Below, in pieces: positions 1 to 64,000 of a stretch of DNA of 64,000 bases. Below the pieces are notes generated by a model. It made no database searches and had not been told where the DNA came from. It saw only the letters and a list, made by a program, of their open reading frames with translations. The stretch lies in sequence record MW825358.1. One strand, 5' to 3'. Position 1 is the first letter of the stretch; each line of letters opens with the position of its first letter. The translations under genes and the position numbers were made by a program.

Positions 1-450
1 TTCATGAGCAGCACGCTCACCTCCAAGCGTGGCTGGTTGCGCAAACACGTGTTCGGCTCCCCGTTGTACTTTACCTTCCGGGCAGTGATTTCCTCGCTGT
101 CTGATGAGCACGAGTATGATGAGTTGCACCTGCCGTGGGGTGTGGCAGTGTCCACCTATGCACTGCACCTGACCTCGAAGATGTATCGGATGATTAATGA
201 AGAAACCGGTCGTCCGTTCACACCCAATGAGGTGCTCAAGCATCTGCGTGAGCATACCTTGCGGTATAGCCCCTTGTTGGACCGGCTCTTTGATGAGCTG
301 ATTGCCGAATGTCCATACAAGGGATTGCCAGTGCTGTTCAACCGTAATCCTTCACTGGACCGCGGTTCGATTCAGCAGTTCTTCGTGACCAAGATCATCA
401 AAGACCCGGAGATCAACGCCATCTCTATGTCTGTGTTGACGCTTAAGGCT
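1..450 (+). CDS. Non-virion RNA polymerase beta' N-terminal subunit (phiKZ gp55-like), exon 1; 5' end lies outside the window
   Basis: NRNPSLDRGS motif resembles beta' NRxPxLH. The frame reads ...SVLTLKA up to 450 and joins PNADFDGD at 862 after intron removal. Confidence 0.9.
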
Positions 451-861
451 CTTTAACGGGTCCTTCCGACAGTAATGTCGGTCGATCATCTCTCTAATTG
501 CTGGGACCTCTGACGCCAACTATCTTCGGATAGGCGGACACACTACTAAAGCGGAGTGGGTAACCACAAACGTCCAGTTTAAATAACGTGTGTCTTTTTG
601 CAGACAATCAGCAGCCAAGCTTCCTAACGGCATTACAAGTAACGTCGCGGTCACATGAAACCGCAGCCTAACAATACGGGTGACGTGAAGTAATTGATGC
701 GTGGAAGAAGGTTCATCGACTAGCCGAAAGGCGTAGGGTGCAAGCGCATCCGAAATGGGAGACTTCCGCGACGGCGGAAGAAGATATAGTCAGTACCTAG
801 ATGTGAATCTAGGCGGGAGTCAGCGCTCCGGGTCCGTGTAGCGAACGGATTGGACAAATAG
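451..861 (+). mobile_element. Group I self-splicing intron without an internal ORF
   Basis: Exon ends in U and intron ends in G. Core elements: P AATTGCTGGGA (496-506), Q AATCAGCAGC (606-615), R GTTCATCGACTAG (711-723), S AAGATATAGTC (781-791), with GACTA/TAGTC P7 pairing. Splicing restores KAPNADFDGD. Confidence 0.93.
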
Positions 862-1056
862 CCAAATGCCGATTTCGACGGCGATGCGCTCAACGGCATG
901 CCTTTGTTGGACAACCGTCACGCTTACGCCTTCAGTGCACTCGCCCCGCACCAAGGTGTGTTGGATCTGGACCGTCCGCGGGCCATGTCCAAGAACCAGA
1001 TCATGCCGCCTCCGGTGGCTTCCACGATCGCCAACTGGCTTCACCACGGCAAGTAA
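862..1056 (+). CDS. nvRNAP beta' N subunit, exon 2, carrying the catalytic NADFDGD motif (absent from the ORF track)
   Basis: Translates PNADFDGDALNGMPLLDNRHAY...NWLHHGK*, 64 aa. Confidence 0.92.
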   Translation, partial: PNADFDGDALNGMPLLDNRHAYAFSALAPHQGVLDLDRPRAMSKNQIMPPPVASTIANWLHHGK

Positions 1057-1120
1057 GAAAGCAGGGACGTTAAAGTCCCTGCTGTTGTACCCTACCTACC
1101 TATAAATCGAGGTTGATCAA

Positions 1121-1447
1121 ATGTCTGAGAAGAACTTCACCCGTGCCCTGGCCCTGTCGCTGAATAACCTTCTGCCGATGGCCAAGACCACACTGGAGGT
1201 GATGGATAACCAGATCGAACACGCCGATGCCCATGCCAGCCGGCTGGAGCACGAAGTGGGTGATAAGGCTGCCGCTGAGGACGTCCGCCAGTCCCAGGCG
1301 ACCGATGTCATCTCCCATCGCGCCGCAGTGCGCCGTATCCACCGGGCCGAAACCCTGCTGGCTCAGTTCAACGAAACGGAGCAGCATGTCAAGGATCTGG
1401 AGGAAGATCACTTCGACGGCGAGTTCGAGATCAAGTTCCCCGAGTAA
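1121..1447 (+). CDS. Hypothetical protein, paralog A of the acidic C-terminal motif family
   Basis: 108-aa ORF with RBS-like GAGG and phage codon bias; ends DHFDGEFEIKFPE. Confidence 0.8.
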   Translation: MSEKNFTRALALSLNNLLPMAKTTLEVMDNQIEHADAHASRLEHEVGDKAAAEDVRQSQATDVISHRAAVRRIHRAETLLAQFNETEQHVKDLEEDHFDGEFEIKFPE

Positions 1448-1449
1448 CC

Positions 1450-1489
1450 GGCATAATGCGGAGGACCTTCGGGTCCTCCGTACTGTGCC
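1450..1489 (+). terminator. Hairpin with UUCG loop
   Basis: GCGGAGGACC-TTCG-GGTCCTCCGT directly after a stop codon. Confidence 0.7.
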
Positions 1490-1507
1490 CCAACTAGATT
1501 TTTCTTC

Positions 1508-2014
1508 ATGACAATCTATCCGAAGATCCCGGGTCTGAACGTGCTGGTTGGGGGCGTGCGCCTGTCTCTCAAACCAATACTTTCCAGCAACCCTGATCCT
1601 GAGCTACGTGTACAGGTGCGCGCCGGGTTGACCGGCGATGTCGTCACGCATGGCTACTACATCGGTCTGCATGATGAAATCGGACGCCACAAACTCGAGT
1701 TGACCGAGCGCGATCTCAACCACATTACTCGGATGTATTTTCAACGCATCCGCACGCGCTTGGAATTGGAAGCCATTTTGCGCGGTAGCAATCTGTGGTG
1801 GACAACCATCTACCTGAAGTTGTGCCCGAATGTGGAGAATTTTGTCATACGCAATGTGACTTCTGAATGGGAAAAGATGGCGGCAGGCCACATCCCTGAT
1901 GATGAACTCTATATCGAGATCATCCGCGGTGAAGATGGGTTTTTAGCGTATCGACAGGATCATTACGTAACCGCTTTGTCGGACGTCGTAGATGGCGATA
2001 AAGTGAACAACTAG
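1508..2014 (+). CDS. Hypothetical protein
   Basis: 168-aa ORF that fills the intergenic space; no recognised motif. Confidence 0.7.
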   Translation: MTIYPKIPGLNVLVGGVRLSLKPILSSNPDPELRVQVRAGLTGDVVTHGYYIGLHDEIGRHKLELTERDLNHITRMYFQRIRTRLELEAILRGSNLWWTTIYLKLCPNVENFVIRNVTSEWEKMAAGHIPDDELYIEIIRGEDGFLAYRQDHYVTALSDVVDGDKVNN

Positions 2015-2023
2015 GAAGCGATT

Positions 2024-2149
2024 ATGGACATCAACAAATTACACCGCGCTCGAGTTTTGTTAGATAAGCTCGATAGCAGCCGCCTGTCCGTGCGGGGTAT
2101 GGGTGACGATAGCTACGATGGGGAGTTCAAGATTAAGTTCGAGGACTAA
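2024..2149 (+). CDS. 41-aa miniprotein, paralog B (absent from the ORF track)
   Basis: AGGAAG RBS; MDINKLHRARVLLDKLDSSRLSVRGMGDDSYDGEFKIKFED* aligns without gaps to the C-termini of 1121 and 2207. Confidence 0.8.
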   Translation: MDINKLHRARVLLDKLDSSRLSVRGMGDDSYDGEFKIKFED

Positions 2150-2206
2150 CTGGATCTGAAAACTATACCATCCCTTTGTCAACCGCCCACCACAAAGAGA
2201 AAAGTC

Positions 2207-2611
2207 ATGTCCCAACAAGACGATGGTGAGATTATGCCCAACGTATCGATCACCCATGTGGAGATCGTGGGTAATGCAGATGACCTGATCGCCAACCTGC
2301 CCGAACGGGTACGGGATCAGGTCCTGGAAGGAAAGCGCGCTGCGGATCTGACCCAGCTATTGGGTCTGGCACTGCGCGGCGTCACGCCCCTGGCCGATTT
2401 GTGGCGCAACCGCCTGGAAGGACTGCATGAGGAAAACGCTGATGGCGGAATCCAGGTGCAAATCGATCTGGCCAAGAAAGCCGTCTCGCGCGCCGACCAG
2501 GCCCTGACCAGGTTGGCCAACACATCGCTGGACATCACCAATTTGACCGATGATGCTTTCGATGATACCTTCCAAATCATCTTCACCGACGAGGTCGATG
2601 AAGAGTATTGA
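2207..2611 (+). CDS. Hypothetical protein, paralog C
   Basis: 134 aa; C-terminus DDAFDDTFQIIFTD matches the family motif. Confidence 0.8.
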   Translation: MSQQDDGEIMPNVSITHVEIVGNADDLIANLPERVRDQVLEGKRAADLTQLLGLALRGVTPLADLWRNRLEGLHEENADGGIQVQIDLAKKAVSRADQALTRLANTSLDITNLTDDAFDDTFQIIFTDEVDEEY

Positions 2612-2662
2612 TGTGGATTTTTACACTCACTTGCTACCGTATAGCACCCTAAAGGAAATGCA

Positions 2663-3283
2663 ATGCCAATCGTGATTGATGGCGATGCGCGTACATTCCG
2701 GGCGGCCGCATACGGTCGTCCGCATGAAGGCACCGTCCGATTCCTCCAGCGCCAGTTTGAAGATCCGTCCTTGGCTCTCCGTGTGGCCGACACCTCGTTC
2801 TTAGATCGAGCCCGGGCCATGTTCGATGACAACTATGGCGATGAAGCCATGGCACGCATCGAGGCCGTGCGGAACCGACTGCGCCGCAGTTGGAATCCCA
2901 ACACGATCTTCCGACTGGAGACAGTGGAAGAGTTCCAACAAGCCAATCCGCTCATGCAGCGTTGGGTCATGGCACAGCCCTTTGTCCGTCAACAGTTCAA
3001 GCGTGGCGCTGTCTCTGGCTACTTGGGCTCGTATGTGGACTTGGATGCCAAGTTCTCCGGCAAGGACCATTACGACTGGCGTCGCGCCATGTCGGGCATG
3101 GCCGTGTATGACGATGAGAATGGCTGGCTGGCCACCACCTACGGTGATGAGGAGCTGGAGGGCGATGAGCCCTTGTCCTTTGAGGACAAGCTCCATATCC
3201 AAGATACCTGGGAAATGGCTGAGTACTACCTGATGAGCGGTAAGCGCGACATCACCTCCCCTGCGGATGATCCCTGGGGTTAA
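2663..3283 (+). CDS. Conserved jumbo-phage protein; by synteny possibly phiKZ gp59 (Imp3)-like
   Basis: 206 aa, AAGGA RBS, position downstream of the beta'N gene. The gp59 identity rests on synteny only. Confidence 0.5.
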   Translation: MPIVIDGDARTFRAAAYGRPHEGTVRFLQRQFEDPSLALRVADTSFLDRARAMFDDNYGDEAMARIEAVRNRLRRSWNPNTIFRLETVEEFQQANPLMQRWVMAQPFVRQQFKRGAVSGYLGSYVDLDAKFSGKDHYDWRRAMSGMAVYDDENGWLATTYGDEELEGDEPLSFEDKLHIQDTWEMAEYYLMSGKRDITSPADDPWG

Positions 3284-3292
3284 TGGACAGCA

Positions 3293-3345
3293 CCCGGGAC
3301 CCTTCACAGGGGTCCCGGGCATGACCGCTGCTTCTTTTCTTTTTT
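3293..3345 (+). terminator. Intrinsic terminator
   Basis: CCCGGGACCC...GGGTCCCGGG stem followed by a T-rich tract. Confidence 0.75.
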
Positions 3346-3367
3346 GTCTTGACCTGAGATCACCGTC

Positions 3368-3784
3368 ATGTCGGAACCGGTTGTTCCTTCGCTATCTCTG
3401 GCCGGTTTCGTTACCGATATCCGAACCCAGATCGATAAGCTTTTTTCCTATTACTTGACCAGTGACTATTCCCAGACCACCATCTTTACCGGTCAGGTCT
3501 TGTCCCTGCAAAAGCACATCCAAGAATTCCAGCACGACAATTCCCAGCTGACCGAGCGGGTGCGTGCGGATCTGTCCTCTTATCTTGGCAGCATCTCTGA
3601 TGATGTCACAGTGCGGGTCAGTACCGATATCCCCAACCCAGATGATCCGAACCGTACGAACTTGACCATCGAGGCTTTGGTGGTCAAAGATGGGGTCACC
3701 TACAGCGTGGGTAAACTGATCGAGGTGCAAGACACCACGATTTCCAAGATCATTGAGTTCAACAATAAAGGTCTGGTTACATGA
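3368..3784 (+). CDS. Conserved jumbo-phage protein, possibly gp25-like baseplate wedge fold
   Basis: 138 aa; size and helix-then-strand pattern. The fold call is tentative. Confidence 0.45.
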   Translation: MSEPVVPSLSLAGFVTDIRTQIDKLFSYYLTSDYSQTTIFTGQVLSLQKHIQEFQHDNSQLTERVRADLSSYLGSISDDVTVRVSTDIPNPDDPNRTNLTIEALVVKDGVTYSVGKLIEVQDTTISKIIEFNNKGLVT

Positions 3785-4422
3785 GTCACAATCCCGAAGC
3801 TCCACCGCTGGAGAAGCTGTCGTCAGAAGCCATCGAACTGCCGGAAGGTCAAAAGCAGCTCAAGGCACTGCTCCAGCGCCTGATTGCAGACGTTGCCCGT
3901 GCCAACTCGCGCACCGACTTTGTCCTGCGTCAAAATCACTCCACGGCCGGCCAGCTGCACGAGCGTCTGGACTACCTCGAAGGTCTGCTGCGTTCGCTGT
4001 TTGAAGCCTCCGGCCTGCAGATGCCGCCCATGCGCATTCGCCCCATCGGGGCTCGCGCTGAGATTCTGCTGGAAGGTGATGAGCGCATTGCCAGCGTACA
4101 GACCAAGGTCATGAAGACGGCCAAGGCCCATCCGGTTTATGGTCACTATCAGTTCATGACCACCGCCGATCCTGAACATGGGATTGAAGAGCGTGTTTTC
4201 AGCGTGGACAAGCTGCCGGACAAGGTAATGACCGATGCTTTGATCGAGGCGGTGGAAAAGGCCTTGGCTGCCGAGCAGATCAGCACCGATGAGTTCTATC
4301 CCGTCATGATCAGCATGATCCACGATCGACCGATCAATGAAGACAGCGTGGCCATCACCCCTGTCACCAGCGAGGTTGCCTCCGATGCATCCGCACAAGC
4401 CGACACCCAGAGCCAATCCTGA
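3781..4422 (+). CDS. Hypothetical protein
   Basis: 213 aa; ATGA overlap with the upstream gene. Confidence 0.7.
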   Translation: MSHNPEAPPLEKLSSEAIELPEGQKQLKALLQRLIADVARANSRTDFVLRQNHSTAGQLHERLDYLEGLLRSLFEASGLQMPPMRIRPIGARAEILLEGDERIASVQTKVMKTAKAHPVYGHYQFMTTADPEHGIEERVFSVDKLPDKVMTDALIEAVEKALAAEQISTDEFYPVMISMIHDRPINEDSVAITPVTSEVASDASAQADTQSQS

Positions 4423-4990
4423 TCCACGAGACACGGCCCTGCAGCCGCCTAAGGAAAATCCGCCTGAGGTAACCCAGGCCTTTGAGCAGCTGGCCATTGA
4501 AATGCGTCAGCTGCCAAAACTCCCTGAGAGCGTCTTTGTCCAGCACCTGCTGCCGATCCTGGTGGCTGCAGGTGAGCAAAAGCGTGTGGACCTTACGCGC
4601 TGGCTGGACATTGCAGGTACGCCCCAGCGCGCCATCGAGGTGGTTGACGATAACACCGGTGAGCAGTTGTTCATCCTGCCGCCGTTGATGCGCTCTTTGC
4701 CCACCGTGTTCCAAGAAGAGCTGATCTACAGCAACATTGTGGGCGGATCTCTCCAGCGCACTGACGTTCACCCCATGGTGGGTCAGAACTTTCTGGCCGA
4801 TGCCTTGCGTAGGGTCCAGCTCGGGGTCAAGGGTCCGGATCTGGAATCACTGAAGAACTGGAATAGCATTCGGGCCCGGTATAATTTGCCACCCATTGGT
4901 GGTGAGGCTGCGGTCAAGCTCGGCGCTGCACCTGCATCTGCTGGAGGAGAGGGAAACCTGTCTTCCATGTTTGACGACCAAGACTACTAA
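4337..4990 (+). CDS. Hypothetical protein (true start probably downstream of 4337)
   Basis: Long ORF with phage codon bias and an acidic end SSMFDDQDY. Confidence 0.7.
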   Translation: MKTAWPSPLSPARLPPMHPHKPTPRANPDPRDTALQPPKENPPEVTQAFEQLAIEMRQLPKLPESVFVQHLLPILVAAGEQKRVDLTRWLDIAGTPQRAIEVVDDNTGEQLFILPPLMRSLPTVFQEELIYSNIVGGSLQRTDVHPMVGQNFLADALRRVQLGVKGPDLESLKNWNSIRARYNLPPIGGEAAVKLGAAPASAGGEGNLSSMFDDQDY

Positions 4991-5004
4991 GAAAAGAGTG
5001 GGGC

Positions 5005-6120
5005 ATGAAACCTGATTTGTATTTGGCCAGTGTGTCAGATGTACACCTTGGCCACAACAAAACGCCAACGTTGCACATCGCCAAGAACTTGATGAAGGCG
5101 TTTCCCGATGTGGAATCCACCGGGGAGTTGGACATGGTCATCTTTGGAGGTGACTTGTTTGACCAGCTGTTGACCATGAATCAGGCCGAAGTCACCCAAG
5201 CATTGGAGGCGATGGCATTGTTCATGTCCATGTGCCACCGACGCAAGATCCATGTGGTCTTTATGGAAGGCACTCCCAGTCACGACTGGGGTCAAAACCG
5301 TCTGCTGGAGATGTTTGATCGCCTGCAGGGCAATAGTCCGTACTTCCATTACGTCAAAGACCTTTCCATCATCTACTATGCAGACTTGGACATCCATGTG
5401 CTGTATGTGCCAGATGAGTGGCGTCCGGAAACGGATGACACCTGGAAAGAGGTGCGCGAGCTGATGCGCGAGCAGAATCTGGAGCAGGTGGATTTTACCA
5501 TCGTCCATGGCTGCTTTGATTTCCAATTGCCCGATCATGTTAAAGCGCCGCGCCATTTGGCAGAGCGCTATCAGCAGATCACCCGGCACTTAGTGTTCGG
5601 TGCCCACGTCCATACCCCTTCAGTCCATGGCAATATCCGCGTAAATGGTTCGTTTGATCGATTGGCCCATAACGAGGAAGAAGCCAAAGGACATTGGCGC
5701 GCCCGGTATTTTCCAGACCGTGCCCCGGAGGTCCAGTTCATTGTCAATCGTGATGCGATGACATATCTGACGGTGGAATGTACGGGGATGGAATTGGAGG
5801 AGGCCTTTGCGGTCTTGGATCGCGTGACCTCGGGGTGCCGGGAGGGTTCGCATTTTCGGATTAAGGCCAACAAGGCCGATCCGATCATTGTGGGCCTAGA
5901 TACGGTGCGCAAGCGCTATCCGCAATACCACTGGACCTCCAAAGTAGTAGAACAAGAGGAAGTCCAAAAGACCTTGCTAGTGGACATGCGCTCCCAGTTT
6001 GTCCAGGTTCAGATCACGCCCGAAAACATCGAAGAACTGCTCACGCAGAAAATGGGTGGGATGACCGCCAACCCGGCGATACTTGCACGGGCCGTCCAAC
6101 GCATGAAGGAGCTGGTGTAA
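5005..6120 (+). CDS. sbcD: SbcD/Mre11-like metallophosphoesterase nuclease
   Basis: SDVHLGH, GGDLFD, EGTPSHD, VHG and AHVH calcineurin-like motifs. Confidence 0.85.
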   Translation: MKPDLYLASVSDVHLGHNKTPTLHIAKNLMKAFPDVESTGELDMVIFGGDLFDQLLTMNQAEVTQALEAMALFMSMCHRRKIHVVFMEGTPSHDWGQNRLLEMFDRLQGNSPYFHYVKDLSIIYYADLDIHVLYVPDEWRPETDDTWKEVRELMREQNLEQVDFTIVHGCFDFQLPDHVKAPRHLAERYQQITRHLVFGAHVHTPSVHGNIRVNGSFDRLAHNEEEAKGHWRARYFPDRAPEVQFIVNRDAMTYLTVECTGMELEEAFAVLDRVTSGCREGSHFRIKANKADPIIVGLDTVRKRYPQYHWTSKVVEQEEVQKTLLVDMRSQFVQVQITPENIEELLTQKMGGMTANPAILARAVQRMKELV

Positions 6121-6121
6121 G

Positions 6122-6964
6122 ATGAATACAGTCCAGATTGCGGTGGAGAACCGTGATGTGGGACAGGTCCCGGTTTCGATCGGGACGTCCCTGGCTTTAG
6201 AAGGGGCCTTTGGGATCTACCCCGACCGGCCCGAGATGCCTCCGCCCCTTCAGCGGGTGCGGCAGGTGTGGGTGAACTTACGGACCATCGTACGTAACTT
6301 GTATGCGTGTCTGCCCACTGAGGTGCGCGATATGGTCCTGCCAGATGATCTTTGGCAGGCCGCCTTAGGGGAGCTGACCATTATCCGCAATGCGGTCACC
6401 CAGACCAGTCGTGGACAAGTCCAAGTGGTGTACTATGTCAGTGACTATGCCCGAATGCACCAACGCTTCCCCGGAGCGATCTTGCGTGAGCCTAAAACGC
6501 CCAAGCAGATCTTCCAACACAAGATCGAAGACACCACCTTGCGCATGATGCTTGAACGCAACCATGACCAACACGTGGAGTTGTACGATTTTGATATCAC
6601 AGGTCAGCACCAAGCCAGTTTTATCATCACCCATCTTCCGGTGGATCTGCTGGCCCGCTACCGCTTTGAGCGACTGGAGCTTTTAGAGTCCCATACCGGG
6701 ATTGTAAAAGGACCGGCCGCTTGGAATACCAAACTGACCAACGGACGGGAACTGAGCAATATCCCGTTTAATAAGTTCACCTTGCAACTCTTTGGCGATA
6801 ACGGAAATATGTTTGCACCGCAGGCACCGACGCTTCGCAAAACCGTGTTGGCCCTTGCCCACCGGTGGTCGTGGACGAACGTGTCTTCTCTTGATCTGGT
6901 TCGCAGTACGATCCAGAAGGTGGAGATTGACGAGCACCGCAAGGCGCTGCTGTCGCTGCTGTAA
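6122..6964 (+). CDS. Conserved jumbo-phage core protein (phiKZ gp66-like by synteny)
   Basis: 280 aa between sbcD and chmC. Confidence 0.55.
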   Translation: MNTVQIAVENRDVGQVPVSIGTSLALEGAFGIYPDRPEMPPPLQRVRQVWVNLRTIVRNLYACLPTEVRDMVLPDDLWQAALGELTIIRNAVTQTSRGQVQVVYYVSDYARMHQRFPGAILREPKTPKQIFQHKIEDTTLRMMLERNHDQHVELYDFDITGQHQASFIITHLPVDLLARYRFERLELLESHTGIVKGPAAWNTKLTNGRELSNIPFNKFTLQLFGDNGNMFAPQAPTLRKTVLALAHRWSWTNVSSLDLVRSTIQKVEIDEHRKALLSLL

Positions 6965-7017
6965 AAACTTCTACACATTTCCTATCCCATGAGGCATCTC
7001 CAACTGGAACACCCAAC

Positions 7018-7824
7018 ATGTCTGACGGCAATTTCAATCGTAACCCCAACGCAAAACCGCCCAATGTTCTCAACGAGTTCGCGCTGCGTCTGAACGGCGA
7101 ACCGATCAACGGCGGCAAGCGTCCGCCGTCGCTGATGGTCAATGTCAAGCGCGATGGTAAGTCTGGCCCGTGGGGCGTGCTCTTTGAGACGCGCACCAAC
7201 GTGGAAGGCGATAAGGACTACGGCAAGATCAGTTTCAACCTGGCCCTGCCGGAAATGTTCTTGGTCCTGTCCCTGATCGAGAAGTGGGTCAAGGCGACCG
7301 AAAAGGGCTTTGACAAGGTCGAACTCCACAACCGTCGCTTCATCCGCAACCAGAATGCGATGTCCAAGGAACCGATGTTTGATGGTTCCATCACCGTGGG
7401 TCGGACCGAGTCGGGCCAGATCTACATTGGCATCAAGGCCTGGGACAACGAGCGTCCGGTGTGCAAGTTCGTGCTCAAGCCGGTGGTGGACTTCCGCCGT
7501 GCGGTCAAGCTGTTCAAGTCCGATGGTACCGAGTGGGACGCTGGCGCCCTGAGTCAGGTCTTTGCTTCGGCCTGGGCCACGGCAATGACCAAGATCGTCA
7601 CCCAGGTCTACACCGATGAGTTCACTCCGGCTCCGCCGCGTGAGAACCAAGGTGGTGGTGGCGGTGGCGGTGGTAACCGCTACGGTGGCGGTGGTAACAA
7701 TGGCGGCAACCGCGGTGGCGGTGGCGGCTGGAACGGAAACAACTCCGGCGGCGGTAATTCCGGCGGTGGAAGTGGTAATAGCGGCGGCGCTTCCGATTGG
7801 GGCGACGACGACATCCCGATGTAA
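7018..7824 (+). CDS. chmC: ChmC-like phage-nucleus RNA-binding protein (phiKZ gp67 / phiPA3 gp61-like)
   Basis: Sits directly upstream of the sigma-like subunit and picA; folded N-domain plus G/N/S-rich tail ending DWGDDDIPM. Confidence 0.7.
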   Translation: MSDGNFNRNPNAKPPNVLNEFALRLNGEPINGGKRPPSLMVNVKRDGKSGPWGVLFETRTNVEGDKDYGKISFNLALPEMFLVLSLIEKWVKATEKGFDKVELHNRRFIRNQNAMSKEPMFDGSITVGRTESGQIYIGIKAWDNERPVCKFVLKPVVDFRRAVKLFKSDGTEWDAGALSQVFASAWATAMTKIVTQVYTDEFTPAPPRENQGGGGGGGGNRYGGGGNNGGNRGGGGGWNGNNSGGGNSGGGSGNSGGASDWGDDDIPM

Positions 7825-7844
7825 TCAAACATCGGACATAAGTG

Positions 7845-7873
7845 ATCGAGGGCCTTCGGGCCCTCGGTTTCTT
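7845..7873 (+). terminator. Terminator hairpin with UUCG loop
   Basis: CGAGGGCC-TTCG-GGCCCTCG then GTTTCTT. Confidence 0.75.
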
Positions 7874-8166
7874 CCCCTCAACAATTGGGCCGACGAAAAG
7901 CCTAATTCTATTTACCTGGAGCTGCGCACGTGACTCAGCTTAACTTCGCTGCTTTGTAACCCTGTAAAACCCCATATTCGAATCGATCACTCTCGCTGCG
8001 ACCACTTAGGCGCATCGGGGGTGGGAGAGATCGGCGCCTGAAGCCGGTCATAGTGGGCGATCTGCCGTAGGTACTTAAATCGACGCTTCACCCTAAGTAC
8101 ACTCAAACTAAATATAAACCTACACTATCGCTTAGTAGTCCAGCAAGCAAGGAAAACCTCACCGCC

Positions 8167-9753
8167 ATGAAAATGACCTCCATCTCCCCGCCGGGGCAAG
8201 GTCTGACGACCATTACGCTCGAACACCAGGGCATGACCCTGAACTGGGACGTTAGCAGTACCTACGCTCGGACCCAGTCCAAACTGGAAGAAGACATCGA
8301 CGTAATGACGGTGTTTGAAGAGATCAACGCGTACTGGGCCACAATGAGTCCGGAGCGCCAGACGGCCATCTTCGAAACCTACAAGGACATCCACTCCACC
8401 TTTATCGGTGATTATGACGTGGAACTGGCCGTACCCAAACTGCGCCAGAAAGTATCCACCCTCTACAACTACCATCCGCTGTCTGAACTCCAGCATTGGT
8501 TGCAGTTCCACGGTAACGTGGGATTTCCGGCCTCGGTCAAAGAACGCAACGATGATCCGAACATGCGTCAGCCCGATCGCACGTACTTGCGCAGCGATTA
8601 TTTCGGACTGGTGAGCCTGGCGGTGGCCTTCCGTCCCATGATTCCGATCTGGGGCATGTATATCTCCCGTCGTCGTCGTGAGCTGGGCAACAACTACAAG
8701 GAACGTGAGGCGTTCCGGTTGATGTACAACACCATGATCGCCCAGTGCCCGGAGATCGAACGGTTGCATGCGTTCATTGCCTCCTACACCGCCCCGATCG
8801 CAGCCAGTGACAAGTCCCTGACCGCGGTGATGTCAGGAAGCTCTACCACCGAGCTGGCGGCCACTTTGATGGCCATGGCGTGTGTGCGGCGTCTGGCAGT
8901 GCTCTCAGTGTCGGGCAATCCTGAGGTCAACAACCTCATCGCCAAGCTCCACTTCTTCGTCAACAACAAGATCAACTCCCTGGACCGGGACATGGGTCGC
9001 CCCTTCGGTGGCCGGATCTCGGAGAAAAAGCAGACCTCAGGCAGTGGCGAGGAAAGCAACATTTCCGTGGCTGAAATGTACAAGATGAAACCGGATATCT
9101 CAGACGGTGACATCATGTCCATCACGGTCTATGCCGAAGACCCCTACCGCATGGCTGCCGCCCGGGCTCCGGACCTGCCCCTAGAGTTACTGGATCAGTG
9201 CCTGGAGAACTGCCGCAAGATTCAACCTGAAGATATCGGGGAAAACCAAATCTGGTTGGCCCGCTGGATCTGTGATCCGGTGATCCCAGCCGAAGCCATG
9301 GAGCTGCTGACCTTCGAGCCGCTCCTGAACTGTCTGGCCTTGACCCAAGCGGTGCTTTGGCACTGGGGGTTCTATGACCTGGCAGTGATCGTGACTGCCA
9401 CCCCGCTTGCTGCGGAGGAGGATGTCGTGATTGGCGCCACCGAAGGTCGTTCGCGTATCTTGAAGGAAGACCTGCTCCGCCTACAGCAGGCTTACCCTTA
9501 CGAGCTTCCCGTCAAGAAGAACACCTCGGCCCGACAGTCCAACGTCGCTGCCCGTGGCGTGGATCGTCTGGCAGAGCTGCTCACGCGCAACGATTGGATC
9601 GTCAATGCACCACAAGTGCTGGTGAGCAAGTCCACCTCCCCGCCGGGATCGGGCTTTCTGACTGCACCTGCGGACTTGAAGATCCAGCTCTGTAAGCTGC
9701 TCTTCCATCCTAATTTCAAAATCAAGAAAACAGCCACAGTGAGTAATCCGTAA
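8167..9753 (+). CDS. nvRNAP promoter-specificity (sigma-like) subunit, phiKZ gp68-like
   Basis: 528 aa; size and synteny between chmC and picA. Confidence 0.75.
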   Translation: MKMTSISPPGQGLTTITLEHQGMTLNWDVSSTYARTQSKLEEDIDVMTVFEEINAYWATMSPERQTAIFETYKDIHSTFIGDYDVELAVPKLRQKVSTLYNYHPLSELQHWLQFHGNVGFPASVKERNDDPNMRQPDRTYLRSDYFGLVSLAVAFRPMIPIWGMYISRRRRELGNNYKEREAFRLMYNTMIAQCPEIERLHAFIASYTAPIAASDKSLTAVMSGSSTTELAATLMAMACVRRLAVLSVSGNPEVNNLIAKLHFFVNNKINSLDRDMGRPFGGRISEKKQTSGSGEESNISVAEMYKMKPDISDGDIMSITVYAEDPYRMAAARAPDLPLELLDQCLENCRKIQPEDIGENQIWLARWICDPVIPAEAMELLTFEPLLNCLALTQAVLWHWGFYDLAVIVTATPLAAEEDVVIGATEGRSRILKEDLLRLQQAYPYELPVKKNTSARQSNVAARGVDRLAELLTRNDWIVNAPQVLVSKSTSPPGSGFLTAPADLKIQLCKLLFHPNFKIKKTATVSNP

Positions 9754-11255
9754 TGAAAATCACCAAAATGCTCATGCTGGAAGTGGGTACGTACGATGAC
9801 ATGTATCAGCGTCCGTACACCAGCCATGTCGATGGCGTGCACATGACCCAGCTGCAAGAAGCCACCCACTACGGCCAGAACCTGACGGCCAGCGCGCTCA
9901 GTGCAGTGGGCTCGGACATCATCCGTCCCTCCAGCACCGTCTCGGCCATGGCAGGGATCGTCAACGGCTATGATCAGCGTCGCCTGTGCTTCATGATGGA
10001 AGTTGAGTTCCCCGGCACCACCGGTGGGATGTGCTTCGTGGAGTACCTGACCGGGTACACCGATGAGTTGGGCGTGTCCACGCTGCGTGGCAACAACCAC
10101 ATGAGCATCAATCCCAACATGCGCCTGTTCTTCAACAACGTGATCCAGGCACGGCGTGTGGCGGGAGCCAACCAGTTCGGTCGCCAGTACGACACCTCGG
10201 TCAACGGCGGCTTCCAGCTGATCACCTCCGACTACCAGCCGCGCCTGACCAGCCTGCACAAGACCCCGCATCTGATGCGGCCGCAGGATGTGTTCACCAG
10301 CATGTCCATGGAACGTACTCGCTCGATCATGGGCGATCACCAGGTTTACGACACCCGGGCCACCCATGGTCCGGCGCGTGTGGCCGTGTCGGCGCGTAAG
10401 AACTCCCTGCCGGGTTCTTTCCTGTCCAGCATGCTCACCACCTGGCGTTCAGAGTCGGACAAGGCCGATCATTCCGATGATTCGACCCTGTACTCGTCCA
10501 TGGCCGCCACCGTGGCAGAGCCGACCATCTCGCGGATGCGGACCCTGAGCCAGTTGGAAGTGGCCAGTGAACTGCGTATCGGTGGTTCGGTGTCTTGGCG
10601 GGAGCTGTGCGATGCCGACGATACCGGAACGCTGGAAGATCGCGTTCAGGTGACACTGGCCTTGTCTGACCGTTCTCGGGGCGCCCTGTCCCAGCGTGGT
10701 GAGATGTGCGGTTGGAATGGCAATGGCAACTCGGCCGTGGTAGCCACCAGCTTCGTGCAGGCCGTTCCGGGCTTCATGATGCAGCTCATGCTCACGATGC
10801 TGGACTTCTCAGTGACCAATCGCACGTTGGATGGGTCCTGGCAGGTGCTGATCAATGGCGTGCAGTCCTTCAACGATGGGGATAACTCCGGACAAATCGA
10901 CAACTTCATCTTCCGCCTGACCACCGAACTCATGCCCGGCCTGAGCCGCGGCAATGAAATGGTGATGACCATCCATGCGCAGTTTGACGTCATGAGCCAG
11001 ACCTACCTGCAGGTGGACCTGGATGATGGCGAGGGCTTGGTGCCGTATATGGCTCCCAGCTTCTGCGATGGTCTGTTCGCCTCCACCCGCGCTCCTGACT
11101 CAGACACCCTGGACAACTTCGCCCACAACCTGTCCCAGGTGATGTACGGGCTGGAGCAGGACTTCTCGGCAGGCGGTATGGGCTACGGTCCGGACGATGC
11201 CCAATTCAACAACAATCAAGGTACTGGCGGCTATGGCAATTCTGGACTTCTATAA
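9753..11255 (+). CDS. picA: PicA/Imp1 phage-nucleus protein import factor (phiKZ gp69-like)
   Basis: 500 aa, TAATG-coupled to the gp68-like gene; conserved position in Chimalliviridae. Confidence 0.7.
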   Translation: MKITKMLMLEVGTYDDMYQRPYTSHVDGVHMTQLQEATHYGQNLTASALSAVGSDIIRPSSTVSAMAGIVNGYDQRRLCFMMEVEFPGTTGGMCFVEYLTGYTDELGVSTLRGNNHMSINPNMRLFFNNVIQARRVAGANQFGRQYDTSVNGGFQLITSDYQPRLTSLHKTPHLMRPQDVFTSMSMERTRSIMGDHQVYDTRATHGPARVAVSARKNSLPGSFLSSMLTTWRSESDKADHSDDSTLYSSMAATVAEPTISRMRTLSQLEVASELRIGGSVSWRELCDADDTGTLEDRVQVTLALSDRSRGALSQRGEMCGWNGNGNSAVVATSFVQAVPGFMMQLMLTMLDFSVTNRTLDGSWQVLINGVQSFNDGDNSGQIDNFIFRLTTELMPGLSRGNEMVMTIHAQFDVMSQTYLQVDLDDGEGLVPYMAPSFCDGLFASTRAPDSDTLDNFAHNLSQVMYGLEQDFSAGGMGYGPDDAQFNNNQGTGGYGNSGLL

Positions 11256-12438
11256 GCAGCTGATCGAGAGCGTCGGCGGTGTCATCGGGGAAGAGGGTCT
11301 GATCTCTCTGCGTCGCCCCGAAGATGAACCGCAGCCGTTCATGGTCACCGGTAAGCGGCTGGCCCTGCCGCTGCCGGCTCTGCTCAACCAGGGCGCTTTC
11401 AACGCCGACGGGCAGGTCATCGCCTTCCATCCGATCTGCGAGAACGTGGTGCTCAAGACCAGCCCGGTGCTGGAGAAGTTCGAGCTGGCCATGACCTTCC
11501 GTCTGACCTACGTGCTGCGTGAGTTGATCATGCAGTTGACGGCGGTGGCCGCAGATCCCAAGCAGCACAAGAAGCTGAAGATGCGTGCCCAGGGCCTGCT
11601 CTCGGCCATGCCAGATGCAGATGAGAAAACCCGTGAGGCGTTCTTCAAGATTCTGAAGAACACCACCTCAGTGGGCGATCATCCGCTGATCAGCTTGTAC
11701 GTGCGGCAAGGCGGCGGGCTCTACAACGGAGAGAAGGTCAATCGACTGGCGCGTTTCTATCCGGCTGTGGTGCGTGAGCTGGAGCGTGGGGATCGCACGA
11801 TCTACGGGGTGAAGCTGCGGCAGGCCGACGAGGCTGCCTTCCAGGCCCTGATCGAGTACATCCTGCCCGAGTACCGGGATGATGATCACTACAGCTCCCC
11901 GTCCAACTCGCTGGTGGCTCCGTCCTTCCATGCGCTGATCAAGACCTACTACAAGGTTGCCAATCAGCTCAACAAGATCACGGAGATGTACGCTGAGCAG
12001 TTGACCAACGCCGATGAACTGCGCATCCCGACCGACTGGATCGAAGATGCCCAGGACCTGGGTCAGTTCCGTGAGAAGATCCCGGTGCTGCCAGGTAATG
12101 ACGGTGCAGACGGTGCCAAGCAGGTGCGGGTCCAACCGCAGGCGGCCATGGGTGCCACGGCCACACCGGCCACTACCCCAGCCGCCCCTGTCCGTCAGTC
12201 GGGCAAGGGCCTGTCCATCGATGAGGCCCTGAAGCTGGCACAGCCCAAGCCGCCTGCTTTCGGAGGACAGCAGCAGAGCTTTGGTCGGGGCAATCGCTTC
12301 GGCCAGCAAGCGCCGCAGGATGACCTGCCGCCGTGGGCACAGAGCAGCGTCCAGAACACCTTCGCCAGTCGTGGCGGCGGTTGGGGACGTGGCGGTGGCG
12401 GCGGTGGTTGGGGCGGTCGTGGTGGTGGGGTGCTGTAA
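11233..12438 (+). CDS. phiKZ gp70-like conserved protein with an FG/WG/RGG low-complexity tail
   Basis: Likely start at ATG 11233 overlapping the picA end; tail AFGGQQQSFGRGNRFGQQ...GGGWGRGGGGGGWGGRGG. Confidence 0.65.
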   Translation: MAILDFYKQLIESVGGVIGEEGLISLRRPEDEPQPFMVTGKRLALPLPALLNQGAFNADGQVIAFHPICENVVLKTSPVLEKFELAMTFRLTYVLRELIMQLTAVAADPKQHKKLKMRAQGLLSAMPDADEKTREAFFKILKNTTSVGDHPLISLYVRQGGGLYNGEKVNRLARFYPAVVRELERGDRTIYGVKLRQADEAAFQALIEYILPEYRDDDHYSSPSNSLVAPSFHALIKTYYKVANQLNKITEMYAEQLTNADELRIPTDWIEDAQDLGQFREKIPVLPGNDGADGAKQVRVQPQAAMGATATPATTPAAPVRQSGKGLSIDEALKLAQPKPPAFGGQQQSFGRGNRFGQQAPQDDLPPWAQSSVQNTFASRGGGWGRGGGGGGWGGRGGGVL

Positions 12439-12440
12439 GC

Positions 12441-12481
12441 GGCATACAGCCAGGGGCCCTTTACGGGGCCCCTGGCATGCT
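12441..12481. terminator. Bidirectional hairpin between convergent genes
   Basis: GCCAGGGGCCC-TTTAC-GGGGCCCCTGGC. Confidence 0.75.
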
Positions 12482-12828
12482 CAGGTAATTTTCTTCGTGA
12501 CAGTGCCGGCGATGGCTGCTAACTGCTGGAGTGTGGAGGCCAGCGGGACCATTAAAGCAACAGAAGAACCGTCGTAATCGCTGGAGCTGTACAGTCCGTT
12601 GATACGCATGGTCACCCAATGCATCCACGGTGGAATGTTCAACTCTGACATCGCACCGTTGAGATCACCTTCGTACTTATAGCCGATATGGGGTTGGATG
12701 ACCAACGTTTCCGAACCGGCCACTGACCGAAGCCAAACCAGATGGGTTTCCACCAACAACCGCCATGTGTTGGTGTAATAGAAATCCGCACCTGGGTCTC
12801 GCATCTTTGACTTGATCGTCAAGGCCAT
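12481..12828 (-). CDS. Conserved small protein, possibly LysM/gp53-like baseplate component
   Basis: 115 aa with YEGDL...WVTMRINGL pattern; function tentative. Confidence 0.5.
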   Translation of the reverse strand: MALTIKSKMRDPGADFYYTNTWRLLVETHLVWLRSVAGSETLVIQPHIGYKYEGDLNGAMSELNIPPWMHWVTMRINGLYSSSDYDGSSVALMVPLASTLQQLAAIAGTVTKKIT

Positions 12829-12866
12829 GACAAAACCCCTCTAAATGTTTTCATGCACATACTATC

Positions 12867-13472
12867 GTGGTGAGCACAGCTGAAGCGATTAAGATGAGTA
12901 AGACCAATTCACCCAACTATCCCCGTTGGTACGCCATGGTTAGGCGATGTACAGATCCTAACTGCAAGGAATATCAGTATTACGGTGCCCGCGGTATTCG
13001 TATCTGTGACAGATGGATGGTGCTAGAAAACTTTGACGCTGATATAGGTACGCCACCTTCGCCCGACCACACGCTCGAGCGCATTGACGTGAACGGACAT
13101 TACGAGCCAAACAATTGCTGCTGGGCTACCCCTAAAGAGCAGGCTCGCAATCGTAGAAGTAATGTTCTTCATGAACACCAAGGTCAAAAACGTTTTCTAG
13201 ATGACTTGGCTGAAGAGTACGGACTTCCTAAAAGAACCGTTATCGACCGGATGCGAAGAAAAGGAATGCCACTTTCAGAAGCACTAACTCAACCGAAAGC
13301 AGTGGAAGTGGCTTATTTGGAAGTAGGTGGTCAAAAAATCAGGCGAACCCAAGCCTTACGGTCCGCCGGTATTTCCTTGCCAACGTTCTTAAAACGACTT
13401 GACCAAGGAATGACCACTGAGGAAGCATTAACGACTCCAGTTGTAATGGGTCGTCCAAGGAAAACTAAATAG
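12867..13472 (+). mobile_element. Free-standing HNH homing endonuclease with C-terminal HTH-like repeats
   Basis: YGARGIRICDRW, TLERIDVNGHYEPNNCCWATPKEQARNRR; AT-richer codons than neighbouring genes. Confidence 0.88.
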
Positions 13473-13548
13473 TAAGCCCCGCGCCTACTAAGCTCTGACA
13501 AGCCGCCTTTGTTAGCATAGTACAAAATCGAACAGGAACTACTTCACC

Positions 13549-15957
13549 ATGAGTGAATTCAAAATCAACGAACATCGCGCAGAGTTGGCCTCCTCGGCAG
13601 GGTTTAACCCCACCGTGGCCCACGACTCCTCCGCTCGTGTTCAGATGATGGGGTCGCATCTGAGCCAGGCGCTGCCGGTGATTGGATGTGAAACCCGCCG
13701 TATCCTCACGGGTATGGAACGTGAGTTCGGGCGCGCCACCTTTAAGATCGAAATGCCTGTGGATGCGGAGATCATCAAGGTCATCCCCAAATACCCGGCA
13801 ACGATCGGCCAGGGCGGGATCAAGAAGAATCCCACCACGGCTGTGATTTACATGAACGTGGACACCAAGGTGTTTGACATCTTGGAGTTCGATAGCTACC
13901 ACTGCATGCATCAGCACTTTGGCTTCAACTACGTGTTCACCAAGGACATGAAGCGGCTGGTGCCCAAGGCCCATATCCCGGCCGGGACCGTGTTGGGCCA
14001 TTCCCCGACCTTGGATGAGCAGGGTAACTACCGCATCGGTCTGAATGCCAAGGTGGCCATGATGTCTGTCCCTGGAATCATCGAGGACGGTATCGTGGCG
14101 TCTGAGTCGTTCTGCAAGCGCAATACGACCAAGTGCATTGAAACCCGCGACTGCAGCTGGGGAAAGAACTTCTTCCCGTTGAACCTGTACGGAGATGAAA
14201 ACCACTACAAGCCGTTCCCGGACATCGGCGATCGTATCCGTGAGGATGGTCTGATCTTTGCCATCCGCAAGGTGCCCAGCGAAGATGACATCATGATGGC
14301 ACCGCTGACCATGGGTCGGGATGATCTGAATGAGGTGCGTTACTTCTTCGATCGCTGCGAATATGGCCATCCTGGCGCCCTGGTGACGGACATCACCGTA
14401 CGTCATGTGGATCGTCCTAACCCGCCAACTCCGGCAGGGATGGAGGAGCAGACGGCCAAGTACTACGAAGCGGCCTGCCTGTATCATCAGCAGATCCTGG
14501 ATGAGTACCAGCGCCTGGCCAACTTCCATCGTGAGCGCCTGGTGATCTCTCCGAAGTTCCAGGCCATGGTGATCGAAGCTCGGATGTACCTGCCCTGCCC
14601 GCTGCGGGGCAAGTCCACCCAGATGTATCAGCTCCAGCCGCTGGATGACTGGCGTGTGGATCTGACCTACGAGTACGACTTTGTTCCCAACATCGGCTCT
14701 AAGCTGACCGGTCTGCATGGGGATAAGGGCGTGATCTGTCAGGTCTGGCCGGATAAGGACATGCCGGTGGATGCCTGGGGTAATCGAGCCGAACTGATCG
14801 TAGCGGCACTGTCGACGATGGATCGCATGAACATCGGCCGACCCATCGAGCATGAAGTCAATGGCAATATGGAGATGGTGAGTGAGGAGATCCGAGCGGG
14901 CCTGAAGGCTCCTTCGGCCATTCCGATCGATCCGCAGATCCAATACGCCATGGACCAGGTGCGCGCGGCGATGGCAGAACGGGGTCAAACCCCTGCGGCC
15001 GATATGGTGGGTGAGCAGATCCGCAACTACGTAGCCGGAGATGTCAACCGCGCCTACAACGTGCTGTTGGACTTCTACGGGGAAGTATCCCCGAAGATGC
15101 GTGAGCTGTTTGATGAGGCCACCTATAAGGGCAACGCGCAATACCACGTGGATGATGTCGTGCGCAACGGCATGTTCCTGTGGGTTCCGATGGATACGCC
15201 TAAGCCGTGGATTCACCTGCAAGAAAATGAGGAGGGTAAGGTCGATTCGATTGGTGGCGCTGCCATTGATCTAATGCGCAAGTACCCAGCGCGCCGTGGA
15301 CCGGTGTGGTATCGTGGACGTTCTGGTACCGAATCGGTGACCGTGGATGACATCATGATCGCCAATACCTACATGGTGTTGCTGGAGAAAACCGGCAGCG
15401 ATTGGTCTGGTGTGGCCTCGGCGCGCCATCAGCACCATGGTCTGCCCACCAAGCTCTCCAAGTCCGATCGGTTCTCCCTGCCCTCGCGTGCCAACCCGGT
15501 GCGTATCATGGGCGAGGCGGAGGTGCGTCTGTCTGAATCGGCCGTCTATCCCCTGCCTGATAGTGGCGAGGATGCGGTGGCTGAGATCTTGGAGATGTCC
15601 AACTCCCCAGCAGCGCACAAGAACGTGGTGGAGAACATCCTGCGGGCCCGTTATCCCTCCAACATCGACTGTGTGTTGGATCGGGAGAAGATTCCGCATG
15701 GTTCAAGCCGCTCGCAAGTCTACGTCTCTCACTCCCTGCAATGTGCGGGGCTGGAGTTCTTCTACGTAGACCACACTGATGAGGAGGATCTGTACCCGAT
15801 GGATCCCATCGGCGGCCTGAAGGACATGGGCCTGGCAGATGGGGAAGGTCCGGATGAGGACGATGATGATAGCGATGAAGATGATGGCCCGGATGAAATC
15901 GTGACCGCCGGTGACGATGATGAAGGTTCTGAGGCAGAAGAGAAAAGTGAGGACTGA
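13549..15957 (+). CDS. nvRNAP beta C-terminal subunit (phiKZ gp71-73-like), uninterrupted
   Basis: SSARVQMMGSHLSQA, IEDGIVAS, IGSKLTGLHGDKGV and DRMNIG beta motifs; acidic tail. Confidence 0.92.
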   Translation: MSEFKINEHRAELASSAGFNPTVAHDSSARVQMMGSHLSQALPVIGCETRRILTGMEREFGRATFKIEMPVDAEIIKVIPKYPATIGQGGIKKNPTTAVIYMNVDTKVFDILEFDSYHCMHQHFGFNYVFTKDMKRLVPKAHIPAGTVLGHSPTLDEQGNYRIGLNAKVAMMSVPGIIEDGIVASESFCKRNTTKCIETRDCSWGKNFFPLNLYGDENHYKPFPDIGDRIREDGLIFAIRKVPSEDDIMMAPLTMGRDDLNEVRYFFDRCEYGHPGALVTDITVRHVDRPNPPTPAGMEEQTAKYYEAACLYHQQILDEYQRLANFHRERLVISPKFQAMVIEARMYLPCPLRGKSTQMYQLQPLDDWRVDLTYEYDFVPNIGSKLTGLHGDKGVICQVWPDKDMPVDAWGNRAELIVAALSTMDRMNIGRPIEHEVNGNMEMVSEEIRAGLKAPSAIPIDPQIQYAMDQVRAAMAERGQTPAADMVGEQIRNYVAGDVNRAYNVLLDFYGEVSPKMRELFDEATYKGNAQYHVDDVVRNGMFLWVPMDTPKPWIHLQENEEGKVDSIGGAAIDLMRKYPARRGPVWYRGRSGTESVTVDDIMIANTYMVLLEKTGSDWSGVASARHQHHGLPTKLSKSDRFSLPSRANPVRIMGEAEVRLSESAVYPLPDSGEDAVAEILEMSNSPAAHKNVVENILRARYPSNIDCVLDREKIPHGSSRSQVYVSHSLQCAGLEFFYVDHTDEEDLYPMDPIGGLKDMGLADGEGPDEDDDDSDEDDGPDEIVTAGDDDEGSEAEEKSED

Positions 15958-15963
15958 TCTAGC

Positions 15964-17901
15964 ATGAGAATCCATGCACGTGATTTGGCTGCGATGCCAA
16001 AGGAGAGGCTGTGGAAGGGCCTCCCAGCTTCTTTGACCATTGTCTTTGACGATGGTGAGGTCAAAGCCGATCAGCGTCAGGCGGTCTTCTCGGCGTACTT
16101 GTGGGGGTTTTACAACCACTTCCCCAAAACACCGGCTCTGACGCGACACTTCATTGGCACACAACGGGTGGGGACGGATACCCACCTGAAGTACATCAAC
16201 ATGGTGCGCTGGGATGTCTTTGATGCCCACGGCCGTGATCTGGACAATGAGAAGCTGAGCAAGCTGGCGTTGGAGGAGACTAATATCTTCTACAACGTCA
16301 TGACCACCAAGCTTGAGCCGTTTGTGACCACCTTGGCCCTTCCCGATATCGTGGAGGTCCTAGAGCACCCCTCGGTGATCGAAGTCAACGGGGCGGTGAC
16401 AAACTCAGACAAGTCCATCCACCATGCTCACCACACCATCGAGGCGGTTCTCAAATCCAAGACGGACTTGCAGAACAACATCTTGGCCCGCTCGGTCAAA
16501 TCCGGTCTGGTCAAGATTGGTCAGGTGCTTCAGTGCGTAGGTCCACGTGGGTCGGTGACAGATATCGACTCGCAGATCTTCTTGTTCCCCGCTCGCTCGG
16601 GGTTTGCGCTGGGGCTGTATCGGTTCTATGAATCCTTCATCGAATCGCGCACGGCGGCCAAGTCGCTGACCTTTACCGAAAAGCCGCTGCAAGATACGGA
16701 GTACTTCAACCGTCGCTTGCAGTTGCTGGCCGGTACCATTCGCGATATCTACGATGGCGATTGTGGTACGCCAGACTACCTGCTGTGGCAAATGTCCGCC
16801 GGTGATCTGTCTGCGTTCTCAGGCAAGTACTATCTGCAAGAGGACGGGACGTTGGGGACGATCTATGACAATGAAGAATGCCGAAAGAATCTGGTGGGTA
16901 AAACCTTAAGGATTCGCTCGACCCTGCATTGTGATACGCCCGATCCGGCCTTGGTCTGCGCCAAGTGCTACGGGGAGCTGGAACGCTCGATCCCTTATGG
17001 CACCAATATCGGTCACGTCGGGGCCACGGCCCTGTGTAAGCAGGCCTCCCAGCAGGTGCTCTCGGTCAAGCACTTGGATACCTCAGCCAGCTCCACCGGA
17101 CTGCGGTTCTCCGACTATGAGCAGCGGTATGTGCGCATCGGCAATGACCCGAACCTGATCTTCCTGGCCCCGCGTCTGAAGGGCCATAACGTCAAGTTGT
17201 ATGTGCGCTCTGATGAAGTAGAGCGTCTGGCAGAAGTCAAGTCGGCTGAGAAGGTCGAGGTGCTGCTGTCAGGTCAGATCAGTCAGCTCAACCAAGTCTG
17301 CTTTAAGGTGACCTACAACGGCAAGGAAGAGCAAGATCTGGTGCAAGTGGCCAACGGCAGTCGTACCAGTTCCTTCTCCAAGGAAATGCTGGTATACCTG
17401 CGCACCCATGGCTGGAAGATGCTGGACAATGGGGACATCGAGGTGGACCTGGCGCAGTGGGATTATGATCTTCCGATCTTCTCCACCCCACGTCGTCAGG
17501 AAAACATGCTCGATTACATGGCCACGATCGAGAAGTTCCTCAAGGCCATCAAGCGCGGCGGTTCGGTCAAGTCCCTCAAGGACTATGATACGGTCGATGC
17601 GGCCTTGCGTGGGTTTTACGAGCTGGTCAGTTCGCGGCTGTTTGTGAACATTGTCCACCTGGAGTTGTTGGTGAAGGTCTGCCAGATCCGCTCGTCCAAG
17701 CATCGGGATTATCGACCCCCGCTGCGTGGGAACAAGATGGAGTACGGTAAGTTTGACTTCAACATCTTCCACCGCTCTCAGTCTGCGGCCATGGCTTTCC
17801 AGAACCACAAGCAACAGTGGAACAACCCGGCCACCTATCTGGTGACCAAACGTCCGTCCCATCCGCTGGATCAGATCATGCTTCCGCTGCCACGGAAGTA
17901 A
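15964..17901 (+). CDS. nvRNAP beta' C-terminal subunit (phiKZ gp74-like)
   Basis: ESRTAAKSL...YFNRRLQ bridge helix, DCG...RSTLHC...CAKCYG zinc site, QQVLSVKH trigger loop. Confidence 0.92.
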   Translation: MRIHARDLAAMPKERLWKGLPASLTIVFDDGEVKADQRQAVFSAYLWGFYNHFPKTPALTRHFIGTQRVGTDTHLKYINMVRWDVFDAHGRDLDNEKLSKLALEETNIFYNVMTTKLEPFVTTLALPDIVEVLEHPSVIEVNGAVTNSDKSIHHAHHTIEAVLKSKTDLQNNILARSVKSGLVKIGQVLQCVGPRGSVTDIDSQIFLFPARSGFALGLYRFYESFIESRTAAKSLTFTEKPLQDTEYFNRRLQLLAGTIRDIYDGDCGTPDYLLWQMSAGDLSAFSGKYYLQEDGTLGTIYDNEECRKNLVGKTLRIRSTLHCDTPDPALVCAKCYGELERSIPYGTNIGHVGATALCKQASQQVLSVKHLDTSASSTGLRFSDYEQRYVRIGNDPNLIFLAPRLKGHNVKLYVRSDEVERLAEVKSAEKVEVLLSGQISQLNQVCFKVTYNGKEEQDLVQVANGSRTSSFSKEMLVYLRTHGWKMLDNGDIEVDLAQWDYDLPIFSTPRRQENMLDYMATIEKFLKAIKRGGSVKSLKDYDTVDAALRGFYELVSSRLFVNIVHLELLVKVCQIRSSKHRDYRPPLRGNKMEYGKFDFNIFHRSQSAAMAFQNHKQQWNNPATYLVTKRPSHPLDQIMLPLPRK

Positions 17902-17933
17902 GAAATGCCCTAGTGGACCCATGATGTAGAGGC

Positions 17934-17983
17934 ACACAGGCGGTGGGTCTTCCCACCGCCTGTGTGTTAGTGTCTTTTTCTTT
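17934..17983 (+). terminator. Intrinsic terminator
   Basis: 14-bp stem ACACAGGCGGTGGG/CCCACCGCCTGTGT plus T tract. Confidence 0.8.
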
Positions 17984-17998
17984 GCGAGGCTAGGGCCC

Positions 17999-20644
17999 AT
18001 GTCGGCTACTTCAGATACGATCGCCCCGTCCAGTGGGTTTACAGCCGACGACATAATCAAGGCTATGAATGAGCGTCCGCCGCGATTGCAGCTGGACGTG
18101 TATAGTCACGGCGTAAGAGCCAGTCATTTCGGTGCAGAAATCCGTGCCTTCTTTATCGACCTGTGTCGAACAGAGTGGGCTGACTTTAGTATGGTGCGAG
18201 TAGGACGCTTTAAGTTCGCTCGCAAGATCTCACGGGTGTTCGTCGGGACTAACCGCGATCGCAGCGTGTTCCATTTCCATCGTAACCAGCTAGACTTTGT
18301 CTTGGCGCGGTTGCGTAAGCAAAACATCTTCGAAGATCGGATCTTAATTGTCCGACACGAGCTATATACCCCGGCCAAGGTGACCCACAAGGTCAATGAC
18401 ACCCGGCCCCCGCGGGAAGAACAACTCCCGATGATCGAGTACATCCACGCGCCCTGTGATCCGCGCTATGCCCCTTCCAAGGTGGTGACCTTGCAGACCG
18501 GTAAAGGCAAAGCGCAACCGCTGGATGCACGTATTCGAGTACCAGGTAGCTGGTCTACGATGGGGGAGATGAAAGTAGGTAGTAAGGTCATCGCTAAGGA
18601 CGGTTCTATTGTTCAAGTGACCGGTGTCTACCCTCAGGGCCTGAAGGAAATCTTTCGTGTTACTTTTGCAGATGGCCGCAGTACTGAATGCTGCGCTGAG
18701 CATCTGTGGAAAGTCTTCTATATCAACACAGTGCCACATCGGCGGTGGAGGATTGTTGACACAAAAGAAATGATTCGTTTACTGGCCATGCCTAATCCGC
18801 GAGTTTACATTGACTTGCCGGACGCAGAGACCCAGCCGGATGTCGAACTTCCAATGAACCCTTACATCCTCGGCGCGATTTTGGGAGATGGGCACATCGG
18901 GTTAAAGATGCTAAGTTTCTCTAGTAAGGATGAATTCCTTATTGAGCAGTTAAGAGAGGCTTTGCCGGAAGGGTTGTCGTTGAAACATTTGGGGCGTTAC
19001 GATTATCGGATCATTGGTGAGCGTGGCAAAACAAATGCTTGGATCAGGATAATGCGGGACCTGGAGTTGGACGGATGCCTGAGCTTTAACAAGGCAATCC
19101 CCGAAGACTACATGAACGGATCTCACAATCAGAGACTGGCCCTTGTCCAAGGTCTTTTGGATACAGATGGTACGGTCGGGCGCGACACAGGAACGGTGCA
19201 ATTCTGCACCACCAGCCCCTTCCTAGCCATGCAGTTTCAGTACCTAATCCGGTCGCTGGGTGGCATCGCTTCATTGGGCACCCGTAACCCCAGCTATTTC
19301 CACAACGGCGAACGACGTCTCGGTCGTCAGGCATTCGTCATCACTGTGCGTCACAAGGAACCTAGTAGTTTGTTTAGGCTGCCTAGGAAGGTCGAGCTTT
19401 GTAAGGATGACGGTCAGTATGTCTCCGGACTTAAGCTTCGTGTGATGTCGGTGGAATCTATCGGTGAGAAGGAGGCTCAATGCATTTCAGTTGATCATCC
19501 CGATCATCTGTACGTCACCGATGACTTTATCGTCACGCACAATACTTTCCTGAGTCTGTACAGCATGCGTCAGTTTGAAACGCGTATTGCCATCATCTTA
19601 AAGGGTATGTACATCGATAAGTGGATCCCCGACGTTGAAGGGGCCTATGGGGCTGAGAAAGGCTCCTTGATGGTCATCCGCGGAATCCCGCAGCTACGTG
19701 CGGCCATTGAGATGGTCAAGCACGGTAAGTTCAGTCCTCGGGTGGTGATCATCTCCAACAAGACCATGTTCATGTACTTGCAGTACTACGAGAAGTTCGG
19801 CGTAGATGAGTACCTGTCTGTGGCCCCGATGGATCTGTACAAGTACTTTGGAATTGGTATCCGTCTGATCGATGAGGTCCACCAGGAGTTCCACTGCAAT
19901 TTCCGCCAGGACCTGTACACCCACATTCCCTTGACCTTGTCCTTGTCAGCGACCTTAGATCCGGACTCGCCGTTTAAGGATCAGATGTACAAGATCTGCT
20001 GGCCGGTGGGGACCTGGGCTCCTGAGTTGGCCCATGACTGCTACATTGCCGTCAAGGCCCTGTGGTATCGCTTCCGCAATCTAGACGGGATCAAGTGGAT
20101 CAACCCCATGCGCCAATACAGCCATGGTGAGTTTGAAAAGTCGATCCTGAAAAAGCCCCAGGTGCTGGCCAACTACGTAGAGATGATCACCGACATTGTC
20201 CAAACTGGCTTTATGTCAGTGCGCGAGCCTGGACAGAAGATGATCATCTTTGTGGCCTCCATCCAGTTGGCAACAATTCTTACCACACAGCTCAAAAGCC
20301 TCTACCCCAAGCTTTTGATCAACCGCTACGTGGAAGATGATGAGTACGAAGATCTGGTGGCAGCCGATATCTCGGTCTCCACTTTGTTGTCAGCCGGTAC
20401 CGCCGTGGACATCCCCAATCTGCGCGTTACTCTTATGACGACGGCTTTGAGCGACAAACAAGCCAACCTGCAAGTGTTGGGTCGTACCCGTAAGCTCGTT
20501 GATTGGCCAGATGTCACCCCGGACTTTTTGTTCCTGGTGGCTAAGGACATCGACAAGCAAGTCGGCTACGCCCAAGACAAGCGGGTGAAGTTCGAAGGCA
20601 AAGTCAAGTCGTTCCAAGATCTTCGGACCAATTACGTGGTATAG
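17999..20644 (+). CDS. SF2 (DEAD/DEVH) helicase, phiKZ gp75-like, with intein
   Basis: Walker A QTGKGK|T after splicing, LIDEVH, SATL and QVLGRTR motifs. Confidence 0.9.
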   Translation: MSATSDTIAPSSGFTADDIIKAMNERPPRLQLDVYSHGVRASHFGAEIRAFFIDLCRTEWADFSMVRVGRFKFARKISRVFVGTNRDRSVFHFHRNQLDFVLARLRKQNIFEDRILIVRHELYTPAKVTHKVNDTRPPREEQLPMIEYIHAPCDPRYAPSKVVTLQTGKGKAQPLDARIRVPGSWSTMGEMKVGSKVIAKDGSIVQVTGVYPQGLKEIFRVTFADGRSTECCAEHLWKVFYINTVPHRRWRIVDTKEMIRLLAMPNPRVYIDLPDAETQPDVELPMNPYILGAILGDGHIGLKMLSFSSKDEFLIEQLREALPEGLSLKHLGRYDYRIIGERGKTNAWIRIMRDLELDGCLSFNKAIPEDYMNGSHNQRLALVQGLLDTDGTVGRDTGTVQFCTTSPFLAMQFQYLIRSLGGIASLGTRNPSYFHNGERRLGRQAFVITVRHKEPSSLFRLPRKVELCKDDGQYVSGLKLRVMSVESIGEKEAQCISVDHPDHLYVTDDFIVTHNTFLSLYSMRQFETRIAIILKGMYIDKWIPDVEGAYGAEKGSLMVIRGIPQLRAAIEMVKHGKFSPRVVIISNKTMFMYLQYYEKFGVDEYLSVAPMDLYKYFGIGIRLIDEVHQEFHCNFRQDLYTHIPLTLSLSATLDPDSPFKDQMYKICWPVGTWAPELAHDCYIAVKALWYRFRNLDGIKWINPMRQYSHGEFEKSILKKPQVLANYVEMITDIVQTGFMSVREPGQKMIIFVASIQLATILTTQLKSLYPKLLINRYVEDDEYEDLVAADISVSTLLSAGTAVDIPNLRVTLMTTALSDKQANLQVLGRTRKLVDWPDVTPDFLFLVAKDIDKQVGYAQDKRVKFEGKVKSFQDLRTNYVV
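18512..19543 (+). mobile_element. Class 3 intein (344 aa) with LAGLIDADG homing endonuclease
   Basis: Starts AQPLDA and ends VTHN with +1 Thr. WCT triad: HLW, QCISV, THN. Endonuclease blocks ILGAILGDG and VQGLLDTDG. Confidence 0.92.
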
Positions 20645-20655
20645 GGGTTGTCATC

Positions 20656-21297
20656 ATGACAGAGCAGCAGGTTTTCGAGATGGACGGTGAGGTCAGTGAA
20701 GAGCAGTGGGCGCTTGTCCTTGCGGACGCCCCTGCGATGGATCGCCTCCCCGCAATGGTGGTAGACCACTTTGGCCCTGCCATCGATGCAGAGTCAGAGA
20801 GCGTGGCTGAGGCCAAGATGGCCAAGATCGGGATGGAAAACTCCGTCCGACTCGGGGTGTGCTTTCTCCACCAAGCTTTCGGGGCCCGGCTCAACACCTT
20901 GTTTGAACAATACGATCTACACATCGGCACCGCTGTGGAGATGTTTCTCGAAGACCTGCTGCTTGAGTTTCACGACTCGTTAGAAGAAGGCAGTGAGATC
21001 GATCCGGTTGAAAATTACTCATCGGCCGAAATATGTGGGAGGTTTCTCGGCTATCTGGTCTTGAATCTTTACCACGAAGAATTTGAAGATGTCTTTACGG
21101 ACGCTGAGTGTGATGTGCGCACCGGATACTATCCCAAGTTCAAAGCCCATGAGATCCTGCTTAAACTGCCTGAAGTGTTGCATCATGCGCAGATTGAACC
21201 GGAGCTTCTTAAGGCGGTTCGCTATAACGCACAGATGACGGTCCACTTGATGATGTTTTCCATCATGGAACCTGACAAGTCAACGATTTGGCACTAA
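20656..21297 (+). CDS. Hypothetical acidic protein
   Basis: 213-aa ORF with AGGGG RBS. Confidence 0.7.
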   Translation: MTEQQVFEMDGEVSEEQWALVLADAPAMDRLPAMVVDHFGPAIDAESESVAEAKMAKIGMENSVRLGVCFLHQAFGARLNTLFEQYDLHIGTAVEMFLEDLLLEFHDSLEEGSEIDPVENYSSAEICGRFLGYLVLNLYHEEFEDVFTDAECDVRTGYYPKFKAHEILLKLPEVLHHAQIEPELLKAVRYNAQMTVHLMMFSIMEPDKSTIWH

Positions 21298-21312
21298 CTA
21301 AAAGAGACGCCC

Positions 21313-21855
21313 ATGGACCTAAATCCCAACATGCTGTTGGATGCGACTGCCCTGCGTGATGCCCTGATGTTGTCAGAGCGGGACTGGCGCAACTTATTGC
21401 GTGAGTTTGAAGGCCTGGGTGATGCGGCCCAAGAGATGGCAGAAACTCCCTTGTTGAAAAAGGCGTACGAAGAGCGCTTCAACGCAGGAACCATGGGTCT
21501 TCACACCGATGTGCGCTCTGCGGTGGCCCTGTTGATCCATTCGGCCCTGACACCTAGCGAGGTCAGGGTTTTTGAAGAGCTGGATCTAGGACATCAGATG
21601 ACCCAAGGTCTGGTGCTGACTTCGCGGATCATGCGTGAGCGCGCCCCGTCTATCCCAGGAGAGATCTTTGTCAAGACATTGCGCATGCAGTGCTTTGGAG
21701 AGATCTTGCGCGCTGTAGGTCAGGATTTGATTGACCCCAAACCGGTGTTTGAAAAGATCCTGGATCGACTCCACGTTTTACCTGAGCAGCGCATGTCATT
21801 GCTCAGTGCTGCGGTGGCCAATTCAAAGCCCCGCACTGGCCATACCCTGCATTAA
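21313..21855 (+). CDS. Hypothetical protein
   Basis: 180-aa ORF. Confidence 0.7.
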   Translation: MDLNPNMLLDATALRDALMLSERDWRNLLREFEGLGDAAQEMAETPLLKKAYEERFNAGTMGLHTDVRSAVALLIHSALTPSEVRVFEELDLGHQMTQGLVLTSRIMRERAPSIPGEIFVKTLRMQCFGEILRAVGQDLIDPKPVFEKILDRLHVLPEQRMSLLSAAVANSKPRTGHTLH

Positions 21856-21862
21856 CCCTTTC

Positions 21863-21897
21863 CCTGTCCTGTACCGCTGGTCCCGGTACAGGACAGG
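21863..21897 (+). terminator. Hairpin, probable terminator
   Basis: 14-bp stem CCTGTCCTGTACCG/CGGTACAGGACAGG. Confidence 0.65.
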
Positions 21898-21925
21898 TAT
21901 TTGCCCGCAAGTAGGAGAGAGTGGA

Positions 21926-22498
21926 ATGAATGAGTGTAGTAACGTTGTTGAGTTAGATCCCAACCGAGGTGCCAGCTCACGCAAGATCTTGGAGGGAATC
22001 AATCGCCTACCCCCGATGAGCGGCCCTATCAACGGCCGCAAGATGATTCACTTCCAACTCATCGGTGAGCCGTATCGAGGCTCATTTTTGACATTGGAAG
22101 AATGGGTCGACGGTACAGCCGATGTACCTGGTGAGGGCATCAGTCAGTTCGGTAAGTATTTCAACCATGGCACCATTACTCCCGACGGAGAGGTGTTGGT
22201 GGCCCATCAGATCTTCCATTGGCGCATGTCGGCCCATAGCTACTACGGAGGAGATTTCATCACCTCGCTGGGGAGCGAAGGGATGCGTAATGTGAACAAT
22301 GCAATGAGTCGAGAGCTTTGGGGGAGCTGCGTGGCTTCGATCGCCGATGATCGCATCCGCGCAAGTGCGTGTCGTAAATTGGCCGTTGAGGGGGTGGCCG
22401 AGGGCAGGTCCTACCGGGACTTTGTTCTGGCAATGCACGAGATCCATAGGAAAGAATATACGCCCGATTACCATAATCCGCGTATTTTGTTCCTGTAA
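21926..22498 (+). CDS. Hypothetical protein
   Basis: Start reassigned to ATG 21926 after an AGGAG RBS; 190 aa. Confidence 0.7.
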   Translation: MNECSNVVELDPNRGASSRKILEGINRLPPMSGPINGRKMIHFQLIGEPYRGSFLTLEEWVDGTADVPGEGISQFGKYFNHGTITPDGEVLVAHQIFHWRMSAHSYYGGDFITSLGSEGMRNVNNAMSRELWGSCVASIADDRIRASACRKLAVEGVAEGRSYRDFVLAMHEIHRKEYTPDYHNPRILFL

Positions 22499-22525
22499 CC
22501 CTTAAGCAATAGGAAGACACAAGGC

Positions 22526-22915
22526 ATGACAAACAACAACTATACCTTGGGCAAGAAAGATCTATTGGTCCACGCCGCTGCCGCTGCGATGCGAGGCAGC
22601 GTTCGTCCTGAACTGATTACCCCAGGCGTCATCCTGGGGATCAGGCGTATTACTCAAATGAAAGCCGAAGCACGCTGGTACGGCCTGCATGGCAATGGTG
22701 AGGATGTAGCTGAGGACTTCCGTCTGGCCTCCTCCCATGGTCCCCACACAAATGAACGCACCCATTTCTACGTCGTTGACCGCGCGTGGAATCGGTTCAG
22801 TCATTGGTGGCACCGCGTACAACTGCACGACTTTATGTACCTGCGCCCCTTGCGCAGTTCCGATGCGCTCTCGCGCGAGCTGAAACTGTTTAGAACACGA
22901 GAGTTGTTCATTTGA
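22526..22915 (+). CDS. Hypothetical protein
   Basis: 129-aa ORF with an AGGAAG/AAGG RBS. Confidence 0.65.
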   Translation: MTNNNYTLGKKDLLVHAAAAAMRGSVRPELITPGVILGIRRITQMKAEARWYGLHGNGEDVAEDFRLASSHGPHTNERTHFYVVDRAWNRFSHWWHRVQLHDFMYLRPLRSSDALSRELKLFRTRELFI

Positions 22916-22925
22916 CGGCATATCC

Positions 22926-22980
22926 ACCCACCGCAGCCAGACAGGCGTGCGGTGGGTGTATGCTGACGATTTGTTTTTTA
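22926..22980. terminator. Hairpin between convergent genes
   Basis: ACCCACCGCA...TGCGGTGGGT stem with a downstream T run. Confidence 0.65.
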
Positions 22981-24750
22981 GGCTACTTCGGCAAAAGGAC
23001 GTTCCACCGTCCCGCTGCGTTGGGCTTGGAAGTCGGCCAACAACTCATCCAGTCCGGGGGACTGGTAGATCTGCTGACAAATCTCCACGGCATTGACATG
23101 ACCCCCTGAAAGATTGACACCGGCTGCCCGGCGATAGATCTCAGGGATGTTCTTGATATAGCACAGTTCCTGGGCGGTGGTTTCCTTGGAGATATTCATG
23201 ATGATCTCCACATTCGGATAGGTACCTTCCACGTCCAAGTCGGCCACATGTGCACGGACGTAGCTCTTAACCTCCGGTAGCTCCTCTAGCAGACACAGAC
23301 CATCGTCCTCGACCAAGTGCGAAGGCAGCGTCACAATCCAGTCTGTGATGGCAATGACGTGCTGGTCATTATCATCGATCATCTTGTTAGAGGTGGCCGC
23401 ACAGACCCGGCCGTTATCCAGCGCCAGGAAATGCAGGTCATCGCAAGTACGCCGAGGCTGCGATGGAAACCGCTTGTACTCAGAGTGCGCACACATCAGC
23501 GAGATCATCGTGACCAAATCCGTGGTCTGCTCATCTAGCATTTCCACCGAGACGCAGTCAAAGATGTTGTAAATGCAGTACTCGAGCGGATAGTTCTCCT
23601 GCATGAACTTGTGCCAAGGTCCGCTCTTGAGGTGGTCGGCCTCCTTGAACTTCAGCTTGCGAATGCCCAGCTCTTTTTGCAAGATTGCATCCAGCGCATA
23701 GGAGTTGTCCTTGCCGCCTGCAATGCGCAGTTTCAAGTACACGCACATGGCATCTAAGGCATACCAACTTGCCGGGGTGATGACCTCATGCCAACGCTCA
23801 GCTGGTGCAAGGGCCATGGTCTTACCTGAAGCAGTCACCTTCTGAGCAGGGCCTTGTTTGTACTCAAACTGCTTAAAGGCCTTGGGGATAGACGGATCTG
23901 AAAAGACCGTGGCATGGTCATAGCCGTAGGTCGTCAAGTCCTGCATCATCTTTTGCATATCGAAGTCGATATTCCAAAAGGCGAGAATATCTGGTGCCCA
24001 GGCGTGGGCCGTTTGAATGATCTCATAGGCGCAGTCACCCGCGTTATCCACAAACTGGATTTCAAGATTCAGATTGCGCGCTCGGATGACATCGCCGATA
24101 CTAGAATCTTTATCCCCCATGTAGTACTCAAACTTCTCCCGCAACTTACCTTCAGCATTGTCGATGTGCTTGAGGAAGTCCTTGACCACCACCAGCTTGA
24201 TCCGATCTTTCATCGTGATCGAGGCCATGATGATCTCCCCAAAGCCCTTGACCTCGGGATCGGTGATGAGCATATTCGTTTCGGTATCCACCACCGCCAC
24301 CATATTGGGCGTGACCCGGTGGGGCCACTTTTTCAGGTAGTGGTGTTTGGCCAGCACACACGAATTGACATCGGTGCCGTAGACATACGGACTTTGGGCA
24401 ATCTGGCGCAGGTCAATGCGCCCGGCTGGAATGCGCCCCAGCTTACGCATGATCTCAGCCCCCAGTTCTTTCTCAGTCGCCATATGGCGATCTACCCGGT
24501 CCAAGTACTCCCACTCTTTCTTGTCCTTGTGGGCATACTGTCCTTGGCGGTAGAAATCCTTGGTGATGTAGTACGGACGCTTTTGGTTATAGATCTGCTT
24601 GACCTTGGCTTTACGGGGCGAGCCGTCAGCCGGATATTCATATTCCTTGATCAGCAGCAAGTCATGCTCGCTGCCGTCTTGGGCCGTAAAGTACAACGCG
24701 TGCTTGCACTCGTACTCGGACTTTGCGGGGGTGTTTGCGGTGTCAGACAT
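22978..24750 (-). CDS. Family B DNA polymerase subunit, exonuclease plus motif A (phiKZ gp82-like split polB)
   Basis: Exo I VDTET, Exo II FWNIDFD, Exo III YNIFDC, polymerase motif A DLDVEGTYP. Confidence 0.88.
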   Translation of the reverse strand: MSDTANTPAKSEYECKHALYFTAQDGSEHDLLLIKEYEYPADGSPRKAKVKQIYNQKRPYYITKDFYRQGQYAHKDKKEWEYLDRVDRHMATEKELGAEIMRKLGRIPAGRIDLRQIAQSPYVYGTDVNSCVLAKHHYLKKWPHRVTPNMVAVVDTETNMLITDPEVKGFGEIIMASITMKDRIKLVVVKDFLKHIDNAEGKLREKFEYYMGDKDSSIGDVIRARNLNLEIQFVDNAGDCAYEIIQTAHAWAPDILAFWNIDFDMQKMMQDLTTYGYDHATVFSDPSIPKAFKQFEYKQGPAQKVTASGKTMALAPAERWHEVITPASWYALDAMCVYLKLRIAGGKDNSYALDAILQKELGIRKLKFKEADHLKSGPWHKFMQENYPLEYCIYNIFDCVSVEMLDEQTTDLVTMISLMCAHSEYKRFPSQPRRTCDDLHFLALDNGRVCAATSNKMIDDNDQHVIAITDWIVTLPSHLVEDDGLCLLEELPEVKSYVRAHVADLDVEGTYPNVEIIMNISKETTAQELCYIKNIPEIYRRAAGVNLSGGHVNAVEICQQIYQSPGLDELLADFQAQRSGTVERPFAEVA

Positions 24751-24843
24751 GTCGATTGGCTTCTTGTTTTACCCTGCCGGTATAGTATTGATATGAAGCA
24801 TAAGTTTTCACTGTTAACCCATCCACCTTTGAGGCTATGGCTC

Positions 24844-26196
24844 ATGAAAAACCCCAAGCTGCCCCAAATTTCGATGGAGGCACTCAATTATCAGGGCCGT
24901 TCTACTCTGCTGTTTGACCTGACCTCCGTGATCTTACTCCTGCGACAAGAGCAGGTCATGACCCAAGCGGTCCTTGATCGTAGTGGTCTGGCTGAGATCG
25001 TTCAGCGCCGTACCAAGATGCAGGTGAGGTTTTACTTAGAAGAAGGCGTGGTCTCGGCAAATCGCCATCAAACCCCACCGGTCTATAGCGGGTGCTATGG
25101 GGAACCGCCGGTGGTAGATGCCAACAACCCCTTCTACAAACTCCTGATCAAATCCGGCCAGGCGGCCGAAGGACAGGGCTCGCTTCACCGCCATCAGGCA
25201 GCACTGCGACTGGCCAGCAACACGTTGGGCAGCGTCAATCTCAAGTCTGGTGAAGTCCAAGGGATCTTTAGCTCCCTGATCTCTCGGGTGTGGCTGGATG
25301 ATTCAATCGTCCATCCCTACTCGACCCTCACCCCCGAAGAAGCAGCCGTGACGATCTTGCACGAGCTGGGACATCTGTTTAGCTTCTTTGAGACGATGGC
25401 CTATTCGGTGGCTTCGAATATGATCATCTCCACCGCCGTGGAAGCATTGCGGGAAGTGGAGGACCAGGAAGTCAAGGTTCGCCTGATCGCTCAGTCTTAT
25501 AGCCCCTTTGGGATCAAGCCTGCCGATGCCAACGCCATTGCCTCCTCTGAACCGGATGTGGCCCGCTCGCTGCTGTTGAAGTCCTTTGAGGAGATTGAAC
25601 AGTCGCGCGTCAAGAGTTCCATGCCCGATGCTGACGGTGTCTATAACTGCCGCTCCATTGAGTTTATGGCAGATCAGTACGCCATTCGCCATGGTGGCGC
25701 AGTCGCACTGGCCTCAGCAGCACATAAGTTGGCCAAACTCCATACACCTGACTATGGAAAGTCGTCTTTGGCTTTCTACGCCACCCAGGCGCTCCGTTAC
25801 GGCCTGGTAGCAAGCGGTTGCTTTGTCCCGGGACTGATCCCCTTGACCTTGATCGTCACTGCGCTGTGCTCGTTCCTGTGCGCCTCAGAGGCCATCGATG
25901 CAGATGCCACCTCCGATCCCTCTGAACGCCTGGGCTTGATCAAGAAAGATCTGGTGCAGGTGCTGAAAAATACTCGACTCGATGCCAAGCTGCGCAAGCA
26001 GATTTTGCAAGATGTTGAGGTGATTGATCAGATGCGTGCTGAGGTCAAAGAACACTCAGGCTTGTTCCGCTTTGTGTGGCGCAATGTCATTCCCGCCGGC
26101 CGGCGCCAATCCAAGATCCGTGAGTTCCAGCAAGGGCTGGAAGAGCTGATCAACAACGACCTTTTTATCAAAGCCCACCAACTGAAGGTTGGCTAA
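24844..26196 (+). CDS. Probable virion head protein with zinc-metalloprotease motif
   Basis: Start reassigned to ATG 24844 (450 aa). Propeptide ISME|A; HELGH...EFMADQYA (M48-like); hydrophobic hairpin near the C-terminus. Confidence 0.7.
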   Translation: MKNPKLPQISMEALNYQGRSTLLFDLTSVILLLRQEQVMTQAVLDRSGLAEIVQRRTKMQVRFYLEEGVVSANRHQTPPVYSGCYGEPPVVDANNPFYKLLIKSGQAAEGQGSLHRHQAALRLASNTLGSVNLKSGEVQGIFSSLISRVWLDDSIVHPYSTLTPEEAAVTILHELGHLFSFFETMAYSVASNMIISTAVEALREVEDQEVKVRLIAQSYSPFGIKPADANAIASSEPDVARSLLLKSFEEIEQSRVKSSMPDADGVYNCRSIEFMADQYAIRHGGAVALASAAHKLAKLHTPDYGKSSLAFYATQALRYGLVASGCFVPGLIPLTLIVTALCSFLCASEAIDADATSDPSERLGLIKKDLVQVLKNTRLDAKLRKQILQDVEVIDQMRAEVKEHSGLFRFVWRNVIPAGRRQSKIREFQQGLEELINNDLFIKAHQLKVG

Positions 26197-26218
26197 TCCC
26201 TCAAAGGAACTTAGTACC

Positions 26219-26632
26219 ATGAAAATCAATGCACGCATGCTGACCACCCACCTGCTCGAGGCAGGCATTGGTGGTGAGGCCCAGGCTGGTTATCTGCAAT
26301 CGGCCGTGGCCCGCGTGATCGGCTACCTGCTGCCGATTCCGAGCGAGCCGGTGGAAGTCCTGGAGCACATTAAGGGCTCCTTGGAAGATGTGGCGGCCAA
26401 GGCGCTGGATGCGGTCTTGGAAGTGGCCCCGCTGGACCACGATGCCACAATGGAACTGATCTTCCAGGTGTGGAAGGTGCGGTATAACCTGGTGCACCCC
26501 AGCATCAGTGCTCCGACCTGGAAGCTGCTGGACATCGCCGCCAGCCAGGGCCTGATCAGCGCCCCGGTCAGCTTTGCCGATCCGCTGGTGCAGCGCCTGG
26601 GCGCGCTGCTGTCCAAGGAAATGGAAGGCTAA
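26219..26632 (+). CDS. Hypothetical protein
   Basis: AAAGGA RBS before ATG 26219; TAATG-coupled to the next gene. Confidence 0.7.
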   Translation: MKINARMLTTHLLEAGIGGEAQAGYLQSAVARVIGYLLPIPSEPVEVLEHIKGSLEDVAAKALDAVLEVAPLDHDATMELIFQVWKVRYNLVHPSISAPTWKLLDIAASQGLISAPVSFADPLVQRLGALLSKEMEG

Positions 26633-27711
26633 TGCGCGCCTTGGGACTGGCGCTTGAAGCGCTACGTTCCGACTCTGCCGAATTGCGCCAGCTGGAATAT
26701 CAGCTCCAGCTGGCGCAGGAGCTACAACGCCAATTGGAAACCCAGCGCGGTGTAGGTCGCCATGATATCCAAGTGGCCATGGAGTCCTTTGGGCTAGAGC
26801 TTGGTCCGTATTACCCCATCAACTCCTTTACCTTGCAACCGTCACTGACCAACTATACGGTGACCCAAGAAGGACTGAAGGAGTTCATCAGCCAAACCAT
26901 CAGTAAGATCATCAAGGCTATCTTTGCCGCGATCTCAGACTTACTTCGAATTGTGATCGAAGGTGATGAGACCTACAACGTGGCTGAGACTGAAAAGCAG
27001 CTTGAAACGCTGCGCAAGATCTCAACCTTGCGTTATAACTGGGACGAGCTGATCGCCCAAGGCAAGCAAGGTCCTACCGATGAGCTGCGCAGTAAGTCTG
27101 CCACCCTTGAGCGCTTGCTGTTAAAGTTCGAAGACATCAGCAAGCTGGAAAAAGATGCGCTGTCTGAAGGTTCGATCATTGCCAAGGTCCGCGCCTTTGA
27201 TGAGAAGATTGCCCCTTGGATCCAAGAGATCACCGCTCAGTTCAACGCCCTTAACAAGGCGCTTAAGTCCCATCAGCTGGAGGGACTGGAGGTCTTGGAC
27301 CGAGACGCCATGTTCGTACGGATGTTCCAAGCCGTGATGGATGTCTTAGAGCAAGGCGAGAACATTGAAGGGGCAAAGATTGGGCTGGAGACTTTGGTGT
27401 CGATTGTGGCCCGAGGCAATGCCAAGATCAATCAGCCTTTGTATGAGTCTGCACCCAAGATGGTCGGCAATGTCCGACAACTGGCAGCCCTGACCAAAGA
27501 TGTCGAGCATGCCATCAAGCGTGCTGAGGAATCTGAAGCGGGCATCATTCGGGAACAGTTAGGACAAATTGCCACTGACTTAAACCGCATTCGCCGGTAC
27601 CTGCGTCAGGTCAAACAGCTTCATCAGATCCGAGTGAAATGGATTGGTCGGTTTGTTGAGATCTATCAACTGGCCGCCGAGATTCGCAAGCAGCTCCAAT
27701 GGACAGCATAA
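26632..27711 (+). CDS. Internal head protein with propeptide
   Basis: ALE, AME and TQE cleavage-type sites; SFTLQPSLTNYTVTQE motif typical of jumbo-phage head paralogs. Confidence 0.65.
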   Translation: MRALGLALEALRSDSAELRQLEYQLQLAQELQRQLETQRGVGRHDIQVAMESFGLELGPYYPINSFTLQPSLTNYTVTQEGLKEFISQTISKIIKAIFAAISDLLRIVIEGDETYNVAETEKQLETLRKISTLRYNWDELIAQGKQGPTDELRSKSATLERLLLKFEDISKLEKDALSEGSIIAKVRAFDEKIAPWIQEITAQFNALNKALKSHQLEGLEVLDRDAMFVRMFQAVMDVLEQGENIEGAKIGLETLVSIVARGNAKINQPLYESAPKMVGNVRQLAALTKDVEHAIKRAEESEAGIIREQLGQIATDLNRIRRYLRQVKQLHQIRVKWIGRFVEIYQLAAEIRKQLQWTA

Positions 27712-27712
27712 A

Positions 27713-27751
27713 AGCCAGCCTCTCCTAACCGGGAGGCTGGTCTTTTTTTTT
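27713..27751 (+). terminator. Intrinsic terminator
   Basis: CCAGCCTCTCC/GGGAGGCTGG stem plus T9. Confidence 0.85.
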
Positions 27752-27768
27752 GTCGATGCCCTGTACCG

Positions 27769-28107
27769 TTACAGGATCACCGCCGGGGTCGCCGGCAGAA
27801 CCTTCTTCACAGCCTTCTTGCGGATGGTCTTCTTCACGACCTTGGCCTTGAGCTTCTTGGCCTTGGCCTTAGCACGACGCGCTTCCAGCTTGACCTGGTG
27901 GTTACCCCAGACCAGCACGGCCTCTCGGGCAGCACAGATGTTGGAAGGCATGCCATCGGCGTCGATGGTGATCTTCGTACCGCGCAGGAAGTCCGGTGCC
28001 ACAGTGGCTTCGGTGACCTTGGTCGGATTGCGCTTGCCATAGGCGTCATTGACGCGCAGGCCGGTCTTGTTGCTGTAGTAGGCAGTGCGGGTGGTGTACT
28101 TAGCCAC
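27769..28107 (-). CDS. Small basic protein with a histone H1-like Lys/Ala tail
   Basis: GTG start with GAGGA RBS; RRAKAKAKKLKAKVVKKTIRKKAVKK. Confidence 0.75.
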   Translation of the reverse strand: MAKYTTRTAYYSNKTGLRVNDAYGKRNPTKVTEATVAPDFLRGTKITIDADGMPSNICAAREAVLVWGNHQVKLEARRAKAKAKKLKAKVVKKTIRKKAVKKVLPATPAVIL

Positions 28108-28225
28108 GGTGAATCCTCGTTAGTGTTTTGATGTGAGAGTTGCTAGACTCACAGATCCTCCTTCACGCGTAAAGAAAAACTTCACACTGTAACTTAGTGG
28201 ACCACCACCTTTAACTTGGACACTT

Positions 28226-28690
28226 ATGAGTAACCCTATTTCTGAAGCCTTGCTGCCGGATGAGACCAAGGCAATGCTGGCCAATGTGCGTGAGCGCGTT
28301 GTCAACTACGTGAGCAAGATGGCCCCAGGTGTGGCTATCTCAGATGCCGATGGTGCCACCCAGCAAAAGCTGCTGTGGACAGGCGTGTTGATGTACGTGA
28401 TGAACCTTCCGGCCACTCAGTTTGAGTACGGCTGGGGTGAGTTCTTGAAGCTGGTCCAAGAGCACCGTAAGGGTGCCTTCTCGCTGGCCTACGTCAATCG
28501 CTTCCAAGCCAACTTGCTACTGACCTTGCCTGAGCGCCGCAACTTCCAGCGTCTGATGCATCTGGCAGAAAAGACCTGCGATCCCAAGGCTCGCCCGCTG
28601 GGCCTGAAGCAGATTGACATGCGCCTGATTCTGGCTGGCTTACCTAGTGAGCCGGTGCGTCAGAAGTTCATTGCTTTCTACCAGATCTAA
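28226..28690 (+). CDS. Conserved jumbo-phage hypothetical protein
   Basis: 154-aa ORF followed by a hairpin. Confidence 0.7.
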   Translation: MSNPISEALLPDETKAMLANVRERVVNYVSKMAPGVAISDADGATQQKLLWTGVLMYVMNLPATQFEYGWGEFLKLVQEHRKGAFSLAYVNRFQANLLLTLPERRNFQRLMHLAEKTCDPKARPLGLKQIDMRLILAGLPSEPVRQKFIAFYQI

Positions 28691-28694
28691 AGTG

Positions 28695-28735
28695 CGACAT
28701 AAGCCCCTGCCCATAAGGGCAGGGGCATTATGACG
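28695..28735. terminator. Bidirectional hairpin flanked by CATA/TATG
   Basis: GCCCCTGCCC-ATAA-GGGCAGGGGC. Confidence 0.75.
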
Positions 28736-28876
28736 TTGATGGGTACGTAACCCTAACCCCGGATAGAGGTTTCTTGGTGACCATGGACTGGTATTTAGAC
28801 AGTCGTGGGTCGTTGGAGTTGAAGGCCGCTAGTTAGGACCGGGTGTGCTCCACATGGTTACCATCACCGTAACAAT

Positions 28877-28933
28877 TTACGTGAAGCACGTAGCTAGATC
28901 GAGTTCTTCGGTCTTTAAGGACTTACCGTGCAT
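28877..28933 (-). pseudogene. Displaced duplicate of the last 18 codons of the vRNAP beta' gene
   Basis: Encodes MHGKSLKTEELDLATCFT*, versus in-frame MHGKSLKTEELDLETCFS* at 28933-28989. Confidence 0.88.
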
Positions 28934-30234
28934 CAAGAAAAACAAGTTTCTAAATCTAATTCTTCTGTTTTCAAGCTTTTTCCATGCATGGCAGCCATGA
29001 AAAGCGACAAGAAGGTCGAGCCGATGTCCGAGGCGTAAGTGCCTAAGGCTTGCGGGGTGGAGGCAATGCGCTCACCCATGCACTTGGCACAGAAGTTTGC
29101 ACCGCTCGTCCGGCAATACACTGGCGAGCGTACCAACAAGGTCTGACCCACCAAGCCCTTTAAGGACTCTTCGGTCAACACCACAGGCTGACCTTTCTCG
29201 ATCCGGTAGTTACCCACGTAATGGGGCGCCTTGTCCTTGGTCATCAACACCGTCAGTCCCAACTTAGAACCACAATCGTCTTCGGAGACTTGCGAGTTCT
29301 GGAAGATACGGTTGTTGAACTTGGTTTCCACGCCGCCCAGTGCGGTCTGTGCACCACGTGAGAAAGAACCATCGCGCAGCTGGTTGACCATGGCCGGTAA
29401 CTTGGAGATATCCCAAGCCTCATCTAGCGAGGTCGGGATCAACTCACCTTGGACACCAAAGCCTGCACTGATGCCCTGCATGATGAACACCTTCAGGCGC
29501 ACCACGTCGTAGGACTTGTCCTTGATGTAAAAGCGCTCACCTGGATCGCCTTGCATCCACTTGCGATCCATCTTGGTCAGCTCATCCAAGATATTGGCCA
29601 GCACCACTGGATCATGCAGACGATCCTTGTTCTGGGCCAACAACTCATCACGGCGCTGGATCATGGCCGGGTCTGCGGTCATGGTCTTGCGCGTGGCAGA
29701 CGGCACACACAGCTGAGAAAACCCAGGCAGCTGACCGACAGCTTCACTGAAGAGCTTGTACTCACTGGTGCGAATGGGCCGGGCCTGCAACGGAAGCTTT
29801 AAGGCTTCTTCCTCAGGCATCGTGTCATCCCAGCGATCTTGAATCTGCTTTTCGATCGTTCCGATCTTGACCAGACCGGTCATAAAGCCGATCTTGCCAT
29901 GGAAGGGATGATTGAGGATCAGTTCGTTGACCAGGGCATTGCCGTAGGTGGTCTCCACCCGTTCGGTCACATTGGTCATCTGGCCAGGATTGAGTACCAG
30001 CTTTTCTAAGGGACGGAACAAGGGCTCACCGGGCATGGCGTCCTCAATGACCTCAAAGCCCTCATCATACTCCTTGCTGTAGCACGCATAGCGACCATCG
30101 GGCAAGGTAAACAAACCAAACGGGTAAGGATGCTCCCCACCCGGTCGGGTAATGGAGAACGCCTCAAGCACCCAGCGCTTGTGGAGGTAGTTCTCATTGC
30201 CCATGCAGATCAGAAAGTAATCTTTCTTGAACAT
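28933..30234 (-). CDS. Virion RNA polymerase beta' middle subunit (phiKZ gp80-like)
   Basis: GSFSRGAQTALGG bridge helix, DDCG...RSPVYC...FCAKCMG zinc site, LFMAAMHG trigger loop. Confidence 0.88.
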   Translation of the reverse strand: MFKKDYFLICMGNENYLHKRWVLEAFSITRPGGEHPYPFGLFTLPDGRYACYSKEYDEGFEVIEDAMPGEPLFRPLEKLVLNPGQMTNVTERVETTYGNALVNELILNHPFHGKIGFMTGLVKIGTIEKQIQDRWDDTMPEEEALKLPLQARPIRTSEYKLFSEAVGQLPGFSQLCVPSATRKTMTADPAMIQRRDELLAQNKDRLHDPVVLANILDELTKMDRKWMQGDPGERFYIKDKSYDVVRLKVFIMQGISAGFGVQGELIPTSLDEAWDISKLPAMVNQLRDGSFSRGAQTALGGVETKFNNRIFQNSQVSEDDCGSKLGLTVLMTKDKAPHYVGNYRIEKGQPVVLTEESLKGLVGQTLLVRSPVYCRTSGANFCAKCMGERIASTPQALGTYASDIGSTFLSLFMAAMHGKSLKTEELDLETCFS

Positions 30235-30243
30235 GTCAACTCC

Positions 30244-31056
30244 TTACAGTAGAGACTTGATGTCACGATCGAGCACCATCAGGTCCGGGATCGACAGCTC
30301 AAAGGTTTCCTTGAGTTTGGCCAACAAGGCCGGGATGGCATCTAGCGACGCATCTGAGGCATAGGCAAAGGCCACCAGCTCAGCGCCCAGCTTTGATACC
30401 GGAACGGCGTGTAGCGCTTCCAGGTGCGGTTCAATGGCCATTTCAAAGGGCAGACCCAGACGCAGTCCTTCATCTAGCGCGATAATGAACACACTCTCCT
30501 CATCAAAGCGCGCCTTGGGTAACAAAGCGCACAGGCGCTTTTGAGCGGCCGCCACCAACAGCTCATCAGGCTGTGGTTCTGGATTGCCAGCCTGAGTGAC
30601 CTCGCCAATGCGTGCGATCAGATCATCACTGACAGACTTGAGCACCAGCATGTACTCACCGGCACTGAGGTCACTGGTGATCTCCAAGATATCGGCCAGT
30701 GAGGCCTCGTTACCTTCCACGTTATCCAGCAGGGAGTTCAGGGTTTCCCGATCATCCCAATTGCTGATGCGCTGCACCCCTTGCATAATCGAGTTAAGTT
30801 GCGCTAACTCAATTTCAGGGTGGACGGCAATACCGAATTCTTTCAGGGTGTTTGTCAGGATCGGATGTAAGGTGCCGAAGATACCTTCGAAGACCAGATC
30901 GCGATCGCCACTGTCTGCCACACCCAGCACATTACTGAGCAAATACCTGTGCTGATCTACACCTGCCGCATCAAGGGTGTGACAGCAATCCATCACCAGC
31001 ACGCGCATTGGCGCGGTGGCGGTTGTGTGGAGATAGGCCTCCAATTGGTCCAACAT
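30244..31056 (-). CDS. Conserved hypothetical protein (phiKZ gp79-like by synteny)
   Basis: 270 aa, AGGAG RBS, co-oriented with the vRNAP gene. Confidence 0.65.
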   Translation of the reverse strand: MLDQLEAYLHTTATAPMRVLVMDCCHTLDAAGVDQHRYLLSNVLGVADSGDRDLVFEGIFGTLHPILTNTLKEFGIAVHPEIELAQLNSIMQGVQRISNWDDRETLNSLLDNVEGNEASLADILEITSDLSAGEYMLVLKSVSDDLIARIGEVTQAGNPEPQPDELLVAAAQKRLCALLPKARFDEESVFIIALDEGLRLGLPFEMAIEPHLEALHAVPVSKLGAELVAFAYASDASLDAIPALLAKLKETFELSIPDLMVLDRDIKSLL

Positions 31057-31156
31057 AAGGGGCTCCTAGGGATAGTACTAAAAGTTTACACCAAACTGTT
31101 CTCATATGAGAAGTCATGCCTTCTTCGCAATTTTCCAAATCTTCTGAGTTACTGAC

Positions 31157-31597
31157 ATGCCTAACCATCAAAAGCGCAGCCAGAATGATCAGCCGGTGTG
31201 GGATGTGCTCAACGGTCTGTCTGCAGCCGTTGGTCAGTGCACCCAGATTCCTGGACGACTCATTCCTTACTTGTCGGACAAAACCCTGCTGAGCAAGATC
31301 TCAGATCTGGGACGGTTTAACCGACTGGCCTCTACCTTACGAAACGATATCCGTCGTTTGACCGATCAGTTCCTTAGCATCCAGCAGCAGCACGCAGGGC
31401 GCACCGGGAATGTGGCCAGTCAAGACGATCTGATGGTTTCCATCCAGATTCACCAAAACTACGTTGAGTGGGCAGCGACCTTCGACGATGTAGTGATCCC
31501 CACCGTCATGGATATGTTCGAAATGATTCAGCAAGCAGGGGTCACTGACCTGCCGGCTATCAGCTCGGCCAGTCAAACGGTCGAACGCCACCATTAA
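31157..31597 (+). CDS. Conserved hypothetical protein
   Basis: 146-aa ORF. Confidence 0.65.
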   Translation: MPNHQKRSQNDQPVWDVLNGLSAAVGQCTQIPGRLIPYLSDKTLLSKISDLGRFNRLASTLRNDIRRLTDQFLSIQQQHAGRTGNVASQDDLMVSIQIHQNYVEWAATFDDVVIPTVMDMFEMIQQAGVTDLPAISSASQTVERHH

Positions 31598-31611
31598 GCG
31601 GAATTGCAACA

Positions 31612-33306
31612 ATGAGTAACGAGAACAATCCGACCTCTCAGGATGAGAGCTTTGTCGAGAACGATATTCCTCTGCCCCATGAGGTCGCCCCGGTCGCACC
31701 TGTTGCCGAACAGACGCCCGTTGTCGAGTCGATCATTGATCCGATGGTGTCTGGGACTGATGAGGCAGCGTGTTTTGAGGTGGACGAAACGCTAGACGCG
31801 CAGGCCGCGGCTGAGGCAGCCATCAACCAGATCGACGAAGAAGACGGTTATGCCGTATTCGTGCGGCGCGGTGTCAACCCCCATGCTGAGATGTCCTTTG
31901 ATCCGAGCCGACCGCTGGATCCGCGTCGCCCCTGGCGTCCGGGTGAGCATCTGAGCGTGGTGCCTTGCACGGCCGAAGAGTTTAACCACCTGGTGCAGAA
32001 TGTGGCCCGACTGGACCCGACCGGTTCAAAGACCGGTGCGCAGTGGACCCAGGCCGTCTATCAGGGTCAGGAAGTTATGCCGCGCGGTAACGCACTGGCC
32101 GGTGCGGTGACCCGTGAGACCTCTCTGTGGCGCCAAGGTGTGACCACCGGTGGTGAGGGAACGATGGACCTGATGGCAGGGCGTCCGCGCTTTGGTGAGC
32201 AGAACCAGCACAAGGCCTTGGTAGGTGATGAGGCAGTGCAGTACATGCAGGCCATGCTCGGCACCGGTCATGTCACACGCGTACCGCTGTGGCACTCCGG
32301 GATCTGGATCAACCTCAAGGCCCCGTCTGAGCAGCAGCTGCTGGAACTGGAGCGTCGCATTTCCAATGAGAAGATCTCTTTGGGTCGGGCCACCAACGGG
32401 TTGATCTTCTCCAACACGATGGTCTTCCACAACAGCTTCCTGTTCAACTTTGCCTTAGGGCTGGTGTTTGATTGCTCCATCAGCGCATTTACCACCGAAA
32501 CGCTTAAGCGCAAGATCCTGCTCACTGACCTGCCCACCTTGCTGTGGGGCTTGCTGTGTACGATCTACCCCAACGGGTACAAGTATCACCGTCCGTGCGT
32601 GAATGATCCTTCCAAGTGCACCCACGTGGCTGAGGCGATACTGGATATCATCAAGCTGTGCTGGACGGACAATACGGCCTTGACCGAAGCCCAGCGCAAG
32701 CACATGGTGCGCAAGACCGCCAAGTTCACGGATCTGGAGCTGTCTAACTATGTCAGTCAGCACAGCTACAACAGCAAGGCCACTGTGACTGTGCGTGATG
32801 TGGATGGTATCAAGACCACCGTCCAGCTGCGCGTGCCGACCCTGGCAGACTATGAACAGTCTGGCTTTAACTGGGTCGAAGGCATTGTCACGGGCACGGA
32901 TATGGCCTTTGGTTCCCAGCTGGGTGGTGAGGAGCGCAATGACTACATCATGGAACAGGCCAGTGCCACCAGCCTGAGCCAGTACGCCCACTGGGTGGAG
33001 CGTGTGAACTTCAACAACGGACTGACCTGGGTCGATGACCGGCAGACCATGGAGAAGATCATCGGCCAGCTCACTGGCGATACGCGTGCCTCGGAGTCCT
33101 TCTTGGAAGGGATGCGTGCGTTCATCAATGATGCCACCATTTCGTTGATTGCTATCCCCTCCTACAAGTGCCCAGTCTGCCAGCATGATCAGAATGATCC
33201 GGAAGAGAAGAAGCATCCGCATCTGATCCCGATCGACATTGGCACGATTTTTTTTATCCTTCTCGGCCAACGCACCCAGCTACTGCTCAATTCGGCGATC
33301 TTGTAA
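31612..33306 (+). CDS. phiKZ gp77-like protein; putative tail/baseplate assembly chaperone (gpG or T4 gp26-like)
   Basis: 564 aa; CVNDPSKC and CPVC Cys pairs; ends ...GTIFF over a T8 run. Confidence 0.55.
   Translation: MSNENNPTSQDESFVENDIPLPHEVAPVAPVAEQTPVVESIIDPMVSGTDEAACFEVDETLDAQAAAEAAINQIDEEDGYAVFVRRGVNPHAEMSFDPSRPLDPRRPWRPGEHLSVVPCTAEEFNHLVQNVARLDPTGSKTGAQWTQAVYQGQEVMPRGNALAGAVTRETSLWRQGVTTGGEGTMDLMAGRPRFGEQNQHKALVGDEAVQYMQAMLGTGHVTRVPLWHSGIWINLKAPSEQQLLELERRISNEKISLGRATNGLIFSNTMVFHNSFLFNFALGLVFDCSISAFTTETLKRKILLTDLPTLLWGLLCTIYPNGYKYHRPCVNDPSKCTHVAEAILDIIKLCWTDNTALTEAQRKHMVRKTAKFTDLELSNYVSQHSYNSKATVTVRDVDGIKTTVQLRVPTLADYEQSGFNWVEGIVTGTDMAFGSQLGGEERNDYIMEQASATSLSQYAHWVERVNFNNGLTWVDDRQTMEKIIGQLTGDTRASESFLEGMRAFINDATISLIAIPSYKCPVCQHDQNDPEEKKHPHLIPIDIGTIFFILLGQRTQLLLNSAIL
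33247..33256 (+). other. Candidate -1 programmed ribosomal frameshift site (T TTT TTT)
   Basis: ATT TTT TTT ATC; the -1 frame has no stop from here into ORF 33333-33773. Confidence 0.6.
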
Positions 33307-33332
33307 TCAATCAAGAAAGTCAGAACGGGCAC

Positions 33333-33773
33333 GTGCTCTTTCCCGGCTTTGGAGTCGAAAAAGCCAAAGACCTTGCGCCAGTCAAACAACTGGCCGAGGT
33401 CATGCGGACCGCCGAGCGCAAGACCTTAACCCCGTATGAGAGCCAGCTCTTACTGCGGGAAGCCTATGATGACACCTTTGGGATTGCCAAGCACAGTCAA
33501 TCGCGCAATCCCATGTCATTGGTCAGTGTCCAATCCTCAGAGTTGATTGGACCTTTCAGCAGACAGTATCGCTTGTACAAGCGTTTTGCCACCTTGGACA
33601 TTGGTAAACTGTTTGGCTTAAATATCACCGAGTTTCTCCAGCAGCCGCGGGAGATGATCGAATTGATGTTTGCCATTGCTGAAGAACGCACTCAGATTGA
33701 GAACCGTAACAATGACCGTGCTGAAGCCGCCTTCCAGCGTAGCTTGGACAGCGGGAGAATGCCTGCGGTTTAA
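33333..33773 (+). CDS. Probable T-part of a frameshift fusion, or a separate small protein
   Basis: Lies in the -1 frame of 31612; GTG start with weak RBS; LFGLNITEFLQQPRE resembles tail-chaperone T domains. Confidence 0.6.
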   Translation: MLFPGFGVEKAKDLAPVKQLAEVMRTAERKTLTPYESQLLLREAYDDTFGIAKHSQSRNPMSLVSVQSSELIGPFSRQYRLYKRFATLDIGKLFGLNITEFLQQPREMIELMFAIAEERTQIENRNNDRAEAAFQRSLDSGRMPAV

Positions 33774-33788
33774 CCGATTGGAGATCGC

Positions 33789-33911
33789 ATGATCGTCTAT
33801 GAAGGTCCCGGCAACTTATTTGAGTGTGGGGTACAAACCATCACGTGCAGTGAGAGCGGGAGGCAATGCCTCCCGCTCTTTTTATGGTTCCGAATAAGTT
33901 CACACCCTTAA
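33789..33911 (+). pseudogene. Orphaned original 5' end of the macrodomain gene
   Basis: GGAG RBS; MIVYEGPGNLFECGVQTITCS matches MIIYEGPGDLFSCGMQCITCS at 34723 (16/21 aa), then runs into a terminator. Confidence 0.88.
33853..33883 (+). terminator. Intrinsic terminator at the edge of the HNH insertion
   Basis: AGAGCGGGAGGC-AAT-GCCTCCCGCTCT-TTTT. Confidence 0.85.
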
Positions 33912-33958
33912 TATCAAATTGAGAAGGACTGTCAACCTTTTACAATTAAGGGAAACAA

Positions 33959-34726
33959 ATGAGAATTGATGTTACCGGCCAGCGTTTTGGACGATTGGTG
34001 GCTCTTAGTCACCGCCAGGTCGCAGTGGGGAATCGCAAATATATTCGCTGGCTTTGCCGGTGTGATTGCGGTAATTTGACAGAAGTACTTCTGTCAAATC
34101 TCAAAAATGGCAACTGCTCTAGTTGCGGATGTCTTAGTAAGGAGCGAGTTGCTTCTTTAAATAAGACACACGGAATGTCAGGCACAAGGGAGTATGCGGC
34201 ATGGGGCGCCATGATCTCACGATGCCACAATCCCAATGCTCAGGCCTTGGATAATTACGGCGGACGGGGAATTTCAGTTTGTGAGCGCTGGCGCAGCTCC
34301 TTTGAGAATTTTTACAATGACATGGGCCCTCGCCCCTCTGATGAACACTCCATCGAACGCCGCAACGTCAACGGTAACTACGAACCGGGTAACTGTTACT
34401 GGGCCACTGCCGATGTTCAAGCCAACAACCGACGGAACACCCTGTATGTTGAGTACCTAGGGGAAAGACTCACCGTAATGGCCCTTTCAGAGAAAACGGG
34501 GGTTCCTTATCAAAAGCTGTATGAAAGGATCTATCGGTTGGGGCAGTCGGTTGAAGAAGCCATCAGACCAGATCAAGAAGTGAAGTTATACGAAGGGTTC
34601 GGTAAGAAACTTAGTCTCAAGCAATGGGCGGTGGAACTCAACATGAACTACTACACGCTCTACGACAGGTTCAAAACCCACGGCTCGATTGAAAAAGCAG
34701 TAAAGAAACCTGTGAGGTCCAGATGA
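33959..34726 (+). mobile_element. Free-standing HNH homing endonuclease
   Basis: RIDVTGQRFGRL, CRCDCG, SCGC, YGGRGISVCERW, SIERRNVNGNYEPGNCYWAT...QANNRR, with C-terminal HTH-like repeats. Confidence 0.9.
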
Positions 34727-35181
34727 TCATATACGAGGGACCGGGAGATCTATTCAGCTGCGGCATGCAATGTATAACTTGCTCGATAAATACTGTCGGT
34801 GCGATGGGAAAAGGGATTGCATTGGAGTTCAAGCGTCTAGTGCCAGGGCTGTATGAATACTACCGCCAGCACTATCATGATAAACCTCCACTGTTTCCCA
34901 GTGTCAATAAAGTGCTAGTCTACAACGTCGATGCCGAGCGCAAGGTGTTGTTACTGCCCACCAAAGACCACTGGGTATATCCTTCCAAAGTAGAACTGAT
35001 TGATCGCAATTTGCAGGTGCTCACCGAAACCTATCGGGAGCTTGGAATTGAATCCCTAGGACTGCCGTTGATTGGCTGCGGCCATAATACCGGACAGCTT
35101 TCCTGGGAGCGTCAAGTTCGACCTTTGGTCTATCAGCACTTGGATCCCTTACCGATCCCTGTAAAGATCCTGACAGGCTGA
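34723..35181 (+). CDS. Macrodomain ADP-ribosylglycohydrolase (DarG/Appr-1-p-like)
   Basis: GDLF, INTVGAMGKGIALEFK, PTKDHW and LGLPLIGCG motifs. Confidence 0.88.
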   Translation: MIIYEGPGDLFSCGMQCITCSINTVGAMGKGIALEFKRLVPGLYEYYRQHYHDKPPLFPSVNKVLVYNVDAERKVLLLPTKDHWVYPSKVELIDRNLQVLTETYRELGIESLGLPLIGCGHNTGQLSWERQVRPLVYQHLDPLPIPVKILTG

Positions 35182-35220
35182 CATAGACCCCCGCCCACAA
35201 GGCGGGGGCTTATGGCGTCG
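35179..35220 (+). terminator. Hairpin flanked by CATA/TATG
   Basis: CCCCCGCC/GGCGGGGG stem. Confidence 0.7.
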
Positions 35221-35230
35221 ATTCAAGGGA

Positions 35231-35257
35231 ATTTGAGAACTATATTAACTTAGTGAA
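35231..35257 (+). promoter_or_regulatory. Putative early (vRNAP) promoter
   Basis: ATTTGAGAACTATATTAACTTAGTGAA matches copies at 53819 and 54884 and resembles the phiKZ early TATATT core. Confidence 0.65.
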
Positions 35258-35291
35258 GTCTGTCTCAATCAAATCCTCTAGGAGCATTACC

Positions 35292-35846
35292 ATGCAACAA
35301 CAAAGCTATCGCCTTGACCGAAACGATCGCAATCCGCGTCTCCCATATGGCGATCTGCTTTGGGAAGGCACGGTGAGCCCCAGTAAAGCATTTGCCTCGC
35401 TGATCATCTACGAACTGGGCTATGGGGGAACGATCACTGAACTGAGCGAAACCAAGCTCATCGTTCAGACCTGCGTGATGTCCAAGATCGACCATGTCGT
35501 CTTTGAGGGCACTAAGGAAGAAATGGAGCCGCTGCTGCAGTACGTGGCGATCTTCCATCAGCTTTCTTCAGAAGATGATATCGGCAGGATCTTCGACGCC
35601 TTGGAAGGTACTGCGCTGAAGGAAAAGCTCCTGCGGCCTTTGTACCTCACCACCGCCGGGATCATGATGGTGGGCGGCAGTCGTGCCCATCGAGCCATGA
35701 TCGGGTTTTTGGTGGAGAAAGAAGGACAGGTCGAGCAGCTCAGTCAGTACGATCTCAAGGACCTGGTCGCCCTGGGCCAGCTGGTCATCGAAGGGGCCAG
35801 TCGCAGTGAAGCCATTGCCACCCTCGATACTGTCGTTGAGGCTTAA
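35292..35846 (+). CDS. Hypothetical early protein
   Basis: AGGAG RBS before ATG 35292. Confidence 0.7.
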   Translation: MQQQSYRLDRNDRNPRLPYGDLLWEGTVSPSKAFASLIIYELGYGGTITELSETKLIVQTCVMSKIDHVVFEGTKEEMEPLLQYVAIFHQLSSEDDIGRIFDALEGTALKEKLLRPLYLTTAGIMMVGGSRAHRAMIGFLVEKEGQVEQLSQYDLKDLVALGQLVIEGASRSEAIATLDTVVEA

Positions 35847-36221
35847 ATGGCCGCCAAGAAGTCAGCGGCCGTGTTGGCCGTGCAGATGTGTGATGCGGTG
35901 ATGGCCTTGCGGGTATTTGGTGATAACAACAGTGTCTATCAGACCCGTTTGGAGAATGAGATCTCCAAACGGGGTTGGCGCATGGATGAGGCACGGATTG
36001 AAAAGATCCGCTCTGAGATGCATCAACGCCAAGCTGAACTGGATAGCCTAATGGCCAAGTTGCGTCAATGCCTGACTGATTTTGGTACCATCACTAAAGC
36101 CGAAGAGAAAGCTTTGGGATGGTACTGGGATGAGGCCACCGTGATCCGCGATAACTACAATGCCCGTGCCCGGGACATCACCGCCAACCTTCCCACCTTT
36201 CATCAATTCCGCCCTCGCTAA
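35847..36221 (+). CDS. Hypothetical coiled-coil protein
   Basis: 124 aa, abutting the upstream stop. Confidence 0.7.
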   Translation: MAAKKSAAVLAVQMCDAVMALRVFGDNNSVYQTRLENEISKRGWRMDEARIEKIRSEMHQRQAELDSLMAKLRQCLTDFGTITKAEEKALGWYWDEATVIRDNYNARARDITANLPTFHQFRPR

Positions 36222-36233
36222 CAGGAAAAGAAC

Positions 36234-36875
36234 ATGAAACTCAAATCGAATGAATCTGCTTTTACGCTATACTGGAAAGACGGTCGCCGCGAAATCATCG
36301 TCGGTGAGGACATAGCCGATGCGTTCCACAAGGCCGGCTACGGCAGTGGGGCGCTCGGTGCGCTGGACTGGTATGACCAGTTACCCAGTGATACCCATCG
36401 CTGGGATGCGGACAGTAAGGACTGGGTCAAGCGTACTCCGAATCGGTTCAGCGACATCAATAGTCCTGAAAAGATCTCTTCTGCCATGATTCAGAGCTAC
36501 TTGGAAGAGTACCACCGGGTCGAGCTGGAAATGCCGTCCAAGGATCTGCTCTGTGTGGATCTGGAATACAGTAGGTACCCAGACGGTTGGGCCCGGCACA
36601 TCCGCGTCTACACAGCCCACTACCACGAAGGCCCCTACTGCGATGATGGTAGTGAGGAGACCCATCACTACATGGTGGGTGGGACGCACTACTTCCATCC
36701 GCAGGATATCGACAAGGCCTGCGAGCTGGTGCACAAAATGCTGCTGGCCTGGACGGCTCGTCTTAAGGATCATCTGGATCTGGCAGCACGCAATCACTGG
36801 GATGCGCTTTTCACCCAAGACCACGGTCAGGTTGACATCAAAGAAATCTGCGACAACCAACCGGTCCTCCTCTAA
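36234..36875 (+). CDS. Hypothetical protein with an N-terminal FTLYW..G...AGYG.GAL.ALD domain
   Basis: AGGA RBS; 213 aa. Confidence 0.7.
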   Translation: MKLKSNESAFTLYWKDGRREIIVGEDIADAFHKAGYGSGALGALDWYDQLPSDTHRWDADSKDWVKRTPNRFSDINSPEKISSAMIQSYLEEYHRVELEMPSKDLLCVDLEYSRYPDGWARHIRVYTAHYHEGPYCDDGSEETHHYMVGGTHYFHPQDIDKACELVHKMLLAWTARLKDHLDLAARNHWDALFTQDHGQVDIKEICDNQPVLL

Positions 36876-36892
36876 CTTTTAAGGAATTCAAC

Positions 36893-37258
36893 GTGACACC
36901 AAGAACACTGGAAGAATTGATGGCCCCGCGTCGTCCTGAGTTGGCCAACGCCAAGGGTGTGTTGACCCTGGAGGAAGCCAAGCAGTGGGCTGACAAGTAC
37001 GGCCGTACGCAGTGCTACAGCGCCGTGGGTGTAGTCGACCCAGTGTTCTTCTTCACTGACGACTACTGCTTTGGGGTGGGCAACAAACTCCCCGAGTACT
37101 TCGTTCCCACCTCCACCACCTTGCCCCTCAAGATCGCACCCCGCCCTGGGTTCGAAGATGGGTGGTTGCGGACGTTGGACGAGTATATCTCCGTGTTCCA
37201 TCGCGGCGAGAGCTTGCTGCAAACCCCGCTGGACCTGCTGATCCACCTCAACGCTTAA
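36893..37258 (+). CDS. Hypothetical protein
   Basis: AAGGA RBS, GTG start, 121 aa. Confidence 0.65.
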   Translation: MTPRTLEELMAPRRPELANAKGVLTLEEAKQWADKYGRTQCYSAVGVVDPVFFFTDDYCFGVGNKLPEYFVPTSTTLPLKIAPRPGFEDGWLRTLDEYISVFHRGESLLQTPLDLLIHLNA

Positions 37259-37317
37259 CCCTCAACCCTCATAGCGCCCACATCCCGTGGGCGTTTTCCT
37301 CCTAAGGAGTCCGTTCC

Positions 37318-37737
37318 ATGAACACCACGAAGATCCCCGCCCCCGTGTTGGGTTTGACCGATATGACCAAGCTGAACAAGCTTTCCCTGCAAATGGCTCG
37401 TGAGCAGCAGTGTCAGTTCCAAAGCATGCTTGGTGCGATCCGCCAGCGTAACCAGGCCTTGCCCACCGGTACGCCGCGTCGGCTGTATGCGACCATGATG
37501 CAGCGCCAGCTGCGTGAGCTGCTGACATTGACCCAGGCCTATCGCGATGGGACCTTCGAGATCATCATGGAAGTGCAAGCAGCTGCCAACAATTGCTTGT
37601 CAATGCCTTGGGAGGCCCGCGAGGCCGGCCTGCGCATGCTCCATGAGATCGAAAAGGAAGCCCAACTCAATTTGCAAGAGGAGATCAAGCTCTGTCTTGC
37701 CATTGAAACCCTACGCGATGAACTGTTGACTGCCTAA
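37318..37737 (+). CDS. Hypothetical helical protein
   Basis: AAGGAG RBS, 139 aa. Confidence 0.7.
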   Translation: MNTTKIPAPVLGLTDMTKLNKLSLQMAREQQCQFQSMLGAIRQRNQALPTGTPRRLYATMMQRQLRELLTLTQAYRDGTFEIIMEVQAAANNCLSMPWEAREAGLRMLHEIEKEAQLNLQEEIKLCLAIETLRDELLTA

Positions 37738-37753
37738 CAAGGACAGAACCGAA

Positions 37754-38125
37754 ATGGAACTTGCTATCGATTATGCCCCCAAGGCGCCTCAGTTTCGCTA
37801 CCTGCAAACGGTGTTGATCCAAATACTCACACAGGGCCTCTACAATCCCAGCTTGATCATGGGTGACCTGGAAGCCCGCCGGGTGGAGATAGTGAAGGAA
37901 CTGGAAGAGCTGGAGTATCTGCGCAACACCGCGGGATTCTTTGCTTCGAGCAGTCCTCGTCCGCATTCGTTGAGTGAAGAGCAATACGCAAAGATCGTAG
38001 ATCGCAATGATCTCATGTACGGACTGTATCTGGAAGATCAGATTGCCGCGCAGGAGTTGTTGGTCACGATCGTGCGTGCACAGGTGGCGCTAACTCCGCC
38101 TGTGGCAGGTGTGACGATTCACTAA
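37754..38125 (+). CDS. Hypothetical protein
   Basis: AAGGA RBS, 123 aa, followed by a hairpin. Confidence 0.7.
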   Translation: MELAIDYAPKAPQFRYLQTVLIQILTQGLYNPSLIMGDLEARRVEIVKELEELEYLRNTAGFFASSSPRPHSLSEEQYAKIVDRNDLMYGLYLEDQIAAQELLVTIVRAQVALTPPVAGVTIH

Positions 38126-38170
38126 CAGCATAAGCCCCTCCCACCGTTTGGTGGGAGGGGCTGCTATGCA
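38126..38170. terminator. Bidirectional hairpin flanked by CATA/TATG
   Basis: GCCCCTCCCACC-GTTT-GGTGGGAGGGGC between convergent genes. Confidence 0.8.
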
Positions 38171-38187
38171 GTCTTTTCTTTTTGACC

Positions 38188-41103
38188 TTAGGTGGCCGTG
38201 TGCTGAATGAAAGCCACCGACACATCGTCTTGGACACCAATGGTCCCATCGGCCTTGGCAACGGCCTTCTTACGAATAGACAAGCGGGCAGAGTTATCCA
38301 CCAGCGTGACAGCCTCGTAGTTCTCAATACCGCCCAAGCCTGAGACATTCACACCAATGGTATCGCCTGTCACGCGGTTGCGCAGCGCTGAGATAATGGC
38401 CGACATGGTCACTACCGGATTTTGTAACTGCTCGTGAATGACTTCGATAGCCGTGGTGGTCAAGGCTGTACGCAATGCCGCATCGCGGAAAGCGGTGGCC
38501 GAGAGGTAATAGGTGACCGAGAAGGTCTGGGCCGCTTCCATCGAGACCGTCTTATCTTCCATCACCTTGGCATTGATGTTACCCATCGTGGACTTAGGAT
38601 AGAAGAACAAGCTGGTCTTTTCCAGCAGTGAGGACTGGACCGAGGCAATGTCCGTACCCAACCAACCCACCACGGTGGCCGGAATCGAATCCCGGTACTG
38701 AACGGTGGGTAGGTCATCGGAGAACCAATAGGCACCATCGACCAAAAACAGATCGATCTGACGCAGCATCTGACGGGTAGATTCCACCACCGGATTACCG
38801 TCGGCATCCAGTACGACATCCCCTGCGTAATGCTGCATCACCACCTCGCCTTGATCATTCAAGACCGGATCACCCTTAGCGTGTAAGATCACCCAAGAGA
38901 TCTCACCGGTATCAGGATCGGTGGTGTACTCGATAGCGCCGGTGACCGGATCGCGCTGGTAGATGTTCTGACTGTAGACCATGGCCTCATCAGACAGATA
39001 CCGGCGATAATCCTGCGAGCCTGCCACAGAACGCGATGCGGCCCACATCCCTGGCAGAGCCTCACCTAACTTGATGGTCAGTCGCTCATGCATCAGACCA
39101 ATGGCATCAGAAGGCAGGATGTTCGTGCCCATGTCATCATCAATCGTTGAGCGCTCAAAGCCTTCGATCTGCAACTGGTTGGCTGCAAAGTAGACATCAA
39201 AGTCGGTGGTCAAGGCGGTGGCGTACTCACGCACGGTATCATCAAACATCTGGAAGGTAGTGACGATGAGATTGTCATTACCATCCACGTCATACTCAGT
39301 GCCGATCACAAAGGTGTAAACACGTTCGCCTGCTTCAGTCAGACCCGCCAGGCTGCCGTTTTGATAGGCCTGGTTGCGCTCCCCGTATGGAGTGTAACCT
39401 AACTGCACAAAGACCTGGTCATCGTTGAGTTCTTTCCAGGTGGTACCTGATTGCAACACCAAGGTCACCAAGTAGCCTTCTTCGATGCGGCTGATTTGAT
39501 AGCTCTTGACCGACACAGACATAGCCGTGGTGGCATTTTCCGTGATAAAGCTCTTGGACTCGATGGAAGGTGCTTCCAAGTAATACGGGCGATGCTCAAA
39601 CAGATCATTGGTCATGTCCAGCACGTAGTGGAACGGACTGTACAGATACCGGTTCTCATTGATCCGGCGGGCCCGCACGTCCACTGGCAGCGCCTTGAGG
39701 TTATCTACCGTGACTTTGGGCACCACCGAGATCAGACCGTTCAGGTTCTGATACAAAGTGCTGGGCATCAACGTAATGCGATTACCGTTGTCCTTGACCG
39801 TGCTCAACCCCGACAAGGTTGCCATCGAGTTGGTCAGGGTCATCATCGTGCACCCTGCGCCTGAGATCGTGGACTGATCGCTGGGTGCGGGTAAGGAACG
39901 GGTGGCGATATACTGACGGTTAGTGACATTGTCAATATCCAACACCATGTCATAACCCAGATTAGCCAGCGTGGCACCGACCTGTACACGGGTGATCGGT
40001 ACAGAGGGCTTGCCCAATGAGTTGGTGATCACGCGCTCGCGCAGCTCAGCCAGTGACATTGCCGCCCGACCACCGGAGACGGTGGAGTCAGAGAACTGGG
40101 CCAAGGTGGTGAGGGACTTGAAGGCAGACATGTACGCATTGCCGTTAGGCAGGTCCAGATCTCGCCAGGTGGCCACGAACTGATTGGCGCTATAGTCAGA
40201 CAGCACCATCTCCATCGGCCCGCGGGTGGTGTAGATGTCCACACGCAACTCAGAGTTGATCATCCGCAAGGTTTGGTAGATCTGTGGGATTGAGACCGTC
40301 AAGGTCTGTCGATCCACCTGCAGCACCGCGGTGGGTACATTCGGATCAAACACCTGGTCGGTGTGCGTGGTGACCATTTCCACCCAACCTGCACTGGTAG
40401 AGCGATACACCCGGGCGTAATAGAAGTTGTCCGGGAAGGTAAAGGTCTTGCTGACCAGCTGGGACAAGTTGGTGGAAATCTGCTGAGACACAATGTCCAT
40501 CTGCTTGAGCGTAAGCTCAAGCTTTAAGAACCGCGTGCCATTGTAGAGCACTTGGCTGGACGGGACCACGTTAGAGGTCAGGGTCTGCAGCGGGGATAAC
40601 TGGCTGTTGTCAAAGACCACCGACAAGCCACCATGGGGCATGATGCGAATGTTGATCGCATACTGCAAGGTAAAGGCAACATCACCCACCACGATCTTGG
40701 AGTGCTTGGGGATGGTCATCTGCGCAATGCCCGTCGACTCGATATCCACCGCCTTTTGGTAGATCTCATCTAACCCCAAATACAACATGAACTGGGCACT
40801 AGCCGGTTGGGCAAAACGATCCACGTAATCGGCATTGGACATATGCAGATACAGATCATCTTGCGTCATGGCCATCGAGGGGTACTGTCGACGGTTATAG
40901 GCTTCCATCTCCAAGAACAAGGCGGAGGCATTAACCGCGCCAGCCTCGTAGAGATGGATGAACGGATTGGTCGGACTGACGATGTCATAGGTCCCATCCA
41001 GGACCGCTTCTAGCACATCCAAACCCTGACCGATGGCCAGTTCTGGATTTGCCAACATACGACGGGCGTTGGCCAGCCAAACGGCAGTATTAACGTTGGA
41101 CAT
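38188..41103 (-). CDS. Large virion structural protein, probable baseplate wedge (phiKZ gp87-like)
   Basis: 971 aa, beta-rich; VSGGRAAMSLAELRER resembles the gp6/BaseplateJ GG.D.E motif; synteny. Confidence 0.65.
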   Translation of the reverse strand: MSNVNTAVWLANARRMLANPELAIGQGLDVLEAVLDGTYDIVSPTNPFIHLYEAGAVNASALFLEMEAYNRRQYPSMAMTQDDLYLHMSNADYVDRFAQPASAQFMLYLGLDEIYQKAVDIESTGIAQMTIPKHSKIVVGDVAFTLQYAINIRIMPHGGLSVVFDNSQLSPLQTLTSNVVPSSQVLYNGTRFLKLELTLKQMDIVSQQISTNLSQLVSKTFTFPDNFYYARVYRSTSAGWVEMVTTHTDQVFDPNVPTAVLQVDRQTLTVSIPQIYQTLRMINSELRVDIYTTRGPMEMVLSDYSANQFVATWRDLDLPNGNAYMSAFKSLTTLAQFSDSTVSGGRAAMSLAELRERVITNSLGKPSVPITRVQVGATLANLGYDMVLDIDNVTNRQYIATRSLPAPSDQSTISGAGCTMMTLTNSMATLSGLSTVKDNGNRITLMPSTLYQNLNGLISVVPKVTVDNLKALPVDVRARRINENRYLYSPFHYVLDMTNDLFEHRPYYLEAPSIESKSFITENATTAMSVSVKSYQISRIEEGYLVTLVLQSGTTWKELNDDQVFVQLGYTPYGERNQAYQNGSLAGLTEAGERVYTFVIGTEYDVDGNDNLIVTTFQMFDDTVREYATALTTDFDVYFAANQLQIEGFERSTIDDDMGTNILPSDAIGLMHERLTIKLGEALPGMWAASRSVAGSQDYRRYLSDEAMVYSQNIYQRDPVTGAIEYTTDPDTGEISWVILHAKGDPVLNDQGEVVMQHYAGDVVLDADGNPVVESTRQMLRQIDLFLVDGAYWFSDDLPTVQYRDSIPATVVGWLGTDIASVQSSLLEKTSLFFYPKSTMGNINAKVMEDKTVSMEAAQTFSVTYYLSATAFRDAALRTALTTTAIEVIHEQLQNPVVTMSAIISALRNRVTGDTIGVNVSGLGGIENYEAVTLVDNSARLSIRKKAVAKADGTIGVQDDVSVAFIQHTAT

Positions 41104-41117
41104 TGAGGGCCCTTTTC

Positions 41118-42188
41118 TTAGGTGGTGGACGTTGCAGCACCGGCAGTGTTCTCACTGCGCAGGGAAGTCAGTTGTTGACTGGTCATCCACCACTGCAACT
41201 CATTGGTGTAAGGATCAATACGCGGATAGCCGTGATAGTTGGCCGCCAACAGTTCGGTGTTGGGAACCTGGACCAGATAGCTACCACGTACCGCATCGTG
41301 CATGTGGGGATTGAACAAGGTCACCACATCGTTGAACTCTTGAATCAAGATCGGGTCTTGATACATGGCCCCCACGCAGTGAAAGGGAATGGCGATCTGA
41401 CTGGCACGCGATTGCTCAAAGGGCGAATCGGTGGAAAAGTCAAAGGCCTGCCCTAAGGCAGAGGAAGTGGGGAAGGCAGCTCCGCAAGCGGCGATCTTTT
41501 GCACATAGGTGCGAGTGGGGTCCAAGATCAGTCGATAGATGCGCGTTTGGTAATCAATCTCACGCAGCATTTCTCGATCCGGGTAGGGCAGCATCCGACC
41601 TTGGTAGACCAAGGACATGTAGATCAGCCACACTTGGAACATTAAAGATATAGGATCGCCTGCCACGTTGCGGAAACTGGCATTGAGATCAAAGGCCGAA
41701 TAGATCGTATCGATACCATCGACCATGGTCCAACTTTCTTTGGCCAAGCCTTCTGCTGAGTTGTAATACTCAGCCACCGGATCTGGCCAACCGCTGAGGG
41801 AGATCAGGTTGTTGGACAGTAAGGGAATGAAGGCCATCATTGGATCATTCAGTAACGAGGCCTCGCCTGCTGCCTGCAAGGTGGCATCGACCTCAGGATC
41901 CAACCAGCGACGAATCGAGCCCGGATAATGGCCTTGTTTGATACCTTTGCCTGCACCTAAGATCGACAAGCGACGATCTGTGGCAAGGTTATTGTATGAC
42001 AAGTTCATAGCCGGCCGGGTGAAAAACGTCAGGCCCTGGTTATCTTGGTTATACGGAATCGGATTTCCCGACCCGCGGTGGTTAATGCCCACCAGTGCAT
42101 TGACCATACTCTCACTCAAGCTACCGATGCTTGAGTTACGAGAGATATAGTCCAATTGCTCCATCAGTTTTTCGTAAGTGTCACTCAT
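41118..42188 (-). CDS. Virion structural protein, tube-like (phiKZ gp88-like)
   Basis: 356 aa; GLTFFTRP motif; synteny. Confidence 0.6.
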   Translation of the reverse strand: MSDTYEKLMEQLDYISRNSSIGSLSESMVNALVGINHRGSGNPIPYNQDNQGLTFFTRPAMNLSYNNLATDRRLSILGAGKGIKQGHYPGSIRRWLDPEVDATLQAAGEASLLNDPMMAFIPLLSNNLISLSGWPDPVAEYYNSAEGLAKESWTMVDGIDTIYSAFDLNASFRNVAGDPISLMFQVWLIYMSLVYQGRMLPYPDREMLREIDYQTRIYRLILDPTRTYVQKIAACGAAFPTSSALGQAFDFSTDSPFEQSRASQIAIPFHCVGAMYQDPILIQEFNDVVTLFNPHMHDAVRGSYLVQVPNTELLAANYHGYPRIDPYTNELQWWMTSQQLTSLRSENTAGAATSTT

Positions 42189-42215
42189 GTTTTACATCCA
42201 GCAAGGAATTCAGAA

Positions 42216-43391
42216 ATGATCGGTACGTTTGCCGCAAAAACGGGCCTGGTGGGCGCCCTCGGCTTTATTGCCAAAATCACCAGCAAGTTCCTCACGATGC
42301 AGAAGAACAGTTCACTGTCCAACTTCACCAGCGTCTTGCGCGTCGAACCGGTCACCCTGATCGATAAGCGTCTGGAACGTGCGGAGTATCTGACGGATAT
42401 CTCCAAGACCATGTTGAGCCTGTTTAGCGGCTACTACCTGCAAGCTGCCTCTGTGATGGGCAATGTCGGTCAGGTCAATGTCATGCGCATGCTCGATGTG
42501 CTCAACCCGCAGCGCGATGGCTCAATGGCCGCAGCTTCGGTGGTCGATGCAATCAACGGGGCTAACCCGTCTATCGGTATGCTGTCGATGGAGTCCTATC
42601 AAGGCGCCCGTCTGCCGCGTCCTGGCGATGCGCTGGGTCTGGAAGACTTGGGCGAGGTGGCTTTTGACCGCAGCACCGCCGGTCGTTTCAAGGAGCTGCA
42701 CGGCACCACCAAGGCGGCCACTGGCGATAAGGCCTTTAAGGCTGCCAATGAAGTCAACAACCTGGCGGTGGGCAATATCCTGGAAGTGACCATTGACGGT
42801 GGCGAGGGCAATAAAGCAATCGTTCCGGTGTCAGTGCGTCTGGCCACAGCGTATGTGGATAACGACGTCCTGGTTCATATTTTGGGCGGTTCGGGCCATG
42901 ATAATTCCTTCAGGGAACGTATCCATCGCTGGAAGGCCGGTGACTTGCAGTTCGTGCGCGACATCTTGCTGTGTCAGGATATGATTGATGAGCAAAAGCG
43001 CCTGATGCTCAAAGACAAGACCGGTGCCCTGCAGGCCCTGGTTAAGCGCCGTGCCAACAACGCTGCCGCTGCTGCCACCACGGGTCTGCCCTCCATTGCC
43101 GGTTCTTCGGCCATCGTGATCCTGTCCAAGGAAACAGCCACTGATCTGGAGCGAGCCAATCTGGGTAAGTTGGCCAATGAAGGGTTCCGTCAGAAGATCT
43201 ATGCTCAGGCACTGGCCATGTTCATCGTGGTGGTGGACACCGACTATGAGACCGTGACGATCTACACCCGTGGCGTGGACCTACCGTCCAAGTACTCCAT
43301 TCGCGAGCTGAAGGCCTCTAGCAAGGGCACAGGTCCTGACGTTGGCGAAATCCTCAAGGCATACAGGCTCGGCATGAGCCCGATTCATTAA
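42216..43391 (+). CDS. Inner-body head protein (phiKZ gp89-like)
   Basis: AAGGA RBS before ATG 42216; SME site; size and synteny. Confidence 0.6.
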   Translation: MIGTFAAKTGLVGALGFIAKITSKFLTMQKNSSLSNFTSVLRVEPVTLIDKRLERAEYLTDISKTMLSLFSGYYLQAASVMGNVGQVNVMRMLDVLNPQRDGSMAAASVVDAINGANPSIGMLSMESYQGARLPRPGDALGLEDLGEVAFDRSTAGRFKELHGTTKAATGDKAFKAANEVNNLAVGNILEVTIDGGEGNKAIVPVSVRLATAYVDNDVLVHILGGSGHDNSFRERIHRWKAGDLQFVRDILLCQDMIDEQKRLMLKDKTGALQALVKRRANNAAAAATTGLPSIAGSSAIVILSKETATDLERANLGKLANEGFRQKIYAQALAMFIVVVDTDYETVTIYTRGVDLPSKYSIRELKASSKGTGPDVGEILKAYRLGMSPIH

Positions 43392-43410
43392 GTACCCGGA
43401 GAACATTTAA

Positions 43411-44325
43411 ATGAGCATCAAATCATTCCTCCAGTCGCTGGTTCCGCATTTTGAGCGTAACCGCATCATCGAGGATATCGATGGACTGGCCGTGGATCTG
43501 GAATCCAGCCTGATCCCGAGTTACGAGGCTGCCAATAAGCTCTTTGCCGGTAAGAAGTTCGCTTCCAAGCCGGGTACGGAGATGCAGTCCCTGTTCAAGA
43601 TCCGCCATCCCCAAGAGCGCGGTGTGAGCTTTATCAGCTTCACCCTGAGCACGCTGAAGAACCTACTGGAAACGCTCAAGATGATCGAGCGTTTGGTCCA
43701 AGAGATCTTTGCCCGGGACGTGACCAAAGACGGTCTGACCTTTAAGAAGGTGGCCGTGCTTCAGTTCCTGACCGCAGCGCGTTTCTACTGCGACTATGCA
43801 GGTCGTTATCTGCTGCGTGTGATCGAAGCTGAAACCCTGGCCCAGAAGGCCGGCGATACCAGCGGCCGGCTCGATGCCACACTGCTGCCGGTGGATCTGA
43901 AGTTCTTCAACGAAGGCTTTGAGGCCTGGCTGCAGGCTGCGCACCTGATGGCCATGCCCACTGCAGAGTTGGCAGAAAAGCTCGGTAACATGCAGGACCT
44001 GCAGGTGGTGGCCGATCGCATTAGCGTGATCACCGCCACGGTTGGTGTGGATCAAGTGGATCCGCTCAAGCTGGGCTTCCTGGGCGCTGCGGCGACCTCC
44101 AGCCCGGTCTATCTGCTGCGCTCGGCCTTTGCCCGCTGGCAGGTGGCTGCGCACACCATGCGTAAGGAAGAAGCCAAGATGGTGCAGCTCAAGCTGTTCC
44201 AGCTCAAGGACGCCTACGCCGGTCGCAACGATCCCAAGATCCAGGAACAGATCGAGTACAACGAAGGTCGCCTGGCCCGCCTGCGTGAAGAGCTGGCCAA
44301 CTTCGAAGAGCGCTACGGTTCCTAA
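43411..44325 (+). CDS. Head protein (phiKZ gp90-like)
   Basis: 304 aa; GGAG RBS; synteny. Confidence 0.6.
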   Translation: MSIKSFLQSLVPHFERNRIIEDIDGLAVDLESSLIPSYEAANKLFAGKKFASKPGTEMQSLFKIRHPQERGVSFISFTLSTLKNLLETLKMIERLVQEIFARDVTKDGLTFKKVAVLQFLTAARFYCDYAGRYLLRVIEAETLAQKAGDTSGRLDATLLPVDLKFFNEGFEAWLQAAHLMAMPTAELAEKLGNMQDLQVVADRISVITATVGVDQVDPLKLGFLGAAATSSPVYLLRSAFARWQVAAHTMRKEEAKMVQLKLFQLKDAYAGRNDPKIQEQIEYNEGRLARLREELANFEERYGS

Positions 44326-44354
44326 GGGGACCGTAGTTGCAAGGAGAATTTAAG

Positions 44355-44858
44355 ATGACAATCGTTGTCTATCCGCGCCTTTACACCTCGCGCTTGCCAG
44401 AAGGCGAGGCGGTGGTGGTCTCAGAGGGAGACCAGTCAATTGAGCTGCTGTATCTGACCTCGCTTGATAAAGGCACCAACATCAAGGGGTGGCCCTTCCA
44501 GCGTCAGGTGCTGATCAATGCCCTGCGTTTGTTCGGTGATCTCAAAGACTGGTTTGGTGACCAGTTGACCAATCCGAATCTGGTGGGGCATAACCGCCAG
44601 TTCATCGAAGATACGTACAACTTCATCACCACCGGTCAGCGTGCCTTGCCGGTGACGACATGGTATGACCTTGTCGAAGAGGGTGGTTTGCGCCATCAGG
44701 CCCATGCCATTCCGCAAAGTCTGCTGGACAGCAAGAAATTGCTGGAGTCCACGGCTTTGTCCTTGGAGCTGCTGCAACAGTGGGTCCAACGGCCCAATGG
44801 TGTGGAAGATCTGATCAACACCCTTCACCTGCTTTTTGGTAAAGCACGTTCCAACTAA
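44355..44858 (+). CDS. Conserved virion-associated protein
   Basis: AAGGAG RBS, 167 aa. Confidence 0.65.
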   Translation: MTIVVYPRLYTSRLPEGEAVVVSEGDQSIELLYLTSLDKGTNIKGWPFQRQVLINALRLFGDLKDWFGDQLTNPNLVGHNRQFIEDTYNFITTGQRALPVTTWYDLVEEGGLRHQAHAIPQSLLDSKKLLESTALSLELLQQWVQRPNGVEDLINTLHLLFGKARSN

Positions 44859-44874
44859 ACCCCTGGAGTTTGAA

Positions 44875-47250
44875 ATGAAGAACACCCGTATTGCACAGTC
44901 CCTGCGCAGCTTGATGGTGAGCCCTTCGCTTGAGAGCGACACCGAGACCGGTCCGGCCGGTGAGGGCGTGGTCAAGCAGGAGCTGGAAGCTGCCCAGGAC
45001 CTGCCGGCCGATGGCGCTGCTGCCCCGGCTGAAGACAAGGACCTGACCACCCATTCCGTGGAAGTGGCCGAAGGCACCGAGACCGAATCGGCTGCCACCG
45101 AAGTTGACGGTGAGGCTGCTGAAGCTGTCACCACGACCGAGCAGGCTGAGAACGTCACCACCTCCACCGAGTCCATCGAAGTGGCTGAGGCCCCGGCTGG
45201 TGAGGCTGTGGTCCACGCTGAAGTGGAGAAGGTCGACGAAACCCCGGCTGATGCCCAGATCGGTGAAGCCGAAGGCGCAGAGCTGTCCACCACGACGGAA
45301 GAAGTCGGTGAGCGCTCGGAGTTGGAAGCGGCTGCAACTGAAGTGACCGGCGATGAAGTCGAAGGTGCCGAGACCGTCGTGGCTGACGCAGAGCAGGCCA
45401 CTGCGGCCGAGCTGTGCGAAGGTGGCGAGGCCACTGTTTCGCAGGAAGGCATCAAGGGCGCTATCGGCGGCGTGATCGCCACCATCATTCCCGGTCTCGG
45501 CGTTTTGCCGGGCGGCATCATGGGGCATGCCATCGAAGAGCAGGCCAATGAAATCCTCAAGCTCGAAGAGCAGCTGAAGGAAGCGAAGAAGGAACTGAAG
45601 GATCTCGGCAAGAAGGCTAAGGCCTCCAACGAATCCATCGACGGTGAAGTCGATGCGACCGACGCCGCTGCTGCGGCTGCTGCGTTTGCCGAAGGTGCTG
45701 CTGGCGCGGCTGAAGCCGCTGCTGCTGTTGCCGCTGGTGACGAAGCTCCGGTTGAGCAGGCTGCTGAGGCTGTGGTGGAAGCCAATGCTGCGGCCGATGA
45801 GGCTGTGGAAGCGGCCGCCGATGCCGGTGAAGCTGCTCAGGAAGTGGTGGAGATCGCCGCTGATGCCCCGGCTGAGGAAGAGGCTGGTCTGGACGAAGAG
45901 ATCGCTGGCGGCGACGCTGAGATCGCTGAGATCGAAGGCGACATCGCCGACGCTGAAGACGCCGCGGCTGAGTTCGAGGAAGGCGCCGCCACCCTCGAGG
46001 CGCTGGTCGATGCGCTGCGTGATTGCCAGCAGATGGGCGGTATGACCCCCCAGACGGCGCGCATGTTCAACATCGGCTTTGAGTCGGTGGCCGTGCGTCT
46101 GACCGGTGCTCCGTTCAAGGACGAGACCGGTGGTTCGGTGATTCCGTCGATGGAGTCCTTCGGTGGCACGATGCGTCGTGACCGTGCGACGGAGATCTCC
46201 ATGGAAGCTGCTTCGGATTGGCTGAAGAAGACCCTGGAAGTGCTCAAGCGCACCCTGGCTCAGATCAAGGAGTGGACCATCAAGTTCTTCCAGGCCGTGT
46301 TCACTCAGGCTGGTCGTTACAAGGCCCGTGCTACCAAGTACAAGGCTGTTGCCCAGAAGCTGGGTTCGACTCGTGGCAAGTCCGGTAAGCTCAAGGTCTC
46401 CGATGAGCTGGCTCGTAAGATCCAGGTGGGTGGCGATATCTCCCATTGGGACATGAGCGACCTGCTGGCGTTGACGCAAGCTGCTGCCGTGCGCAATAAG
46501 GAAGGCACCCAGTTCCTGATGGCCATGCGTGATAACCTGAATAAGGTGGCCGATCGCATTGTGAAGGGTGAGATTACCGATATGGAATTGATCGGTAATT
46601 CTCTCATGGTGGGTTCCTCGTCGATGGAAGGTTCGCTGCGCAATGCTGCCTTTAGCGAGCCCTACAGCGCAGATGGCCAGGAAGGCTTCCAGACCAAGGT
46701 CCTGCCCGGCGGTGTCCGTCTGGCTGCGATCAGTCCGAAGTCTGAGAGTGAAGATAGCTTCAAGGCCAAGCTCATGATCGCCCTGCGTGGTTGGCGTGTG
46801 GTGCAGGTCCCGGTTGACGATAAGACCGCGGTCAAGACCGAAATCGCTACGCCTTCGGCTGCTCAGCTGAGCAAGATCTGCGGTGACGCACTGAGTGTGT
46901 TGGCCGCGGTGGAGAAGGCCAAGAGCGAGTTCAAGGCCGAAGCCTTTGATCTGGCCAATATCAACATCAGTGGTGAGGCCAGCGAAGATCAGGCCAAGTT
47001 GATCCGTACGGTCGCTGCCGATTACAGCGCAACTGTGCGTATTGCCTCGGCCGGTACCTCCAAGCTGTTCAAGTACGTGATCAGCACCACCGGTGCTTAT
47101 CTGGACTTCGTGGCTGTGGCGCTGAAGGACTACGGCGTGCAGGTCACTGCGGCCGGTCAGGTTGGCCAGGCAGTCACCGATGTGGCCGATGCGGCCAAGA
47201 ACGTGGCGTCTGCAACCGTTGACACGGCCAAGGCGGCCGTTGCAGCTTAA
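44875..47250 (+). CDS. Internal head protein (phiKZ gp93-like family) with a long acidic propeptide
   Basis: SLE, SQE, SNE, SME and SME sites; E/A-rich N-half; PSMES...ISMEAASDW family motif. Confidence 0.8.
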   Translation: MKNTRIAQSLRSLMVSPSLESDTETGPAGEGVVKQELEAAQDLPADGAAAPAEDKDLTTHSVEVAEGTETESAATEVDGEAAEAVTTTEQAENVTTSTESIEVAEAPAGEAVVHAEVEKVDETPADAQIGEAEGAELSTTTEEVGERSELEAAATEVTGDEVEGAETVVADAEQATAAELCEGGEATVSQEGIKGAIGGVIATIIPGLGVLPGGIMGHAIEEQANEILKLEEQLKEAKKELKDLGKKAKASNESIDGEVDATDAAAAAAAFAEGAAGAAEAAAAVAAGDEAPVEQAAEAVVEANAAADEAVEAAADAGEAAQEVVEIAADAPAEEEAGLDEEIAGGDAEIAEIEGDIADAEDAAAEFEEGAATLEALVDALRDCQQMGGMTPQTARMFNIGFESVAVRLTGAPFKDETGGSVIPSMESFGGTMRRDRATEISMEAASDWLKKTLEVLKRTLAQIKEWTIKFFQAVFTQAGRYKARATKYKAVAQKLGSTRGKSGKLKVSDELARKIQVGGDISHWDMSDLLALTQAAAVRNKEGTQFLMAMRDNLNKVADRIVKGEITDMELIGNSLMVGSSSMEGSLRNAAFSEPYSADGQEGFQTKVLPGGVRLAAISPKSESEDSFKAKLMIALRGWRVVQVPVDDKTAVKTEIATPSAAQLSKICGDALSVLAAVEKAKSEFKAEAFDLANINISGEASEDQAKLIRTVAADYSATVRIASAGTSKLFKYVISTTGAYLDFVAVALKDYGVQVTAAGQVGQAVTDVADAAKNVASATVDTAKAAVAA

Positions 47251-47269
47251 GCGATTGTCTGCGTAGGTG

Positions 47270-47306
47270 CATAACGCGAGGGACCCTTCGGGGTCCCTCG
47301 CTTATG
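47270..47306 (+). terminator. UUCG hairpin flanked by CATA/TATG
   Basis: GCGAGGGACCC-TTCG-GGGTCCCTCGC. Confidence 0.75.
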
Positions 47307-47344
47307 TTGGTCATCGTATGTAGACCTTATCTCGAGATTGTACA

Positions 47345-47743
47345 ATGAAAAAGCTCAAGCAGAAATTCCTTGCGACCCTAGAGTCCTTCGATGAGGGTGC
47401 TGATACGGCCATCGACCACACCGCCACACCGGTGCCTGTCGAGGATCTTACCCACCAGATCGAACTGGCTAAGCTGGATGTGGAGAGTCTGGTCAGTCTG
47501 AAAGAAGCCATCTCTGAAAATACGGAGGTTGGTCTGGAGGCGATGTCTGCCAAGATGGCACATATCCAACTTACGGCCATCCAGCGTCGGCATGGCTTGC
47601 AAGATGATCTTCCTTCCGTGCAGGATTTCCACGGTCGCGGTGCCCGCTTGGCTACTGCCGTGTCGCTGGAATCGGTGAGTAACACCATCGAGCATGTGCA
47701 AGGTTGGATTGCCCGTGCCAGTGGCGCGACAGAAACCATATAA
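47345..47743 (+). CDS. Short internal-head paralog, N-terminal domain only
   Basis: TLES, GLEA, PSVQDF...AVSLES motif; stops about 20 aa after the last SLE. Confidence 0.7.
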   Translation: MKKLKQKFLATLESFDEGADTAIDHTATPVPVEDLTHQIELAKLDVESLVSLKEAISENTEVGLEAMSAKMAHIQLTAIQRRHGLQDDLPSVQDFHGRGARLATAVSLESVSNTIEHVQGWIARASGATETI

Positions 47744-47746
47744 AAC

Positions 47747-47776
47747 ACAGGAGGGTCTTTGGACCCTCCTGTTATG
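47747..47776 (+). terminator. Hairpin followed by TATG
   Basis: ACAGGAGGGTC-TTTG-GACCCTCCTGT. Confidence 0.7.
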
Positions 47777-47820
47777 CCGCCATTCTATGTAACCTTTTCA
47801 ATTACCCCAAGGAGCCTGCT

Positions 47821-49152
47821 ATGACTGCCCATGTCAAGCGAGCATTTGTGACTACGCTGGAGTCGATCAAGCAAGAAGCCTTGGCAGGCTCGCTGGAAGA
47901 GTCCTACGAATTTGAACTGCCTGACAATTATCCCTTTGATGGGATTGACAGTGGCTTTGAAGCCTGGTCTGGCTTGGAGAGCCTGATTGAGTCCTTGCGT
48001 GATGCCCAATCGGTTGGACTGAATCGGGAACAAGTCCAAACGCTCTTTGCCAGCACCGAAGCGTTGCAAGAACATTCGATTGTTGGCGAGATCTTGCTGC
48101 CTTCGCTGGAAGCCTTTGAGATGTTCTCTGCCAATGCCACCGAAGTTTCGATGGAGGCCTTGCGTGAGTCGGTCAAGCGTACGATCCAGGCGGTACTCAA
48201 AGCCATTGCCCAGTTCTGGGTGCGGCTGGTGGATTTTGTCCAAGACGTCCTGCGCTCTACCGCACTGACCCGAGGTCGTGTGGCTGTGGTGGAAAGTCGT
48301 GTGCGTCAAGCCTACGGACTTGCCCCTAAAGTGGACAAAGTCGATGTCTCAGGGGTGATCTTGAATCTGTCCTCTGAGCGCGTGCGCGCCGTGGACTTTC
48401 GCCGCCTGAGTCAAAACCTGCAAACCCTGCACTCGCAGATCAGCAATGTCCGTCAAGCCTACGTGCCGATGGTCACGCGCCTGGCAACTGAAATGCTGCG
48501 TGTGTTTGAGCAGTGGCCCACAATGGATGGTCCGACCTGGTTGGCACGGTTAAACAGCATTGCCAGTAATTATGATCCGGCCCGGGTACTCTCAGCAGCA
48601 GGCCCGCTCAACCCGCGTTTGAATGCCACCTTTGGCGCTGATGCGTTAATGGCACCGGCCTTACCGGGTATGAAGAACATGGTCATCATCCCAGCCTCAG
48701 GCGATGCGGCAGATCTGTCCACCACAGAAGTGCGCCGCGCGGCCGCCTTGCAAAACGCACAGGTGGTGGTGACCCAGTTGCGTCCAGATTCAACCTTCCA
48801 CGAAAAGCGGGAGATGATGGATGTCCTACCCTTGGCCAACGTAGAGGCCATCGTCCGGCAGGTGCGCGCGATCTTAGATGAGATCGATGCCACCACCCGC
48901 GATGACTCGCGTCGGGTCTTGCGTGATATGGCTGCTCGGATGGATCGGCTGGCCCGCAGCGGTCTGTCTATCCCCGATGGTCAAAACATGATCTTCCAAG
49001 CCGGTATCAATTACGCCCGTGCAGTCTCGCGTTGGTGTAAGGAACCGTATTTCTCCCTGATTGGTCATGGTGTCTATGTGTGCAACCAGACTTTGCGTCT
49101 GTGCAATGCCCACCTCGGTGCCTATCTTCTTTCTCCTGCTCAAGCAAGGTAA
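47821..49152 (+). CDS. Internal head protein paralog
   Basis: AAGGAG RBS; TLES, GLES, PSLEAF...VSMEAL motif. Confidence 0.78.
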   Translation: MTAHVKRAFVTTLESIKQEALAGSLEESYEFELPDNYPFDGIDSGFEAWSGLESLIESLRDAQSVGLNREQVQTLFASTEALQEHSIVGEILLPSLEAFEMFSANATEVSMEALRESVKRTIQAVLKAIAQFWVRLVDFVQDVLRSTALTRGRVAVVESRVRQAYGLAPKVDKVDVSGVILNLSSERVRAVDFRRLSQNLQTLHSQISNVRQAYVPMVTRLATEMLRVFEQWPTMDGPTWLARLNSIASNYDPARVLSAAGPLNPRLNATFGADALMAPALPGMKNMVIIPASGDAADLSTTEVRRAAALQNAQVVVTQLRPDSTFHEKREMMDVLPLANVEAIVRQVRAILDEIDATTRDDSRRVLRDMAARMDRLARSGLSIPDGQNMIFQAGINYARAVSRWCKEPYFSLIGHGVYVCNQTLRLCNAHLGAYLLSPAQAR

Positions 49153-49157
49153 TTAAC

Positions 49158-50441
49158 ATGTCTGCCCGATTGGCCAATGCCATCAAACTTGCATCAGAAG
49201 ATGCACTTGCCACTGTTTCTTTAGAATCAATCGAACACAACCTTGCCGAGTCCACCGTTTCCTTAGAGCAGCACTTAGAGGATCTGGAAGGTCTGCAGCT
49301 GGTGGCCGCTGGTCTGGAGTCGGTGGTGGTGTCTTTTGAATCCATCGACAGTCCCTCAGCCCAACAATTTGAAACTCACCGCACCCAAGCTGCGACCTAT
49401 CTCCAGCTTAGCGGTTTGTCGGCTGAAGAAGCGCGCAGCGTCCTTCCGTCAATGGAAGCGGCCGGTTCGGGCTGGGAGTCCTTCAAGGCGTTCTTAGTGC
49501 GTCTGTGGGAAATGGTCAAGGCTGCCCTGACCAAGACTCTGACCCTGATCATGCAGTTGCTGCGCCGCTCCACCACGGGTGAGAAGGTGGCCATGGGTCG
49601 CCTGCGTCTGGCACAAACGGCCATGGCCAAACTGTCGGCGTCTTTGACGATCAAGCCGGTGGTTACCCTGAATCAAACCCACCGCTACCTGTGCTCGGAA
49701 ACGCAGATCCCCAAAACCCTCCAGGAAGTCATGGGTAATCTGCGTACCTACAAGACCAACCGTGATCTGGTGTTGCGTGAGATGCCTAACGTGATGGCCA
49801 AGGTGGTTGATGATCTGACCCATGCCTTAGATCGACTGGCCTTGGGTGGTACTGTTGAGCAGGTCTCTGCTTCTGTTGTGGCCGTGGGTCCGGATATGCT
49901 TAAGGCGTTGGAGCCCCTGCGCCCCGGTCCGATGGGTCAGAAGCTGGGGGTGGTCAACGGTCACCTGTCGTTGGCCTATGACCGAGCGGTGGAAGTGGCT
50001 GGCGTGGAGAACGGAGATGAAGTCAATCTCAGCAGCCTGGGCGTGCGTGTGACTCAACTGACACTTGACATGCCCGAGATCGATGGTCAGGACTTCCCGG
50101 CCCTGCGCGTGGCAGAGCTGAAGGAACTGCATCGGATGGCGGTGGATCTGATTGACACTGCTAGTCAGGCTGAGGCGCAGTTGGCCCGTGTGGTCAACAA
50201 GGTCTCGATCAAGGCCCGTGGGCTGGACTTTGATGCCATCATCAAGAGTGTGCTGCGTAAGGAAGGTCTGAGCGTGGAAGCCCAGACGGTGCTGAAGCAA
50301 GTACTGCACCTGCGTCAGGCCATGCCGCGTTGGGTGGTGATCCCCGCCGCACAGATCTGCTCGATCAACATCTTGGTGGTCAATGCGATTATCTCGATGA
50401 TCAATACCCAGGTTGAGAACTACCAAGATCCCAACCAGTAA
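49158..50441 (+). CDS. Internal head protein paralog
   Basis: ASE, SLE, SLE, GLE, SFE and PSMEA sites. Confidence 0.78.
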   Translation: MSARLANAIKLASEDALATVSLESIEHNLAESTVSLEQHLEDLEGLQLVAAGLESVVVSFESIDSPSAQQFETHRTQAATYLQLSGLSAEEARSVLPSMEAAGSGWESFKAFLVRLWEMVKAALTKTLTLIMQLLRRSTTGEKVAMGRLRLAQTAMAKLSASLTIKPVVTLNQTHRYLCSETQIPKTLQEVMGNLRTYKTNRDLVLREMPNVMAKVVDDLTHALDRLALGGTVEQVSASVVAVGPDMLKALEPLRPGPMGQKLGVVNGHLSLAYDRAVEVAGVENGDEVNLSSLGVRVTQLTLDMPEIDGQDFPALRVAELKELHRMAVDLIDTASQAEAQLARVVNKVSIKARGLDFDAIIKSVLRKEGLSVEAQTVLKQVLHLRQAMPRWVVIPAAQICSINILVVNAIISMINTQVENYQDPNQ

Positions 50442-50546
50442 GTAGAAACTGGTACTCCACGTTCTTTTTGGACGTGGAGTACCATTCTATGGCGTTCATT
50501 CACTTAACAATTGAATTGAGCGTACGCCAAAAACCCTTATGGAAAT

Positions 50547-52652
50547 ATGCATATGACCAAGATCTCCAAAGCCCTCCGCTCCATCGCTGCTGCACAGCGT
50601 GTGAGTATGGAGGACGCCACTCCGACCGTGCAGGGTCAGGAAGGCGAGTTGAACGAGGCGGAACTGAAGGAAGTGGCCGACAAGGCCGCAGCTGAAGTTG
50701 CTCCGGCCGAAGGTGAAGGTGAGGCCGCTGAGGCCGCGCAAGATACGCAAGTGGAAGGCCAAGCGCCGACCAGTGATGACGGTGCTGCCAGCGAGGCGGT
50801 GGCCGAAGACGGTACTGCTGCCCCCACCGAAGCGGAACTGCCGACGCTTGATGAAAGCGCGCAGGATCCTGCTGCTGAAGGTGGTGAGATCGAAGCGTCC
50901 GACGTGCCGGCTGAGGACATCCAGACGCCGGCTGAGGCCGAACTGGAAGAAGCCCCGCCTGTTGAGGGCGAAACCGATCCTGCAGCTGAGCTGCCCGCTG
51001 AGCCGGTTGCGGAAATCACCGATACCCCGCCGGCTGCGGAAACCGCACCGGAAGGTGAAGTGGTGGACGAAGCTGCCGCCATTGACGCAGGTGCTGAAGC
51101 TGAAGCCGTGACCCCTGAGGTTGATCCGACCGTGCCGGCCGAGTCAAGCCCCGAAGCGACCCCTGCTGAAACCACCGACGCACCTGCTGCCGAGGTGACT
51201 GAGTCCCCGGCTACCGAGCCGGTGAGTGAAACGAAGGAGGCTGCAGCTCCGGGTCCGAAGACCGATACTTCAGAAGCTGTGCAGGAAGTGGTTGAATTGA
51301 CCGAAGCTCTGGCAGAAGCCAGCAGTGCAGAAGAAGTGGTGCAGCAGGCTCGTACCTTGAGCGATGATCTGACCGATGTGGCTCAGAGCGCTGAGGTGAT
51401 GAATGAAAACGGTGGTGTCTCCCTGGAGTCCCTGACCGGTCTGCGTCTGGCCCTGCGTGCGGCGACCCGTGAGCTGGGTCGTGAGGAAGTCTCCTTAGGC
51501 GTGAGCATGGAGTCCTTTGCCGGTCGTCCGCGCGATGCCCGTGAGCGAGTGTCCCTGGAAGAACTCAACGACCTGATTGCTGAGCTGGATCATGCCCAGC
51601 CGCAGCTGGAGCGTCAGGCAATTGATTCGCTCGATCGTCTGGTGGGTGCCCTGAAGGATGCCCTACCCAGCGCCCTGGAGCGTCTGAAGGCTGTGGTAGC
51701 GCTGGCCGCAGTGTCCAGCGATGAGCGTGAAGGCGGTGCGGTGCAGGTCGATGACGGTCTGGCCAAGGCCCTCAGCGGCGAAGGTGGGATGCCTGAGGAT
51801 CTGGCAAACTTCCTGCAGACCTATGCAGCACTGGGTAATGCCCTGCTGACCGGCTACGCCGATGCAGCCTACCGGGCTGCCAAGGGTGCCTCATTGATGA
51901 CCAATGCGGTGGACTTCTCTTCCATCGAAGCGTTCTGGGAGAAGGTGGGTAAGGTGGTGGACGGGGTGACCGATCCGCGTACGGTGCTGTCCCGCAGTCA
52001 GTTGGAAGCGACCCTACCTGGTGGTGGTCAGCTCTTTGCTTTGCCGGAAGGTGAGATTGAGGCGTCCAACCCGGTGGTCAAGTCGCTGTTTGACTACACC
52101 ACCAACTACGCCCCGCTTGAGGCAACGGTCAGTGCTAACGTTGAGAGCGCTGCGACCTATCCGGCCCTGTCGGCTTCTAAGATCGTGTTGGTGGGTAAGG
52201 CACTGGAAGATGTGCTGTGCATCGATACGATCTGCGAGAAGCTGTGCGAAGGTCAGAAGCTGTGGCCTGAGGCGCAAGATGCCATCCGTCATCTGCGCGA
52301 GAATCTGGCCAATGCGCCGGAGCAGATCGATCAGAGCGCGGGCGCTAACTTCAGCCAGTTGGTTAAGTTCGTGGAAGTCAGCTACTCGCTGGCAACCTGG
52401 CCGCTGCTGAACTACTTGGGGAACCTGGTGTTGACCACCAACGCCTTCGTGCTCTTTGCCGAGCGCGCCCTCAAGGCTGAACCGGCTGCTGCGCCGGAAC
52501 CGGAAGTTGCCGCACTGCCCGTCGAAGGTGAGGCTGTAGCTGAACTCCCGGCGGAACTGACGGGCGATCAACCGTCTGCCGCAGAAGAGGTGGCGACCGA
52601 GCCTGCCGCTCCGGCTGAGCCTGCCGCGGATGCTGATCAGTCCGTTCTGTAA
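50547..52652 (+). CDS. Internal head protein with acidic E/A/P-rich propeptide (phiKZ gp97-like)
   Basis: VSME, VSLES, VSMESF and VSLEE sites. Confidence 0.75.
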   Translation: MHMTKISKALRSIAAAQRVSMEDATPTVQGQEGELNEAELKEVADKAAAEVAPAEGEGEAAEAAQDTQVEGQAPTSDDGAASEAVAEDGTAAPTEAELPTLDESAQDPAAEGGEIEASDVPAEDIQTPAEAELEEAPPVEGETDPAAELPAEPVAEITDTPPAAETAPEGEVVDEAAAIDAGAEAEAVTPEVDPTVPAESSPEATPAETTDAPAAEVTESPATEPVSETKEAAAPGPKTDTSEAVQEVVELTEALAEASSAEEVVQQARTLSDDLTDVAQSAEVMNENGGVSLESLTGLRLALRAATRELGREEVSLGVSMESFAGRPRDARERVSLEELNDLIAELDHAQPQLERQAIDSLDRLVGALKDALPSALERLKAVVALAAVSSDEREGGAVQVDDGLAKALSGEGGMPEDLANFLQTYAALGNALLTGYADAAYRAAKGASLMTNAVDFSSIEAFWEKVGKVVDGVTDPRTVLSRSQLEATLPGGGQLFALPEGEIEASNPVVKSLFDYTTNYAPLEATVSANVESAATYPALSASKIVLVGKALEDVLCIDTICEKLCEGQKLWPEAQDAIRHLRENLANAPEQIDQSAGANFSQLVKFVEVSYSLATWPLLNYLGNLVLTTNAFVLFAERALKAEPAAAPEPEVAALPVEGEAVAELPAELTGDQPSAAEEVATEPAAPAEPAADADQSVL

Positions 52653-52660
52653 AGAAACAA

Positions 52661-52695
52661 CATAGGCAGGGGCCCTTCGGGGCCCCTGCTTTATG
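52661..52695 (+). terminator. UUCG hairpin flanked by CATA/TATG
   Basis: GCAGGGGCCC-TTCG-GGGCCCCTGC. Confidence 0.78.
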
Positions 52696-52831
52696 TCGTT
52701 CTAGTATGTCAATGTATTTCTTCACATCACGTGCACAAAATAGTATTTCTTGACATTTAGGTACCAGAGTGTGGAGAAGGTAAGTCGACATACCGGATCC
52801 GACCCGTTTTAAACCTTCGTAAGGAGTCAAC

Positions 52832-53257
52832 ATGCGACTTTTGAACCTAGGTGGTCAAGATAGCCAGCATAGCCCGCTGGTGATAATGGCCATGGGGGAT
52901 TTGAAGGACGGTGAGGCGTGTTATCATTATCGTGCGAGTCGGGACCATGGGGCGTCAATGTCAGTTGACGGTATGGAAGTAGTTTTCGACAGCAGTGCAC
53001 GCGATAGTGACGCTGAACCAAATGGGGTTTCAATCGACTGTCTTCTAGCGATTTGTGAAGACCAAGCCAAGCAACTCTCAATGGACAATCCCGTCCATCG
53101 AGTGGTGGCAATGCAACTGCTCGCAGCTCGGAGAGCTTTGGCAGTTGAAAGTCAAGGACGTAATATGAGCCCGGTACCTACACTGGGGGAAGCAACAAAC
53201 CTGAGCATTCCAGCCGCCGCACCGGCCAATGTTCAGACAGGGGGATTTAACCATTAG
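52832..53257 (+). CDS. Divergent Tad1-like protein, copy 1
   Basis: YHYRA...VVFD...PNGVSIDCLLAICED; clear paralog of 53301. Confidence 0.55.
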   Translation: MRLLNLGGQDSQHSPLVIMAMGDLKDGEACYHYRASRDHGASMSVDGMEVVFDSSARDSDAEPNGVSIDCLLAICEDQAKQLSMDNPVHRVVAMQLLAARRALAVESQGRNMSPVPTLGEATNLSIPAAAPANVQTGGFNH

Positions 53258-53300
53258 GGGCTACCTTTCCACCTAAGCGATAAAATCCAGAGGTTACACC

Positions 53301-53741
53301 ATGCGCCAGATCCATAGCCACAACGCATACGGCACACACGCCCTGAAGATCACGGCAAACCCGCCGCAGTTCCGTGGCATGCCTTCTCACCAGTATCTGA
53401 TCGAAGGGTTTGATACCACCGAGAACAGCGCAGTTCGTTCCGGCGGCTACGTGCCGCGTTTCCGCAACTTGTCCATCGTGTTTGAAACCGACCAGTCCAA
53501 TCCCGACCGGCCGGATGGAGTCTCGATGGACGCCGTGTTGGCGATCCTGTGCGATCACCTCAACGGCATCCAGTCCGGTCCTAATGCCTCGCAAGGCAAG
53601 CAGATGGCACTGGAGTACATCGAAAGCGCACGTCAGTTGCTGATTGAGGACGCTCAGGTCATGCAGCATGACAACATGTCGCGCTTCAACAATACGCGCT
53701 CGTCCGGGGAAATCCGTTACGCCCAAACCGGCACCCTGTAA
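53301..53741 (+). CDS. Tad1-like (Thoeris anti-defence sponge fold) protein, copy 2
   Basis: SHQYLI...IVF...GVSMDAVLAILCDHLNGIQSGPNAS..KQMALEYIESA aligns with the recalled Tad1 HEYVI...IKFQ...GV..[33 protein letters not shown]. Confidence 0.72.
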   Translation: MRQIHSHNAYGTHALKITANPPQFRGMPSHQYLIEGFDTTENSAVRSGGYVPRFRNLSIVFETDQSNPDRPDGVSMDAVLAILCDHLNGIQSGPNASQGKQMALEYIESARQLLIEDAQVMQHDNMSRFNNTRSSGEIRYAQTGTL

Positions 53742-53748
53742 CAGGCAA

Positions 53749-53790
53749 CGCCCTTCCTCCCGTAGAAAGGAGGAAGGGCGCTTATGCCGT
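53749..53790 (+). terminator. Hairpin followed by TATG
   Basis: CGCCCTTCCTCC/GGAGGAAGGGCG stem. Confidence 0.75.
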
Positions 53791-53818
53791 CGATTGGGAA
53801 AAAGGTCGATTGAAAGGT

Positions 53819-53845
53819 TTTTCACAACTATATTCTTCTAGTGAA
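53819..53845 (+). promoter_or_regulatory. Putative early promoter
   Basis: TTTTCACAACTATATTCTTCTAGTGAA. Confidence 0.65.
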
Positions 53846-53892
53846 CAACTACAAAGCTAAACCATTCTCTCACCACTAACAAGAGATTACCC

Positions 53893-54060
53893 ATGTCAAA
53901 GTTACACAAATACGGACCGACGCTTCTCCGCATTGGTCTTGTCGGTGTGGCCGCCACTGGTGTGGTGATCCTCGCCAATGTGGCATTTTCCAAAATGCTC
54001 GGAGACAGCGAACTGGCTGGTGAGATAGTCAGTGACCTGCTCGATGTAGTGACCAGCTGA
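53893..54060 (+). CDS. 55-aa single-pass membrane protein (absent from the ORF track)
   Basis: MSKLHKYGPTLLRIGLVGVAATGVVILANVAFSKMLGDSELAGEIVSDLLDVVTS*. Confidence 0.7.
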   Translation: MSKLHKYGPTLLRIGLVGVAATGVVILANVAFSKMLGDSELAGEIVSDLLDVVTS

Positions 54061-54121
54061 AGCTTGTAAAGTTCAACAAGAATCCCCCAAGCCCATTCAA
54101 TACGTTGAAGGAAACCAAACC

Positions 54122-54862
54122 ATGAAGTACAAGACTCTGATCGTCTCCAACCTGCTGGCCGTTGCTGCTGTGCAGTATGCTCGCAACTTCAGCCTCCTGT
54201 CCACTGAGCCGGACCAGATCGACCAGGACACCCAGGAGTTTTCGATCACCTATCGTGAAAACGATCGCGACGCCCTGAAGCTGATCGGCACCCGTTTGAG
54301 CGAGCAGTACTTCTCGGTTTCCTTCGCTGGCGACGAGGAGCTGCTGAAGCTGATCGAAACCAACGGCTGGGAATCCAGTGCTCAGGCGGTGTACAACTTC
54401 CTGTCGGCCATCGATCCCAATGGCGTACCCACCGACTTCCAGTTCCACACCTACGACACGCCCGAATACACCGCCCTGGTGGACCAGGATGCGTTCGTGG
54501 AGATCGACGAACTGGAGCAGCTGCTGGGCATCGAGACTGACGATGAAGCCACGCAGGCCACGCTCAACCTGGCCGAGGCGGCACTGGATCAGCTCAATGA
54601 GATGGTCGAAGGCGCAATCCAGGACACGACCGAAGCGGTGGAAGAAGCCGCACACGAAACGGCCGAGATCCTCGAAGAGGCCGTGATTGAGGAAGAAACC
54701 CAGGCTACCAAGCCCGGGCTGTTTAGCCGTGCCTGCCGCTTTGTGGCGAACAGGCGCGTGGCCGCAACCCTGGTCGTCGGTACGGCGGTCGTGGGGATTG
54801 TAGGCGGGCTCCTGCTCAAGGATCGCCTGTCCAGTGCCGGTGTGGAGGTGGACCTTGCTTAA
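54122..54862 (+). CDS. Acidic protein with a C-terminal membrane anchor
   Basis: AAGGA RBS; ATLVVGTAVVGIVGGLLL followed by KDRLSSAGVEVDLA. Confidence 0.78.
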   Translation: MKYKTLIVSNLLAVAAVQYARNFSLLSTEPDQIDQDTQEFSITYRENDRDALKLIGTRLSEQYFSVSFAGDEELLKLIETNGWESSAQAVYNFLSAIDPNGVPTDFQFHTYDTPEYTALVDQDAFVEIDELEQLLGIETDDEATQATLNLAEAALDQLNEMVEGAIQDTTEAVEEAAHETAEILEEAVIEEETQATKPGLFSRACRFVANRRVAATLVVGTAVVGIVGGLLLKDRLSSAGVEVDLA

Positions 54863-54883
54863 CGGCGAGGTCTAACCAAAACA

Positions 54884-54910
54884 ATTTCACCGCTATACTC
54901 TCCTGGTGAA
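54884..54910 (+). promoter_or_regulatory. Putative early promoter
   Basis: ATTTCACCGCTATACTCTCCTGGTGAA. Confidence 0.55.
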
Positions 54911-54972
54911 GTCCGGCAATTAAGAATAAAAGAGACTTCACCAACCATCACTCACCAAGAGGAAATCGCATC

Positions 54973-55110
54973 ATGATCATCAACATCAAGCCCACCACCA
55001 AGTCCGTGATCAAGGAAGTGGCCCGCGTGGCCGCCTGCATGGGCGTCGTCGTGTTCGTCGGCTCCGTTGTCCAGGGCGCTGCTGCCCGGGCCTTCGGATA
55101 CGCCGAGTAA
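54973..55110 (+). CDS. 45-aa membrane protein (absent from the ORF track)
   Basis: GAGGA RBS; MIINIKPTTKSVIKEVARVAACMGVVVFVGSVVQGAAARAFGYAE*. Confidence 0.75.
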   Translation: MIINIKPTTKSVIKEVARVAACMGVVVFVGSVVQGAAARAFGYAE

Positions 55111-55165
55111 CCCTCGCCCCCAAGCCACGCTTCACCACCTCCCTTCCAATCAAAGGTATCGCATC

Positions 55166-55291
55166 ATGAACTTCATCATCCCCAAGACCCCGCTGGGCCA
55201 GCTGGCTGTCGGTTACATCGCTGTGGTGACCGCCCTGTCCACCACGATCTCCGTGGCGGCCATGGCCGGCCACGCTCTGCTGCGCCGCTAA
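55166..55291 (+). CDS. 41-aa membrane protein
   Basis: AAAGGT RBS; MNFIIPKTPLGQLAVGYIAVVTALSTTISVAAMAGHALLRR*. Confidence 0.75.
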   Translation: MNFIIPKTPLGQLAVGYIAVVTALSTTISVAAMAGHALLRR

Positions 55292-55414
55292 ATCTGGAGG
55301 CCTGCTGTGAAGGACCGAGTGCAACACACGGCTCGGTCCTCCAGTGAGGCCGAGCAGATCTTCAACAACAGCTTCAACCATCGCCCCACTCATTCATTCC
55401 AAGGAAAACATCGC

Positions 55415-55762
55415 ATGAACACCAACTCCAACGCCGCCCAGAACATCAACAACGACACCCTGTCCGACATCGACCGCGCCGCTACTGCCGCGCGCCTGCA
55501 GGCCGAGATCGACGAGCGCCAGGAACAGCTCAACAAGCTGCGCAGCGAGAACGATGCCAACGCCACCGGCGCCTCCAACGTGGCCAGCGAGCTGCGCAAG
55601 GGCAACAAGCTGCGTACCTTCCGCCGCGTGCTGGGCTGGACGGCCGGCGTGGGCGTGGTCGCCGTCGGTGCGGCCTACGTGATCGGTCGTGTCCGCGCCG
55701 CTGGCGTGGAAGTGCCGGTGGGCGAGGCCATCGACGCGGCCATCGACGCGGTCGGCAACTAA
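55415..55762 (+). CDS. 115-aa coiled-coil protein with a C-terminal membrane anchor
   Basis: AAGGA RBS before ATG 55415; VLGWTAGVGVVAVGAAYVIG then RVRAAGVEV. Confidence 0.78.
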   Translation: MNTNSNAAQNINNDTLSDIDRAATAARLQAEIDERQEQLNKLRSENDANATGASNVASELRKGNKLRTFRRVLGWTAGVGVVAVGAAYVIGRVRAAGVEVPVGEAIDAAIDAVGN

Positions 55763-55770
55763 GCCACCAG

Positions 55771-55821
55771 GCTGGCCCTCCTTCGGGAGGGCCAGCTGGC
55801 ATGGCTGGTTGTTTTTTTTTT
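55771..55821 (+). terminator. Intrinsic terminator with UUCG loop
   Basis: GCTGGCCCTCC-TTCG-GGAGGGCCAGC plus a downstream T run. Confidence 0.8.
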
Positions 55822-55878
55822 GTTGAGTACGGGCGGATCTTATGACTGATCATCTCCCAGCCCTTAGGAATTGTCCCT

Positions 55879-57540
55879 ATGCCCAGGTTCGCAATGGACG
55901 TACCACAGACCTACGAGAATATCGTACGGCCTGTCTCCCTGGAGATTGCCCAGCAGCTGGTCAAGATGTTGTATCTGCCTGGTAATGTTGAAGTGTTGAT
56001 GCCAGGTGCCTCAAAGACCACTAAGGTCCAAGGTACCACATTAGAAGACACCGATCCGACCAATCCGGCCTCGTTTAACCATGACAACCGCTTGAAAGTG
56101 GAGGTCACGGAAAACCCGGTCGAAGATCGCATCCTGACCACCGCTGTGCATCAAAAGGAAAACCTCCCCTTCTTTTTTGATCCCAAACTCGGGGTCCGCA
56201 TGTTCCCGGTGTACTCAGGAACAGAGCTGTCTTTTACTTTCACCTACCGTGCTGAAAATCGCACCTTGGCCCGCCGCTTTCGCAATGAGATGCTCTCACG
56301 TACTTCACAGATGCGTGAGGAGAACTTGCATGAGCTGAGCTACTACTATCTGGTTCCACCAGGCTTTGTAGCGTTGCTGCGGCATTTACATGAGCTGCGC
56401 GAAAACCAAGGTGGCTATGGTCAGGACTTTGACCATTGGGTCCAAGAGCATATCACGGCCAATGCCACGATCTTGACCAACCAAATTGGCGGGCAGCCGG
56501 CTTTGGCCATTGCTGAGTTCCAAACCAATTCCTTCGGCGTGTTCCAATTGGTGGGCACCGTTGAGGAAGAGGAAGAAGATAAACCTTCTGGTTCTTGGTT
56601 AGTGACCTTCCAATACAAGGTGGTCTTTGACCAGGTCATTCAAACCACCGCGCAGTGGCCTTTGATGGTGCACAATCAATTGATTGATGCTAAGTGGTAC
56701 GACAACGGCCCCAATGCGTCAGGACAACTGGTTGATCCCAATCGTCGTGCTCGCAAGCCCTCGCTTTCGCGTCATGCATTGGATCACTTCACCACCGTCT
56801 ATCCCAGTGCGTGTAAGACCCGCCTGCTCGATGGCGTGATCCTGCCTCAGTTTGACGAATGGCGCCCCACCACGGTCGTGCCAGAGACCAGTACGTTGAT
56901 CTCAGCGATGATTCAGATCGATCCGACCGCTCCGACCATCTTGTTTAACTTGATGGAAGATCTAGGTGGGTATCAGCTCAATCCAGAGCTGGAGGAGTTC
57001 ATCAAAGGCGAGGCACCGTACATGAACATCCGGGGAGCTTCGATCTTTGACCTGCGCTTGTTTATTGACGATGACCCGATGGATGATGACCTGGTGGTGG
57101 TCACCCCGGATCTGACGGTCACCACGCGTAACGTGTTGAACATTCGGCGTAACTATCACATTCGCCTGGCCCTGCTGAACAATCTGTTCTTGCTTGACGA
57201 TGCGGCCTGGCAACGCCTGCGTCGCGGCGGTGAGGCGGCTGTTCAATTGATCAACTGCCTGCAATACAAGTTGCTAGGCAAAGCCTTTACTCCGCGTCTG
57301 TTGGGTGGATACCTGATTCGTGATGATGACTTGCGCTTGATTGCGCAGCGCATTAACGATTTGAAGGTTCCACACAAGGGCGGCCTGGAACATGTCATGC
57401 TAACTGTCAACGGTGTTGTCATCGTTGCTAATCGGAGTTTAGAAAATGGGAATCGTCAAGGCAACGCCAACGGCGCCGCCACCGAAGGATCCGATCCAAG
57501 TCAAGATCCATTCACCGATCCAACCAACTGCGGTTGTTGA
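55879..57540 (+). CDS. Virion structural protein (phiKZ gp98-like by synteny)
   Basis: 553 aa, AGGA RBS. Confidence 0.6.
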   Translation: MPRFAMDVPQTYENIVRPVSLEIAQQLVKMLYLPGNVEVLMPGASKTTKVQGTTLEDTDPTNPASFNHDNRLKVEVTENPVEDRILTTAVHQKENLPFFFDPKLGVRMFPVYSGTELSFTFTYRAENRTLARRFRNEMLSRTSQMREENLHELSYYYLVPPGFVALLRHLHELRENQGGYGQDFDHWVQEHITANATILTNQIGGQPALAIAEFQTNSFGVFQLVGTVEEEEEDKPSGSWLVTFQYKVVFDQVIQTTAQWPLMVHNQLIDAKWYDNGPNASGQLVDPNRRARKPSLSRHALDHFTTVYPSACKTRLLDGVILPQFDEWRPTTVVPETSTLISAMIQIDPTAPTILFNLMEDLGGYQLNPELEEFIKGEAPYMNIRGASIFDLRLFIDDDPMDDDLVVVTPDLTVTTRNVLNIRRNYHIRLALLNNLFLLDDAAWQRLRRGGEAAVQLINCLQYKLLGKAFTPRLLGGYLIRDDDLRLIAQRINDLKVPHKGGLEHVMLTVNGVVIVANRSLENGNRQGNANGAATEGSDPSQDPFTDPTNCGC

Positions 57541-58834
57541 TACCCGCTATACCCCGCGTGCGTCCTTGCTCTCCTATGTGGAGGGTAGCTCGTGGGAAGT
57601 GCTGTACTACTCCCAGGTCTTGGGAGCAGGCTCTGAACCGGGCCCTTGGCAGTTGGAGCGCAATCCGACTGACCAGCAGTATGTGCGCATTGCCAATATG
57701 GAGATCAAGGTCACTGCGGCCTTATCGCCTAATGAAGATACCGAAGGGCGCTCGTTTGATGTGGTGGGGACTGCGACGGTCTATCCGCATATCAAGCCGA
57801 ACATCGGTGACATGTTCATTGCCGACATTGGCGATGGGCGTCGGGGTTTGTTTGCCATTACCGATGTCAACCGCAAGACCTACCTGCGTGAGTCTTATGC
57901 CGAGATCACCTACAACCTGGTGAACTATGCCGACTCACGTCCTGAGATCGAACAGGACTTAGAACGCAAGACCATCAAGCGTACGGTGTTCTACCGTGAG
58001 TTCTTGCAGTTTGGTCAGAACCCGCAGTTGCTGGAAGGTGAGTTCAACGTACTGCTGGATATGCAGCGCCTGTACGCGGATCTGCTGAACTTCTACCTGC
58101 GTGATTTCTATTCGGGCCAGTACCAAACGCTGTTGATCCCAGGTCAGGCCGGCCCGGCTTATGACAGCCATCTGACCAAGGCCATGGTGGATTGGATCTC
58201 AACGGATGAGTCGCCGATGATCAAGAAGGTGCGCATGCCGGTGGTCACTGCCAACGCTAACTCCCAAGCCTACACGCTGTGGGATGCGTTATCGCGGATG
58301 AACTACAGCTATCTGCAAGCGGCCATCCAACGGGCCCGGTTGCTGCCCACCAACGCCTTCAAAGGCATGCCAGAGATCTCTAGCATCTACTACACAGGCA
58401 TTGCCTATGTGGTGTGCCCGGAAGATCCGCGCACGGACGTGGATGCCCCACATGAGTGCAATCCGGTTACTTACTCTGGCGGCTCGCTGCTGGCCATGAC
58501 CCGACTGCGTTGGAAGGACTTGTTGCGCTACACCCCCACCGGTGTACTCAAGGGCTTTACCCCTGAAGACCCCAATGCCAGCCAGCTGCCTGATATCGTG
58601 CCGGTCACGATGGATGACTACTACGTGCTTTCAGAGAAGTTCTATCGCCCCAGCGATGCACCGATGGCCTCCAAGCTGGAAGTGCTGACCAAGCAAGGGT
58701 TGATGCAAGAACCCATCGATAAAGTCACCTTGCTTGCACTGGCCCGCTCGGCCATGAACTGGCCTAACTTAGAACGCTTCTACTACATGCCGATCCTCTT
58801 CGCGTTGATGAAGGTGGCTTTAAGGACTAACTGA
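57446..58834 (+). CDS. Virion structural protein (phiKZ gp99-like by synteny)
   Basis: 462 aa; GGAG RBS; 95-nt overlap with the upstream gene. Confidence 0.6.
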   Translation: MGIVKATPTAPPPKDPIQVKIHSPIQPTAVVDTRYTPRASLLSYVEGSSWEVLYYSQVLGAGSEPGPWQLERNPTDQQYVRIANMEIKVTAALSPNEDTEGRSFDVVGTATVYPHIKPNIGDMFIADIGDGRRGLFAITDVNRKTYLRESYAEITYNLVNYADSRPEIEQDLERKTIKRTVFYREFLQFGQNPQLLEGEFNVLLDMQRLYADLLNFYLRDFYSGQYQTLLIPGQAGPAYDSHLTKAMVDWISTDESPMIKKVRMPVVTANANSQAYTLWDALSRMNYSYLQAAIQRARLLPTNAFKGMPEISSIYYTGIAYVVCPEDPRTDVDAPHECNPVTYSGGSLLAMTRLRWKDLLRYTPTGVLKGFTPEDPNASQLPDIVPVTMDDYYVLSEKFYRPSDAPMASKLEVLTKQGLMQEPIDKVTLLALARSAMNWPNLERFYYMPILFALMKVALRTN

Positions 58835-59481
58835 TGTCTACACGTACTGTTGTGATTGAAAACTTCGTGCCACGCACTCCTCCGCCGGCACAACAATCTG
58901 CAGCGTACAAGATCTTCCACCATGAGTTTGCGGCCTCGGTCCCGTACATGTACATTTATTCGGAAGAATACATCCGTCAATCGGGTGTGGTCACCACCGA
59001 TAATGCCGTGTACGATGCCAAGTTGCCCACAACGCTAGTGGGGGGTCGTTGGACGCCTGCCCAGCTGGCGATGTTCTTGGATGAAGGGGCCACGATTCGT
59101 CTGGATAATCCTGCCGATGCCAAGGTCGTGTATGACATGGTCTTCCAGCATTTAGAAGACTGGCACAACGCCATTCGCAATACCGGCACCTTTGACTTTA
59201 TTGGCCCGCCTGAGCGTGAGCTGATGATGCTCTCGCGTCTGGCTGATAATCTCTACGGGTATGCGGCCCGCTTCTTTACCCAAGAACGTCCGCGTGGCTC
59301 TTTGGCCCGCCGCTTTGATCAAATCCGTGGGCGCAATGCCAAACTCGGTAGTGGTCGCAAGCGTGTGGATCCCAATGCACCGGTGCCAGAACAGAGCAAG
59401 CAGAAGATGGCAGACCACAATGGCTTTACCCAGACGATCCTGGGTGCAAAAGGTGTGGGCGGGAGTAACCGATGGAGCTAA
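58834..59481 (+). CDS. Conserved hypothetical protein (phiKZ gp100-like by synteny)
   Basis: 215 aa; TGATG coupling. Confidence 0.6.
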   Translation: MSTRTVVIENFVPRTPPPAQQSAAYKIFHHEFAASVPYMYIYSEEYIRQSGVVTTDNAVYDAKLPTTLVGGRWTPAQLAMFLDEGATIRLDNPADAKVVYDMVFQHLEDWHNAIRNTGTFDFIGPPERELMMLSRLADNLYGYAARFFTQERPRGSLARRFDQIRGRNAKLGSGRKRVDPNAPVPEQSKQKMADHNGFTQTILGAKGVGGSNRWS

Positions 59482-60839
59482 GGGAATCGCCTTTGTGGCA
59501 AGAGATTCAAACCATTGCCTTTGACCAAACGTCTCTCGCCCCCTTGTATGCCTACAAGGTCGAGTTTAAAACCAGCGAGGGCACCACCGTGCCCTTTAAG
59601 GTGATCTCCTTGTATATCAAGCGAGAATACAGTCAGTCCTTTGGTGATGAGATCATCTTAGAGGCCATGTTCCCAGCTGGGGACTACCACTATGACATCT
59701 ATCCCTACAAGCAGAACTTGCTTGCCACGGTGACACGAGAAGGGCGTCAGCGCAGCAGTGATACGGCACTGGCCACCCCTGAGCGGATTGCCCAGCAATA
59801 CCGGGCGGTGTTAATGGAGGACAACTCAGCCACGGTTATCGGTGCTCGTAACAACGTGCAGTCCAAACAGGCAATGAACTTGTCTGACGTGGTGACGGTA
59901 CAGTTCCAGCTGATTGATCTGGCCTTAGAGCGCATTCGGATGCACTCGGTGGGTGGGTTGTTCCGTAACGTTACCCCTGCATCGGTGGTGGAGTATGTGC
60001 TGACCACCGTCAGTACGGGCATGCAGCTGGATGAGGCCAATATGATCAAGGGAGTGGACATGGTCCCTTCCCCCAATCAAGATGCCTACCAGCACATCGT
60101 CATTCCGCACGGTACCCGCTTCCCCGACTTTCCTGGGTTTATGAACCGCAAGGTTGGCGGGATCTACCCGGCCGGGATGGGGGTGTACCTGCAAAGTCAA
60201 CAATGGTATGTGTATCCACTGTTTGACTTGACCCGGTTTGACAATCCAGGTACCTCCAAAACCTTGACCTTGTTTAACCTCCCCACCAATCAGCTACCCA
60301 ATGTGGAAACGACCTATCGCACCACGGCCAATCAAGTTTTGGCATTGGTGACAGGAGACGTGTCCCATGTAGATTTGAGTGAAACCAAATTACTCAATGA
60401 AGGTAACGGTACGCGCTACTTAGATGCACGTACGGTGGTAGATACGTTTGCTGTGACTGGCACCGGTGATAACAAAGCCGCTGTGACACGTGCAGAGAAC
60501 AACAATGAATTTGTCACCGATGTCCGGCAGACAGGACTGAACAATGTGGTGACCTCCGGGGCACGCATTACCTCCAATAAGTTCTTGGAGATGTCTAAGC
60601 TGGCCGCACGAACTGGAGCTAACATCCAGTGTACTTGGCAGAACTCAGATCCTACGCTGATCCAGCCTGGGATGCCGGTCAAGTTCATGTATATCAAGGA
60701 CGATCAAGTTCGCGAACTCCACGGTGTCGTGTTAGGCGCGATTCACTACGTTCAAACCTACGGTAAGGGTGTGACTGAATCACGCCACATTGTCGAATCT
60801 GTCCTCAATCTGTTCGTTGAACGCGAGCAAAGTATTTAA
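59472..60839 (+). CDS. Baseplate hub-like virion protein (phiKZ gp101-like)
   Basis: 455 aa, beta-rich; IQPGMPV..Y late-fold pattern typical of hub proteins; synteny. Confidence 0.6.
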   Translation: MELRESPLWQEIQTIAFDQTSLAPLYAYKVEFKTSEGTTVPFKVISLYIKREYSQSFGDEIILEAMFPAGDYHYDIYPYKQNLLATVTREGRQRSSDTALATPERIAQQYRAVLMEDNSATVIGARNNVQSKQAMNLSDVVTVQFQLIDLALERIRMHSVGGLFRNVTPASVVEYVLTTVSTGMQLDEANMIKGVDMVPSPNQDAYQHIVIPHGTRFPDFPGFMNRKVGGIYPAGMGVYLQSQQWYVYPLFDLTRFDNPGTSKTLTLFNLPTNQLPNVETTYRTTANQVLALVTGDVSHVDLSETKLLNEGNGTRYLDARTVVDTFAVTGTGDNKAAVTRAENNNEFVTDVRQTGLNNVVTSGARITSNKFLEMSKLAARTGANIQCTWQNSDPTLIQPGMPVKFMYIKDDQVRELHGVVLGAIHYVQTYGKGVTESRHIVESVLNLFVEREQSI

Positions 60840-60848
60840 GGAGTTGTC

Positions 60849-61358
60849 ATGTCCAATCCCACAGCCCATGATAAATTGCTGGGCCTTATCAACGCTGCCA
60901 ACCCGGGGAAGAACTTCACGCTGGAGGAAATCTCCTTCGGCGCACCTTCCACGGTGACGGGTACGAAAAACACGCAAGTCACAGTGACCGCCCAAAGCGG
61001 CTCGCCCTATAGCGGCTCGCGCCAGGTGACCTACAACCGTGTGTCACTGGCGGGCGCACCGGGTGTAGAGAGTACCGAGTTCACAATGGACCCGGACTGG
61101 GTCAACATTGCAGATCTGATTCCCGCCGTGGCAGCCCGCTTCGGTCGTTTGATCGATGCCAGTGATATCACCGACGGCGCCCTGCCGGCGGCGGATCAAG
61201 ACGGGGTCATCACTGTACTCCTGACAGCTGCGACCAGTTCGCTGTTGTGGATTGGTTCTGTGCAGCTGACCATCGTGCCGGCTTTGATCCCGCTGTCTGA
61301 AGCCATTGCCAACAATGAGTTGGACGGTCTGGATCTTGACGATCTGACTGTGAGCTAA
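60849..61358 (+). CDS. Tail fibre/tail-tip family module (phiKZ gp131-135 N-terminus-like)
   Basis: LINAAN...NTQVTVTA...YSGSRQVTYNRVSL motif. Confidence 0.65.
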   Translation: MSNPTAHDKLLGLINAANPGKNFTLEEISFGAPSTVTGTKNTQVTVTAQSGSPYSGSRQVTYNRVSLAGAPGVESTEFTMDPDWVNIADLIPAVAARFGRLIDASDITDGALPAADQDGVITVLLTAATSSLLWIGSVQLTIVPALIPLSEAIANNELDGLDLDDLTVS

Positions 61359-61367
61359 GAAAAACGG

Positions 61368-61404
61368 CATAGACCCCTCCCCGGTTAAGGGGAGGGGCTT
61401 TATG
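61368..61404. terminator. Bidirectional hairpin flanked by CATA/TATG
   Basis: CCCCTCCCC/GGGGAGGGG between convergent genes. Confidence 0.78.
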
Positions 61405-61411
61405 CTGTCGA

Positions 61412-61864
61412 TTACTTCTGAGCGACCTTCATCCAGGGCCGCTCATCGCGCGGCTCAGGGTTCCAAGGACTGACGGCCACGAACTTGTACTTCTTCAAGT
61501 CATCGCGGGTGGAGAGCTTGATCTGGCGGTTATCCAGATAGAAGGCTTCTGTAAAGTCCTCAGAGGCCACCTCACACAAGCAATGACCTTCTCCGGTCTC
61601 TACATAGCACACCACCAGGCGCACGTTGTAGCCGTAGCGCCGGGCACCATCGGCGGCAACCAGTGCAAACTCTTCACAGTCACCTGTAAAGCGCGTCACA
61701 CCCGACCGGCCGATATTGAGCAGCGTGGACGAATCCTCCCAGCGCTCCACCATCCCATGCTTTTGCTGGTCGGTGATATAGGTGAACTTCTCACGGATCT
61801 GGCGGTGCAGGTCAGAAAGCTGACCGTAGGCGCCCCGGGCAAAGCCTTGTTGGTCATTACTCAT
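61412..61864 (-). CDS. Transglutaminase-like cysteine protease (BTLCP/LapG-like) catalytic domain
   Basis: YITDQQKHG..ERW, GDCEEFA (Cys), GEGHC (His) and YLDN (Asp). Confidence 0.85.
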   Translation of the reverse strand: MSNDQQGFARGAYGQLSDLHRQIREKFTYITDQQKHGMVERWEDSSTLLNIGRSGVTRFTGDCEEFALVAADGARRYGYNVRLVVCYVETGEGHCLCEVASEDFTEAFYLDNRQIKLSTRDDLKKYKFVAVSPWNPEPRDERPWMKVAQK

Positions 61865-62028
61865 TAGCAGGCACCTCCACGCTTACGAAGATCCACACAC
61901 CCCGGAGGCGGGGCGGTGGTGCCCTCAGTCTTCAACGGAGCCGAACCACGCGGCTGTGCGGTAGAGGCACAGCCGTACAATCCACCAACGCTCAGCGTCA
62001 GCAGAAGAGCAACAAGAAACGCTTTCAT
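61864..62028 (-). CDS. 54-aa lipoprotein resembling the BTLCP N-terminal segment (absent from the ORF track)
   Basis: MKAFLVALLLTLSVGGLYG|CAS lipobox; TTAPPPGCVDLRKRGGAC*; TAATG overlap with the protease gene. Confidence 0.78.
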   Translation of the reverse strand: MKAFLVALLLTLSVGGLYGCASTAQPRGSAPLKTEGTTAPPPGCVDLRKRGGAC

Positions 62029-62126
62029 GGAACGAAACTCCGGCAGTAAGGTTATCTATACGATACGACGTAAATGATTACAGGCATTTGTGAATGATGT
62101 GTCTATTACCGTTTACGTGAGTCGTC

Positions 62127-62873
62127 ATGAGCAGTCACCAGCCCTCTGGGCATTTCATTGTTATCGAGGGCCCGGACGGCTCAGGCAAGACCACGCAGCT
62201 CAAGCTTCTAAAGGACTGGCTGGAAAACGCCGGTCATGAGGTCGTGGTAGCCCGCGAGCCAGGCGGGACCAAGTGGGGGATGGAAATCCGCCGGATCTTC
62301 CTGGAAGGTCAAGGTGAGCTAGACCCCATGGCCGAGGTCATGTTGCTGTTGGCTGCCAAGGCACAGGTATTACGCGAGGTGATCTATCCGGCCTACAACA
62401 CCGGCAAGATCGTGCTCATGGATCGCTACAGCGACTCCCTGCTGGCCTACCAGGGCGGTGGTCGCCAGTTGGGACTGCGTGTCCTCCAGGACGTCCTAAG
62501 GGCCGCTGAGTTGAACTTCCCTCCGACCTTGTCAATCTACATTGACACGACCCTGGAGACCTGTATGCAGCGCATCTCAATGCGCCCAGGCGCGGAGAAC
62601 AACTCCATCGATGCATTAGGCACGGCCTATCATCAGCGAGTGCATCGGGTGTATCACCAACTGGCAGAAGATGCCCGACTGTGTGGTCGTCCCTACGCGG
62701 TGGTCGATGGAGGTTCTTCGGCAGAGGATGTTCATCTTGATGTCCTATCGCATCTACCTAATGCATTGCACAAGCACTCTCCAGTGCGGGCTATGCAAGG
62801 GCGTGGAAGCTTTGGAGGCGTCTTTCAGGTTATCGAAGAAAGTCCTGTGTGTGAGGTAGCGCTGCGTGACTGA
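62127..62873 (+). CDS. tmk: Thymidylate kinase
   Basis: FIVIEGPDGSGKTT, REPGGT and DRYSDS..AYQG motifs. Confidence 0.95.
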   Translation: MSSHQPSGHFIVIEGPDGSGKTTQLKLLKDWLENAGHEVVVAREPGGTKWGMEIRRIFLEGQGELDPMAEVMLLLAAKAQVLREVIYPAYNTGKIVLMDRYSDSLLAYQGGGRQLGLRVLQDVLRAAELNFPPTLSIYIDTTLETCMQRISMRPGAENNSIDALGTAYHQRVHRVYHQLAEDARLCGRPYAVVDGGSSAEDVHLDVLSHLPNALHKHSPVRAMQGRGSFGGVFQVIEESPVCEVALRD

Positions 62874-63387
62874 ACTGACCAACAAACAATTGCTGACCGA
62901 GCTGGAACAAAAGATGCGCCTGGGCGATAACGACCGGGACTATCTAATCAACCAGCTCATGATCCTGACGGCGGTCTTAAGTCATGTCAAAGACAAGGAC
63001 ACCGGATTAGGCCGTGCTGCGCTGGGTGGGATCCACTACTGCGTGAACCGCCTGCGTATCCTTTGGCGTGAACCCGAAGCGCCTGAGGGCAAGTCGTTAG
63101 AGGAGCTAGAAGAGATCTATGCCAAGATCGAACTGGGTCGCTTTGCGCAAAGTGAGGTCGAGCTGCGCAAGGCCGCGCTTAAGTACAAGGACGGCTATGT
63201 CTTAGTGCGCGCCCACAAGATCGAAGTCCAAGACCGGACCTTCTATCTGTTAAGTAGTGCCAAGGACCAGACCACTTCGGAGGGTAGACGCTTAACCACC
63301 GGCGAGTTGCTGGAGACAAGCGACCCTGGCGTGCCAAACTTTCAACGCGTATTGCAGGAGCTGCAGTCCGCTCACCAAGGATCTTGA
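62866..63387 (+). CDS. Hypothetical protein
   Basis: 173 aa; overlaps the tmk stop. Confidence 0.65.
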   Translation: MTELTNKQLLTELEQKMRLGDNDRDYLINQLMILTAVLSHVKDKDTGLGRAALGGIHYCVNRLRILWREPEAPEGKSLEELEEIYAKIELGRFAQSEVELRKAALKYKDGYVLVRAHKIEVQDRTFYLLSSAKDQTTSEGRRLTTGELLETSDPGVPNFQRVLQELQSAHQGS

Positions 63388-63390
63388 TGC

Positions 63391-64000
63391 ATGAGCAGTA
63401 ATGTTGTCTGTCTCTACCACGATGATTGCTACGATGGACTCGGTGCGGCCTGGGCCTTGTTCAAACGCTTCCCAGACGCTGAGTTCATCAGTGTCCGCTA
63501 TAAGGAAGCCCCGCCTTCGTCTTTGAAAGGCAAGGTGGTGTATATCGTGGACTTTTGCTACCCCTTTGATGACTTGATGTCTATTCTGTTCCAAGAGCCA
63601 GAAGAGCTGTTCATCTTGGATCATCACAAGGGCATGGACACCACGATCCACCGCTTTAACTTGGCAGTGTGGTTGTTTGGACTGGACCCCACGCGCTTTC
63701 GCGGTCTGTTCGATGCCACCCGTTCAGGTGCGCTGATCACATGGGAGACCTTGCATCCTGACTTGCCGGTTCCGCAGATCATTCGCCATATCAGCGATCG
63801 CGACCTGTGGCGCTTTGAGCTGGACGGGACCAAGGAAGTGATGGCCGGACTGGGAAGCTACCAGATGGACCTTCAGACCTGGGACCGGCTGTTTCGCTGG
63901 ACGCCTGACTATGATCCAGAAGATTCAGGTGACCCGCATTTTGCCGCCATTGACTCGTTTGAGTCAGACGGCTATCCGATCTTGCGTAAGTTGCAGATTG
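63391..64000 (+). CDS. DHH-family phosphoesterase (NrnB-like), truncated by the window edge
   Basis: YHDDCYDG, IVDF, ILDHHK, SGA and ISDRDLW motifs. Confidence 0.88.
   Translation, partial: MSSNVVCLYHDDCYDGLGAAWALFKRFPDAEFISVRYKEAPPSSLKGKVVYIVDFCYPFDDLMSILFQEPEELFILDHHKGMDTTIHRFNLAVWLFGLDPTRFRGLFDATRSGALITWETLHPDLPVPQIIRHISDRDLWRFELDGTKEVMAGLGSYQMDLQTWDRLFRWTPDYDPEDSGDPHFAAIDSFESDGYPILRKLQI

Follow-up and report, generated by a model that had tools for sequence, protein, structure and literature searches.

A tandem pair of Tad1-like genes with a non-canonical ligand pocket in the nucleus-forming Xanthomonas phage LucasX

The 64,000-nucleotide stretch of record MW825358.1 analysed here (the window) belongs to Xanthomonas phage vB_XciM_LucasX, a jumbo phage with a 305-kb genome. 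LucasX is among the listed chimalliviruses, the nucleus-forming phages, in agreement with the phage context claimed in the original prediction. Two open reading frames on the plus strand, both found exactly where that prediction had placed them, are considered: ORF1 (LUCX_114; 52832-53257, 141 aa) and ORF2 (LUCX_115; 53301-53741, 146 aa). Each is annotated as 'hypothetical protein' in the record. The pair lies directly downstream of genes for phiKZ_IP internal head proteins, LUCX_111 (1e-17) and, with a weak match, LUCX_112, while head-tail joining genes lie downstream of the pair, and this synteny is conserved. In 8 related phage genomes or contigs the tandem arrangement is intact and occupies the same syntenic position. 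The dN/dS values of the pair, about 0.13-0.44 (about 0.2-0.4 for ORF1), reveal purifying selection.

The two genes form a unit bounded by two GC-rich hairpins, as had been predicted, and the spacer between the genes is unstructured. The upstream hairpin (52666-52689, plus strand; 10-bp stem, 4-nt loop; -31.5 kcal/mol, z -7.2) terminates LUCX_113 and is given in the record as an ARNold terminator. It is followed directly by TTTATG, with TATG at 52692-52695, and both the hairpin and TTTATG are kept in 6 relatives. Further along, the 5' leader of ORF1 contains a conserved stem-loop (52773-52800, plus strand) with an invariant TCGA core in its loop, for which RNAalifold on 6 relatives returned a 9-pair helix with compensatory changes in 4 of the pairs. 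A 19-nt block of this stem-loop occurs once in the window. The leader motifs were not enriched as a recurring promoter, their genome-wide counts being near expectation, and they are therefore locus-specific. The 43-nt intercistronic spacer (53258-53300, plus strand) has a Shine-Dalgarno-like AGAGG at 53289-53293, no structure (fold z +0.45), and no hairpin in the genome-wide scan. Given that no hairpin separates them, ORF1 and ORF2 are probably co-transcribed. The downstream hairpin (53749-53780, plus strand; 12-bp stem, 8-nt loop; -30.1 kcal/mol, z -4.3), which carries no terminator annotation in the GenBank record, closes the two-gene unit and is followed by CTTATG, with TATG at 53783-53786. 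TATG is a motif of phiKZ late promoters. Genome-wide it is found within 9 nt after 103 of 222 hairpin-strand instances (46%), against a background of 1.5%.

In other phages, the members of the Tad1 family form oligomers that act as 'sponges' by binding and withholding the nucleotides used in bacterial immune signalling. Tad1 assembles as a dimer, and as a hexamer that is a trimer of dimers. It is almost certain that LUCX_114 and LUCX_115 both belong to the Tad1-fold family, and their kinship to Tad1 is genuine but highly diverged. Direct library scans did not reveal the homology of either ORF, which became visible only with profiles. Neither protein had a match in Pfam, even at E 10, or in NCBIfam, and PHROGs gave borderline matches only, all of unknown function. 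ORF1 also had no direct match in the PDB. PF24729 (Acb2_Tad1_hairpin), in which Pfam groups the Acb2/Tad1 hairpin domain, matched neither ORF; its model is narrow, as just 10 of the 97 family members match it at E 0.01. A word-indexed protein search found only 4 close relatives for ORF2 and none for ORF1, and an exhaustive HMM search was needed. As a single sequence, ORF2 matched phiKZ gp184 in the PDB at E 0.01 and Tad1 at E ~1, while the profile of its 5-sequence clade matched them at E 2.5e-6 and 0.06, respectively. With a 97-sequence family profile seeded on ORF2, the matches were to residues 102-227 of gp184 (E 4.9e-29), to CbTad1 over its full length (8kbg, 7uav, 8kbh and 8kbe; E ~5e-23) and to CmTad1 (8kbb; E 3.9e-18). 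An independent family HMM, built from 90 members with the LucasX clade left out, recovered ORF2 at E 7.7e-34 from the 813 ORFs of the window. The Tad1 likeness predicted for ORF2 is thus far beyond chance when its relatives are used. A third, weak family match in the window (39075-39257, plus strand; E ~1e-3) lies antisense within a gene of 971 aa and was for that reason judged to be due to chance. When the 305-kb genome was translated in six frames (4008 ORFs), these two were the only Tad1-like ORFs, and no further Tad1 copy, whether canonical or long-form, was present in that set.

Structure prediction, one of the tests that could have refuted the original prediction, returned a Tad1 fold for ORF2. 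The AF2 model (pLDDT 89.9, pTM 0.76) has strands at residues 2-5, 16-19, 31-35 and 56-61 and helices at 76-92 and 98-134; the protein is thus predicted to fold into an N-terminal antiparallel β-sheet and two long C-terminal helices of the Tad1 type. When the model was compared with the PDB using Foldseek, the top 20 matches were all Tad1 (probability 1.00, TM up to 0.75), and the next match followed at E 0.43. Matches of the model in BFVD include proteins named for the Acb2/Tad1 hairpin domain. The public BFVD model of the same protein disagrees with this AF2 model (rmsd 17 Å), and an AF2 run on a 5-sequence alignment was poor (pLDDT 51) and was set aside. ORF2 retains the fold-core columns Y32, F61, G73, L80, A81, D85, L87, Q91, G93, A103, A110 and L114 along with the Q-x-G-P loop. 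As its stop-to-stop frame begins only 8 codons before the ATG, ORF2 has no N-terminal extension.

ORF1 had been described as a more divergent paralog lacking the Q-x-G-P loop, and both the tandem paralogy and the missing loop were borne out. By BLASTP, it is 27% identical to ORF2 over 74 aa (E 3e-5). The family HMM without the LucasX clade detects it at E 2.1e-10 (HMM positions 1-93), and when its 6-member clade is aligned with the family by hhalign, the probability reaches 98.6% (E 1.1e-15, residues 1-110). The match comprises the β-sheet and the first helix, and by profile-profile comparison the second helix as well. The loop between the helices is shortened, with S83 and a gap in the Q-x-G-P columns, and the C-terminal Arg-rich lid region is missing. 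Searched against the PDB, the ORF1 clade profile gave chance matches only, and Tad1 was not found; it is the profile-profile alignment that suggests a Tad1 fold for ORF1.

In CbTad1, F82, N92, R109 and R113 contact gcADPR and cyclic dinucleotides, and R90 and T97, residues of the hexamer interface, contact cyclic trinucleotides (bioRxiv 10.1101/2023.11.15.567273). Mutation of F82/N92 or R109/R113 severely reduces the binding of gcADPR and 2',3'-cGAMP, R90A or T97A markedly lowers cA3 binding, and ligand spectra vary among Tad1 homologs (bioRxiv 10.1101/2023.11.15.567273). As the original prediction held, the canonical pocket residues are lost from ORF2. The alignment places I90, K100, D117 and M121 at the four gcADPR/cyclic-dinucleotide positions (0/4 kept) and Q98 and E105 at the two cyclic-trinucleotide positions (0/2 kept). 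The exchanges named in that prediction are likewise real in the tool-made alignment. The family columns F/Q/x/G, of which the three named residues are 96%, 82% and 80% conserved, correspond to F61-E62-T63-D64 in ORF2 (FQ.G to FETD); R90-E91-N92 of CbTad1 aligns with Q98-G99-K100 (REN to QGK); the C-terminal R...R is replaced, R109 and R113 being aligned with D117 and M121; and the longer C-terminal tail is present. ORF1 has L82 and R90 at the F82 and N92 positions, gaps at those of R109 and R113, and V88 and M94 at those of R90 and T97.

The replacement is a property of the clade. Of the 90 other family members, 59 have F at the first of the four positions, 67 have N at the second, and 75 and 49 have R at the third and fourth, whereas the LucasX clade has the signature x-K-[D/E]-x, with D/E at the R109 position in 6 of 7 members, a reversal of charge. 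The whole clade is 0/4 canonical except P0007, which has R at the R113 position (1/4). In the family sample, 93 of 155 proteins have all four canonical residues and 18 have none. P0017 and P0019 are examples of other clades with none of the four, and the single-copy outgroup L017/P0009 already shows a non-canonical signature. R and T at the R90 and T97 positions are found together in only 13 of the 155; both positions are variable in the sample, and they are therefore a weak criterion for membership. In place of the canonical contacts, ORF2 has 14 clade-specific conserved positions, among them R25, R46, R53, R55, K100 and R111, all six rare in the rest of the Tad1 family, and its third and fourth strands are joined by an Arg-rich loop that is likewise conserved and specific to the clade. 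ORF1 also carries Arg where ORF2 has R46, R111 and K100. A conserved basic set of this kind, three of its positions shared with ORF1, is what would be expected of a relocated anion-binding site. On the other hand, helix 2 keeps neither of its phosphate-binding Arg and has an acidic residue in place of one of them, so nucleotide binding could have been lost rather than rewired.

Compared with the characterised Tad1 proteins, CbTad1 (7UAV, 7UAW, 8SMD, 8KBE-8KBH), CmTad1 (8KBB-8KBD) and SBSphiJ7 Tad1, ORF2 is of the same short, free-standing class of about 125-145 aa, with the same fold and full-length profile homology. It differs from them in lacking all six contacts and in having the Arg-rich loop and the longer tail; its gene also forms a conserved tandem with that of a second, more diverged paralog and is carried by a nucleus-forming jumbo phage of Xanthomonas. 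The nearest named phage homologs outside the clade are Agrobacterium phage OLIVR5 gp79c and its relatives (tblastn ~33% identity, E 1e-9 to 1e-10). Like ORF2, gp79c is a short form, but its group scores as canonical (family HMM 1.3e-55) and is single-copy, without a tandem paralog and with replication and recombination genes as neighbours. The name 'ABC transporter ATPase' on the gp79c relatives is a propagated misnomer that is also found on PDB 7UAV. The logic proposed for the LucasX proteins, small oligomeric phage proteins trapping immune nucleotides, is that of Acb2 and Tad2, although in no search did the LucasX proteins give a sequence or fold match to either. Across such sponges, Acb2 and Tad2 included, ligand spectra shift between homologs, and 20 Tad1 homologs that were screened inhibited CBASS and type I Thoeris only (PMC12393519).

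By sequence, the closest solved relative of ORF2 is phiKZ gp184 (PDB 8Y6V chain I), from the same virus family. gp184 is the Tad1 of a chimallivirus, wedged in the capsid, released by protease and injected, and Tad1 is the only anti-defence protein so far described in jumbo phages (PMC13282480). gp184 is also a protein of the phiKZ capsid vertex complex (PMC11297242), and according to a preprint its N-terminal part is the portion wedged into the capsid; this extension is cut off by the head protease. The C-terminal Tad1 domain of gp184 (residues 101-227) has its homolog in ORF2, residue 1 of which aligns with residue 101 of gp184; the first ~100 residues of the 230-aa long form have no counterpart. 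In the family-profile alignment, the four gcADPR positions of gp184 are still filled by an aromatic residue, Asn and two Arg, of which ORF2 keeps none. Long forms make up 58 of the 150 family representatives listed and mostly (48/58) keep the canonical pocket, while the LucasX clade is short. A capsid-packaged, long-form chimallivirus Tad1 with a canonical pocket was thus already known, which lowers the novelty of the LucasX pair and supplies a rival for its route of delivery.

Taken together, ORF1 and ORF2 are tandem Tad1-fold paralogs, probably transcribed as one hairpin-bounded unit, and are free-standing short forms without the capsid-anchoring N-terminal extension of gp184. Both the gcADPR/cyclic-dinucleotide pocket and the cyclic-trinucleotide site are fully replaced in this lineage of chimalliviruses, and other basic residues are conserved. 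ORF2 may then act as a cytoplasmic small-molecule sponge of altered ligand specificity, either by itself or in a complex with ORF1. Although the phage nucleus shields the DNA, the phage is still exposed to signal-activated abortive-infection effectors, and it is against these that such a sponge would act. That ORF1 and ORF2 act as sponges of altered specificity is the most likely reading, with a probability approaching one half; it supposes that the proteins oligomerise and bind a ligand, presumably a different one, and that they counter a host defence. LucasX also encodes an NAD salvage pair, consistent with pressure from NAD-depleting defences. A more specific version, in which LUCX_114 and LUCX_115 form a hetero-oligomeric sponge whose relocated Arg-lined pocket accepts a messenger beyond the known range of Tad1 ligands, perhaps a novel one of Xanthomonadaceae defence systems, is rather unlikely.

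Instead of being made early in the cytoplasm, the two proteins may be virion-delivered in the manner of gp184, made late, enclosed in the capsid together with the internal head proteins and released into the next host, either as pre-made sponges or as minor capsid components. This reading, to which we give about one chance in five, is about when the proteins are made and how they are delivered, and it suits a sponge as well as a structural protein. The best PDB sequence match of ORF2 is itself a capsid protein with that mode of delivery, and the LucasX pair, like gp184, is found among virion genes, in conserved synteny between those for internal head proteins and head-tail joining. The unit also begins right after a hairpin and TATG. 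As TATG is next to 46% of all LucasX hairpins, on either strand, it says little on the timing of the unit. The virion module and the phiKZ-late-like TATG suit late expression no less than early action in the cytoplasm. Against virion delivery, ORF2 lacks the capsid-wedging part of gp184, its open frame leaves just 8 codons upstream of the ATG, and the long forms, canonical for the most part, stand apart from the short LucasX clade.

Two further readings bear on the ligand. The Tad1 fold may have lost small-molecule binding and been reused as a scaffold, for example to bind a host or phage protein, a reading that we hold improbable to the same degree as virion delivery. The exchange of all six validated contacts, the acidic residue at the R109 position and the absence of the whole C-terminal lid region from ORF1 are in its favour, as is a screen in which 19 of 84 sponge homologs tested, about a quarter, inhibited none of seven defence systems (PMC12393519). 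The six conserved basic residues that are rare elsewhere in the family, three of them common to ORF1, and the retention of fold-core and first-helix residues argue against it. Strong purifying selection implies that a function exists but does not discriminate a sponge from another role. Less likely still, at about half that chance, is that the pair is an ordinary Tad1 that still binds gcADPR and/or CBASS cyclic oligonucleotides through alternative contacts. ORF2 does keep the overall fold and its Q-x-G-P loop, and known homologs differ in ligand spectra; however, exchanging F82/N92 or R109/R113 is enough for CbTad1 to bind poorly, and ORF2 differs at all six positions.

This lineage of Xanthomonas-type chimalliviruses has a conserved pair of short-form Tad1 paralogs whose validated ligand-binding residues are all exchanged. 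Should the two proteins still be sponges, they would widen the ligand range of the family and be the first sponge known to be paired or hetero-oligomeric. They would also indicate that a signalling defence matters to nucleus-forming phages that infect plant-associated bacteria. Otherwise, a sponge fold would here have been co-opted for another task. In both cases, the annotation 'hypothetical protein' can give way to 'Tad1-like protein, non-canonical pocket' for the two genes. Should the pair prove to be a hetero-oligomeric sponge for a new messenger, it could be used as a structural 'bait' for that messenger, much as Tad1 reportedly revealed gcADPR and MoTad2 His-ADPR.

The window corresponds at 100% identity to bases 62001-126000 of MW825358.1, the 305,651-bp record of Xanthomonas phage vB_XciM_LucasX, whose host is X. 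citri 306, and a published chimallivirus phylogeny places LucasX among the nucleus-forming phages, the shell-protected setting assumed in the original prediction. Both predicted genes lie at the positions first assigned to them, ORF1 (LUCX_114) at 52832-53257 (+ strand, 141 aa) and ORF2 (LUCX_115) at 53301-53741 (+ strand, 146 aa), and each is annotated 'hypothetical protein'. ORF2 has no match in Pfam or NCBIfam and only two in PHROGs, both of unknown function (E about 7e-4). Its resemblance to Tad1, the phage sponge family for bacterial immune signalling nucleotides, rises steadily with each addition of relatives. In the PDB, the E values for phiKZ gp184 and for Tad1 chains were 0.01 and about 1 with the single sequence, while a profile of five members of the LucasX clade, the closest ORF2-type relatives, gave 2.5e-6 and 0.06, respectively. 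That clade profile matched 252 cluster representatives in an exhaustive HMM search (E <= 1e-3), and a 97-sequence alignment of short members reached gp184 at 4.9e-29, CbTad1 at about 5e-23 over its full length and CmTad1 at 3.9e-18. To guard against circularity, an independent HMM was built from the 90 members outside the LucasX clade; among 813 six-frame ORFs of the window it recovered ORF2 at 7.7e-34, so the Tad1-likeness proposed for ORF2 holds in profile searches.

The fold agrees, so the refuting outcome named beforehand, a structure prediction lacking the Tad1 fold, did not occur. An AlphaFold2 model of ORF2 from a deep alignment (pLDDT 89.9, pTM 0.76) places two long helices after four strands, and all of its top 20 Foldseek matches in the PDB are Tad1 structures, with CbTad1 at E 2.7e-6 to 1e-5 (TM up to 0.75), CmTad1 at 1e-4 to 9e-4 and the next match at 0.43. 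As the underlying alignment consists mostly of canonical relatives, the fine detail of the modelled pocket is untrustworthy. In BFVD, some of the matched proteins bear the name Acb2/Tad1 hairpin-domain and others 'ABC transporter ATPase'. The latter is what the depositor of PDB 7UAV called the molecule and is a propagated misnomer, also carried by the canonical Tad1-family proteins gp79c of Agrobacterium phage OLIVR5 (L009:4001-4402) and A0A6B7ZEW3 of Klebsiella phage N1M2. The public predicted structure of LUCX_115 (BFVD A0A8E5K6Y1) lies at an rmsd of 17 Å from the deep-alignment model, which is probably why structure-based surveys would overlook the relationship; a shallow alignment likewise gave us a poor model (pLDDT 51).

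ORF1 has no matches of its own in curated libraries or in a word-indexed protein search. It is nevertheless, on sequence comparison, a paralog of ORF2, to which it aligns in BLASTP with 27% identity over 74 aa (E 3e-5). The HMM lacking the LucasX clade detects it at 2.1e-10 over HMM positions 1-93 (same 813 ORFs), and an alignment of six ORF1 orthologs matches the family with a probability of 98.6% (E 1.1e-15). The alignment with the family extends over ORF1 residues 1-110 and includes both helices; the loop between them is shortened and the Q-x-G-P columns are missing, as expected for the more divergent, loop-less paralog originally described. No counterpart of the family's C-terminal region was found in the family alignments.

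LucasX shares the syntenic arrangement of an ORF1-type gene followed by an ORF2-type gene with Xanthomonas phage RTH11 and with six contigs from metagenomes (L010, L012, L013, L014, L015 and L016; about 9 to 314 kb). The next outgroup, contig L017, has a single copy at the syntenic site, and OLIVR5 has one canonical copy in a replication neighbourhood. All 16 pair genes are intact, non-synonymous difference proportions are about half of the synonymous ones, and dN/dS is 0.13-0.44 for unsaturated pairs, with faster evolution in ORF1 than in ORF2 (median identity 48% versus 57%). Scanning all six frames of the complete LucasX genome revealed no further Tad1-like ORF and, in particular, no long form resembling gp184; a 61-aa ORF at 39075-39257 (+) resembling the second-helix part of the family HMM (E about 1e-3) was judged a chance match because it lies antisense inside a 971-aa gene at 38188-41103.

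Upstream of the pair, these relatives carry a gene for a protein of about 640-840 aa, preceded by two phiKZ_IP-like genes; downstream are genes for small hydrophobic proteins, for a PHROG-3289 protein of 553 aa and for head-tail joining. In LucasX the upstream protein is LUCX_113 (50553-52652, 699 aa), which has no match in Pfam or PHROG and whose N-terminal third consists of an extended acidic, low-complexity region rich in Ala, Glu, Pro and Thr. Its syntenic position (640-836 aa in relatives), directly 3' of two phiKZ_IP-like internal head protein genes, makes it a possible further internal head protein or ejected protein. The five small ORFs 3' of the pair, LUCX_116 to LUCX_120 (53893-55762, 41-246 aa), mostly encode one hydrophobic, probably membrane-spanning segment; all relatives carry similar small genes there, and the two that were scanned gave no family matches.

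The two-gene unit is bounded by hairpins, as proposed: a 10-bp GC hairpin at the end of LUCX_113 (52666-52689) and a 12-bp hairpin 3' of ORF2 (53749-53780), with an unstructured 43-nt spacer between the genes. On the + strand, (T)TTATG comes after each of them (52666-52695 and 53749-53786). The LucasX genome has 111 GC-rich perfect hairpin sites, and TATG lies no more than 9 nt downstream in 103 of 222 strand instances, often on both strands, against a background of 1.5%; because the combination recurs genome-wide, the bounding hairpins are generic LucasX punctuation. In phiKZ, the late promoters used by the non-virion RNA polymerase carry TATG as their motif, and the G is the start site (PMC4666361). 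The combination hints at transcription of this type, although expression of the pair is not datable from the motif, and it may serve the phage polymerase as terminator and promoter in one. A further stem-loop (52773-52800), in the 137-nt ORF1 leader about 30-60 nt upstream of the start, is confined to this locus within the 305-kb genome. Across six related phage sequences it has compensatory changes in four of nine helix pairs and an invariant TCGA loop core, and it could serve the pair as a signal for translation or processing.

In CbTad1, F82, N92, R109 and R113 contact gcADPR and 2',3'-cGAMP, the double mutants F82A/N92A and R109A/R113A bind severely less, and R90 and T97 make cyclic-trinucleotide (CTN) and hexamer contacts (bioRxiv 10.1101/2023.11.15.567273). 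Mapped through the tool-printed CbTad1/family-profile alignment and hmmalign, all six are replaced in ORF2, bearing out the altered pocket first noted. At the gcADPR/CDN site, F82 corresponds to I90 in ORF2 and L82 in ORF1 (F in 59 of the other 90 members), N92 to K100 and R90 (N in 67), and R109 and R113 to D117 and M121 and to gaps in ORF1 (R in 75 and 49). The CTN/hexamer residues R90 and T97, themselves variable in the other 90 (E 20, R 15; E 22, T 11), correspond to Q98 and E105 in ORF2 and V88 and M94 in ORF1. The clade signature is x-K-[D/E]-x. All four canonical residues occur in 93 of 155 sampled family proteins and none in 18, a sample in which variants are over-represented because it was ranked by similarity to the LucasX clade; the CbTad1 study estimated substitutions in the gcADPR/CDN site in 12% of homologs (bioRxiv 10.1101/2023.11.15.567273). 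Fourteen positions are conserved within the clade and rare elsewhere, six of them basic (R25, R46, R53, R55, K100 and R111), and ORF1 has Arg at the R46, R111 and K100 positions. The simplest reading of these patterns is that remodelling of the pocket would have preceded the duplication and that the new basic residues would be important to both paralogs. Since ORF2 is predicted to have the family fold, ORF1 probably shares it, and both lack the gcADPR, CDN and CTN residues of the functional definition, the two proteins are Tad1-fold relatives and not 'a Tad1' in the functional sense.

There is roughly an even chance that the pair works as a sponge of altered specificity in the cytoplasm, in which ORF1 is possibly a partner subunit. 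That small-molecule binding was lost and the fold serves a new role is unlikely, and ordinary Tad1 specificity through alternative contacts is more doubtful still. LucasX also encodes a NAD salvage pair outside the window (L004:14408-16960, record 139407-141959), a bifunctional NMN adenylyltransferase/Nudix protein (NadM-Nudix, LUCX_150; NF003788, 1e-176) and an adjacent phosphoribosyltransferase (LUCX_151; NF006629, 1.4e-197), both at or above NCBIfam cut-offs. Such pairs are thought to offset NAD-depleting defences. Its presence fits pressure from NAD-depleting, signal-activated defences, is no proof for LUCX_114 or LUCX_115, and is possibly a second counter-measure to Thoeris-type immunity.

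A Tad1 in a chimallivirus is not new. The structure of phiKZ gp184 was determined as that of a minor component of the inner vertex-binding complex (PMC11297242), and later work describes this protein as Tad1, with an N-terminus wedged into the capsid and a C-terminal part that the head protease releases for injection. The protein has been termed the sole anti-defence protein known in jumbo phages (PMC13282480). Long forms (150-455 aa) make up 58 of the best 150 of the 252 family representatives (e.g. P0022, P0038, P0059, P0062 and P0105), mostly with a C-terminal Tad1 domain as in gp184 and with a canonical pocket in 48 of the 58; Tad1 proteins that have an N-terminal extension and are possibly packaged may be common. 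In contrast, ORF2 has no such extension, its first residue aligning with gp184 residue 101; its open frame begins 8 codons upstream. Virion delivery of the LucasX proteins is improbable in our view, and it concerns delivery, being compatible with a sponge role. What is new in the LucasX pair is the short form without N-terminal extension, a validated contact set that is entirely replaced, and a conserved tandem paralog.
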